From: Klebsormidium nitens
Taxonomy: Eukaryota > Plantae > Klebsormidiophyceae
Direction: 5' to 3'
NCBI GenBank assembly: GCA_000708835.1
Contig: DF236956.1
Location: forward strand, 62,001-126,000
DNA: 64,000 nt
Shown: one piece after another, positions 1 through 64,000 of the stretch
Numbering within the stretch: the stretch's first letter is position 1
Layout of the letters: every line of letters starts with the position of its first letter
Notes under the pieces: model-generated
What the model saw: only the letters and a program-made list of their open reading frames with translations
Databases searched by the model: none
What the model was told of the DNA's origin: nothing
Position numbers and translations under genes: made by a program

Positions 1-485
1 GTTTGGTGGTCTGCAAGAAAGGTTGCGAAGCGGCGAAAGCTGACCTGGGTCTGTGCTTTCCGGTTTGCATTCTGATTCAAAAAATCTGGCTAGTCAGACT
101 CACGACTTTGGAGTCTCGATAAACTGCTTCGCTTGCAGGACATTAGGATAAGAAGTCGGCTGGATCGCAAAATGTTGCGAGATGAAGAAGAGCTGACAAT
201 CCCGTAGTGCGTTGAGGTCTATGACGAGCGCATTCCGCTGTGATCTGAGGACAAACTACGGGGTGCTTCAGACCGACGAATTGGCCGGTCGACAATTGCC
301 GATCCGTTGATGAGCTTCGAGCTCAGCGTCCCTCGACTTTCCAACAAGAGAAGTGCAGTTCTTTTGGCAAACTAATATGGCCAGTGTGCACGATCCTCTC
401 TCGGGCACAAAATCGACTCTATTTCTCATACTACCGGAGGTCCGAACAACGATTCTTACGGTCCATTGGATTCTGGTGCGTGCAG

Positions 486-2324
486 GTTACCTGGTAGCGC
501 GTTCGGAGCACGGCGCTGACGTGTTCAACACGTCACTTCCGAAGTTTGGGGCAGGAAAGGCGGTCTTGGCGCGCCCGCTGTTCACAGTCCCCTCCGCCGA
601 GATCACCGCGGCCTTCAACTGGCACCCAGGTTAGCCGTCGATATTTTATCCTTTTTATCCTTTTCAAGGGGAAATTGCGGGAAGCCCGACAAGCTTAAAT
701 TAAAGCGGGGCTTTCAACTGGCACCAAGGTTAGCCGTCTTTCTTCAATCGTGTCTCATCGAGAAGATCGTCGAAGCTCAATAGGAATCAGGGCTTTCAAG
801 TGGCACCAAGCTTAGCCGTCGATGTTCGTAATATCTTCAGGTAGATTGGCGCAAGCCCAACAGGATCAGTTTGTACCTTAGCGAGAGACCGAAGAAAGTG
901 AAGCATGGAACAAGAATGAAGAAAGTGTGCAAGCCCGCCTCGCTAAATCGGCAGTGCTCGATTCTGAAGGGGGTTCACACCCTCAACCTGGGATCATCTT
1001 GCGACTGCGACTGAGCAGCTGCCCTTCTTATAGAGAAGCTTTCTTAGGATTCGAGTCGCCGCCTCGCTTGAAGACGCCCCTCTAACGCCCGCCTCCATTT
1101 GTGTGCAGCCTCCTCCCCTCAGGAATCACTCTCCGTCCCGCCCCCCTTCGCAACCAACAAGGACCGTTTGGTCGTCCTCGCCTTTCCGGGGGGGCTCGTT
1201 GGTATGTACCGCTCAGAGCTGCCCCTCCCCCGGGTCCCGAACCTGGCCGCGAGTTTCCCGGGCACCCCTGTCTTCATTGCGATCGTCATGGTGGCTGCCA
1301 CGTGGCAGATTCTCCTGCGCCGGCCCGCCAGGTCAGCGTCCGCCTTTTCCGCCGAGGGTCTCGGGAAGTGGACCGAGGACGACCTCCGCGAGTTCGTCAA
1401 GCAGCACGTCAGTGGCAACCGGGCGGAATCCGGGCGGAACCCGGACAAGTCCGGCCGGAACCCGGACGGAAACCGCAGCTCGGGCTCGTGGCGGGAGTCC
1501 CCCTCGAGCAGCCGCGAGGGGAGCATCGACCGGCCACGTACCCGGGAACGCAGCGTCGAGCGCCCCGGGGGAGAGAGACCCGGGGCGAATCCGCCCCCCC
1601 GGAATGTAGCCGCGGACTTTGCGCGTGCGGGAGAGAAAGAAAACATCCCCCGGGTGCCTGTCAGGCAAGGCTCAGCACGGAAGGAGGACCCGGGGGGGGG
1701 CCTCCGAGAAACGTGTTGGGGAATCTGCGCCCTGGGGCGACTGGTGTGAATGGGCAACTAGAGTTGGTTCGGACGATGTCGCTCCAACTGCCCCCCCGGC
1801 CGGAAGAGCCCCCCCTCATGCGAACGCAGTCGCTGTCGAGCACCCCCGGCGCGACGCAGCGGGCCGCGAGCATTAACACCGACCTAGACGCGTTTCTCAA
1901 AGAAGCGGGCTTCGGCGATCTGTGCAGGACCGAGGCAACCATGTCCCGGAGCAACAGCATAAACTCGGATTTCAGCATGGAGGCGCTTAACACCACGTCG
2001 GTGTCGGGCAGGGCCCCGCAGCCGCGCTCGGCAGGCGGTGTCAATCCCCCCTCGCAGCCGCGGTTTGGGAGCGGGTTACGAACGGGGGGGGGTGAACCGG
2101 GGAGTATGTCAATGCCCCACTTCGTTGCGGAGGATTTTAGCGGCGAGTCGGGGGCGCCGCAGGGGGTGCTTGAAAGGGGGGAGAACTTGGGGGTGCGGCA
2201 GAGGGGGGGGGGAGTGCCGAGAAAGCTGGCGAGTGCGCTGTCCGCAGAGGCGCAGGACATAGAAAAGATTTTGAAGGGGGTCAAAATGGACAATCAACAC
2301 CTCGACCAGCCTAAGTCGTGGTAG
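486..2324 (+). CDS. 3' part of an uncharacterised single-pass membrane protein (At1g75140-like); 5' exons not resolved; needs a frame change near 1600-1750
   Basis: Exon 486-629 (tgcag|...cacccag|gttagc) splices in phase 1 to an exon starting at 1109 (tctaac branch point at 1081, tgtgcag acceptor). Translation: ...AFNWHPASSPQE...LVVLAFPGGLVGMYRSELP...hydrophobic TM (PVFIAIVMVAATWQILL)...KWTEDD, then a disordered tail. The GxVGxYRSxLP-TM-W..DD arrangement recalls At1g75140 (from memory, not searched). The frame-1 ORF stops at 1749; frame 3 continues to 2324. Confidence 0.6.
608..822 (+). repeat. Three degenerate tandem copies of an exon 3' end plus splice donor
   Basis: gccttcaactggcacccag|gttagccgtc (true donor at 630), ggctttcaactggcaccaag|gttagccgtc (GT at 729), ggctttcaagtggcaccaag|cttagccgtc (GT changed to CT at 811). 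Confidence 0.85.
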
Positions 2325-3674
2325 GGGTGAGGGGTGTACGGAAACTGAATTTTCCCGCGGGTTTTCGACGATAGGAGTTTCGGCTCTATATCCTGTTTTT
2401 GGGTAACGAAAGGCTGCTCTCTTCGTCATCAGATGCAAAGGCTGGTTTCAGGAGCCCCTTGGAGTTTGGAGAAAGGGGGAACAGCTGAAAAATCTCGGGT
2501 GAGAGGTGGGGTTACATGGATCATAAGGAACAACGTCAAGTACTCGTTGAGACTCAATCAGCCCACCCAAACAAGGGACTTTCTAGTGAAAGTCCGTCAG
2601 ACGGGCATGCGTGCTGTCTGCGAAATGACACGCACGGACAACTCTCGACTCGATCACAGTAGTCACTGCATCATTAGGGGAACGGCGAAGCCGACCGTAG
2701 TGTGTGAGATTGCAGGATTGCGAGAGTCGTCGAAAGAGTGACGTTCAGCGAAGCTACAGCAGATTACTAAACGAGCGAAAGGCAGAAGTTGCCGAGGTAC
2801 CTGTACAGCGTCAAAGATGCACACTGTATCGCAAAGCCCCTCCTAACGATATACGCATTTGGGTAGGTCAGAATCACACAGCGGACTCGCAACAGACGTT
2901 CAAGTTTGAGGCCCCTAACAGGTCGGCACTAAGAAGCATCGAGTCCAGGTTGAAAGATCATTAAGGCACTAAAACAAGTATAGGTGGACACTTGAATTGG
3001 TCGTGAAATGCTTTTGAAAAGTAACCCAGCATGATGTGTTCAATTGCACGATATGATGAACTTACTTTTCTTACGTCAAGGTAGTCCAATATATCACGGT
3101 GCCATTGCCTGCAGCCCATCGCCCCGCCTTGCTGTTAACGCCGACTCAGCTCGAAATGCAAGCAGCAATTCTTCGGATTCATGAGCCTGTCATGTCCGGA
3201 AACGACTGGCCGCCGCCGTCTGCAACCATATCTTATAGACAACCATGATGCATTACGTACTGAGGGCGGCATGACATGAGCTAGGCGGCCGCGCATGCAC
3301 GCGCGCGGCCTGGATGCGCATGCCATCACTCGATACATGTCGCAAGCACATGCCCAACTGCAATCTGCGCAGCATTGAGCGGTTTGACGCGCCATGCAGG
3401 TTGAGGAACTAATTTGCAGTCACTGCGGCCAGTGACTTACATTGCATGAAGCATCCTAGCTGCGGCTAGCGCTTCTTTCAGGTTGAGATTGTAGATTTTA
3501 GAGGGAGTCCTTTCCTGGTCCATCTTCGTACCCAATCTGGATACAGCGGATCTATGAATATGTCTACATGTCCATTGACATATGTACATCTTAGAAGCAG
3601 CTTCTAATAAATGTCAGTCTGACTTACTGTGAGTCTCTACTCTCCAAACCGACTCCACCTAAGCTCGTTGAGTA

Positions 3675-6600
3675 CTATACAAATCCAAAACCTTCAACGA
3701 CGTGATCCTGCGTGACCATAAGCAGCCGGCTGCGCATCATCTCGTATGAGCTATACGGGGGCAGCATGAAGAGGTGGAAGCACGTGTGCGCCGTGGGCAG
3801 CCAGTCCAAATCCACATACGCTCTATGCAGCCGGAATGCATGCGGCAAGGCGCTAAACCCTGACAACGGCAGGTGCGCGACCGCTGTCGCGAAGTAGAGC
3901 AGCCGCCGGCGCTGCTCTGACGTCATCTCCTCCACCACCCGCCAGAACCAGCGTACCTGGTCGCACTCGGGGGTATATCCCGAGTACTCCGTGTGCAGAA
4001 TCCAGTCGCGGACGTCGATCTCCGGCGACGCGCTCTCAAGAATCTCCTCTAGTTCCGTCTGGCCGACGATTGTCAACGCCCGCTCGAGGCTCTGCGTCCC
4101 GGTGATAATCACCGAGAGCCCCTGGTGAAACGCCCCGAGCTGCGGCTCCGCCTGCGTCAGCAACCGGTAGTTCACCAACCGGTCGATGTAGTCCGCCCGG
4201 TTGTCGCCCGTCACGGCGACATCGCCGCCGCCCGCCACGAGATCGACGGTCGAGATGGCCCCGTTCTGGATGACGTCAGCGGAGAAGGTCAGCCCGAGGG
4301 CCTCGACGTCCCCCGGGGGTAGATCCAGGACTGCCTTGCAGCTGTTGTAGAGGTCCGGGGAGATGTCCCGTGCGTCAGCCCAGGAGAGGGGCTGGCGTGC
4401 GAGGGCCTTGTAGAAGGCGGTGCTCAGAAGGACGCCCAGAGGAACCCTGTATGGTTATGAACGGGTTGGTGAAAACAACTGATTCGTAACACTCGAAATT
4501 TCCGGGTTTGCAAAGGGAGATGTCCCGGGCGTCAGCCCAGGAGAGGGGCTGCCGCGCGAGGGCCTCGTAGAAGGGGGTGCTTAGGAGGACTCGGACGCCC
4601 AGAGGAACCCTGTACGGTTATGATGAGTGGGTTAGCAAACCCATTTGAATAGTCAACCATGCGGAGTGCTTAATCTCGACTTACCGTTATGAAGGCTGTT
4701 TAGGGACTCATGAATCGTATCGCGTTTGCGAAGCCCGGATTGTAAAAGCTTCAAACTGTTTTGCTCAATGCACAAGGAGTGTACAAACAACTAGAACAGG
4801 GTGAACCGGAAAAATCGAGCTTGTTACGTCAAGAGTATCGAGTGGAGGGGTGTACTCATTCGAGAAGCGAGCACCTCGCCGTTGCTTTCTCGACCGAGCC
4901 GGACTTCGACGATTTGCGGATCTGCACGCGTTCAAAACACTTGCAATGCCAAGAAAATGGTCAAAGGCCCTGATCAATGTATTCCAACCACAAGTTAGCC
5001 TTTCCCACCGCCCTGAGATGATCAGAACGCTCTTCTCTGGAGACGACTACAAGTGCGGACCAAATTGCCCTGACTTCTACAAGGATATGTTCATCCAAGG
5101 GTGATATTGCAGACCGCCCGAACAAAGACAGAGACACCTGCAGACTAGAGGGAACAACGCGCCCCCAATCAAACTCTGCCACGTGGCGCCTCACCTGTGC
5201 AGAATGGCAAGCCCCAGCACGTGCCCTGCCAGCCGCATATACTCCAAATGCCTCTTGCACCTGCCGCTTCCAAACGCTTCTCCTGACGCCGGGTTCGGAA
5301 ACACCCTCCGCTTATCTTCCGGCGCCGCGAGGAACAGCCCCTTCTCCTCGCTGAACAGTTCCCTCGCGACGAGCGCAAACCACTCGCGCAGAACGCCCGG
5401 GCCCTCCGCTTCCTCGCCGTCGAAAACCACGCCGAGCCCGCGCTGCAGTTTGCTCAGATCGTTCGTTTCTTCGTCACCAATCATGGACAGCGTTTCCGGT
5501 AATAGGGTCGCCCCCCTGGGGACGATGATCTCGACGCGCGGACCGCCTTCCTCCGGCTCCGGAAACTGCTTCAAGAACCAGGCGACACGTGTCCGGGATG
5601 CCAAATGGCGCCGCGCCGGCGCGTCGAACATCCAGGCCTTGTTTTCGGGGCACGCGAGCGCGATCGCGTCGATTTCCGACTCGTGGCCCGTCAACAGGGC
5701 CTCGAAGCGCTCGAAGAAGGGCGACTGGGGCCCGCCGAAGTTGAACGCCGCCAGGCCGTCGAGGACGTGATAGATCCGCTCACCCAGGACTCCGTTCACC
5801 TGTGAGCGGGCGGAATCGTCCAGGGTCACCCGCGCCAGAAACACCTGCTCGCGCGTGCTCTGCGGATCGTCCGTGAGCACTCCCTCCCAGAGCGCCGCTG
5901 ACGTGGCGCCCCACCAGGCCGCCACGTCAGCATAGAACCCGGGGTCGAGGACTCGTTGCACGCGCGCGTAGGCCTCGCCGAGGCGGCTCCAAACACCCCC
6001 CCCTTCCCAGGCTGCGCGCGTGTACTGGCGCTCCCCCCCCGGGGCGATCTCGGCGACGTCGAACCAGTGGATGATTTCGTCGGCGGCGGATTGCATTGCA
6101 GAGACCACCACGTGGCACAGGACACCGAACGTTTTTGCTTCGGGGAGCGGCTGGAGCCACGCGTGGTAGGAGTGTCCTTCTTCGGTGTAAACGTCGGTCA
6201 GCGTGGTGGTTAACGCGCATAACCTGCGGTTGAAGAGATTGAGTAAGCACAGGGTAGCTTGTGCGATGGAGAAGCTGTGCTGCGCTTCCTCAGCAAACAA
6301 CTTGTTGAGATGAAGCGAACGGCTTTTTACAGAGAAACATATTGAGCGTTCTTAAAATGGAGATGATACTTCATCTACATTAACCTTGGCTCTCAGAACT
6401 TGCGTCCTATTGAGTTCCTTTTCTGAGAGACTGTCATCAGCTCGAAGCCTTCGTCGCTTAGCATCATCTTCAAGCCTCTCTGACGGCCGATTGCGCAGGA
6501 GAGTGGCGGCCAAGAGGAGAGCCTATTGTCATATCATCGAGGCGTTTTCAGGATCGTCTTTTCAGATATTCAAAGCTACCGCCTTGGTTGCGGAACGTAT

Positions 6601-9600
6601 TTAAAGTGCGGGCGAAGTAACCCCCTTCCACTGAAACCATTATCATGGACCAGGGCAATCATCAATAAGCAAGTAACCAGCCCTGACCCACCTGTCCTTA
6701 ACCCGCTCCAGCATCCCCACGAAGAAATCGAGCGCCCCTTGCTTGGACAGTCGGAAGTAGTCCCGCAGCAGCCATTGGCTCTTGCCCGCCAGCGTGGCGA
6801 GCAACGCTGACGTCACTTCTTCGTACGTCTCACGGACGTGGTCCGAATCGTCGGACAGGAGGGCCGTCCAGACGTCCGTCAGCACCGGGAGGCAGTAGAG
6901 CCCGAGGCGGCCCCGGGTGAAGAGGTAGTCCGTCTGGACCTCCGTTACGAAGCCGTGGATGCAGTCCTCCGCGCACCGCCTGCACATTGAGAGCACTTAC
7001 TTGAACTCTCTTGAAGACACCAAAAAAAGGTGCAGATTCAAGACCTGAGAATGAGGAGCTTCTCAGGATTTCTAGCTGGCCGGACTTGCAGCAACTGTAA
7101 TAGATTTTTTGCCACAGCGACCGGGGGGTCTAGGGGAAGAAAGGTACTCGGACCTCCCTCGCGAATCCGTTAATGCAGTCTTTGGCGCAGCGCCTGCAGG
7201 TCAAGGTTCTTGACTGATGTTTCTTGATAATATACTGAACCCGCCTTGGCTTTTCCAGGGCCTTGTAGTCTACAATCCTCAAAGCCCTATCATTCCAAAA
7301 CCCTAAGAAAGGACTCGCAATCTCACTGCAGCAGCGTATGCAGCATCCGATAGCGGCTTGTTGTCCATAAGATGTCCACGACACCCGCCTTGGCTCCTCT
7401 AGGCTACTGTAATCAATCAATCTTTAAAACCTAGATTCTTGGAAAAATCTGGAAGTCGAGCAAGACCCGCCTCTCACCGGCAAAAAGCGTCGGGTGACTG
7501 CAGCAGCGCGTGCAGCATCCTGGGCCCGCCCATCGTCCGGAACACGTCAACGACGCCCGCTTTGGCGGCGCCCCACTCGGAGTCGGCGGCCTTGGCCCGC
7601 AGATGCCGCGCATTCTCCAGGAGGCCCGCGACCTGCGCGCAAGGCAACGTACGAGTCAGCACGTTCATTCAAGTTCTATAGCCGACGGGGACGCCCAAGC
7701 CGAAGTTGCATCACCTCGTACGAGTTGGCATTCTTTTCAAGGATACAATAAAGGAGACGCCCAAGCCGATGTTGCATTTGCGTTGTAAGACTTAGCGCGG
7801 TTCATTCGAATGTTCCAAACAAAGGGAACTCCCAAACCGATGTTGTGAGCGCTGCGCGAGCCAGCGCATTCATTGCAATATGGGAGACTCTCAAGCCAAC
7901 GTCGCATAAGCGTCGTATGAGTGAGCGCGTCATTACATGTTTTGAACAACGTGCGTTCCCAAGCCGGTGCCGCAAAAACAAAGGCGACCTCGAAGTTAAA
8001 CGACAGGGGAACAGACTATAATCAGGAGATTGGACCAAGAAAAACCCACCACACCTCTTGCGCGAATCTGATAAGAAAGTAGGTAATTGGTCATGACCGA
8101 CAAACCATGGATGGTCGGTCAAAAAACCTTGCTTGCGCAGTTACGACAGCCCCCACGGCAGGCAGTAATCAGAAATGAAACGTTTGCTTGCATGGAATCC
8201 CACCTGGTGCGTCACCGTGTTGGCCGCAACCTCCCGCCTCCCAAGCTTTTCCCCGGGGTCCAGCGCCACCTTGGCGTAGTGCAAGAGCCGCTCGGTGAGC
8301 GTGAACGCCCACGGAACCGCGGAGCTGCGCAGCCGGGCTGCGAGCGTCAGCGTGCACCCGCTCTCGAGCGCGAACATGGCGAGGGGCGCGTCGGGGGGCA
8401 GCTCGCGGCCATTGTATAGTAATCGCTGGCCCACGCAGTCGACGCCAGTCTTGATCCTGCAAGTCAGGAGTAGGCAGTGTGGGATTGGATTTAACGAGGT
8501 GGGGGTCAAGAGATGGTCGATTCTGGTTGAATGAGCGTCCCCTCAACTAGTTGATAACGCCCCGGAGGCCGGTTCTTAGCCGTTGTGAAGAAGTCGCCTA
8601 ATCGCCTTTGAAGTGACTGAGTCCAGTTTAGCGGGATACCGAAGTCATTTTCATCAACCGTCAACCATCGAAATCTCAACTTAGTCGCTGCCTAGCCGGG
8701 TCTGAAAGACTACGAGTTTTCAAACAAGACACAAACCGTGACATCGCTCAACACGGACACCGCGCCTAGTCTTTAGCCATACCTGTTCTTCATCAGACCG
8801 CCCCATGCACCCCGATGCCAGACCCTGGATTGATCTTTCTCGCTGGGCAAGCTTTCTAAGTAGACTTGCGAATCAACGACTGGCCTACTGAGTAAACATG
8901 ACGATTGCCGCCAGTCAGCAGAAGATGAATGCAATAATTATGGACCATAACCACCGAGAATCCGGTGCCACGTAAGTTCTACCAATTTCCACGGGCTTTC
9001 AAGTGCCAGAAAGCAGAAGAAGAAAGCAATGACAACGAACCAAACGAACCGACATGCCATGCGAACTACCTCTACCAAATCGGACGGCTCAAGCAATCCC
9101 GGGGCCTCACCTCACTTTCTCCAGCACGGCCTCGGCCCCCTCCGACGGGTCTGCCCGCACGAGCACCATGCGCCCGTCAAACAGCTTCACCAGCAGCTGT
9201 AGTTGCGCAGCCCCCGACGCCAGCTCAGCGCATCTGCACTGCTCGGATGCCCCTTGTTCCTCCTCTGCCGCCCGTCTGCTGACATCACCATCCCTACCGT
9301 CAACGTCGTCGCACTCGATGTCGTCCGCCCTGACGTCATCACATGCAATTTCACCCATGCTGACATCGTCCCCAATGATGCTGCCCGTGTTGGCCTCATC
9401 CCGAGTCGTGCCAATGTCAGCTTCCCCGCTGACCTCGCCGCCCATGACGACATCCTCAAAAATTGCAGAGGGGTAATTGCTAAGATCCAAGGTCATCTCA
9501 TCCAAGGTTGCGCCGGCTTCCTCATCAACTTGTTCGGCCTCAAGAGCTGGCGTTGCACTAACAACGCTGGGAACGGCGCTAGCCGTTGGTCCCAGATCCT

Positions 9601-11247
9601 GAAGCTCAGGTTCTGAAGCTCGCTCCTGCGCCGCTGTCTCCTCAAGCGCGCCACCTGGAATGTTTCCGCTGCCTGCGAAAGCATCCACCATCTCGTGGTC
9701 GCTGGGTGTCTCTCCGTCAGTAGTTGCAGTCTGGCCCCGACTTAGTTCCAAGCCCAGCCCCACAAGAGCCCCAGAAGTGTCTGAAGGAAGAACCGCCCCA
9801 TCCTGGCTTCCTTCATGCACCCTGACCGGAGAGAGTCCCTGGAAGGCTCCTGACTCTAGTTGTTGGTCATCACTGTGTGCGTTTGTGTCGGACACGAAGG
9901 CAGTTTGAAGGGGCAGCGAAGAAAAGACATTTAGCTGCCCATGAATAGGTCTGTCCCCAACGAAATCAGACGGCGGGAGGACACTTTCTGACAGCGAAGC
10001 TCCATTGTAAACAGAGGGCGCAGTACTGGCGTGGGGCGCCTCTGACAGGAAGGGGAAGGAAAAGCTAGCGGGCGCGGCTTCCATTGAAGATGGGAGGAGG
10101 AGGCTGCCGGGTGTTGCTTCGAAGGGGGAGGGAGTCTCTGGCGGCCCGACATGACCAGGTCCACTGGCGTGGGGGTTTCCGCCAAGGCTAGGGTTGAGAG
10201 GCCCATCCCCAAGGTCCTCATTGGCAGGCCCGTTCGGAGGGAGTGCTGAGGATGGTGTACCATGCTTCTGGTGGTTTGGGGTTGCCTTGGAGTCAGTGGT
10301 CTGCAGAAGATGGAGGCAGATTGCTCAAACAGATCTGTGCAGAGACATTGCGAGGAGACAAGAGGTGCCCAAGGGTATCTCAGAAATCGCAGAGAGAGTG
10401 ATCCAGGGGAAAAGTAAAACACTTAAATTCTCTAAATCTTCAGGCTTAAGGCGTGCATGATGAGGAACTTGGATGTTCTGCTGGTTGTATAATTAGCTAT
10501 TTCAACCTCACAGTTGAAATTTCAAGTACCAAACAAGCTCACTGGAAGCTCAAACACTTGATTGTTTCTGACAACCAAAACTTTCACCAAGGTGCAACAA
10601 GCACCATCAGTTGCCATTGATTAGTCAGCAGGCAATGGAGGCGTCTCTGAAATTTTCCCAACTGCTTCATTGTCAGACCTTCGCGCATTACTCAAGATCC
10701 CCCCGTGTCCAATCTTAACGTTCTGCTAGCAACAGTATCTTCTGATGGCTGTGGCCTTTCTATAAACACTTCTGAGTTAGCTCCACTCCTTGCTAATCTC
10801 AACACAGCATATCCCAACCCTGAGGCAGCAGTAAGGCTCCAGAAAAGCAGACTGAAATTTCAACAATGGGCACCATACATCATTTCACCCTGACAGGATG
10901 CAAAGGAGGGCATGTCTGAAAGCCAGTCCCTCTTAGTCAGCCCATTCCTGTCATAAAACCCTCCACATTGCAGATGAGAATGCACACACAGAAGAAGAGG
11001 ACAATCTCCATTGAAAGACATGTGTTAGCAAGCTCACCAGCTCAGATAGATCCCCAGCATTGACACCACCGGACGCGCCCCCATTCTTGTCTGCAGTTTC
11101 CGAAACCCTCATTCTTGTGACACGACCAGTCAAAAAACCTTCTTCGTTGGAAAAATCCTCTCCTCCACTTGCTTCATCCAGCTTGCGTTTTCCTGACGAC
11201 CGTTCATCCTCTGTGATGTTTGCATCCGAGTTTGCAGAATCGTCCAT
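3675..11247 (-). CDS. UPL5: UPL5-like HECT E3 ubiquitin ligase (acidic disordered N-terminus, ubiquitin-like domain, helical region, HECT)
   Basis: Phase-consistent exons: 11247-11038, 10300-9111, 8456-8204, 7632-7478, 6979-6703, 6522-6385, ~6300-5195, 4446-3675. UBL: LQLLVKLFDGRMVLVRAD...QRLLYNGRELPPDAPLAMFALESGCTLTL. HECT motifs: GVVFDGEEAEGPGVLREWF, QVRWFWRVV, catalytic LPTAHTCF. The start codon is uncertain. Confidence 0.88.
4450..4760 (-). repeat. Duplicated acceptor plus first ~90 nt of the last HECT exon, inside the upstream intron
   Basis: 4517-4612 matches 4360-4449 (ccgtacag|ggttcctctgggcgtc... vs ccatacag|ggttcctctgggcgtc...), with a 6-nt insertion. A third, more decayed intronic copy lies at ~4680-4750. 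Confidence 0.85.
7080..7420 (-). repeat. Decoy copy of the acceptor and exon start (RCAEDCIHGF) plus degenerate intronic repeats
   Basis: ctgcag|gcgctgcgccaaagactgcattaacggattcgcg (7193) vs the true gtgcag|gcggtgcgcggaggactgcatccacggcttcgta (6979). The copy reads RCAKDCINGFAREVRVPFFP*. cgccttggct... units recur at ~7225 and ~7388. Confidence 0.8.
7640..7975 (-). repeat. Four to five degenerate ~65-75 bp intronic tandem repeats upstream of an acceptor
   Basis: gggacgcccaagccgaagttgca, ggagacgcccaagccgatgttgca, gggaactcccaaaccgatgttg and gggagactctcaagccaacgtcgca recur at about 7688, 7753, 7823 and 7883. Confidence 0.7.
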
Positions 11248-11249
11248 CT

Positions 11250-12290
11250 TCGCTGCCAATAGAGTACTGCGTCCTTCAGTTCATGGAAACAGAAGACGCC
11301 CTGGCAGTGATGCTTCTCCACAATCACAGCAGCGAACAGATGGCTTTCTGTCTCTGCATTCCTATAGGTAACTAGCTGGAACCTGATGAAGCTCGCTCTG
11401 AAGCCATTGAACCGAAGGACAAGAAGCTGTTCTCCCTCAACCGTCCTTTGTGCTGCGCGTTGTAAGCGGGTGTGCGCTGCGGCTGAACCTGCAGGCTCTC
11501 CCCCAACTGACAATATTGCCATTTTTTCTGCGCATGACTGATAAACCCCTACATATGAACATGATAATACGGGATATAACTTGGTAATGGGGCCATATTA
11601 TTATATCGTCTTTGAGTTTTATGACGGTAAGGCTTATCCCCGCACCCGTAACCATTCTCAGGTAAAACCCGGCACGTAAACCCCGTCAACCATCCCGGTT
11701 TCACTGCCGTTTGTACACACAGCTTTCATATAACAGCTTTGCGACTTTTTGGATCGTTCTTACAAGTATCTTACATGTATCTTACATACATAAGTTATCT
11801 GCAAAAGTATGTAATACAAGGTTTCATCATTCATGCAATTATCATTTGAGAGCAAAATTCAGAGACTTGCTGAAAGGGCCAAGCTTCATCCTGGAGACTG
11901 GAGCCTGGAGGTTCACCATCATCATGTCAAATCATGATGCCTCGTTTGCTGGCGTTGTAATACGGTTGTAATGGCGCATCTGCGGCTGCTCTCTAGCGAG
12001 AGAAATGTGCGTCACTTTTGCCATCGGAGAATGTATGTCAGGGGCAATGTCGATTGCTTGAAAATGTGTTTTGCAGACACATTGGTTGAGTGGAAACTTT
12101 TTTGGAAGAGTCATGCGCTTCCATCTTGTTGAAAGCAAGCTCAGAAGGTATAATATCTGAGCAGTGACTCACGACACGGTGCCCCCAAAAGAGTGCTCCT
12201 CTTCTTTTTTATGGCCTATGATCCAGAAACTGCAGATTCGCGCTGATTTAGCGTTAAGAGTTGCACTCAAGTTCCCTTTGGAGACCATCA
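11250..12290. promoter_or_regulatory. Divergent intergenic region between the two HECT genes (candidate bidirectional promoter)
   Basis: About 1 kb between opposite-facing starts, with an AT-rich core at 11550-11850. Inferred from gene orientation only. Confidence 0.4.
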
Positions 12291-12293
12291 AGC

Positions 12294-15200
12294 ATGGCAG
12301 AGGCCAGTGGCGGCTACGTAGGCAGGAAAAGGCCCCATGAATCTTCAAGCTTCTCCTGTCCCCCGAGTAAAAGGGATGCAGCAAGCTCTGCATTCGACCC
12401 CAGACAATCTTTGCAGTCCGCGGCTGTTGACAGCGACGGCCGCTTTCTACAGTTTTTTGTGGAGGCCCCAGATATGACCATGCAGAGGCGAAGAACGTTT
12501 GTCGTGAGGAAACCCGCTGAATCAAGCGTGCAGTCCGTTGTGGATTACATTCTGTACATGGAGGACGTTGACACCGGCATCCCAATCAGGTTCTTCAAGT
12601 ATGTGAAGCTGACCAGAAGGAACGGTCAGCCTTTGGACGGTGTCAAGACGCTGCAGGAAGTTGGTCTCAGTGATGGAGTTACACTTTACATTGATGGGAC
12701 CATCCCCAAGAACATCCTCCCCATACAGCAAGAGATGGAAACTCTGATCAGACTGGTCGATGAGATGACAGGCAAGACAAGTAAGACAGTAAATGGAGAA
12801 AGCTGTCCTGAGTCTGGACCGCTGCTGAGGTTTACAACGTCGAGCAGAAGGTTCCTGAGGAGGGAGCCAGGCGCAGACGGCTTCTTCTTCTCCCCGGGGG
12901 TTGCGAAGATCTTTCTGGCTGAGGGCGGGCTCCAAGTGCTGGCGGGGGTGAGCAGATACGAGGAGGAGAGGCTGGACAAGGCTGGCAGGTAACTTGCTGT
13001 TGGTTGAATGTTGACCAGTTTGATATGTAGATTGTGACAGAGTTGCCAGAAGTTCACGCATCAATCTGTCTATCTGATTTCACTCTACTTCGTTGATGCT
13101 TGGCGGTGCATGTAGTTCGATAGTGCTTTTTGGTTCCAGTGCATTGCATCAAAAATGTAGCCCTCCAGTATAAGAAAAAGGGCCCCCAATGTTCAAGTGG
13201 CTGGGTTCTAGTCTATTCATTCTCCATTGATGATTGCATCTGGCATTTTGGAAGGGGTTCAAGGGGGTTCTCTGCGGAAGGATATGGAGATGTCTTTGTG
13301 AAATTTGTCCTTCACTATTATGTCCTGTCTAGTGAACTAGACCGATACTTGATTGCCTAAGAAGTATTGGTCACATCCACATTCGGAATTCTTCATTCCA
13401 TCCTAGCTAATGCAATTTTTCCAAGAAAGGTTAGCTCAGTCAGAATCGTTTTGTACCTCCACTTGAATGAAAACGTAAAAGTTTGCGAGTGAACGTCCTT
13501 GTCGATCCACATCTGGGCTCTGGCGTTTTCAAGGCTTAGCGATCTAGACATGTAAGGAATCAACGCATTTCCAGTCAATCCAAGCCTTCAACAAATGTGA
13601 CCTTTTGAATTCGAATGTCATGTCTTGAACGGGGGTTCCACAGTTGGAAGCGATCAGTTTCTCACCAACTTGGCAACTCAACTTCAAAGCCAGCCTCTAC
13701 TTAATCTGGACGGACAACCACCTGGCCATGATCCACCCAGAGCAAAATGGCCTTGCCTACACGAAAGCCAGGACCTCAAGTCTCGAATGCGTTGCTTTCT
13801 CTGTGCTTCACTGCCTCTTTTGCCAATCGACATTCCTTGTCGAGGAGCTGCAATTGTCGACTGTGACAAAGCAGAACCGCCTCAAAGAGATGGACGGGGA
13901 GAAACTAAGGAATGGAAGGAACCAACCTCTCTTCTATGCCCATGCAGGCTCCCAGTGCCAATCAGACGAGTTTGACATGACTCGCTGAGTTAGGAGGTTC
14001 ACCTTCTAAGGATGTGCCCCTTATTCTTCCAATCTGAAAGCATGTTCCACTGAGGTTTCCTCCCTTTATTTTCTGAATCTCACCATTGTATCGCCCATCC
14101 GTTTCCAGGACCGCAGTCGTTGGTTTCGTCGAGGACCTCGCGACCGAGTGCGCGCAGGCCCCCAGCCCCGACCGCCTCGGCCACCACGGCGCCGCCATCA
14201 TTCTCGCGATGCTCAAGGAATGGGTCCCCATCTCCGCAATAGAAGAATCCACGTTCCACATTCACCAACTTATGGCCCATCTCGCACCCCCCCTCTCGCG
14301 CGCCCTGACGTTCCTCTTCCAGACCCCCCCCCACGCGAGCCTCGCAGCCTGGTTCAACTTAGCCCCCGGGGATCTGCTGACGCAGCTCTGGGAGCTGCTG
14401 AGGTCACAGCTGACGGACGTCCGGTCCGGGGTGGGGAAGATCCCCGGTCTAGTTGTGCCGCACGTGTGTCACGGTCTGCGAGCGGTGCTCGGCGCAGCGG
14501 AGGGGGGTGCGACACAGGGGTCCGACTGGGGCCGTACCTTTGGGGGGGAAGTCTATAGGTCTGCGCGGAAGACTGTGGAGGGGGTCATTGAGCGGAGAGC
14601 TTTAGACGGGCCCGGGAAAGCGGACGTCGGCCCTCCCCAGCTGAAGAAGTGCGTCGCTGCTTTGGTCACGCTGATGCAAACCCTGTCTTCTAAACAAGAC
14701 TCGCCAGACCCCCAGTCCGACGAAGCCTCCCCCGAGTCGTTCCGCACGTTTCTCGAAGCCCACAAACCCGCGGTTAATGCCCTGGTTTGCTCGAACACCA
14801 CCGCGTTCTCTGGATTCCAAGAGATGCCTTGGCTGCTTACGTCGCCATATAACGGGTTCCTGACCCTGGAAACCAAACGGCGGTGGCTGGAGCATAACCT
14901 GCCGGACACCATAAGCGCGGAGTCGCAGGTGGAAATATCGGTGGACCGGCGGAATCTGCTGGCGGACGCGTTTGATAAGCTGGCGTACGAGGATGCGGCG
15001 GAGCTGCGGGGGGGCGGGATATACCCGACGTTCGCGGAGGAGGACGGGTACGGCCCGGGGGTGCGGCGTGAGTTCTTTGTGGCGGTGAGTGAGCTGATGT
15101 GGACATTTCCCTGGAAGGAAGTATCATGAAGTATCACTGCCAGGTTGCTGATAGGTAGCATGCGCTTTCCAGTACGAGTATCTCCCCGCTCTTTGTCTAT

Positions 15201-18200
15201 TGAAACAACGGAAAGCTTGAAAGCTTGTACTGCCCTCTCCAGGTGGCACGCCAACTGCATAACCCCGCCAATGCGCTTTCTTTGTCGTCCCTGCTGGAGC
15301 GCCGGCGAGTACTCCCGATCCAAAACGAAGTGCCCTGAAGAGTTCGGCGCAAAACTGTAGAGGATAGAGCTCAAAACACGACTCTTTCCTCTGCAGGTGG
15401 CACGTCAACTGTTCGACCCCGCCAACGCGCTCTTCCTGTCATCCCCGCTGGACCGCCGGCGCGTGTTCCCGAGCCACGCGTCCGACTGCAACCCGGGCCA
15501 CCTGGCCTACTTCAAGTTTTGCGGCCGCTTCCTTGCACTTGCACTCGCACATAGGTAAGCGAACGGCACAACTGTTCCCAGTTGGTGTTCTGGTTGTGCT
15601 CTTGACTACGTTCCCCTTGCGTTTGCGGGTCCTCCGGCTTTGCCTTTTCTTGTCTTCTCTTCTTCCGAATGCAACCCGGGTTACTTGGTCTACTTCAAGT
15701 TTTGCGGCCGCTTCCTTGCTATGCGCTCCCGCACAGGTAACGGAACGATAAACCAATCCTAATGAGTGTTGTGGTCGTTGCCTTTGAAGATTTCTTCTTG
15801 CTTTGCCGGTCCCCCATTCTGTTTTCTCTACGGTTCTTCCGACTGCAACCCGGGCCACCTGTCCTACTTCTAGCTCTGCGGACGCTTGCTTGCAATGTTG
15901 CCCTCCTTGCTTCTGCCGGCCTGCGCTTCTGTCTTTACCCTCGTTGTCTTTTCATCCTTCGTGCTTTGTTCGTTCATTCCTTCTTCCTGTCAACATGAAA
16001 CAGTACGACATGATTCTCAGCCATTCTGAGTGGACTTAATTGCTTGAGTAGTGTTCAAGTTGCCTTACGCGATCAGAGGCTGGAGAAGTTCCTCTGCACC
16101 TCAGGGTCTGCGTCACTGGAAAAGCTCGTAAACGGTTACGCCAGCGTGACAGATTTATTCGGTTGGCAGGGTCCAAGCGTGTTAGCCAGTGCCAAGCTGA
16201 CGCAATTGAGTCTAAAAACGTGAACCACTTTTCAGTTCCACTTCAAATCTGAGATAGTATTGACCAATCTATCACAAGAAGCATAGAATTAAGTTGCACA
16301 ATAAGGTCAACGCGGACACTAAAGTCTCATCCTCGGCCTGCAGGGTACAGCTGGGCATCGCGCTCGCGCCCGCGTTGTTTCGGCTGCTCGTGACGTCACC
16401 AGGGGGGGAGGGTGAGGTCTGCGAGGAGTTGGAACGTCTGGATGACGCGGCGGATGTCGACTGCGACACGTGGCGGAGCTGCAAGCAGTTGCTGGAGATG
16501 AAACCGGAAGAGGTAAGACCGCTTTGGTCACTTGGAGGCCGATCCTTACGGGCAGTATGTAGACCCTCAAAAGGGCTCACAGGTCAACGAGCTCCGTAAG
16601 GAGACTCACGGCAGTTGTAGATAAGGTTCCACTTTCTCCTGTACATAATTCAGTATACCAGGTTCTCGGGTGGTCTTAAGACGGCCACTTTCTAAATCGC
16701 ACTTCCTCGAGTGGTCATTCGTGCGCTGGCATCGGGACCTGGACCCATATCAAGAGCAAAGAGTCCTCTTTTCAAAGGCGGCTCTTCAAAGCTCGACGGA
16801 CTATTCCAGAACGACCACCTTTGTGCAGGTGGAGACTTGTCCGTCAAAGGCGTCCTGGCTGTTGCAGATTAAATTTGTGGAGCTTCGTCGTGTGCTGTAT
16901 TGAATTTCTGGGCAATGCGTCGAGAGTGAAAAGATGGAAGAAAGCTTCCTTCAATATCGGTTCTTTCCTTCAATCACGTCCTTGTCCTTCGGGTACGTGT
17001 CGAAAAGACGACTCCGAAACGAGACCCTTATTGTAAGTGACAATCTATACAAAAAAGGTTTCCTTGCTGTTGCAGATCGAGTTCCTGGAGCTCTCGTTCG
17101 TGTGCTGCATCGAGAAGCTGGGCGCGCATCCACCAACTTAAGAAAGGTTTTGCTTTCTTCAGACGGATCATTGCAAGCTCAAGACTGACTTCTGAGAGAC
17201 CATAACACAAACTTGTACCTGATGACTTACAAACAGCAAAAATTTCTTGCTGTTGCATATTGAATCCTTGGAGCTGTCGTTCGTGTGCTATGTCGGAGAT
17301 CTGGGCACGCATCGAAGCAGCGAGAAGATGGAAGAAGGCTTCCTTCAATCAGGGTTCTCTCCAAGAGGTGTTCAAAAGGCGTCTCAGAAGTACAAATTAT
17401 ACGGTGATCGGAAATCTTTACGTGAAACATTCTTTGCTTTTGCAGATCGAGTTCCTGGAGCTCTCATTCGTGTGCCGCATCGAGAAGCTGGGCATACGTC
17501 GAGGGCGAGAAGAATCCCTCAAACACCGTTCTTTCCTTCAAATACCCGTTGAAAAGACGAATCCTAGACAAGACTTGGCTTTATACATGCGGAAAGTTCC
17601 TTGCTTTTGCAGATCGAATTCTTGGAGCTGTCGTTCGTGTGCTGCATCGAGAAGCTGGGCGCGCAGCGCGAGATGCCGCTCTTCCCCGGGGGCGAGGACA
17701 AGACCGTGACGGCCAGCTCGCTGCGACACTTTCTTGGGCTCAAGCTCAGGAAGCAGCTGTACGAGCCGGTGCAGTGTCAAGTGGCGGCGATCCGGGACGG
17801 CTTCCGAGAGATGTTCACACGGACGGATGCGGCGGTCTCGGACGTTCTGGAGCCGGTCGGGGAAAAGGTGAGGGTTCTTTTGATTTCCTATCACGACGAG
17901 CCATGATGACTAATGAATTGCCCGGGGGACAGGTAAGGAGGGTATCGGAAGGGAACGGGCGCGGAGCGTGTGACTCATGTTTTCGGTTTTCGAATTACTA
18001 TGCGTGTCAAGCTCAGTTCATACTTCTTATACCCTTAGTCAACACGAAGCACAGAGATATGAAGGGAAGGGGAGACTGGAACGATCGTTTCGAGTGAGAC
18101 GGTAAAATCACACTCTGATTCTTCGAAACGGCGTTGTCTGGTCGGTTGCCATCCCGGCGGAGGAAGCAAAAGCTTCAAACCTATTAATATTGGACCTGCT

Positions 18201-18812
18201 TGATTGACATGCGTTTTGCCACCCTCAGAATTCCGCTCCGGCGAGTCTGTCCGTTACTTGCACCTCCCGCCTTCTCCGCTTGAGTCCAGAGGTTTGGCCA
18301 AGCTTCGAGTGCACTTCTTAGGATGAGTCGCAGAAAGTCTGATGCGGATTAAACCTTCGAAGCTGGAGCCAGCCCATGACTTCGCATCCGGGGAATCATT
18401 CAAAATCAAACCGCGGGTTGATTTTTTGCAGGACTTCGCACTCATCCTGCGGGGCGACCCAGCCGACGTGTCGCTCGCGGATTGGAAGGCGCACACGTCG
18501 TACCACGAGTACGCCGAGAGCGACGCCCAGATCACGTGGTTCTGGCAGGCGTTGGAGTCCTTTCCGGAGGAACGCCGGCGGCGGCTTCTCTTCTTCGCGA
18601 CCGCGTTCAACTACCTCCCGCCCACAGGGTTTCAGGGTTTACCGGACCGGTTTCACATTTTTCGGGGGGGCGACGGGCTCGAGATGTTGCCCACGTCGCA
18701 CACGTGTTTTTTGCAGCTCGTGCTGCCCGCGTATGACTCGTACGAGATGATGAGGCAGCGGCTTACGGTCGTCTCGGATGCGCATGTGGCAGAGAGCTTT
18801 GGCATGTCGTAG
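12294..18812 (+). CDS. UPL5: Second UPL5-like HECT E3 ubiquitin ligase (UBL plus HECT)
   Basis: Exons 12294-12988, 14109-15084, 15397-15554, 16344-16512, 17613-17867, 18432-18812, all phase-consistent GT-AG. UBL-like: FLQFFVEAPD...NGQPLDGVKTLQEVGLSDGVTLYI. HECT: PTFAEEDGYGPGVRREFF, QITWFWQAL, catalytic LPTSHTCF. Confidence 0.9.
15136..15910 (+). repeat. Decoy copies of both ends of HECT exon 15397-15554
   Basis: Upstream: tctccag|gtggcacgccaactgcataaccccgccaat (15239-15320) copies the acceptor and exon start. Downstream: gaatgcaacccggg...cgcacag|gtaacg (~15665-15740) and gactgcaacccgggccacctgtcctacttctag (~15840-15900) copy the exon end and donor. Confidence 0.85.
16850..17660 (+). repeat. 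Array of four decoy acceptor/exon-start copies before HECT exon 17613
   Basis: ttgcag|atcgagttcctggagctctcgttcgtgtgctgcatcgagaagctggg-like units with acceptor positions at 16867, 17075, 17258 (AG mutated to AT), 17445 and the true site at 17612. Period is 167-208 bp. Confidence 0.9.
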
Positions 18813-20286
18813 GTCTAGGTAGGAGCAAGGACGGAATTGAGATGTTGGGTGCAAAAGCTGCGCGAATGTACAGTCAATCCTTGATCATTGCGGGATGCTC
18901 TTTGAGATCAGGCGGCTGCTTTGAGTCGAGAGAATATGTGGAAGACTGTAAGTAGGGTGTTTGGACGGACTGGAACCGTGTCGGAGAATGCAGAATATTG
19001 TATAAATACGTAGTGTTTTGACGGACTGGAACGGTCCTGGCAAGCTATGGCGGTAAGTGTCAGCATGCATGCGACCTTTGTTCTCTAGATCGCTCAAATC
19101 AATCCCCTACGTCGTGCTCGAGATGCATCCAACTTCCACCCGCTGAGCGGCCGAGGTTGTGCGCGCAGTCACGAATGAATGATTGCAACTTAAGATGGAC
19201 GGCCATGGCCGCCGCAACAAATCAGGTACAGGCCTGAACTTGATTGTACTTAACTAGATCATGCAGACAAAACTCGGGGGTGTCCAGGCTGATTCGAAGT
19301 TCTCAAATTCGAGAGTTGATTTTAGTTTGAGTGTGAGTGATGCTTCAATTGGAGTCGCACCACGCAGCGGCTGACGCACGGGCGGTCGGACAGTTAAGTT
19401 CATTAATATGCAGTGAACCTATGTAACTAGAGCTAGGCTACAAAACGTGCACGCGCAGCAGGCTAGCTGATTGGCGAGCCTGTGGCCGGTTCTCTGGCAA
19501 ACGCCGCGGCCAACTTAGTCAACCATTGGATTTGATCCGCGTGTGGGCAAGTTTGGAACATGCCATGAGCTATCGTTACAACGATTGTGACTTCTCAAAT
19601 ATAACCGCCATATTCATATGCAAGTCATGGGAACTTCAGTGACTTTTCTCATGAGCTGCAGAGAGCACTTTCAATATGCCATGCGCTACAGTCGATTATA
19701 CTATTGCATCATGGACGTACACGTGTACGAGTTATTTGTCAAGCGACTCAGCTGAGTGAGCGTGTTCAATACTTCATCAGTGCAAAACTTCAAAAGGCGT
19801 TCATGTAAAGGCTAGTGCGGACTCGACCTCCATCATTGCAACTACGCGCGATTCTGGAACGTCACGCGATGGGGACGCAAACTAACATTTGTGCTATAAG
19901 CGCAGCGAGCGCCGAAGCAGCGATTGACCGGAGTGACTGAAATCGACTCACTAACAGAACCCACGTGACCGCGTCAGCAAGTGTGGATGGAACTTCGACC
20001 GGAAAGTCTGAGCGAACTTAACTTTTGAACCTTCAATTCAGAGTGTTGGTAATTTGACGAGGACGGGCCAAAGTAAGAATCTACCGCAAAACTTGAAATA
20101 TTCCTGTAGGCTGGTTCCCAGGCTGAACCCTCTACCGGAGCCTCATGAGCTTTTCTCCTGCAAACATCATTCGCTGCTCGTTCTACACGTGCAGCCACTC
20201 TCAGTGATCCTCAAAAATCTAGTGTACATACGGTCCGACGCAAAACCAATTTGGGTCTTACATGCACCAGAGTCTCCTCAAATTTT

Positions 20287-21613
20287 CTAGCCCAACGACG
20301 GCCTGGCCCCGGGGTTACCCCCCGGGTTCACTTTCAGCGCCTCGACGTTCCCAGCGTTCTGCTTGGGGGCGTTCTTCACGGTCGCGGCTTCATACGGCGT
20401 CGCAATCGCGGAATTTTCTTGCCGGGAACTAGAGGGGCGAGTGCCGCCGCGGCTGGCGTCCTCCATCACTTGGGCGACGGTCGAGTTCTTGGGAGACGCG
20501 TTGCGGCCGTAAAAGTACCTGGATATCAATGACAGAAGCATTAGAAAAGGTAAACGAGAAAAGGAACGAGACACAACACCCGAAGTTGAGACGAAAAGTG
20601 CTGAATAACCATAATCGCAATTTCTGGGACGTAAGCGACGAATACTCGGGCGGCCGATCTAGGGATTCTTTGTGGCAAGATGGAACTAGAGGGGGTCAAC
20701 AAAGATCATTTCAGTCGCTCTTCTTTCGTAAATCCTCAACACGTGTCGACATCGCAACCTTTGAGGGGCGCGGCCGCACCCTTCCAAGTCGTTCTTTCAG
20801 AAAACTCTTCAGATTCAAATGTGCTATGGATTTCTTCTGGGTCAGCTTTGGCTTGAAATGCCATGACAACTACTTATACGAAAAACTGACAAGTGCTCGC
20901 TGAAGGAAAAAGGCGTCTGAGGTACTGAAACAGCAATCGCTCTCTACATCCAAAACCGAACGCTTGCAATCTTAGACGACGGTGACAACAAATCGCCCTA
21001 GAACTCATAAGATTGAGGATCTCAATATTCGTATCTTCGATCAGAAGACCAGGCTGCTTTTTTGGTCTCGTGAGGCTGGGGACGTGTAAAGGGCTCTAAA
21101 AACGACTACGAAAGCATGCCGAACTTGTAGACAAGATGTCGACGCCTTCATTCTCGTTGCCAACCAAACCTTGTTTTTTGGCACCGGCCCTTATTTCTTA
21201 AATAGTACAATTCGTCAGACTTCACACTTCACAAACAATATTCGAAAGCGCAATGAATAGTGGAAAGGGAGAAAGAAGACGGCCTCGAAGTGGCCAACGC
21301 CGAATCCGGCTGCAAACATCGAGAATTGATGTGATCTTTCGAAGAACTTCGAAAAACAAACATCGAAACTTCACGAAAAGCACAAGGAAAACGGAACTTG
21401 GGCACGAGAAGGAATGGAAATACGATGCTCTATACACCCGAATGGTTGCAACAGAAGAAAAGCATCGTCCGTTTTGTCAAAGACGTTGAAGAACATGAAC
21501 GGGCCTGGAAAATGGAAGGCTCACAATCCAGCGACCGCTGCCACTGCTATCGCAGCCCCCACTCTCCGATTGCGGCCCTCGGCCCCACCCCTCGCAGCAG
21601 AGAAAAAGTCCAT
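20287..21613 (-). CDS. Small (~106 aa) single-pass membrane protein of unknown function
   Basis: Exon 21613-21525 (ATG, donor gtgagc) joins exon 20518-20287 in phase 2, giving MDFFSAARGGAEGRNRRVGAAIAVAAVAGLYFYGRNASPK...PSLG*. A ctgcag acceptor lies just upstream of the ATG, so further 5' exons exist and may be coding. Confidence 0.55.
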
Positions 21614-23026
21614 GGAATCTGCAGAAGAGATGATCTTATCCGTTTCAGGCCGATGCATTTCGAAGGTTATGCGTTCGTGCTTCGCTACGAATTGTGCCAC
21701 AGTCGACCTAGTGTCAATGATTGTATCACAATCAACTTGAGTTCGACACCGGGCTGACCGTCCTGCACGACGGTTCTGCTGAAGGCAAGAGTATTTTAAC
21801 AAGCAAAAGTTGTCAGGTTTGCAGAGGTTCATTCAAAAAGAGCTTGTTGACAACTGGCATATTCAACAACCCCCACAAATGAAGTGGGCTGCTTGATCTT
21901 CTGTGCATACTTGCCTTTAGTCTCTATAGACTGCCTGTGCCTATTCAGTGAGATCTGTAGCACCATCTTCTGGATAAAGGTGGCTAATTGCGAGGATAAA
22001 AGTACAATCTTCCGTTAAAAAGTGGCTACTCAGGAGGATAAATATTACAAAAAGTGATCCGAAACATAGGCTTGACTAATTCCTGAAAGGAAAGCTCACC
22101 CGACTGAATGAGATGGAATGATGGGCAGCAATCACAAAGCTTGTCAGGTAAGCCGGTGGCGTATCTTACATCGATGTAACACAACCTTGCAAAGGTTTTC
22201 TCCAAGTACCCACCGGAGCACATTATACTGATCAACCATGTGAAGGATGCTTTTTGCCGGTGACAAATAGAATTAAAAGCAAAAAGCGAAAGCGCTCCAA
22301 AGGAGTTTCAATTGTTAGGCAACATCAAAACCCGTCAGTTCCACTTTGCATGCACGAATAGGCAGGCTGTTCCAGCTTCAGCTTGGCTCTCTACGGTACT
22401 TGAGCAGCTGATAAATTTCTTCTGGAAGAAATCAAATCATCCTGAAGTGGAAGACAAACATGACCACATGCTTCCTTCGACGTTCAGGGCTTGTACTTCG
22501 AGATGACACTTCAGGTTCAAAGGCCTGACTCTGAGCCTGATTTGGACTTCGGATGAAGTGGAGTTCATAAATATAAGGATACCCAGGTCGGACAGTAAAG
22601 AGTCCAGTCCTGTTTTTGATGTTTAGCTGGCGCCAATTCCCCTTCTAATCGCTTGATTCACTGCCCAACTTACCTGTAAGAGGACATGAAAGTACAAACC
22701 CTGGCTCTATGGTCGTGCTTACCTGTACTTCCCGTTCAAGTCAGCCGACTTAGCACCTTGTTATTGCCAGCAGAACAAGCAGGAGCCTAACTAGTACAGG
22801 TCCGACGCCTTCTATTTCAGCAAATCCTAGTCTTGGCGAAATGCTTTTATAACGTGCAGGATTGTTCAGCCGACCCAGGTCAAATTTAGTATTGGCCTCG
22901 CCACCTACAAATCTGCAATCAAGACGCCTTGCAGATTGGTGCAGAAGCAGGCGCCAAGGGGTCTTCGCACGTTGGTCTGGATCCCAACAAAGGCGCAGCT
23001 GGCCGTGTTCTCGCAGAAGTTGGAAG

Positions 23027-23506
23027 TCCTGGGTCGGGTTCACATTGGACTTTCTCAAAACTTTTATCGTGATTCGATAGCTAGGCTTGCGTCACTCAGC
23101 GTCACCCCGCCAGATTCGGCGGGCTAACGGTCAATTCTTCGAACTTCAGAAGTTATCGAAGTCGAAAACCCAGTCAAATCCGGGAGGCTATCAAAATTTG
23201 AAACGCGGTCGACGACCGCGTTTGGATAGCCCAATCACGATAAGTACAAGTTTGATATCGTCACGCCTCCGCCTTTGCTGACGGTTTTGTGTACTTAGTG
23301 TACTTAATCTGGTTCACGTGGTCGGTCACATGGCTCCGGTCGAGAGTTTTGAATTACGATTCGAATTTCGACTGACCAAATTGCAATGTGAACCCAGTCT
23401 GGCTATCGTAATCCGAAACTGCTAAAACGTCAGCATGGGTACTTCCAATTGCGAATCATGGCAGACCGAATTAGGGCAGAAAGTCCAATGTGAACCCGAC
23501 CCTGGA
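23027..23506. repeat. 29-bp inverted repeat pair (28/29 identity) enclosing ~420 bp; MITE-like or inverted duplication
   Basis: tcctgggtcgggttcacattggactttct (23027-23055) and agaaagtccaatgtgaacccgaccctgga (23478-23506). No clear target-site duplication. Confidence 0.65.
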
Positions 23507-23947
23507 CATTCGAAGAGGCGAAGGCGCTTTCCTGCTAAGTCTTGATTCGAAGTGCGAAGCCTGCGCAAAAGTACGGATGCAATGCTGCATGCAATCGCGC
23601 ATGCAGGTTGTCGACGACGCAGGCTGCAGTGACAGCGAGGAGCTACCGGTACGAGGACCCACGGGTCCGCCAGTGACGTCATCACCCTTGGTTGCGTGAC
23701 TGCGGGTGTTCTATACCGTCAGATGGACATCGGACGGTTCGTAACTCGAGTCTTGATTATGGTAAGCCTGTTAGTGCGCGTTCCCTACGCGCGCTTTTCT
23801 AGCAGCGCAATGCGTCACCGCAATGCAGACCAAGCTCTCATTCATACTAATAGGCCATTTGATCAGGTCGCTGCAGAGAAAGAAGGAAGCGGCTACTAGA
23901 AAGCGGCCTTAGACCTTGGGATCAGGAGCTGTTCATGACGGTCTACA

Positions 23948-26901
23948 ATGACCACCACCGCAGACTCGACGGGCGGCAGCGACCAGAGCTCGTATCCTGT
24001 CCACGATGCTGTGAAGCACGGCAAGAACGATGAGGTGGCGGCCCTCCTGGACGCAGACGTCAGCAACATCTCCGCGGTGGACGAGCATGGCAGGACGCCC
24101 CTGCACATGGCCGTCCTCTTCCAGAACCTGGCGGCTGCGGAGATGCTCGTCGCTGGGGGGGCAAACTGCAATGAGGAGGATGCGACTGGGAGGACCCCGC
24201 TGCACCTAGCAGGTGAATGTGCAGCTGCAACCTGATGTGGCTCTGCGGATGCATCAGGCGAGCAATGTGGAGTGATCCTTAGTTCCTGCTAGCTGTTCGG
24301 TGACAATGCCCCTTTTTGCTTGGTTCAGAAGGTGTCGTGACGATGTCCAGCTATAGCAAGTTGATCCGTGCAGATTCACTGTTGTGTAGTGATCTGTGCA
24401 ACATTGCATACACTTCACACATTTGGGCTGCTTTGCAAGCTCCTGTCAATTGCATTGCCACATTTCATCGGATTGCCTTCTTTCTTACGTGCCAGAAATC
24501 TTGATGATTCAATCTGTGTAAGGGACACCAGCCCTTTGGACCACTTAAGCTGAATTCGGGCTTGCTTTCAGCGATCCTGCTTGTAGATCAATAGAGGCTC
24601 TGTTCAGATCTAAGTACATGAAGTTCTAGACAATGCACCCTCTCCCAGTTGAATGTGGTGAACTTTTGGTGAAAATCTGGTTTAGCACTTCCGCAACCCC
24701 GGAATCTGCGAGTGGACTCAGCCCAGACTGCTCCCCTTGACATGTCTTGGACACATTCGTCCCAGAGCTGCATCCAACTTCCCCTTATAGACGGAAACCT
24801 CGGACTCATCTTTCATCCATTCTTATCCAGCCTACGCCGTGGACCGTCTAGACGTGTTGCGGCTCCTCCTCGACGCCGGGGCGAGCCTGGAAAGGAACAA
24901 CTGGGCCGGACAGACCCCCCTGCTGGTGGCTATTGCTAGGGGCAATAATCCTGGGGTGGAGCTGCTGATTGAGAGGGGGGCAGATTGCATGGCCAGGAAT
25001 GAGGAGCGAGCCACGCCCCTCCATGTGGCCATGGCTTACAGGTGAGGGTTTGAGATCTGGAGTAAGGGTTGCGCTTCTGAAAAATGAACTGTATAATGGC
25101 GGCTCCAGTGGTGCTGAGGAACAAGTGGCAGTGGTTTGCAGGGGAAACGAGTGTTTTGGCCATCCTCCGTGAAGGGATCCCCCAGAAGTTACCTAACACA
25201 GAAAACAGAGAACGAGAAGATGCCAATCCAAGGAGGCACAAAAGCAGGATCATACTGAAAGCGGGGTTGCTCAGCTGATGATCGTGGGCTATGATTACTC
25301 ACGTTTAGATGCTCTCACGGTCTGAGTCAACCCGAGGGTGGTCGAAGCCTGAAACGTGTCAGGGTGGCATCCGCAACCCGCGCAGAGCCCCGTCAAAGTC
25401 CCAAAACGTGGTTAGTGATTCAAGATTGATTGCCAAGCGTAACCTGGCGTAATTGCCTTCGTAACGAATGACGCGGATCTTTCATGCCAGTTCTAAAACT
25501 GAATATCGTTGGGAGGGCATACGACTTTTGCTTGGATCCGAGATGCGCTCCACGCTTAGTACCGTAATCTGGATTGTGTAAAACTTTTGGTGGCGCTTCG
25601 ACAGGCGACCTGCTCAAGAAGAGGCCACTTGAATTGTCAGAAGTGTCAAGCCGGACAACTATGTACAGTAGTTTCTTTTCAGAGCGCTAGAGAAAGCGGC
25701 TGAAGATTATCGATCGGCCGTCTCAAACTTTGACGACTGAGAAAAAGAAATCTGCTCTTTTGTCAACAGGGCCGTACAGAACCTTGCCACGAAACCTGCT
25801 GGCCCTCCTCCTGAGAGCCCTTTTCCGTTTCTGGCCATTTGCCCGCTCCTGATCTTGCTTGACTCCGTGCCTTTTACGGCACGCTCGTTGATTCATCATC
25901 CTTCTCTGCTTCTGATTGCAGGAACCATACGGCAGCTCGCCTTCTCCTGGATCACGGCGCCCGATTCGGCGCAGTCAACAAGGACGGAAAGAGCGCTCTT
26001 CACATAGCGATGGAGATTGGCGACATCGGGTCTGCGGTCATGCTGCTGGAAAGAGGCGCTCGAGTGGACACCATGGATCAGGTGAGCCTCTGGAAAGGTG
26101 CTGGTGTAGGTTCTGGCCCTCATAATCTAGCACCAACAGCAGTTCGTTGTCTCCCCAACCAGTTGTCTCCCCAACTAGTGCAGAATCTGAGCACGCTCCG
26201 CGTTCGTATGTCAACTTCCAGACCAGCATCCGGCATAAACTGCAAGCAGCTGCAAAATGGATGTCCACAAGGCTTGGCGGCATCACCCTCGTCCCAGACT
26301 ATGTAGCACCGGTGTGCAAACCGCGTTCAGTGGAAGGTCTGCAAGTTATCAGAACTCTTGTAATGCTTACTCGAATTGGCAATCGATCGATCATCGTCGA
26401 CTGCGGTTTCCTGTACTCACTAAAGAGGGCGTCACTCATCTTCTACCAGGTCCCTTTCTCGGCGCTTGCAAAGCTGCAATACTGGCTTGACATGGCTGCA
26501 CATTATCTGCAGTTTGAATGCGGCGACTCAGACAGCAGCGTACGTCCTTTTCAGTCGCCCGACCGTTACAGGGCTCTTAGGAACTTCTTTAAAGAGCTCA
26601 AGACGCGTCCTGATCTCCGCCTTCCTTACTGCAGGCGGGCCGCACCCCTTTGGATTGCGCCAAGGATTGGAACTTGCTTCAAAAGATTTTCATGCACGTG
26701 AGCGCACGGTGGGAGGAAGCAAAAGTGGCACAGCGAAAAGCGGAGGCCGAGTTGGCTGCCGAAAGAGAAAAGAGGGAACTGGCAGAGGTCAAAATTAGGG
26801 AACTAGAGGGCAGCGTAGAGCAGCTTCTGGTCCGAAAATTGCATATGCGGCACTCTGTTTCCTTACCGCCTGGAACTGTCGGCCCTGTTCCGGAGGACTG
26901 A
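23948..26901 (+). CDS. Ankyrin-repeat protein with C-terminal coiled coil
   Basis: Exons 23948-24212, 24831-25041, 25922-26081, 26635-26901. Repeats: GRTPLHMA, GRTPLHLA, GQTPLLVA, RATPLHVA, GKSALHIA, GRTPLDCA. Tail: EEAKVAQRKAEAELAAEREKRELAEVKIRELE. Confidence 0.92.
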
Positions 26902-27004
26902 CTGATCTGCTTTTGTATTATACATCACTGGCAGACGTGTACAGTTAAAATCTGTAATGCTTGTGGAAGGCAGGAAATGCCTCGGGGCCTCTCTCTTGAA
27001 GATT

Positions 27005-27075
27005 TCATGCGGACGCGGCGCGTCCTCTTCTTACCACCTGGAACTATTGGCCGGCCAGTGCTCGAGAACTGATCT
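27005..27075 (+). repeat. Degenerate copy of the ankyrin gene's coding 3' end in the 3' flank
   Basis: cttaccacctggaactattggcc...actgatct (27030-27075) vs cttaccgcctggaactgtcggcc...actgatct (26862-26908). Confidence 0.7.
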
Positions 27076-29043
27076 CGATGGTCGTCATGTCATAGAAGGT
27101 TAATTCAGCAAGGTTTATCCGCACAAAACCAGCTTGCTCGTGCGAGGTGAGATACGGGGGCGCGCATGACTAAGTGCGACTTTTTTCGACGTCCGTCGGT
27201 TCTTTGGTTATGATGCCATGGCTGGGCCAGGCCCGGCTTTCCCCGTGTCAGCCTTCCAAGGAGACGGTGGCCGCCTCATCGATTATTAGGAGCGACCAGT
27301 GAGCTTCTCCTAAATGTGCAGAAATGACGCTGGCATGGCGAATTCTAACAAGTCCTGCCGCTATTGTTGTTATATATCAACATATTCTCTCGTTCTCGGG
27401 GCCGGAATGGGACTCGATAATGTAAACACACTGCATGATGTTGCTGTACCGCGCTTATACACATTCATCCCAGGTGCATCCACTTTAAAGCACCATCGCT
27501 ACAGCCTTGCTTCCTTGTACGTAGATATCAAAACAAATCCTGTTCTCATCGAGTCTGTCCTGCAATGATGCAGCCAGAAAATCTGAATGGTGTCATCGAA
27601 GGCTTTCCTGATGCTAGTCAATGCAGATTGTGCCCTTCTCAACGCCGGCCTCGATCGATCATTTCCTCTGCAAGACATGGTGCCCGGCCGCCTTTCACGC
27701 GGTTGTTAAGGTGGAATGCGGTCTGATTGCGCTAGCTAGATGCATGCGCCTGCGCATACTGTCGCAGTCGACAAAGATGCGCGCTGCGCATTGCGGATGA
27801 TCAGTGAATACACTGATTGATTCATATACGGTAATACTCAGTAGGCGGTGTTGAAGAAGGATGGTACACTGGCATTGGATTTGCCAGGTCCGCAAGAGCA
27901 TCTGCGCGAAGAAACTGCATAATCACGCCAGTCAACGTGGTTCTTGTATATTTTCACAAACCGAAATCACGGCTGGCTGCGAGATCGTATCTTGTGAGAG
28001 AGTGATACGAATCGGACTTGGCAAGGATATGCATGCCACAGGGTCGCATTATGCGCATGGTCATTGTGTCCTCCCGTGGTTGACGCTTTTCGCAAATTGC
28101 TGCCAACCACTGCTCGGGCTGAAGGAGGTACAAATGGTCATGGCTGTTCCCACATATGATACACAGTGGAAGAAGCCACCAGTTCTGCACGCAAATCCGA
28201 AGTGGAGTCCATCGTTTGTAGCGCGGCGTACATCAGCCAGATATTTCGCATTACGGATGACTAGTAAAATCTAAAGCACTCGTGCTTACGAGAGTAGTAC
28301 CAACATTCAAACAGCGCATGACTCGGACGTCAACAACGGCGCGTTCCTTCCTACACTGAAGTGAAGGTGCCACTCTAATGCATCCAAGGAGAATCTTGAA
28401 GTGCTGTCCACTGGCAAGTTCAGGGACGGCCCGGCAGCTGACGAGAAAGGATGGGAATCGGCCGTGATTGCAGAGGAGACCATGAGCCACGCGCGCGCCC
28501 GGCGCGGGCGGCGTCATTTGCGGCCGCCCGAGTCGGGCGTCCGTGCCGGCCGCGACCCGTCACCGGGCCCGGTCATACCGTCAGCGCGGCCTCTAGCTGG
28601 CTAGTCGACCAACAGCCGTTGGCGGCCGCCGGGCGCAAGTTTCACCCAAACCCCTTAAGGGTGTAAGGGGGTTTTAGCTGCCATCCGATTTGAAACTCAT
28701 GCAAGACTCTATCACGGTCTGAGACTGTCGAGCAGGCAGGTCAGCCCAAAGTCAAGTTGCTTTTATTCAGGTGCTTTGGATCCATTTCTTGCTTAGCGTG
28801 CAGAACAAATCAGGACCGATTCAATCGCCAGGCTTGTTCCAAATGTCTTGAGAGGACGCTTACATCATCGTTTTGCAGCAATCGACTTGCGGCCGTCACA
28901 AGTCAGCCTGGAGTCAGACATAGACTTCAAGAAGTCCGTGCTGCGGCGATTTTGTTGAGGAGTCAGCCTACAAAGTCAGCCTTCTTCAATCGAGTTCATT
29001 GTCTCGAGCAAATTCCAAGGGTGGCCGTTCTCATTCAAGAAAG

Positions 29044-32000
29044 ATGAAGGTTCCTAGGACGGCTGCTGCAGCAGCTTTGGAGCAGGTCTCCAAGTCGACT
29101 GAAGAAACTGGCCCAGCTGCTGAAGGGGATATGGAAAGCAATAACGAAGCGGGAGAAACCAAAAACTCACAGACGAACCTGCTTTCTACATTGTCCAGAG
29201 TTGCGGATGAAGACAAAGTTGGCAAAGGAAAAGAATGCGATTCTGGTTCGGACAGCGACTCGGACACCGATTCTGACGGAGAACACGACGACCTTTCCGA
29301 AAAGCTCTCGAAAATCATTGGCGATACTTCTCAGGAAAATCTGATTCAAGGAAGGAATACGGAGCCTGTCTTGAAAGGCGAAGATGAGGTGAATGAGGCC
29401 AACGCTGAAAAGTGCACGGAGAACTTGGATGGTGAGCGGACAGATGAGGAAGCATTTCCTGCTATTTGACGGCGTCTTTCTAACCTGTCCATCAGAGAGC
29501 CTCCCATTTAATTCGTTCCTGAATGCATCTACATGTGTCTCATAATGATCCTATATGAAGTTGCTGGCCGCAAGAAGCTTCACAGAAGGCGCTTGCTGTG
29601 ACATATTGCGAGCGTTCAACTGCTGACTCACTGAACCTGCAGGTGAAGAGCCGGGAACCACAAGAGATGGTCTGGACATCGCAAACGAGGTAGAGTACAG
29701 ATCACCTCTGTCGATTACCACCTGTTTGGGACGGTAATCGTGTCTTAATGCAACTCACTGTCGACCTGTTTCATCCCCGAAGTTTGAAAAGTCTTGCGAA
29801 ACGAGGATTGAGCAGAGAATTCGAGATTGTACTAGATAGGACCCTGCGATCAACATACTGAAATCACACGTCTTTCCAAGTGCAGACACCGCCTGAACCA
29901 AATACTGATCATACATCTCAAGCTCCAGCGGAGGCGAGCAAAGAGGAATCAGGTAATGAATGCCAATCGGTTAGCACTTCTGAAGTTCGCTTCTTCTAGA
30001 TTTGATTGCTCGCCGAGTGGAAGGGTGAAACTGTTATCATGGTTATCCTTAAAAAACCAAAGTTTCTCTTCGTGCAGGAGATGCCATCGAAAAGACTGAA
30101 GATGGCAAGACTGGCGGCGAGACCAACGTGAAGCAGAGTGGCAAACGAAAGAAGTTCTCCATGGTGATGAAACCTAAGGAGGTGTGACCTGCTTCAGCTT
30201 CCTAGGTCTTCCGAATTGTTTTGGATCAATCTCTAAAGACGCTCTAAGTAACTCTATGACGATATTGTGGACTTGAGCCAATTGCATCAGCCCCTCTGAA
30301 GTTCCACTTTTTAAATCTTCCTAATCCTTCAAGTGACCTTTTAAAACCTTTCTGGAGCTCACAGCCTTCTCATATCGACTTTTCCTTCTTGTAAATGCAG
30401 GCTGCACCGACGAAGGACACGAAGAAAGGAGGCGCAGCAAAGATATTGTCCACCAACAAACTGTCTTCGAGCTCTGACAAAGTTACGAAAGCTGCCACAG
30501 AAAAAGCTTCAGATGCTGAAGGCAAGGAAAAGAAGGGATCATCAGCAGAGAAGGAGCACGTCGGAGATGGGAATAGGAACATTACAAAAGAGTCGAAGCC
30601 AGCGAGAGCCCGTTCTGCTTTCATCTTCTTCACGTGAGTCTAGAATTACATTACTGTGTCCGTGCATGGTATGTTTATCCACATGGTGCGTTCAAGCGTG
30701 CTATTAATAGATAATACCTTCCTTTTGAGCGAAAGAATGAGCTCCCGAAAGGTTTGGAATGTCGTCCTCTGATCGCTTGCCGTCTTTGATTGGCAGGATG
30801 GAGAACCGCGAGAAAGTGAAGGCGCAGAATGGGAAGCTAAGCTTACCGGAGATGCAAAAGGTGAGAATGAAGCTTACATGCAGGAGTTCCTCTGATCAGC
30901 CTTGTGATTCCGTGGTCCAGATACATGAATAGAAGTTGAAACAAGCTCTGGAGATGAACTAAAAGCGCACATCTCTTTTTATGTGCGCATTTAGTCATTT
31001 TTCACGTGTGTCATTGTTCATCGAAAATCTGGGGATTATTTTGTCGCAGAAACTGGCGGAGGCGTGGAAGGAACTCGGTGACGAACAGCGTCAGGTAAGT
31101 CCATAGTCGATAGATAAAACCCTGGCCCGATGTAAAGACGGCATGCTCTGTAGAAAAACCGAGGGACTAATAAAGCATTGCTCAAAAAGCAAAAGCAGAT
31201 CGTTCATTAGTGCTTGCTGTAAGTTTCTCCGGCCGATCGTTTCTAAGCACTGGTTTATGCAATGCCTACTACTTACAGAGATACGAAGGTATGGCGGCTG
31301 CTGACAAGATACGCGTAGAAGCTGAGAAAAAGGTGGGAAACAATGACGGAGGGGAGAAAAAGGGGAAGTCTGCCACGGGCAAACAGGACAAAGGGACAAA
31401 GAAAGTGCGAGCCAAAACATGTAAGCAAGATGCCAAGCAGAAGCTCCCAAGAAGAAATTTTGTTTCAGAAAACAGATTGAACGTTTTTGTTGCTATGTCG
31501 CTTGAAATGTTTGCAAAGCGGTGAAACGAGCTTGGCAGCTGCAAAAACTGACTAAAGGGTCGATTCTGTTTCACGCTATCTGCAGCTTATATGATCTTCT
31601 GCTCGAAGAACAGAGAGAGAATCCAAAAGGCCGCCTCCCCCGGAGCAACCTTTGGAGAGCTCACCAAGGTGAGCACCGCTGAAGTCATATGTTGAAGACC
31701 GCTCTCGTGCATTGGAGCATTCTAGGAAAGCTTGAGGACTTCGTCAAAAGTCGGCTCGCTTCCCTTTGTTTCGATTCAATGAAATACTTTCACTGCAACG
31801 GTTCCATTTTCAAAATTTAGGTGCACAAAATGAACCTGTCGTAAACCCGCAGGCCCTGGCTGAGGAGTGGAAATCGCTGTCCGACGGGGACAAGAAGGAG
31901 TACGAAGAACTCGCAGCCGAGGATAGGAAGCGCGTTGCGGAGCTCGTCGAGGACAATCCTGGCTCCGTATCGACTCATAATTCCGAAAAGGTCAAAGACA

Positions 32001-33931
32001 AGGGGGATAACAGGAAACAGAACCTTTTCAAGAAGACCGGCAAGAGTGAAGAAAAGGTGGTGAAGGCCAAAAAGGCAGCCGTCGCAGAGACGACGAAGGC
32101 CAAAAAGAAGGTAGGACTGATAGTCTGATTCAGCGCCATTTACTTTCCACGTGGTCTACTAGTGTAATGCATATTTCACTGAGACAGCCTCGTTCATGCC
32201 GCGCCTTACAAAAATAGCATTCCAACCAGCAACATCTTCATCTCCCCTGACTGCAGGGACCCACGCGAACCAAGAAGAGCGCTGCTTCTGAAGAGCGGAA
32301 GTCAAGTACAGAGAGCACAATCAGCGATGAGATGTTTATGGGAGACGAGGAGAGCGAGAACGAGGACGGTAAGCTTCGCGACGTTACTTTCGCCTCAGTA
32401 CCTGCTTCAGTTGCGTTTCTGCTGTGAAGAAAATCAGGTTGTTTGATTGGATTGAGACGCTAACGCTCACCGATGCCCTATGTTGGTTGCAGCCGACCCT
32501 ATGGAGGAGGTTGCTTCTGAGGAGGACTTCGGAGAACTTCAGGTTGGTTTTGCGCGTCGGGAGGTGGTGATTTGTGAGCTGTGCTGTCTTTTAAGCCCTA
32601 CTCCTCGATTGCAGCGAATTCGGTATAATGGAATTCTCGTGCTATTACCTTCAAACCTTGTCATTTCCTGCTGGAGGCATTACGACAAGCATCTTGTCCC
32701 CTTAAGCTCCGTTTCCAAATGCAGTTCATCTTGGGGAAGACAAGGGACGGAAAGTACGTGACGAAGCGTAAAGGGATGGACTACACGCAGGTACTACCGA
32801 GATCCTTTCCATGATGGCCGAAGTCATTCATCAAAAGTCTTAGGCTCATTCCTTATTCTCCAAGTCGCTTGCTTAAAGCTGCATGTTCTTTTCGATATGA
32901 AATTTGAAAGAAACAAGATGGCCGGAACCACTTTCGATGAAGACAATCAATCGGGCGGGCTATGATGAGAATGCTTTTCTACAGGTGGAGTACGAGAACT
33001 TTCCTGCCAAAAAGGCCAAACTGAATCCAGAGCAGGAGGCAGAGCTCGAGGAGAAGGTCAAGGAGTATCACAAGGCATCGGCGGCCTTCAAGAAGGTAGA
33101 AGCCTTAGGGATTGAATTCGTACAATGCTATCTTCTCGTTCAGATTGATGATAGAAATCCTCTATGTTCTTAAAACAAAGACCGGAATCAGCAGTAATCG
33201 AGGATAAACATCAGACTTTTTTCTTACAGGAGGTGGACAGGAGGTTGGCTGAGGGAGATGGTAACTTGGACCTGGAAGGCGTGCCAAAGGGCAGCAAGCT
33301 GGAGGTGCGAATTTGATTCGGAAGGTCTTAAAGGCTCTTTGTTGTTCGCGACGTGATGACTTAAACGTCTATCGAAACGCTACGACTTCAGGCTTCCTCG
33401 AACTTGTTGCTCCGTCAGTTTATCCAGTTTGATTGCTGTTTCTGGCAAAGCATGCTTTACCGTTGATCAAAGCCTTGTCTGCAGATGCTTACGTTCCTCG
33501 GCAACATAAGAGAAGACGTGTTTCCCGAAAAGACTCTACCCAAGCCCGACGTTTGGATGAAGGTGCCGATGCTCGGTACGTACCGGCTCCTACAGAAACT
33601 AGAAGGCTTGCCGTTTGAGTCCACCTTTTGAATCTGCAAGACCTTTACCTCGAATATGTCTAAGATGCATGGAGTTCCCCCCGGCCGGAAAAGATGTAGA
33701 GCTGGTTACATCGGTGGAAGTGCCTCAGATGTTTGTACGTAGCAAAACCCTTGATAAATTCCAAAAGATCGAACGTTTTTGTGGACCAATGCAGGAACTT
33801 GCCAGCTCATTCAGCAACTGATCGACGGCGAGCGTGCCCTTGCTACACAGACAGAGAACGCACTTCAGAAAGCGCTTTCACGTATCCAAGAGCTCGAAGA
33901 AAGTAAGAGTGCGATGGTAGCAGAAGAATAG
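29044..33931 (+). CDS. Dual HMG-box chromatin protein with acidic N-terminus, chromodomain-like segment and C-terminal coiled coil
   Basis: About 17 phase-consistent exons. HMG1: KPARARSAFIFFT|MENREKVKAQNGKLSLPEMQK|KLAEAWKELGDEQRQ|RYEGMAAADK (30590-31320). HMG2: KVRAKTSYMIFCSKNRERIQKAASPGATFGELTK|ALAEEWKSLSDGDKKEYEELAAEDRKR (31400-31935). Stop TAG at 33929-33931. Confidence 0.85.
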
Positions 33932-34613
33932 GCCGTCAGGTTCTCAATCTGGATTCATCAGTTTCTCTGACCAGCACACGAGGCAGATTTGAGGAGAGCG
34001 CACGGCAATGTGAATACATCCTTGGAAGAGCCCTAACATGGACCAGAAAAATCGACAGGTCATTTGAGAGCTTGAGGGCAACCGACTCTTACCTACTTTG
34101 CTGTACTACAGTCCCACGTAAAGCTTGGTGTACTACAATGTCGAGCCTTTGGTAAGCAAGCTATCGGCGATTGTAAACGCTAATTGCTCATGTGTGCTTC
34201 GGCGAGCTCTTCCTCTGATTCAAGATGCATGCGAATCGAAACTTGAGGGTAAATGGATCCTTTCGAAAGGAGGTAAGCCTGCAGTATGAACAGACTCATC
34301 GGAATATATAGCTGTGAGCGTCCGGGTATGCTGAAGACTTGACTGATTGGAATCTTCAAACCTTCATGCTAACTGGACGACTACTGCGGTGCTCTCATCG
34401 TGGCATCAAGACATTACAAGAAGAAAAGTGCATTCGTGTCCGGTGACTCGACGACTCGTGGTTCATGATGCAGTACGCCATGATCGTTGAGACGTTCAAC
34501 GTGATGTCAAAAGAATGATAAGCGATGCTTGTGGAGCTGGACTCGCTTTCCGCACCTTGAGGCATTAGACTCGGGGTTCATAACGATGTGCATTGAAAAG
34601 AGTCCAGACAATT

Positions 34614-37600
34614 TTACGACACCAAATCTCTTCCTCCGACCAGATCTACAGTGCGATTTCTTAGATGCGCCACCGCCTGTAGCTCCGACTGTTTCAACTG
34701 CTGCTCTGTCAAACCCGTCCTCCGCCGCAGCTTTGCCGCCTTCGCTTTTTCCTTCCTCTTCATTTCAGTCTGCAAGCCATCCCACCGTTTACTGCTCGCC
34801 ACCGGAATGGTGTACGCCTGCCACGGTAACGTCAGCGCGTCCAACGGCAGTGGCACCAAATCCAGGGACCGCTTCTCCTCCGGTCCCAACTCCATCCGGA
34901 CGATCTCGGACGGCGTCGGAAGGTCGGAGAGATCTACCGGGGGGAGGTCCGACAGATCCACGGGAGGAAGGACGGGGAAGTCCTCCTTGGGGGATCCCGC
35001 AAACCTCTCCGTCGCCTCGAACGTCCCCCGGGCATGGTCGGGGCTTCCGGGGGGCGAATGTAGCAGCGGCAAAGAGTGCAATTGCTTTCGAAGCTGGGAG
35101 GACAGGCTACCTGGTGACATGGCCAGTTTCTGGCCCTTAGGCACCGAAACGCTCTGAGCACGGCTCTTCACGTTTTGCCCTACTCCGGGGACCGCGCTCT
35201 CGTCCGCCCGCACCGCTGCCGCGGACGAACTAGATCGGCGCCGACCGGGCATCCGCGGTCCGTACACTTGCGCGAGGCGCGACGCCTTCGCTGCCTTCGC
35301 TTCTTCAGTTGTCGCGGGGCTCAGAATTGCACCGCCGTCCAAGGTTCGCCCCTGCTGGCCTTCAACTCGCTTTAGTGACGTCATCATTTCTACAACTTTT
35401 GGTGCGATCCGCCGTGACACCTCCGCGTCCGCGGCCGCGACCGACCGTCCAACCGAAGTGTCCTTCTCTCCGTCCGAATCTACCTCTTTCTCCCATCTCA
35501 CCGATGGCGCGCCGCGCGCCTTCTCCTCTCGTTTCCGCTCCGCTTCTCCCAAACCGCCCCTTCTTCCGGCTCCGTTCTGAGCGGGCGTTCCGCGAAACTG
35601 TAAATCCTTGGGCAGCTCCTGCTCGCGCATGCGCCGGGCCGTCTCCAGCGAGACTTCCACCGAGGAGAGCGCGCTGCGCGCGCGCACTCGCCACCGCGCG
35701 CGCCGTCTGCTTCGCCGGCCGCTGGCCCGGGGCGCGCCGTCCGGCGACCCTGCCTGGGACCGCGGCCCCCGTTCGTCGCCCGATGCAACTTCCTCTCTCA
35801 TCTCCTCCGTTGCTTCGTCCTTCCACCTGGCATGAGGACCGCTGACGTCATTCCCCCGAGGCAACGTGCCCCCCTCTCCAGGCGGCCCACTATTGTGCAG
35901 AAGTCTCGTCCCTTTGTCCGATCGCCCAGAAATGCCGCCAGTTTCTTCATACTGTTCGCGTGGCCGCCGGGAAAAGTCCTCGGAGAGCGCTCTCCCGAGG
36001 GGTGTTTCCCGACGCGACGGCTCCGGCAGATGATCCAAAACCTTCAACCCCCCGGTTCGTGCGCGCGAACCCTGCCGATGTCGCTCCGCGGCCGCGGGGC
36101 GGCTCCTGGGAGCGTCCAACGCCTGCACTCAGCATCCCCCGATTCGCCTGACTCGACCATAGACTTCCCACGTACAGCTGCAATGCCCGTCTCATTAGAA
36201 CCACCAAAGTCGCCCGACCCGCTTCCAGCATCCTCTGCTCCATTTTGTCTACTAGACTGCTGCGCAGGAGTTTGGTTTTCACTTCGCAACCCTAACCCCA
36301 GCGGCGACTTCATGGCGCTCGGCCCGGGGCGCTTGTCGCCGCGTACCCGCCCCTGCAGCGCGCCCGCGGGCGCGCCTTCCCCGCTCGCGCTCGCGCGCGT
36401 GCTGCTACCGTTCCGTTTCCCGTGCGCGTCCGGCTCAGTCTCTCCGCGTGCGCTCGCGGCCTTCGTTTCATTGCGCGACGTGCCGCGCGACGCGCCGCCG
36501 CCATTGCTTTCGGCGCCCACAACCCGATCACCCAAACTCTTTGCGCCCCTCGTCGAGCCGGACACTGACGCGGCCGATGGCACGCGGGCGCCTGCCTCGC
36601 CAAAATTCCCGCCAAATCCTGACGTCTCCGGCTTCTTGTCGCTCCTTTTTGGGCGGTTGAAAGTAGGCCCTGCTGCCGTTGGCGGGCCTTCGCTGGTTGA
36701 CCTCTTCTCGCGATTCCCGAGCGCAGTCACATTCCCCTTCGAAAGACTCGTGACCGACTTGACCCGATCCGTTAAACCCCCGGCTAACCCCCTGTCTTGC
36801 ACGCCGCTCTTCTCTGGGCTCTGCGGCTGCAGCTTCCCATCCTTCTGCGTTCCTTCGGACGCTTTCAAAGTTCCGTTGGACGCCTTCTGCATTCCGTCGG
36901 ACGCCTTCTGCGTCCCGTCCTCGCCCGGTAATCTCTTCATTCCGTCCGCAACCTTTTCCGTTCCGTCCGGAGGCGGCGTGCTCCGGCGGCTCCGGCGCCG
37001 CTGCGCGTCCGCGAGCCGGAGCTGTGACGTCGACGGGCGTTCGGCCAACTGCGGCGTCGGCTGAGAGTGGCGGCCGGCGTAGTAGCCGACTCGGAACGAC
37101 GACTCGGCGCGGATCATGGAGATGACGGTCTGCGGGTTTGATTGAGAGCTCCGTCACCCACACGACCTCGGAGCCAGTAATTCTTATCCTCTCAGCAAAT
37201 CTATTGCTCTACAACCGGATGCACACTCGTTACTTGACACCTTGCCTTGTATGTTTCTTGGGCCCTACATCTCGTAATTGGATGATGAAGCTTTTTCTTT
37301 GGTCTAACGGACATGATTCTGATTTGCATCTGCACTAGTGAACGCGCGAGATTTAGACCGGTTCTAAAATGAGAGAGGAAATGGAGGAAGCGACACCGTT
37401 GCAGGCTCGACGAGTGAAGCCAGTGTGTATCAAGCCAAAACCAAAGGTTCGTAAAGGCTGAGGGAGCTTCACAGAAGCGGGTACCACCTTAATCTTCTGC
37501 AAATGACAGCTCCGGTGTCTCCAGCCCCCCTGCGCTGTACCAATTCAGTCTCTAAACTGGTTGTTTTCTGGGGCCTCAAAGCAGTGCTAGGATTTCTAAA

Positions 37601-40600
37601 CCCTTGAAAAAAGCGAAGGGTAAAATCGAGTAGACTAAGTATCAAGCGCAAAGGCCGAGAGTTTATGGATGCAATTCTCAGAACGTTTTGAAAAAAGCAA
37701 CTCACGGGGTCCGCATGTTTCAGGAAGTCCTTCCCGCGGACCGAGAACAGCTGCATCGGCGTTACCGCGCGCACCAGCCAGCCACAGCGGTCCTCCGGGA
37801 ACACGCTGCTCTCGCCGAAGTAGTCGCCCTCCTTGAAACGGGTAACGCTGTGCGCAAACAAGGGAGTTGATTTCAATGTTATTGCTACTGTTGTTATTTA
37901 TCGCTATTGCTATTCTACGAACTGAGTCATTCATAACACAATTAGAAAAGTAGTCTCGGTCCTTGTAGACTCTTCCCAAGCGCGTACGTCATTTCTAAAG
38001 CTGTGGCCCCGTTTCGTAGGGTAAGGCGAGAACAATGAAAATCATGGGCTGGTCTCGAAAAAGTTGAACCTTCTTCACATCGATCCCAGCCATTTTAGTC
38101 GTAGATATCTTCTCAAAATGGCGACGAAGCTCCAACAAAATTCTTCGTTTCCAAAAATCACATTTTCATTGATTCCAAAGCGCGGTAGAGCACTCCCTTC
38201 CCAAGATTAAACCTGCTGCTTGCCCCCTAACCTGATGTACGGCCCCTCGATTTTGAAGCGCGCGTCCTCGCGCGGCAGCGGGATGAGCAGCTCCGCTTCT
38301 CCCGCGCGCACAAAGTAGACGGTGCCCTCGTCGTCCACGTTCCACGTGGTGCCCGGGTTGAAGCACAGCAGGCACAGGTAGTGCGCGAACAGCCGCAAGT
38401 TGGGCTCGCTGATGCTGAAGAACGGACGGACCTGGGCGGAACGGAACGGAACGAGCTTTAGCATTTGATTGGAACAACTGGAATACTCCCTGTAACAAGG
38501 GAGTAGGCACAGGTAATGCGCGAACAGCCGCAGGTTGGGCTCGCTGATGCTGAAGAACGGACGGACCTGGGCGGAAGGAATCGGAACGGAACGGAATTAG
38601 AGTTGATCATGGCTGAAGGATCCGGGAGACTCCGTGTTAGAAGCACAGCCGGCACAGGTAATGCGCGAAGGGACGCAGGTTGGGGTCACTGGTGCTGAAG
38701 AACGGACGGACCTGGGCGGAACGGAACGGAATGGAACAGAATAAGAGTTGGATCTCGGCTGGAGAATCCGGGAGACTCCGTGTTAGAAGCACGGCAGGCA
38801 CAGGTAATGCGCGAAGAACCGCAGGTTGGGCTCGCTGATGCTGAAGAACGGACGGACGTGGGCGGCACGGAACGGAAACGGAAAGGTACAAGGGATGGGA
38901 CTTGGCTGGAACGTAAGCGAGACGCCTTCATAAAAGCACAGCAGGCACAACGAATGCGCGAACAGCCGCCGGCTCGCTGTTCCAGAAGACGGACGGACCT
39001 AGGCGGAACGGAACGGCACATCTTTATGGATTTTTACGGCTCCCGGATAGCAGGGTTGTGTTCAACAAAGCCGGCAGGGTTTCTCTCGCGGGGCCAATGA
39101 TCTCGATCGCAGACCGTGGCGAACAAGCGGACTTGAGCGGAACGGAACGGGGCGGAAAGTGCACTTCAGGGCTGATAACGTAACGCTCAGCAGGCACAGA
39201 TGTCGAGAAAACGCCCGAAGGAACGGTGCACAATGAACGGATCTGCGTGGAATGGAACTGCACGGAACGGAACCGAGCCGTACCTGCTTGCGGAGGAACT
39301 TGATGGCTTGCACGCATCGCACGCTGAAGCGGTTCTTGTACAGCTCCAGAAAATCTTCCTTGCCAACGGTCAGGAGACACGTGTCCGACCGGGTGATGCA
39401 CGTGGCCTGCCGCGCCTGCCCATTAATCAGCGCGATGTCGCCGAAATAGTCCCCCCGGCCTAGATTGCCCAGGTTGCGCACTTGACGCTTTGCGGTCAGC
39501 GACTGGACGCTCACGCTGCGGGAAGCAATCAAAGTATGATGAGACGATTGTTGCGGTGAGTATTCTCCTCCTGAGAGTGGGACCAGCGAGGCCGACAGCT
39601 GGAGAGATTATAGATTTCTAGAACTTTGGAAAGGGGGGCCGAAAGATTTGATCAAAGATAGCTACTCCGGACGGGAGTGCTGATGCGGACGGAATTGATG
39701 AGGAGTATGAAAGGTAGCGCCTCTTACAACTGCATTTGACTCTATTTGAAATCTGAACATCTCAAAACGCTTGTACTCAATCTACAGACGGATAGCGCAA
39801 AAGCGGCCGGGGGCCGCTCACCAGCCGTGGATGATCATGTAGAAGCGGTCCCCCGGCTCCCCTTGCCGGCAGACTGCAGGAAGGAACGCCAGCTTGCGTC
39901 AGCGAAATGATGCTCAATCGATTTCAACCATGTCTGATGCGTGTTGCGATGCGTCCGATTTTTCCAGGGCAGTGGATGAGAATGCACCGGCCAAGGAACA
40001 CGTGGCGTTTGGAAAATGTACCCAAGCTTGAGCTTTTTCAACATTGTGGCTATGACTAGCAACATGCGAACGTGTTGCGCTCAAAGTGCACTCAGTAGAA
40101 GGCAGTGAACGTCAGCCTATTCTTGCCAGGCATCACCAGGTGTCATTCCCGCAATTCCCTCGACAAGGTGCCTTCACCCGCCGAGTTGACTAGCTAGCTT
40201 CTCTATCCACCCCAACGCGCAACTCAGCATATTCCTTGCTATGCAAACAAGCTCCTCCAGCCAAGCATAATCACGCCCTTACAAAAAGAAGAATTTGCTG
40301 CCAAAATGGCGCCGTACCTAGTTTCCCCCGCCCCACGTCCTCAAACTGCACCACCTGGCAGAGTCGGAACTGTGCCTCAAGCGGCTGTTCACGGATGAAC
40401 CCGCAGAGGAAGCCCGCGTGGATCACCAGGTCCTGGACCACTGACAGCGGCCGAGGAGGACGCCTGCGTGTGCAGGAAACTCCTGTGCTTAGCCAGCATA
40501 CATCAATAGCTTATAGCAGTTTTCAGAAGACTTATTGTTATGAACCATGTAATCTGGCGCAGAACTGTCAAGTTGTCAGAGAGCATATTGCTATGTCGGA

Positions 40601-41563
40601 GCAGAACCGTCGGGTTTGTTGAGGGAACAAGTCGATTACAATTTTCAAAGTTCAAAACTTTTCTCTAAGAAGCAAGATTCCTCCTTGACAGCCTGCGTGT
40701 GCAGAAGATCCCTGTGCTCAGTCATGCCTGGAGGGTGGCCCTTTCGACTACTTTCACGCTCTTCGCGATCTGTTAGAAAGGGCTTGACCAACGTGTATAA
40801 CATTTTGGTTGGGGGCTACTGCAGAATACTGAACTGGTGTGAATGGGGCTCGAGTGTTAAAAGAATCTTTTCTGGACAAACCGATAACGTGACTTACTGC
40901 AAGATTCGACAGAGCATGATTCTGTGCCGATGTCCGTTCAGCTCTACATCATAGCATCATAGCTCAACAGAGCTTTTGCGGTCCTGATTTTGGAAGTGTT
41001 GTAAGTTTAGTAAAAGCTCAGCACGCACAGACTGCTGGCAGCGCGCTCCTACCAGGGCAGAGTACAAGGGCGCGCAAGCTTGCTAGCGTTACGACGGCCA
41101 CAAATGCAGCTCCAACCGTTTTCTTTCATCTTTCCTGACAATTCAGCCGGTGCTTCCAACGTGACTTCACGCAGTGTGCTAGCTCAAAACATCTCGCACT
41201 GCCGGACCATTGTCAGCGCTGGCAGCCCTTTGGTTGCAGCTGCAGCTTTTCCTGAATCCATTCACCTCTCATACATCCACACATCTTATATCATCATCAA
41301 AGTGACGTCAGCGCCGACCTCAGCGGCCCTCACCTCTGGCACAGCCCGCGCACTTTCTCCACGATCACCCAGGGGTCGGTGTCCCGCAGCGCGCGCCTCT
41401 GCCGCTGAACTGCATACAAATCCAGTGCCGTGGAAACCGCCAGCATGGATTCCACTTTTCCCACAGCGGCCCCCCATCGCCGCCGCCCCGTGCCGGGGCT
41501 CTGCCGGCCGCTTCCGGGGGTCTCCCGGCCGCTGCCGGAGGGACCCCCTGGCGCGGAATCCAT
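34614..41563 (-). CDS. Tandem cyclic-nucleotide-binding-domain protein with a long disordered C-terminal tail and no recognisable catalytic domain
   Basis: Exons 41563-41334, 40463-40318, 39873-39822, 39515-39284, 38431-38232, 37847-37706, 37129-~36050, then a frame change to 34614. CNBD-A: VCRQGEPGDRFYMIIHG...GRGDYFGDIALINGQARQAT. CNBD-B: GTVYFVRAGEAEL...FKEGDYFGESSVF. Confidence 0.85.
38370..39280 (-). repeat. Array of at least four decoy copies (135-146 bp period) of acceptor plus exon start before exon 38431
   Basis: ttccgttccgcccag|gtccgtccgttcttcagc...cgcgcattacctgtgcc units with acceptors at 38432-34 (true), 38567-69 (CAG), 38712-14 (CAG), 38858-60 (CAC, dead) and 38999-39001 (TAG). 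More decayed copies extend to ~39280. Confidence 0.92.
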
Positions 41564-42621
41564 GTCACTCACTCAGAAATGAGGGGTTCTGCTGCGAGCT
41601 AGCCGCATGGCTGGCGCAAAAGAAGGCCACGTTGCAGCCCCACTAAAAAACTTCCCAATAAGCAGCATTTCAAAAATGTGCAATGCTGTGTAACTGGGCT
41701 GTTCGCATAATGCATTCTACCTGGGTTCAGCAACATTAGCCGCCAAGTGCAGCCCAAACTGACCTTGCATGCCTACGGTCCGGCCTGTGGCCCGTAACAA
41801 GGTGATCGGCACACACTGATGTTGGCGGCATCCCAGATTATTGCATGCATCTATGCACAAACGTGGCACAAACCTAGTGCACCGGGCAGAGATTGTTTCC
41901 CTGCTAAGCACTGTCGCTTCAAGCTTAATTTATGTCCGCCATCCCCCCAGACGTTGAAGTGTGGCACCTGGAGCCCTCCTGCTTCAAGTTGGCCCTTCTC
42001 TGATTACAGGCTCCGCCCTGTCAAGCCACACGCTCAGATCGAGTTACTACGGTCACAGGCAAATGCAGCTAAGCAGCTTGAGAAATCTAGCGCGCGCACT
42101 TGACAGCGCAATTTATCGACGGTAGGAAACGAAATTGCAAATCCAAAGTGAACGTCCGATTTAGCAACGCCGGCCGGTCCAAACCTCCCCATAAACCCCC
42201 ACGTTCTGGCCGAGCGCGATCGCGCGCAAGGCGCCCCCGCGGCGGCCGGCCACAGTGTACTACTAGCAAATGAAACCGAGCACGTGACACGGCAGCTTGT
42301 ATCTTGAACGGTTAACCTAGACATGGGCGAGGCGGTTGAGCGCATGTGCTCGTTGAGCAAGCCTCCTGAGAACTATTTCCGGTTTACTGAAGCTCCCTTT
42401 CTTCAGCTGTCTTTGGCAACATTTTCTTATCGAGCAACAGGCTGGCAACAGGCCCTTTATAATAAAGTTTATTCCAGAGAAAGACTTTCTGAAGAGCCTA
42501 ACCTTCCTGACGGCCTCTTTGTGCGGATATTGTGGGCCTTGCACCAGATACTAACTTCCCTAGCATGCGCTGTCCCTGCTCAACTTTGTCGTCCTGAGAT
42601 GTGGGGGCATATGCCGAGCAC

Positions 42622-45600
42622 ATGCCAAGTAAATCCTTCGATGTTTCAAAGCAAGGTCTGATGGATTCATCAGATTCTCTCGCAACTGCCAGCTCCCATA
42701 AGATGCATATGACTTTAGTAGTAATGCCTTCGACTCCAGAGCCTGCGTTTGTCAGTAAAGTCAACAGAATTGAGGACCAGGATCTTGCAATCACAAAGAA
42801 GAAGGAAAAGACTTCTCTAGTAAGAGAATCCCTCTGCAGAAAAGCCAGGAAGAGCTGCGTAGAAGAATTCTTCATCAAGCTGAATTTTCGCTGGAGATGC
42901 GAGCGAAGAGCAGCAAGGGACCTTGGTGCCGGCTCTGGCAAGGGATGAATTGCTGAGTTAAAGGCTGCAGGATCAGTTGTTGACAGTCCGTTGGTGTTAA
43001 GAGTAGGCCCAGCCAAAGGCCATGGCTTCTCATATCCTTCAAAGGCTGGGCAGCCGGAACCGTGTCAAGTGAGTCTTTCAAGCTTTCGAATCAGAGCATC
43101 AGAAGACCACTTGTGGATGATCTTGGTTACCCAGGGGTCATCATCACGGGCAGTTCTGCATAAAGCCACTTCGCTGCGCAGGTCTCTGTACTATATTTTT
43201 GAAACTGGTCCAAGAAAAACCACCTCCAAAATATGCAGGTATCGTAAAGTTGCCCATGTTTGCTGCCTTGATTCTAATCCATGTCATTTCAAAAGGTATG
43301 AGTACAAGTGCATTGCCTTTGCTTTTTGCCTGCCTTTCAAGTTGTGCCATCTTGCCGTGAATATGCTAGTCATCCTGCGTCTTTCGACTTGCTTTTAGCC
43401 TGCATTTTGCTGGCTGGTTTGCGCCCTGCTCAACATTCTGCTCTCTAAGTTGCTACGATTTACTGCAGCTAAGAGTCTGTTGTCCTGCCTGTTTCCTCAA
43501 ACGCCTGCTCTGCGCTAGGCATTCTCCCAGCTATCCAAGTACGATTCTTTGGAGTCTGCGTTGATGTGCTGAGACTCAAAGATAGCTCTTAGTACTGCAG
43601 ATTCCAGGAGCTTTATGCTGGTCAAATCTGCTTCAATCTATCCTAAGTTCGATCTTTCAGGCCGGTCCTTGAGCGAAATGCCAGCAGGCTTTCTTTGGGG
43701 AGAGGGGAGCATGATGCTGTTCTAGAGCTTGAAGCGGGTACCGCGCCAGAGGGGTGGCGCGTCTACGATGATGCGAGACCGGCTGATGGAGAGGAGGAGC
43801 TCGATCACATTCCCAATGGGGAGGACAGAGACAAACCGTGGAAGAGCTCCAAAAAGAAGTGGTTCTGGTTTGACAGTGTACTTAACCCGCATTCGAAAGC
43901 GATAAGGGTGAGCTGTTTCAGGCCATTTTCATCATTGCTACCGGTCTTGTAAAGTCATGGAACGCATAGTAACGGCTGACTTTAAATTTTATTTTCTGAA
44001 TTTACATTCACAGCGGAAGTGGATGTTTATATCCAGATTTCACGCATATCACCACGCGAGTTTTTCTGACAATTGTAATGGGACCAAGGAAGGCGTGGAA
44101 AACGTGGTTGATACTAACGGCAGAAGCATTTGATGGCAACTCTCTTCAGCAGAGCACGTTTCTCGCCTTACCGGCGAGAAGGGGACTTCTAGCCATTGTT
44201 TCTAATCCTTCTTGCACAAGACAATTGCAGAATTCGAAGCAAGCCAGGTTGAACCACGTCAATCCTAGCTTCACGCAGACTTTTCCGATCCTTTTTCCGA
44301 TCTCAACCGTCTGCAACCGGCACCTCGAGTCCTTTCTTCCTCAGACTACTTCTTCAGCTCCTCTTACGATCTTCCAACCAACTAACCATTTTGCTCCACT
44401 ACTTTTTCCCCAGCTCTGGAACCGCGTTTTCCTGCTCTCGCTGCTATGCGGCACGGTGGTCGACCCCCTCTTCTTCTACCTCCTCGCGGTCGACACCACA
44501 CTGCTCTGCGTCTACTTCCAAAAGGCTTTCGCCATCGCCGTTACCTTGTTACGCTCCATCTTCGACGAACTCTACCTTATCAACATGTGGCTCCAGTTCC
44601 GCACGGCATATGTCTCCAAGTCTTCGCTGCGCCTGGGGATCGGCGCGCTGGTGACCAGCCCGCGCAAGGTTGCCATGAACTATGTGCACGTTCTGCGCGG
44701 GGGACTCGCGCTCGACATCCTGGCCATTCTGCCGTGCCCGCAGGTACGCTTGGCGGGGTAAACGAAGCATCAAAGCGTCGATGATGAATCGCAAGAAGCG
44801 GGTGGACATCTGATGATTTTCAAGACCTGGTGTCTGCAACATCAAGAATAGGGTTTCAGAGGGAATGGTACTCAGCACACTAGACGGATTGAATGCATTT
44901 GCCAGTCGAAATAGACGCAGAAAGGAGATGAGTTAGCTGGACTCGTGCACTGCTGAAAGTTATGAAGCGATCCTTGCGTTTGACATGGTAACTACAAGGT
45001 GCGTCAATTAGTCATCGCGCAATGAACGACATGTTTTGGCCAGACAATTTGAGTTTGAGGAACTCTAATTCTATTGAATCAAGACAAGAATTGAACGACT
45101 TGATCCGTTGATTTCGTGATCTCACTCCTTTGATTGGAGACGCCACGTGGTGATACTCAGTCACATACTCATGAAATCTGTCAGCTGTCCCGCCAGCCGT
45201 TAGCCAATTGGTTCTCAGACAAGCTTTTCCTCCTATCTCTAGTTGGCCATCTGGGTCATGATGCCGAAGCTCATGACGTCAGGCAACGCGTCACAAGCGA
45301 CCACGGCGCTCCTCTTCTCCCTGCTCATCCAATTCATCATCCGAGTATTCCGCTTCCTCGCTCTAGTTCGCCGGATGCAGCGCGTAGTAGGGTACGTCTT
45401 CTGGGGCTCCTGGTGGGGCTTCGTGCTCAACCTGGCAGCCTACTGCACTGCTGCACACGTAAGCACGGTGTCGCCTGTTTTCCCGGATCACGTCAGAAAA
45501 GCGTCATTTGAGTTACGTCCCGTCTCCAGTTTCTAGCACAGTGGTCAGTTGCACGTAAGAAATACTAAGCGCTTATACATCCTTACCGTTTAAACCAGTT

Positions 45601-48600
45601 GCGTCACGTCATTTGCATCCGTTGTCTTCTTGGCACCGACGACCCTGCAAGCTTGCATTTTTCGCGAGGAGCCGGTTTACAAACGCCTCTACCGGGGCCA
45701 AAGAGGCCGGCTGTCAATCAGGCATCAGCGTAAAGATCGCAGCCTTGAGTACAGTGCACTCGAGCGGAAAGAAACATAATCTGCTCAAATTTCGTACAGA
45801 AACAGTGAGTAATCGATCCTGCCCCCCTGCGCAGGTGTTCGGCGCCCTTTGGTACCTCTTTGCCGTGGCCCGGGTGCACACCTGCCTGGCGATCCACTGC
45901 GAGCGCTACCCGGGGTGCATCCCCCACTACCTGGCCTGCAAGCCGCCTATCCAGTTCGCTAAGGATCCACACATCAGCGGCGGCCGCGCGGAGTGGTCTC
46001 TCAATGTGAATGCGACTTTGGAGTGCATGCAAGACGAGGGGTCCTTCCACCACGGCATCTACTGGAACGCGCTGCCGTTGGTGACCGGGACGAGCGTCGT
46101 GGAGAAGATGACGTTCCCCATCTTCTGGGGGCTCATGACGCTCAGGTCAGCCCTTGTGAACGGTCTTTGAAAGCAAGCGTTCTTTGATAAATTCAAGTCA
46201 ACCTATTGGAAACGGTCTTTGCAAGTTAACATTCTGTGATAAAGCTCAGGTCCGCCCTTTCAACTGGATAAATTTGAACGGTTGTTTCTAATCAATTTCT
46301 ATGAGCTGGAAGAAAGTGGTTGTATGGAACACAGCCAAGCATACCCAGCGTTTCGGCGGGCGTCTGGACTCCCTCACTTTGATATGGGTGCCGCCCTGTT
46401 CCAACTTGTTAGAACGGCTTCTAAGTGCGGAAGCATTTTTTTGAGGCCTTGAGCCCAAAACGATCGGTATGTCTGAAGCTAGGGGCTTTGTAAAAGGCGT
46501 CTCTCCTGGGCTCTGCAGCTCATTCAGCAACGCGCTCACCCCGACCGCAAATCTCACCGAGACGCTTTTCTGCGTCGTTCTCGTCATGTCGGGCCTGATG
46601 CTCTTCTCTGCGCTCATCGGAAACATCCAGGTGAGAAAGATTGAAGTTCTAGATTCCGTTCCTGAGAGACGTACGTTCTTCAAACTGCAGCTCTTTCTGC
46701 AACTCGCTCACGCCGACCGATAACCTCCCCGAGACGCTCTTCAGCCTCGTCATGGTTCTGTCCGGCCTGCTGCTCTTCTCCGCACTGATCGGTAACATAC
46801 AGGTAAGCAAGTACGGGAAAATCACTTGTTGGCTTTGAGATGATAGACCGTCGAGAATGAAGCACTCAAATGCGCTCTGCTGTTCTCCTCCAGGCAAAAT
46901 GAAAGAGACCCAGTAAGCACTCAGGATTCTGGAACTTTCATCAACATTGGGCTTTACGCTTCTGTACTCTGGCTTTGACAAGGCTTGGTATATCACTCCG
47001 ACGCTCCTCCACGTAAGCACAGCTTCCAAGCATTAAGGTGTTTGAAATTTTCGCGAGAGAGCCAAGTCGTTTTCGTCTCGCGCTTCCTTCTCCAGGTGTT
47101 CTTCCAGTCGCTCTGGTCGCGCGTGGACAGAATGCGCGAGCGGCGGCAGGACTTGGAGTGGTGGATGGCGCGGCGCGCGCTCCCGCGGCCGCTGCAGGAG
47201 CGCGTGGACGACTACGAGCGGCAGCACTGGGCGGCGACACGTGGCATCGACGAGGAGGCCATGACACGTGACCTGCCTGAGGGGCTGCGGAGGGACATCA
47301 AGCGGTACCTGTGCCTCGATCTCGTTAGAAAGGTGGGTTAGCAAATGAAAGCTCTGAATAAAGCTTACGAAATTTACGAGCAGAACCTTCCGGGCGTGGT
47401 GAAGGCTTGGCTTGTTTGCTTGTCTGTGCGCTAGGAAGAGGTTGTGCAAAACCATAGTACGTTATGAAAGTAGGAGAGGAAAGTCTCGGAACTGATAAAG
47501 AATGTTTTGAGGTAGAAGGGATGTATTAAAAGGCCGTTATCGCCCGAGAAATTAAACCAGCACTCGAAATAGATTGCCCCGTCAGCAGCCAAGATAGAGA
47601 ACAGTGAGACGGTGGGGCATCTCTCAGAGGGAGGCGTTGCTTCAGAGCAGTAATGCTCGTCCGAAGCTTCGCCCTCCGCGCGCGTGCAGATACCGCTGTT
47701 TTCATACACCGACCCGCTGCTCCTCGACATTCTGTGCGAGCGGCTGCGCCCCGCGCTCTTCACGCGCGGCCTCGTCGTCGTGCGCGCGGGCGAGCCTGTG
47801 CAGCGACTCTTACTGCTGGTGCGCGGCCGCCTGCGCAACGTGCATACGGTCGGGGGCCGGCCCAGTGTCGTCATCTTGGGCCCGGGGAACTTCACCGGGG
47901 AGGAGCTGCTCACGTGGGGGCTCGCGCGCACGGCGGACCGGAACCGCCTCCCGCTCTCCGCCGCTAGGTCAGTTCCGGAATGGCCCGCCCCTCAAAGATT
48001 TCGCGCTTCTTGTGACCCTCTGCATCCCCGACTAGATTCAGGAAAGGGAGCCGACTTGTTCGCCCTTTTCAAATAACTTCAGGGCTACAAGTCGGAGATA
48101 AACAACCAAGGGTGACTCGAGGCGGGCAGCAAAGAATTTGAGCACTCATTTGGGGTGCTTGTCAACTGGAACCCTGTGATGCTCGTGACGGAAGCGGGGT
48201 CTACAGGATAGATTCTTGGAGTCACATCATAGTAAACGATATGGATCGAGGTTCGTCAAGTGTCCTGCTGGAAACGGCGCATGTGGTCCGAAGCTTGTTT
48301 GGCACCACGACTTGGGCATTGTGCCGCTTCGGATTGCTCAACGGGTCACTTTGTTGTGGTGGATCTGCACTCCTCGGAAAGTGACTGACTGACCAGGATG
48401 ACAATCTAGTTTAGCTTGTTTGTGCATCCGCAACTGCGTTGATTCCAGTGAGTAATTCAAGATCAACTCTTATTGCAGCAGAGACTATACTCTGCTTTGG
48501 TGCCAACTCTTGATCCTCGTTGTGCAGCCTGGAGTGCGTTGACACCGTTGAGGCGTTCGCGCTGGAGGCGGATGACCTGATGTACGTTACGTCGCACTTT

Positions 48601-49199
48601 CAGCAGCGTTTACAGAGCAAGAAGTTGCGGCACACCATCCGACACTACTCGCCGGTGAGATGCGCTCCATTCGACTCGTTGATCGGATCTGTTCGCACAA
48701 TCATGCCTTTTAAAGTGTGCCTCTTCGTGCGTCCGCCTGCTTCAAAAAGATATACGCTGTCAATCTATCCAGAAGCACATAGGCAACACTGCCGGCCTGT
48801 GTGTCCAATCCAACTTACCCAGTCTCTGCTGGCCGCTGCCTATCTTGCTGCGTCGATTCTCCAAGAAGCGCAAGCGTCTTGTAGCTGAAAGAACACGACT
48901 TACCGCATGCGCGCTAGATCCACAACTAGATCCACCCTTGCATAAAGTGAGCCCGTAACGCCAAACCCAAGTCTTCATTTTCATCTCAACAGCACTGGCG
49001 CACGTGGGCGGCGGTGACCATTCAATTATCCTGGCGACGCCACAAGGCGGCCGCGAAGGCCCATGGCGCGCGGCCGCGCCTGTCCTTGTCCGGCCTCGCC
49101 GCGCTGTCGGGCCAGCCGACCGACGACCCCGCGCAAAGTGCGCGCAGCAAGCTGCGAATGTACACTGCCATGTTTACGTCGCCGAAACCGCAAGATTAG
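42622..49199 (+). CDS. CNGC: Cyclic nucleotide-gated channel, group IV-B (CNGC2/CNGC4-like), CNGC-a
   Basis: Confident exons: 43661-43907, 44414-44743, 45243-45458, 45835-46145, [46519-46630 or 46691-46802], 47096-47332, 47690-47967, 48528-48654, 48993-49199. The 5' exons 42622-42819 and 43135-43181 are tentative. Motifs: WNRVFLL...VDPLFFY, FPIFWGLMTLS pore helix, C-linker LEWWM...LPEGLRRDIKRYLCLDLV, CNBD GNFTGEELLTWGL, IQ motif IQLSWRRHK. Confidence 0.93.
46519..46630 (+). CDS. CNGC-a pore/S6 exon, variant A (SSFSNALTPTANLTETLFCVVLVMSGLMLFSALIGNIQ)
   Basis: ctgcag| ... cag|gtgaga; 112 nt; phase 2 to phase 0; no stops. Confidence 0.85.
46691..46802 (+). CDS. CNGC-a pore/S6 exon, variant B (SSFCNSLTPTDNLPETLFSLVMVLSGLLLFSALIGNIQ)
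   Basis: ctgcag| ... cag|gtaagc; 112 nt; same phases as variant A; nearly identical in protein to the single pore exon of CNGC-b (61669-61780). Confidence 0.9.
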
Positions 49200-50179
49200 G
49201 CAGCTCGCATTAACTTGGTGATGATGGTCGAAATTCGAAAGGGCTCGCAATGCATGCGGATTGGTGGTGCTTTGCAGAGGCTTGAACATGCGAACGCATG
49301 CAGTTAACAGTCGTAAAATAGATTTTGAGGGTGCTTGGTGTCATTAATCTAGATCATAACGAGGCCATCAACTGTTTAGAAACTGATGGCTAGCGATCGC
49401 TGACCACTGAACAGATGATGCAGACAGGAATCCGAAATGAGGAAGGGATACGTAGCCGCCATTACGATTGATTTGATGCAAGTTTAACACGATCAGAGAT
49501 TTATGGAAGGCACATTAAATGAGGATTGAACGCTGGAGGAACAGATGATAACGGCTAAGCACGTCAACCCTGAATTGAACTTCGAGTGAGATCGGAAGGG
49601 TTAAATACATCTGCCAGTCCCTCTGACCTCTCTTACATTTGTGTCTGCGCTTTCAAAAGATCAATCGGTCCGATACCACGTGCTAAACCAATGTCGGAGA
49701 TCGGTGAATGTACTCTCGAGCCTCGGCGATTCAAAGGTTCGGCCCGTGACATTCTGAAGTGATTGATGCACCTTCACTTAGAACGAGACGGTATAAACGT
49801 ATACAAAGATACGACAACAATGCGAGTACGAGATCTCAAAATCCTTCTGTACCTCCTCATAAGTATTGCGTCGTTCGCGCGAGAGCACCCGAACCTGCCT
49901 TGCATGATGGATGTGCATACATGATTGCACGGGACCAGATTGCCAATCAGGCAGAAGAAACAGCGCGCTTGGCCTAAGTTTTGATGTCCCCCGCACCGCG
50001 CCTAGCAAACGCCGAGTCTACCTTCACGCCACAAAATACCCTTCCCATGCTTACATTGAAGGACACCAAGAACGCCTTTCCAATCGTTTTTGCAAGAAAG
50101 TTCTGCAACGTTTAGGCTTTTCTGGCTGTTTGCCGCTCTGCCGCACTACCAATAAGTTAGGAACTTTCTCCATCTTTTT

Positions 50180-53100
50180 TCAAGAGCAGCTAGCGCTGTC
50201 GCAATAAGTGGGGGCCGGACGCCCGAAGCCAAATCCTTGCTCGAATGCGTACGCAATCTCAATGAGCTTTCCCTCCGTGTAGGACAGCCCGTGGAAGATG
50301 ATGCCGAGCGGGTAGCCAGCCGCGGAAAGCGCAAGGGGAACGGTAACCCCGGGCTGCCTGTAAGGAAACACAAGAAGTTGGCATCTGTACACATACTACT
50401 TGATCTTCTTACGAAGTTCCAAAAGCAGCACCATTCAAGAAGGAGGAAAGCGGGTCGTTGATAAAATGTGGCGGCTGATTTTGTTTAGAGAGTGTCGAGA
50501 ACGCACGAGTAAGTAAACAAGAAGAAAACAACGGCAAAGTATGTGTCACACTTACTGCGTGCGCGCAAAGTCGTCAATGTAGTCACCCAAAGACGTGATG
50601 GCATCGTAGCCGTTGGATTGGAAGAACTGTTCGATTAGGACCTTGGTTTGAGCCGCATTCTGCAGCCCACAAGAAGATTCTGTTGAGACCTAGCGGGTTG
50701 ATGAGCAAATACCTCTAATAGAAGAGTATGAGACGGCCTGCAACACCCTCTGATCTCCAAGACCTCTAGGTTTGACGCTCCAACTTAGAAACTGCCTCTC
50801 CTATATCCGTTCTCTCATAGGGCGCTATAAGACAGGAGTCAGACTTTGCATATGTTTCGAACTTGGCAATCACAGCAACATATCGGGCGCAGCTTGAATT
50901 TGCCAAGGCCCCTCTCTTGCAGTCTTCGAAGCATGTGAAAAAACAATCAGTCATTAGCGGCGAAGCGACGAGCAGAAGCCTAAAGCAACGGACGGCAGTT
51001 GGACTCGACCGTACTTCTTAGGCAGCACTGCATGCCTTACCGCTTTGTACTGCATGTAAGTTGGGTCGTCAAATCCGCTGGTATTCTGCAAGATTAAAGG
51101 GAAAGTAAACCGTTTAGATGGTTGGAGTGATCTGGGAGGATATTAGTACGCTTACAAGAAGAGGGTTCCTAGAGACATCCACGTGGCACCTCAACCTGAA
51201 GCTGATCTAATCTGCACCGGATGAACGCTTCGCGCTTCAATCAAGGGACGATTAAGGAAGAGCTTTCCAGTCCTTTCTCAATCAAACAGCCATTTCCCAC
51301 CACCGAAAATAAACGGGCCACTTTGTCACAAGCTCCAGGACTTGCAAAGTATTAAGAGCATGCCCTTACAAGACAAGCTGAAGAGCTTTTGAATCGGCAT
51401 ACGGCTTGGAAGATGCAAACGATGTGGCATTTTACCTGGGCCACGTCGAAGATGTCCTGGAAGAAGTTGCCGTACGCGACCTGACCGCGGCAGCACGTCC
51501 CGCCTTGGAACTCCAGCAAGTAGTTGTCTGAACAAAAGGTGTGGAAAATTTATTCCGATTTATGCAGTGAACAGTAACAGCAAGTGAACAGTAACGGAGA
51601 CAGGTAGGGTTAGTTAGGGGGTTAGGGTGGGTACGGGTGCGGAGCGGGTGTTTCCTTAGGTTCGGGTTTTGAGTAACCCCAAAATGCTTACTGTTGGCAC
51701 TGGGCTTGCTGTTCACTAGATCGAGAAATACAGAAAATCCAGGTCAAAGTAAGCATCTATCCGGATTGTATCAAGTACAAGGCCTTAACAAGAGGCCCGA
51801 AAAGTAAGTGCACGAAAAGGCAAAATTTACGCGAGGCTTTCAATGCTCGTGAGCTCCACTACTGGCCGTCGGATGGGGCCAGAATGGGGGAGTTCGACGG
51901 CCGAGAAATCGCTCTTGCTAGCTTTGACATCATGTTCAACCACAGGCATTCTCCAGTGAGAGCACACTGCATAACGAAGGGGCACAAGTCAGAACTGAAA
52001 TGAGGAGAAAGTAAAAAAGACGTACCCAGATTGAATTGGATCAAGTCCTCCAGGTTGTTCTTGGGAGTAACGCCAGGAGCCCAGGTGACTTCTGCAAGAA
52101 GAAGAGACAGATCGTCACTTGCAAGCTTTTTCCAGATAAGATCTGCTATGTCTGTCTTTCAGACTCATAGAACGTAAAGAGGCTTCGACGCCTTGCAAGT
52201 TTGTTGACTTCACAGCTCGTTCCTAAACGGCTGAATCGCTCACAGTGAGAATTATTCTACCGGAAGCAAGCAAGAACTTGAGGAGGTGCATAGAAGTAGG
52301 GGCTCGAGCTTTCATCCGAACCATCTTCTTGCCAAGACGCTTTCTAGACTCTGCCTGCCGTTGTGAGAACCTATCCCTTTAGAGTGAAGCGGCATGTAAC
52401 AGAAAGCAAAGAGGAGCTTGACCTACCGCTGAGGTACGTGGCAATGTTCTGCTTGAAGTCGTACCAGAGCAAGAGTCCGGTGCTTAGGTCGTCGCCTGGC
52501 AAGGTGAAGTTGTCAGGTAGAACGTCCACGGTAGCGCCCGCGGACCTGCAGATGAAAGCGAGTTGCTCTGTTTAACGAAGTCGTCATTTGACACCGCCAT
52601 GCGCGCACGGATAGTGATCAGGTCGCATAGCGAGAGAAGAACCTATCTTGCAGCGAGTATCTTACGTTTGAGACGGTTTGCTTTCTTCTAGAACGTCTAC
52701 GAGGACTGTGATTCAGCTTGTACATCAAGCTAAAGCTGATCCACAACACGCGAGGCACGTGGCCATCCAGATACTGTCCGACACTAAGGTGTACGTTCGA
52801 GAAGCCTCCTGTGCTTATGTGCTTATGTCCAGGAACTCACTGCAATCTTTTCTCTAACGGTGATTGGACGAGCAAATGAGGAAGAGAGAGCCTTCAAAAA
52901 CCTGAAAGTAGACCTTGCCTTGCTTACCTCATAAACTCTGCGGCTTTAGCGTAGGCGGCCATGATCTGGTCGTCGGCTCCATCGTACGGTCCTACTGGGC
53001 CGATCGCAATCTTCTTGCCTGCAGAAGTTGGTCAAGCAGGATGAACGTGTGCATGTGATACTTCTCGGACTAAGAAAGCAATATCGATACTCGGCGTATG

Positions 53101-56100
53101 GGAAGAACTTGCAAGAGTGAAAAAGCAGCCCCTTCTGAGTTTATCAAGTCCATTCAAGCTTCCACGTCAGGGATCCTCCAAATGCAGACGTCAGCCTTGT
53201 AAAGCGTCCGTTAGAATTCAAGCACGCTCTACTAAACTTCGAGGAAGCACCCCCACCTTGCAGCCCATTCTTATTCAGGAACTGTGCGTAACCTCCAGCA
53301 GGAACCACTTGAGTGAGCGTTACAGGGTCGGTTGCGTCCGGTGCAGCAATGACGTCCAGCAAATAGGTGGCGTCCGTTAAAGTGCGGCACATGGGCCTGG
53401 AAAAATGATAATGCTACTCTTAAAAGGCTATCTGCAAGCTTTGTTTAAGTCATTTAACGGCATTGCCTCTCCGATATTCACACAGCAGAATGTCGAGCTT
53501 TGCCGGTTGCTTCAGCAAAACATAAGCGCATAGAAGGAGAGTGAAGGGACTAAACACTTTTCACTCTCGCTGAGGAACACTACAATCAGCTTTAACAGGC
53601 CTCCAATCGGCGAAAACACGACAAACATGCAAGAAACAGAAAGTGCATCAACCCGGATTCCTACCCTGCAGTATCTTGTGAGGCTGACAGAGGCACTACT
53701 CCGCTCCTGCTAACAAGGCCCACTGTCGGCTTGATGCCTGCCACTGCATTGAACTGACTGGGTGACAAAATGGACCCGCTAGTTTCAGAGCCAATCGTCA
53801 AAGTGACCTGCACGAGAGAGCTTGGTTTGTAATTCAATCCATACCGAGTCACAATTGCTTGTGCATTTATCTTTCTATAGAAACATGGACGGATGGAACT
53901 ACGACATATGATAAGCACGGGCAGCTTGTGCACCAGCAACGGATGCAAGTCCTTCGCTTTGCACTTTCCAAATCGGATGTCACTCTATGGAGCAAGCACT
54001 TCTTATTATTTTCAACGTCGCTTGCCTGCAGCACCTGGAACTTGTCGGAATCTGTTACTAGGTAAAAGAAGTTGCATTCTTCGAAGGTTGGACATGCGCC
54101 ACTGTGGTCTCACCATATTGGCCGCTGCTGCAACTGCAGAACCAGACGAAGATCCTGACACAATGCCTGGATTGGATGCGTTGTAGTAGACTCCTGGCGT
54201 GACTGCGCTAGGAATGTTGGTGTAAGGATCGGTGATATTGTCCTGACCGTCGATGAAGTAGCGAACGTACGGATCCTGGAGGAAAAGATAGAAACAGGTG
54301 GAATGTTGCAGAAAGGTTCAATACGCAAGCAAGGTATGCTTTAAATTGAAAGGTGTGTGGTCTTCGAAGAACTTGCTCCGCGCTTCCAACTGTCAGATCT
54401 TACCCTGCTAGCCTGCTTGTTGGTCCACCAGGGGTAGAAAAACACGAGCAAAGTGCTGGATCTTTGATCTAGGAAATGGCTCTGCGCTTATCCGCAATCC
54501 AAAGACGAGCTTTGAAGATTTTCCTCTCCTTTGACTGTGCTTGCGATACTGTGTATTTAAAGCATGCAGTCTCTGCAAGGCAGCACAATCAAGCACGACT
54601 TATCAAAAGCGTCACGTCCGGGATAGGGTCACGGGTTCAAGAAGGCTCTCAAAAGCCTTCACAATTCGCTTCTTCCTACTCGGAAGGATTTCCTTTGTTC
54701 TTCCTCGCAGAAAATGTCTGACTCGATCTGACTCGCTCTGACCGACAGTATTTAAACGCTAAACTAACTATTCCACAAAGGACCAAGCTGACCGCAACAA
54801 CCAACCGCCTCTTAAGACGTACGTGTTATTGTCTACCCCGTGACGAAATCGACAAGGAAAGACCCTTGCTGCTGCTTCTCAATAGTGGCTGTCGATTCTC
54901 CGCCCCTAGCTCAAAACGTCGGCTTTCAAGGAGAAAGAAATGGAAGCCTTCCTCTGACTTTGAAGGCAGACTTACATTGACTTGACCTCCACGGCCAGAC
55001 CATCCTGAGACAGAGTAAATGCTTCTGAAGTTGGCCCACTCAGACAGGCCCGCCTTGCCAAGAATAATGCCGCCAGCGTTCAGAATAAGGATTGTCAGGA
55101 ACGCGGGGGAGTGATAGCCTCCCAGCAGAGCGTAGGAGCCTGCAAGAAGCAGGATGGTATGTGCACGGTGGTACTTTACCCTCTGATTGGTTAGCAACTC
55201 TATGAATGTAACATTCTGCAGAGCTCAGCAGACCGTCCACCATGAGCTTGTACACAGTTCTCTTGGTCTGATAAGAGATTCGACCAACTTAGTAGCTCCG
55301 AAATTTCCTTCGTCTGAAAGAATCCTCCACCATGATATGAAAGGACTTCCAACAGGGCTTCGAAGTTCCCTAATCTATTAAAAGCTTCCACCATGTCTAG
55401 CTGGATCCCTTGATGTGAAAGATCTTCCAACATCAATGTCCGAGTTCCCTTGTCGTAACTGATGTTGCACCAGTGGCTTCCTGGTTCTCTTGGTTTGAGA
55501 AGGTTTTCTCAATTTCTCTGACAGCGGATAAGTTCACTTGGTCTTTAAAGACCTTCCACCATCTGCTTCTAACTTTTCTTGCTCCAAAAAGATCTTTCAC
55601 AATGAGCTTCTCTAGTCCCTTAATCCAACATTACCGTCCACCATCTCTAGGATCCTCAATTTGACAACATCTTCCTCTGCTTCTGCTTCCCCTCTGGTGA
55701 AGCAGCTCACCTGCTGTGACATTCATCCCGTCTGCTGCCACGTTGTCTTTGAGCAGGACGGGGATCCCGTGGATCTTGCTGAGGTTGCAAGTAGGAAGAC
55801 ATGCCGCTCGCTCGGCGTCTTTGGCATCTGCGTCTGCCAGCACTGTTGGGTTCAACTCGATGACGGAATTTGTTGCGTATGCAACCTGCACAGACATGAC
55901 GGAATTAGAAATCGGGAGGAGTACTTAATGAGCTCGCTTTCACCGTCTCTTGGTGGTTCTGTCAGGATGCTAAGCATCTTAGAAAGGGGGCCTGACTCAA
56001 AAACCGCGCACACGCTGGATCACCCTGCAGACATGAATTTTGGAGAAACGACTCCTGCTTACAAGTTCTAGTCCTCTTCTTGCCTAGCAAACGAATCAGT

Positions 56101-57511
56101 CGATTATCGGCCCGCCTGAGAGGTAGCTTTACACTAGAGGCAGCCGCGCTTTTTGGAGGCGAAACTCACTTCCAAGGCACCTCAAATCTGCAAATCACCT
56201 CACCATAAAGTCTTGGTAATGGAAGCAGCTCATCTACAGGAAGAGTGAATCAAAGTTGCACGCTTAATCTCTGCACCTTACCTCGCCCTTGAAGGTTATT
56301 GGGTTGTCAAAGTCCGCAATGCGCTGCAGGTAGCACTCGATTAGGGCACGTGAGGTCAGCTCTCCGGTCAAGAAGAGCGCCTGAATTTCATCCACTGTGA
56401 TCTCAATGATCTTGGAGCAATCGAAGTTGGAAGGCGCAGAGGGATACACGCCTGTTGCTTCCTGGATGTAGCAGGTGAAATCGCTCGAGCTGAAGCATCC
56501 AGACCCGCTCGGACAGCAGTACCGAGCAGAACCGTCCGCAGTTGTACAGGTTGTTGGGTAGGCAGAGGAAGTGCAGCTCGAGCCAGTCAAAGGAACACCA
56601 ACCGCGGCTGCAATAAGAGATAAGACTTTATTGAAACCCAGGGATCGTCAAGAGCTAGTCAACAAAGAAGTACTTCGAGTACTTGAAAGTAGTTCTTTGA
56701 GAAAAACAGTGCTCAAAAAGGCAGACAAGTCAGGTGGCAAAGAGTAGGTAGAGAGTGGGGTCAGCTGGTTGGCAGTTACAAGCAAGAACAGTCAAGATGT
56801 GGTGGTTAAGAAGACTTGGTGCAGCGGCAGAGTTGCACCAAGTCTAGTCTGCTGACTCGTGTTCAATCATCCTACATTGAAAGGCTTCGTTGATGTTGTG
56901 TTTCTCTACCTCGAAGTGAGCTAGGGCCTTTGCAGCTGCATGCGCACAGACCAGAAAAGCTAAAGCTTGGCTGCTTGAGGAGGCAGGAGTGACAGTCCTG
57001 TCTAGCAAAAGGGCCCAATAATGTTGCTGAGGATAGGGAGATCAGAAGAAACACAGATCTACTCACATCCAGGCTGAGGAGCTGGCGCTTCCGCAGGGGG
57101 ACTTCCAGACACAAAGCCATTGGTGACTGCCCCAGAGGAGGAGGACGGATAGGACACGCCCTGGAGGTAGCAGGTCAGGCCGGCGCTAGAGTAGCAGTTG
57201 TAACCCCCTGGACAGCAGTAACCTGTGGTGCCATCCGCTGTGTAGCAAGTGCTGCCTGTTGCAGGGCAGGAAGCCTGTAGCAGGTGGCGACGGGAGGCGT
57301 CGTTGCTGACATCAGTGGTAAGGTCAGCAGTGGCTGCTGAGGTGAAGCAAAGGATGGCCAGCAAAAGAGTTGCTGCAAAGTAGGAAGGTTGGAGGTGAGT
57401 CTGATTGACTGTATGACTGTAGACAGAATGCCTACTTGCTGAGACCAGAGTGTTTTGGGCCAACCAGCAGATTGGAAGAGCACTCTGCTGCAATGTCTTG
57501 ACAGCATTCAT
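50180..57511 (-). CDS. Secreted amidase-signature (AS) family enzyme with two N-terminal 6-Cys modules
   Basis: Exons 57511(?)-57067, 56607-56282, 55885-55711, 55139-54976, 54242-54114, 53807-53665, 53396-53257, 53018-52928, 52545-52427, 52091-52026, 51527-51436, 51085-51041, 50659-50556, 50357-50180. Motifs: [10 protein letters not shown] (catalytic Lys), [32 protein letters not shown] (nucleophile Ser), [24 protein letters not shown]. Confidence 0.92.
55230..55665. repeat. Degenerate intronic repeats in an amidase intron
   Basis: (c/t)tccaccat recurs at ~55236, 55325, 55387, 55556 and 55637; aaagatctt(t/c)c recurs at ~55418 and 55590. Confidence 0.5.
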
Positions 57512-58928
57512 GGTCCTTTGACCATATTCCTGATCCAACAAGGTTCAACGGATACAAGGGCTGTCCAAAACCATGTCCATACTGTTTGACATTGTGGAAA
57601 AGCATCTTGAACAGGGCAACTCTTTTGAGAATTTTACACACAAGGGTCATGCAATGCTGTAAGACCCTAGTACATGGTGGAAGGACTCGTATCAGCTCCA
57701 AGCATCAGCAATCTGCCCGAGCAACCTCCGATCGAAAGTTGGTGAAGCAACTCTGAAAGCAAGACGTAAATGCTGCAACCATCAAGAGGACGCCTTGTCT
57801 CAAGTTTCAGGAGGCCACATCTCAGTGTGGAAAAAAAAAAGCCTCGAGAGAAAAGAAGCAATACCATTACGGACGGACGCCATGATATTGCTCAATTCTT
57901 CTTTGAGGGGGTAAGGCAGTACGTCTCTTTGTGCACGAGCCGTGCACACACCACAGCGTACAACACCACCGTCTCCTGTCAAGGGTCTCTGAAAGAGACC
58001 TCAAAGCCTTTCGTTGCTCATAAGATTGCGTCGCAGGATTCGATGCCAAGAGCTTTGCATTGCCTGCTTGAAGAAGCTCAGTGAAGACAAGTCGTCCAAC
58101 GACACCCCCATGCAGAGCTGCTGATATCTGCAAAGTTTGGACACCACCTTGCATGATGCCTTCTATCGTGCCGCTGTCAAAGGGCGTTAGCAGGCTGGAA
58201 CCCGCACAATCCTTTGCTCTGACTTGCTCACTTTGCACCCCAACATCGGCATAACCAAGACGTCATAAACTGTCACAGACTATCCCGAGACGCCACAAAC
58301 AATGCAGCGCATTTACTTTTGAGCATCTGAAAGACGGCTCAATCACTGTTCCAGGTACATTCCTCAGATGAACGTGTGATAGAACATACATATGGCAGCT
58401 CCCAGGACGGTACAAGTAGCTACAAGCACAGCTTCTGCGACGCTAGCAAGTCCTTAGTCAAGTCAAGCTGTGCTCAGGACTGCGCACGGCAGGGCTCCAT
58501 ACCCTGGGCGGTAGATCCTCGGAATCTGGCCACGTGGAGCACCACCTTCCACGTGGTACATACAAGACATGGGTCAATGATATGAAAGGCGGCGCCATCA
58601 TTGCAGGTCCATCATCAATGGTATCCGAAAGCTGTCTGCCGTTGGATAAGAAAGGTGACTCTTCTGATACACCGTCCAATGGCCAGCGCCCGCGCCCCTC
58701 GACAGGCGTATACGGATTACGACAGCTTCAAGTTTACCGGGGGTTCTGCGAATCACCTCTGTTAACCAGAACCGACGGTTGGCTTAACAAGGGCGGACGG
58801 TCAAGCCCATAACCTCTTACGTAAACTTCCTGCGAGATGTCAGCGACCATAGATTGAAGACTCCGGTGCGACGCCAGCCAAAAATCCTCAAATCGACAAT
58901 CAACTTCAGAACCCGAGAGTTCAAAAGT

Positions 58929-58981
58929 AGTTTGTTGTCTTCATTGCCGTGCACATACAACGGCAATGAAGACAACGAACT
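58929..58981. other. 22-bp stem-loop (17 bp perfect) downstream of CNGC-b
   Basis: gttgtcttcattgccgt (58934-58950), a 9-nt loop, then acggcaatgaagacaac (58960-58976); the stem extends outward with one G-T wobble. Confidence 0.75.
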
Positions 58982-59214
58982 CAAGAAGACAATGAAGACA
59001 GTCACTACGTATCCACCACGTTCGAAGCTCACAAGTCAAAATCAATTTCGCAAGAGCTCAAAGGCTGGCCCGCGCCTACTTTTCTAAGCTGCATACCTTT
59101 CAACATCCTAACTATCCTCGCTTCTATAACTAGCACTTTTGAAACCTCTCCTAGTGCTTCAGTTTGCGCGCGCGTGCAAAGTATGCGAGCCATAATGTCT
59201 CCATTGTGAACATG

Positions 59215-62200
59215 TTAATCCTGCGGCTTGGGCGACGTAAACATAGCAGTGTACATGCGCAACTTGTCCCTCGTCGGGTCGTCGGTAGGCTGCCCCGGGA
59301 CCGGGACGAGGCCCGAGGCCGTGCGCGGGCCGCGGCTCGCAGCGGCCGCCTTGAAGCGCCGCCACGTCAGCTGAATTGTCACGGCCGCCCACGTGCGCCA
59401 ATGCTGTGACAAAACGAAAGAGCTAATTGAAACCTTGGTGCCGCTCTTCTAAGAACCGCATCAATTATCCGAAACCTCTAGTCCCACAAACAGGTCAGAC
59501 AACCCGCCTTTTGGTCAGCGTACTAGCTGGGATCTGCAAGGTTTCTTTGACACTGTCCGTCATTTTCTCACAAAAACGAAGTTTTACGAGGCTCTTGGAC
59601 TTCTCCTAAAGACTGCCGACCAATTCTGCACAATGAATCCAGTCAGCCCTTTGTACTGATGCTTCAGTAATGATGACAGACTCAGCGCTCAGTGGGCTGG
59701 ACAGTCCACGATATCTCGTTACGGATGCATGCGGCGTGTGATAGTGGGTCGCTCAAACAAGAGGTCGTCAGACCAAGTGACAAAATTCTAACCACTTCGT
59801 AACCAGTTTATGTTAGACGAATTCGACTGGGCGGAGTGAGGTTGATAACACCGCCAGGATATATAAGCAAGGGGCTCAGGATAGAATCTTACCGGCGAGT
59901 AATGTCGGATCGTGTGCCGCAGTTTCTTGCTTTGCAGGCGCTGTTGAAAGTGCGACGTGACGTACATCAGGTCCTCCGCCTCCAGTGCGAACGCCTCCAC
60001 GGTGTCAACGCACTCCAGGCTGCGTAAGACGACAGAATTTGACGAAACAAAGAAGAATCGGCAGACGTCCCTGCAGTGTCATTTGCATCAAACTTACAAG
60101 CTGACGACTCGGCTAAAACAGAGCCTGACGTTTGAAGCTCGAGACAAATCTGTGGGTAAATATGTTGTGGGAATATCGGAAACAGCAAGTTTGTCGCCGG
60201 CCCGCGGATACAGCCTTCCGAACAGATGCAGCACGAAATGCTCTTTTAATACTTCGTTGGCTTTAGCCTTGGGAAGAACTTCTTCTGACTCTGCACTCTG
60301 AGAACTTCTCACTTCGTCTCAGGTCGATCTGTCGTTGAAGGACTAAAAGTTACTACGCAGAAGAGTATTTTGCGGGACATCTTCCGAGAAGCCTAGAGGC
60401 GCAATCCGTTCTCCTCGATCTGCTCGATCAAACCCCAACCTTAATGCGTCCCGTTTGTTTCAACGGTCGCGAATGAAATCGTGGCAAGACAGCGGGAAGT
60501 GTTCGAAAAGAGCATAGTCGGGCGGACCTGGCAGTGGACAGCGGCAGGCGGTGCTGGTCAACCGTCCGCGCGAGCCCCCACGTCAGCAGCTCCTCCCCGG
60601 TAAAATCCCCCGGGCCCAAAATTGCGACACTGGCGCGTCCTCCAACTGAGTGCACGTTGCGCAGGCGGCCGCGCACCAAAAGTAAGAGCCGTCGCACGGG
60701 CTCGCCGTCGCGAACTAGAACGAGGCCGCGCGTGAAGAGCACTGGGCGCAGCCGCTCGCACAGTATGTCGAGGAGCAGCGGGTCGGTGTACGAGAACAGC
60801 GGGATCTGCGCGCGCGCGAGCAGTCGGAAACTTATCTCAAAAGGGGGTTGGAGAGGCAAAGGACGAAGCGCTTAAGTTTCAGACGTTGAACCTTTGTGGG
60901 CCGCGCTTCATCATCGAAGCAGACTCATCAATCTCCTTAAAAGAAGAAGTGTGACCACAGAGTAGTACTTGACTTCTCTCCCCACAACTGGTTTGAACGA
61001 CTTTCATTTCTGTCGCTTTCGTTCCTCCACTTCAAACTTTCTCGCTTTTGAGTGACCAAGTTTTGCCTCGAAGCTCTTCACCTTCTTGACGAGGTCTAGG
61101 CAGAGGTAGCGCTTGATGTCCCGCCTCAGCCCCTCCGGCAGATCTGCAATCATGTTCTCTTCGTCGATTCCCCGGGTAGCCGACCAGTGCTGCTGCTCGT
61201 AGTCGTCAACGCGCTCCTGAAGCGGCCGCGGCAGCTGCCGCCGCGCCATCCACCACTCCAGGTCCTGCCGGCGCGAGCGCATGCGGTCCACACGGATCCA
61301 AAGCGACTGGAAGAACACCTGGGGAAGACAAGCAGAGAAGAGACACCTCAATCAAGTTACTTTTTTGGGGTGGTGTTCAGACCGAGGCAGAAAAGAAATT
61401 GGAATGAGCGCGTCACTCACAAGAATACTGACGCGCTTTGGACGGTACAAGGACAAAACGGGACACAGCCCTTTAATTCCTCGGATCGCTGAGAAGACCG
61501 GAAAGGCAGAAGCTTTCCGGCTCTCATACCTTGCTCAAAGCTTAGGTGCAAGGATCGAGAGAACCTGGAAAAGAGCAGCTGGCCTTCCAGTCACCGAAAA
61601 CAAAATGCGGAATTCCAAAGTTCCATGACTATGAATCTAACTTGAAAGCAAGAACTTGAGGTGCCTACCTGAATATTACCAATGAGCGCGGAGAAGAGCA
61701 GCAGGCCTGACAAGACGAGGACGATGCTGAAGAGGGTCTCGGGGAGGTTATCTGTGGGCGTGAGCGAGTTGCAAAACGAGCTGCAAAAGCAACACAGAAT
61801 GCGAAAGGTTTGTTGATTCGTGGAGGAGGGGATTGTACTGAGCACTTAGCTACTTGTTCCGTCGGACTTTCTCGTTTTCGCTTTCGTCGTCCACCGTTCG
61901 GATTGAAAGGTTTCCTGCATTTCTGCGCAAATCATGGCTGATCACCCGAACGGGAGTTTGTGAAAGAAGATTGGCTATCTTTCATTCAGAGATTCCGCAA
62001 TAAAAAGACCACGTTTTTAAGAAATGGGATGCTGTCTTCTCTTCAAACCCAATCATGTTGCACTTCAAGTAGTGAGATTGAACAAGTAGCAAAGATCTTT
62101 TTGCAGCACATCCACTCAAGCTCTATGAGTGTGCAAGAAACCTTCCTGATCTCCATACTTTCTCGTGCGGGTGACTCACCTGAGCGTCATGAGACCCCAG

Positions 62201-63994
62201 AAAATCGGAAACGCGATCTTCTCCGCGACGCTGGTCCCGACCACCAGGGGCAGCGCGTTCCAGTAGATCCCGTGATGAAACGACTTTGCGTCCGTAATGC
62301 ACTCCGTGGTCACGTTCAGGTTGCCAGTCCAAGCCGCGCGCGCGGCGCTGAAGTGGGGGTGATGAACCATTTCGATGGGGGGGTCGCAGCCGAGAATGTA
62401 GTGGGTGCACCCGGGAGTCTGGTCGCACTTGTGAGCCAGGCAGCTGTGGACTCGGGCGACGGCAAAGAGGTACCACAGGGCGCCGAACACCTACCAGGGG
62501 GAGGCAATAGCGTCAGGACGTGAACCGAGAAACAACGTACCCGGGGCGAGGGAGTGGGGTAAGAAGGATTAGAAGCTAGGAGAAACGTGGGGTAAGAAGA
62601 GGAGATTAGCGCGAGATACAGCTGGCAACAAGCAGGAAACGAGGACCCCGGGAGGAAAGGCTGCTTTCAAGAAGCAGAAATTTGAGAGGGGTGTGCGGAG
62701 AAAAGCCCTTTGAAAGTAAAGGAAGAGAAGCGAGTCGGAAGGCTGGAGAGCGAAGAAGTTTTGCGAACGTTGGTATTAGATGAAGGTGTCTTTCTCGCCT
62801 GAGCGTTGAACAGATAAGTTAGGAACGTGCGGGATAAAACGAATCAATCATTTCCAACTAGATTCAGTGTTCCGACGATGACGGGTTGTGGAATTTGCAG
62901 CCTTTGCGAACGGGAAAGGAAGCCTGTGATTTCGGGAGCCAAAGGCGCCCGGAATCACACGTATGAGCACCTTTGAATTTTCCACAGACTAGGCTATGAC
63001 GTGCTTACGTGCGCGGCGGTGACGTAGGCTGCCAGGTTGAGGACGAAGCCCCACCAGGAGCCCCAGAAGATGTACCCCACCACGCGCTGCATCCGACGAA
63101 CTAGAGCGCAGTACCGGAAGAGCCGGATGATGAACTGGACGAGAAGAGCGAAGAGGAGCACGGTGGTCGCGCTTGCGGTGGAGCCTGACGTCATCAAGTG
63201 CGGAACCAGGATCCAGATGGTGAACTAGAAAGGGGGAGAAGAATGAAGGATGAGGAAAATGAGCAGGAACTGAGTGTGTAAGAGTGCATGAGGATGATGG
63301 AAAGCAGACTTTGAAAGAAAGCGTGCTGCCGTTTCCAGACAGTGACTGATGAGCGCAGCAAGCTGCCGTTAGGAGCCCTTTGTTGTCGGACGATTCGAAT
63401 ATGCGTTCTTTACAGGCGGGCACATTGTGGCAGAGGCTCTTCAGGAACAAAAGGTTCTCCTACTTCCGAGGTGCAAGCAATCCCATTCTTGCCTCCTACT
63501 TGGAGCTAATGTCGGTTCCATTCGATTGGAGGGTATGCTTCAAGGAAGTTCTGCTGAACCAATCTGCTGGTTGTTTCATGTCCTTTTCAATCGTCTCAAC
63601 TTTGAAATGGATTCGAGGCCAGTGACATAAGTTGCGTGTTTTTAAGTCAAGATTGAGCAGTCACCTGCGGGCACGGCAGAATGACGAGGATGTCCAGAGC
63701 AAGGCCCCCGCGCAGAACGTGCACGTAGTTCATGGCGACTTTGCGCGGGCTGGTCACTAGCGCGCCGATCCCCAGTTTCAGCGAGGAGCGCGAGACATAT
63801 GCCGTGCGGAACTGGAGCCACATGTTAAGAATGTAGAGCACGTCGTTCATGGTGCGTAACACTGTAACGGCGATCGCGAACGGCTCGTGGACGTAGACGC
63901 ACAGCTCGGAGAGGTCCACCGCGAGGAGGTAGAAGAAGAGGGGGTCGACCACCGTGCCACTCAGCAGCGACAGCAGGAAGACCCGGTTCCACAC
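59215..63994 (-). CDS. CNGC: Second CNGC2/4-like channel (CNGC-b), 5' end outside the window
   Basis: Exons 63994-63665, 63224-63009, 62490-62180, 61780-61669, 61318-61082, 60805-60528, 60019-59893, 59403-59215. Internal exon lengths (330, 216, 311, 112, 237, 278, 127) equal those of CNGC-a. IQ motif IQLTWRRFK. Confidence 0.93.
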
Positions 63995-64000
63995 CTGGTG

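Follow-up and report, generated by a model that had tools for sequence, protein, structure and literature searches.

Can a single plant-type cyclic-nucleotide-gated channel (CNGC) gene make two different pores by including one or the other of two tandem exons? The question is raised by a locus of the streptophyte alga Klebsormidium nitens that is contained in the window analyzed here, a stretch of 64,000 nucleotides (DF236956.1:62001-126000; positions below are those of the window unless a locus is named). In this window, a sequence-only reading had recognized two adjacent homologous exons in the pore region of a CNGC and had proposed that their use is mutually exclusive. Six-frame reading combined with tblastn yields a ten-exon model of this gene (hereafter gene 1), located at about 42.3-49.2 kb on the + strand. 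Two paralogs serve as the reference: gene 2 (P0001), on the minus strand of the window from 59.2 kb to beyond 64 kb, which was found among representative proteins by a search with the exon preceding the pair, and gene 3 (P0124), the third paralog, just outside the window. A homolog search names both of these as cyclic-nucleotide-gated channels of Klebsormidium nitens from scaffold DF236956.1; no gene 1 model appears among the matches to its paralog in this search, and the public annotation may lack one.

The putative first coding exon of gene 1 (42323-42345; ATG plus 20 nt, then GT) was placed from the two paralogs, whose own exon 1, threaded exactly from their proteins, has the same length of 23 nt and the same phase. 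Exon 2 (43661-43907), delineated by its frame, encodes the N-terminal cytosolic part and is joined to exon 3 in an RNA contig of run X1; exon 3 (44414-44743; S1-S3 region) has joints on both sides in RNA contigs of runs X1 and X25, as does exon 4 (45243-45458; S4-S5 region) in RNA contigs, the three joints 43907^44414, 44743^45243 and 45458^45835 all being found at 100% identity. Exon 5 (45835-46145), which encodes S5, the turret and the pore helix and ends ...FPIFWGLMTL in phase 2, was delineated by tblastn and frame. Beyond the duplicated exon follow the C-linker exon (47096-47332), identified by frame and homology, the cyclic-nucleotide-binding domain exon (47690-47967), an exon encoding the end of this domain (48528-48654) and the last exon (48993-49199), with an IQ motif and the stop codon, all on the + strand. 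RNA contigs also cover part of exon 5 (45835-46064) and, in run X2, positions 49039-49191 of the last exon, again at 100% identity. Words of gene 1 occur in just three small RNA runs, X1 and X2 (5-6% of the words) and X25, added by a narrower search; gene 1 is transcribed and spliced, at a low level. In a contig of X25, another donor, near 45390, is used, which gives a non-productive variant of the gene 1 mRNA.

The assignment of gene 1 to the plant-type CNGCs, made in the sequence-only reading, is borne out by several lines of evidence. The exons of gene 1 are collinear with those of both paralogs, which are each about 78-80% identical to it by exon, and through the gene 3 protein (P0124) the homology extends to channels of solved structure, namely AtCNGC1 (9j34; E = 8e-134, residues 69-637) and MtCNGC15b (9kcu; 4e-128). 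The six-helix ion-transport domain with its pore loop is collinear with the solved plant CNGCs. The Pfam cNMP_binding model scores 26.3 bits on window:47690-47965, slightly below its cut-off of 27.5, and the cyclic-nucleotide-binding domain aligns with that of the solved CNGC1. The plant CNGC signature, which spans the phosphate-binding cassette and the hinge and was searched as a regular expression following the literature, is present as LGPGNFTGEELLTWGL...VEAFAL at residues 547-589 of the gene 1 model without exon 1. An IQ-type calmodulin site, WAAVTIQLSWRRHK, in the last exon aligns with the IQ region of AtCNGC1.

Between exon 5 and the C-linker exon lie two exons, each read directly from the sequence of the + strand: exon A (46519-46630; SSFSNALTPTANLTETLFCVVLVMSGLMLFSALIGNIQ), with the filter S-F-S-N, the following loop and S6, and exon B (46691-46802; SSFCNSLTPTDNLPETLFSLVMVLSGLLLFSALIGNIQ), with the filter S-F-C-N and the same succession of elements, separated by a spacer of 60 nt that starts with GT and ends with AG (46631-46690). 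Both exons are 112 nt long and have the same phase, with CAG directly before and GT directly after each of them; as neighboring homologs, they agree in length and phase, and each has a pair of splice sites to itself. They are identical at 89 of the 112 positions, with no indels and no in-frame stops, and differ in 12 codons synonymously and in 9 non-synonymously, the nucleotide differences being distributed over codon positions 1, 2 and 3 as 8, 1 and 14. When recomputed, the length, phase, canonical splice sites and spacing of the pair all proved to be as the sequence-only reading had described them; the recount of indels, stops and codon differences returned exactly its numbers, and the borders of the flanking exons at 46145 and 47096 coincide as well. 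The pair is the top direct repeat reported by the repeat finder (127 nt, 80% identity, spacing 172), and the similarity ends a few bases beyond the exon borders. The spacer and the two introns that border the pair show no mutual similarity above shuffled controls, which excludes chance as the source of the likeness between the exons; the introns flanking the pair are likewise unalignable with those of the paralog, with similarity no higher than in shuffles.

The reading frame imposes a strict rule on this arrangement. Inclusion of A alone or of B alone gives an open frame of 695 amino acids. With both included, the frame runs 18 codons into B before it meets a stop, 721 nt ahead of the last junction; skipping of both leads to a stop in the next exon; and retention of the spacer results in an early stop, too. 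A productive mRNA contains exactly one of the two exons, and mRNAs with both or neither are frameshifted, with an early stop, as expected of mutually exclusive exons and as the translation of all combinations confirms for the corresponding claim of the sequence-only reading.

What would be exchanged is the core of the permeation pathway. The duplicated exon begins one residue before the selectivity filter, continues across the post-filter loop and includes the complete S6 up to ...LIGNIQ; the preceding exon encodes the pore helix. Alignment to the solved plant CNGCs supports the original description of its content as filter, loop and S6. In AtCNGC1 (9j34), AtCNGC5 (9j35) and MtCNGC15b (9kcu), the S-L-G-Q filter occupies the positions of S-F-[C/S]-N, with a collinear S6. 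The filter of MtCNGC15b is S344-L-G-Q347, where Q347 lines the constriction and sets the Ca2+ selectivity (PMC12284214); in our alignment, this S-L-G-Q corresponds to S-F-C-N in B and to S-F-S-N in A. Gene 1 accordingly has asparagine at the constriction, compared to glutamine in most plant CNGCs, preceded by C or S as opposed to G. Nine residues distinguish the two products. Around the filter, B has C before the asparagine and S after it, compared to S and A in exon A (C-N-S versus S-N-A); in the loop, D and P of B correspond to A and T of A (TDNLP versus TANLT); and five differences (S/C, L/V, M/L, L/M and L/M) are located in about the outer half to two thirds of S6. A and B agree at the filter asparagine and in the inner end of S6. 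In the land-plant relatives retrieved for comparison, G nearly always precedes the N, and the residue after it varies (D, L, A, E). The earlier placement of the variable triplet is retained in one respect, C-N-S and S-N-A aligning with G-Q-N of AtCNGC1; its equation with A-N-D of AtCNGC2 is unconfirmed, the CNGC2-like matches having mostly G-N-D. The suggestion that the two subunits differ in ion selectivity or redox sensitivity is weakened, given that the constriction residue N is common to both and only its two neighbors differ; because of this constancy, a selectivity or redox switch is speculation, and a functional difference in selectivity between the A and B isoforms should be read as a conjecture from the aligned residues.

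The splice sites were evaluated with a matrix built on the 25 remaining introns of the three genes. The donor of A is better than 22 of these 25 reference sites and its acceptor, better than 9, is average; B combines a strong donor with a weak acceptor that is better than only 1 of the 25. Weak acceptors are common for alternative exons. The 25 introns range from 275 to 1315 nt, compared to spacers of 60 nt in gene 1 and 31 nt between two corresponding exon copies in gene 3 (see below). Spliceosome geometry does not permit removal of a 31-nt intron, and 60 nt is about as short as plant introns get. A search for pairing between docking and selector RNA elements turned up only weak inverted repeats (11-16 nt, 75-91%) that we treat as chance, and the main text of the K. 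nitens genome paper makes no mention of introns.

These features suggest the following scenario. A 172-nt tandem duplication would have copied the filter/S6 exon around the time when the local three-gene family arose. The upstream donor at 46145 would join the acceptor of either A or B, the choice being a competition between acceptors; once A is taken, its donor, 60 nt from the acceptor of B and probably too close to it for the spliceosome, would join 47096. mRNAs with both exons or neither stop early, well ahead of the last junction, and nonsense-mediated decay would eliminate them, leaving two subunits predicted to be identical except for nine residues in the filter flanks, the loop and S6. 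We infer the entry of both exons into mRNA, the inability of the 60-nt spacer to be spliced and the decay of the frameshifted forms. In the three RNA runs that hold gene 1, no contig covers positions 46083-48947, and neither A nor B is represented; hence their mutually exclusive use is inferred rather than observed. Little can be read into this contig gap, as the paralogs have long identical words in common that probably break the assembly graphs in this region; it does not show that the exons are absent from the RNA.

To gauge the age of the pair and the selection acting on it, we compared dS and dN values estimated by the Nei-Gojobori method. The two exons differ by dS of 0.70 and dN of 0.13, which gives an omega of 0.19. 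For the three paralogs compared with each other, dS is 0.64-0.68 and dN is 0.14-0.17, with a whole-gene omega of 0.22-0.26; judging by the dS values, the A/B duplication is about as old as the local CNGC family. The silent distances of A to the paralogs are uneven (0.52 to gene 3, 0.97 to gene 2) and track those of the flanking exons; the distances of B are about equal (0.62-0.72), and its omega in comparisons with the paralog exons is as low as 0.04-0.08. In a tree of the exon copies, resolution is poor, but A is never paired with B. A calibration is provided by gene 3 and its ortholog from another Klebsormidium (L004): at a dS of 0.376, their introns are only 53-62% identical and contain one indel per 44 nt. 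With introns decaying to this extent already at such a distance, a neutral 112-nt segment would not be expected to stay 79% identical, free of indels and stops, with all four splice dinucleotides intact, across the greater distance that separates A from B.

All tests for selection have low power because the exon consists of only 37 codons. When the observed nucleotide differences of each copy were placed at random and the amino acid changes and stops counted, as few amino acid changes without a stop were obtained with p = 0.011 for A and p = 0.0002 for B, and the null model under which one copy is neutral in each of the two pairs (gene 1 and gene 3) has a pooled p of about 0.004. A branch likelihood test of omega = 1 for A gives p = 0.0006 on two topologies and 0.20 on the best-fitting one; given this dependence on topology, we put more weight on the simpler counts and simulations. 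Exon A holds more lineage-specific replacements than B, and relaxed constraint on A could be an alternative reading of this excess. The substitution pattern indicates that B is certainly, and A probably, under coding constraint. The inference of selection on both copies, made in the sequence-only reading, fits these results (omega of 0.19 and low placement p values for each copy), with moderate strength for A.

The same exon is duplicated in gene 3. Copy 1 (L001:13485-13596), the annotated one, encodes C-N-S ... DDLP, and copy 2 (L001:13628-13739) encodes C-N-A ... DDFS; they are 31 nt apart, 112 nt long and both intact, with a dS of 0.38, an omega of 0.10 and neutral-placement p values of 0.0055 and 0.015 for the first and second copy, respectively. 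This pair sits 23 kb from that of gene 1 on the same scaffold and shares with it the CNGC exon involved, the 112-nt length, the phase, the intactness of the copies, the frame logic and a spacer too short for a normal intron. It is the younger of the two (dS of 0.38 versus 0.70; spacer of 31 versus 60 nt). The order of the copies is reversed, the divergent copy being downstream in gene 3 and upstream (A) in gene 1, and the gene 3 copies group with each other and not with A or B. Given the reverse order and the mutual likeness of the two copies, the gene 3 duplication looks separate and probably occurred independently of that in gene 1.

A single exon is present in gene 2 (61669-61780, minus strand; the B-like comparison exon, which differs from B in two residues), in the gene 3 ortholog of the other Klebsormidium (L004) and in a more distant metagenomic relative that serves as the outgroup (L002). 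The introns of these three hold no relics of a lost second copy above the level of shuffles. That a single exon suffices in gene 2 and in two relatives speaks against the either/or reading. The search with P0124:337-434 yielded a single genomic fragment, the gene 3 ortholog, and no spliced protein fragment; that with window:45700-46167 matched only P0002 and gave no spliced gene 1 fragment. No gene 1 ortholog was retrieved by protein-fragment searches, a search for related loci, metagenomes or a degenerate pattern of the exon ends. Another case of tandem repetition, in a CNGC of the eukaryote assembly GCA_947470075.1 (L003), resembles A and B in that the end of the pore helix and part of S6 are repeated; unlike the intact exons A and B, its extra copies are truncated, with 5' halves that are unrelated or gapped, and have the appearance of non-functional relics.

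On the whole, the interpretation given in the sequence-only reading is supported in part, and we lean slightly towards the view that A and B are a mutually exclusive pair used either/or, as suggested by their arrangement and substitution pattern. The chances appear even that gene 1 makes two CNGC pore variants by true mutually exclusive splicing and that this device arose a second time in the neighboring paralog. The alternative that deserves most attention, albeit one that we consider rather unlikely, is that only B is used, with A a silent or rarely used pseudo-exon that has not yet been disabled or is kept similar by occasional gene conversion. The B protein sequence is nearly identical to that of the single exon of the paralogs, and A has accumulated 5 to 7 lineage-specific replacements, among them C to S, D to A and P to T at positions that are fixed in all other copies; furthermore, neutrality of A is compatible with the likelihood test on the best-fitting tree, and the RNA contigs, none of which spans the region, contain no A transcript. 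Such an A, which precedes B and has the better acceptor as well as a strong donor, would need to be actively ignored, or else it would poison the mRNA whenever included together with B. Its freedom from stops and indels and its intact AG and GT at a divergence where introns are saturated, as well as the bias of its changes to synonymous sites, are not what this alternative predicts, and gene conversion would leave identical tracts rather than scattered silent differences. The converse, with only A used and B skipped harmlessly since the 60-nt spacer cannot be spliced, agrees with the position of A as the first exon with the better acceptor (that of B surpassing 1 of the 25 reference sites) and with the way in which the silent distances of A to the paralogs follow those of the flanking exons; we regard it as quite improbable, B being the most constrained copy of all by both omega and the placement test, unlike an unused exon.

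A regulated unproductive splicing event, with one copy acting mainly as a poison exon such that joint inclusion lowers the channel output and the coding content is irrelevant, would make use of the stop that A and B together create 721 nt before the last junction, and a non-productive variant of gene 1, the one with the donor near 45390, has already been seen. Such a device needs only the length and the splice sites, yet both peptides show purifying selection, and joint inclusion would require splicing of a 60-nt intron (31 nt in gene 3), far below the 275-nt minimum; we consider this explanation improbable, if marginally less so than the exclusive use of A. By far the least probable is an assembly artefact, a false tandem created from two haplotypes (the case raised in the sequence-only reading) or from reads of a paralog; nothing was found in its favor. 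The 21% divergence of the copies and their unrelated flanks make a merged haplotype very unlikely; each copy has proper splice sites, both are distinct from the corresponding exons of genes 2 and 3, and a second pair with a different spacing is found 23 kb away on the same scaffold.

Mutually exclusive pore or S6 exons are known from animal voltage-gated channels, including exons 8/8a of CACNA1C (IS6), exon 5N/5A of sodium channels, and the insect genes para and slo. Like A and B, these are tandem duplicated exons of equal length and phase, the variable part of which is pore-lining or involved in gating, and an mRNA of the animal genes includes just one of them; they differ in that the animal cases have transcript and electrophysiological proof, whereas the gene 1 pair comes from a CNGC of a streptophyte alga and is known from genomic sequence, and in that the gene 1 exon, unlike its animal counterparts, encodes the entire selectivity filter as well. 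Plant CNGCs are a major route of Ca2+ entry, and the tuning of their selectivity and gating is an active question; the first plant CNGC structures date from 2025, and the CNGC diversity of land plants comes from many genes and heteromers. Exon-skipping-type splicing is uncommon outside animals, which counts against the either/or use of A and B. Its occurrence outside animals is discussed in PMC6142364. Our full-text literature search found no report of mutually exclusive exons in any CNGC or in Klebsormidium, in line with the statement of the sequence-only reading that no CNGC example was known, and no paper reporting alternative pore exons in AtCNGC1, AtCNGC5 or MtCNGC15b.

Mutually exclusive splicing as such is known, and the CNGC case would be new only if transcripts confirm it. 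If so, K. nitens would provide the first case of a plant-lineage CNGC whose pore is switched by mutually exclusive exons, evolved in parallel to those of the animal channels, and the exchange of filter and S6 by splicing would represent another route to pore diversity, one otherwise found mainly in animal channels. The two isoforms would offer electrophysiology two naturally occurring variants of the filter flanks and S6 in an otherwise identical subunit, and the locus would be a rare, well-defined case of mutually exclusive exons outside animals with a built-in comparison of an old pair, a young pair and a single exon. Should only one of the exons be used, the locus would still illustrate well for how long an exon copy can remain intact without being used. 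The old pair, the young pair and the single-exon paralog all lie within 30 kb.

The CNGC gene with the duplicated selectivity-filter/S6 (pore) exon, gene 1, belongs to a cluster of three CNGC paralogs within about 30 kb. Gene 1, on the plus strand, is convergent with gene 2, on the minus strand; upstream of gene 2 comes gene 3. The two additional paralogs occupy window positions 59218-64000 (minus strand, running past the window end) and L001:10001-16088, the latter just outside the window. The three genes are about equally diverged from one another (dS of approximately 0.65), and gene 3 also carries a pore-exon pair of its own, with a spacing of 31 nt. The intron 3' of the pore exon begins with the same 12 nt, GTAAGCACCTAC, behind both gene 3 copies (L001:13597-13608 and L001:13740-13751) and in the gene 3 ortholog from another Klebsormidium species (L004:745-756), whereas the remainder of this intron is saturated. 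GTAAGCACCTAC may be a conserved splicing element.

Klebsormidium CNGCs contain C or S directly before the N/Q of the filter, in contrast to land-plant CNGCs, which have G in this position. The filter cysteine, an unusual residue within a filter, is common to exon B (filter at 46698-46706; the corresponding site in exon A is 46526-46534), gene 2, gene 3 and the more distant metagenomic relative (L002:10796-10907).

Partial copies of the pore exon are found in a distant CNGC gene of assembly GCA_947470075.1 (L003:12900-14200), where the end of the pore helix is present in two copies and the S6 portion of that exon in one full and two truncated copies. The predicted protein P0004 reads through these repeats, which look like decaying tandem copies.

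The protein of gene 1 (window 42323-49199) is absent from the database matches to the 78%-identical paralog and to single exons of gene 1. Although gene 1 is expressed, a model for it may be missing from the public K. nitens annotation, and the exon duplication is a possible cause. An RNA contig from run X25 joins 45390/45391 to 45834/45835; its alternative GT donor is located 68 nt within the exon 45243-45458 and shifts the frame, so that this gene 1 splice variant is non-productive.

The intron preceding exon A carries a second version of the exon-end/donor boundary (46135-46259), with ATGACGCTCAGGTCAGCCCTT at 46135 and ATAAAGCTCAGGTCCGCCCTT at 46239, and the second GT, in the copy at 46239, could be a decoy donor. 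The same intron contains a 38-nt tandem repeat (46154-46191 and 46206-46243; 79% identical, 52-nt spacing). The area around exon A evidently underwent several small tandem duplications in its past.
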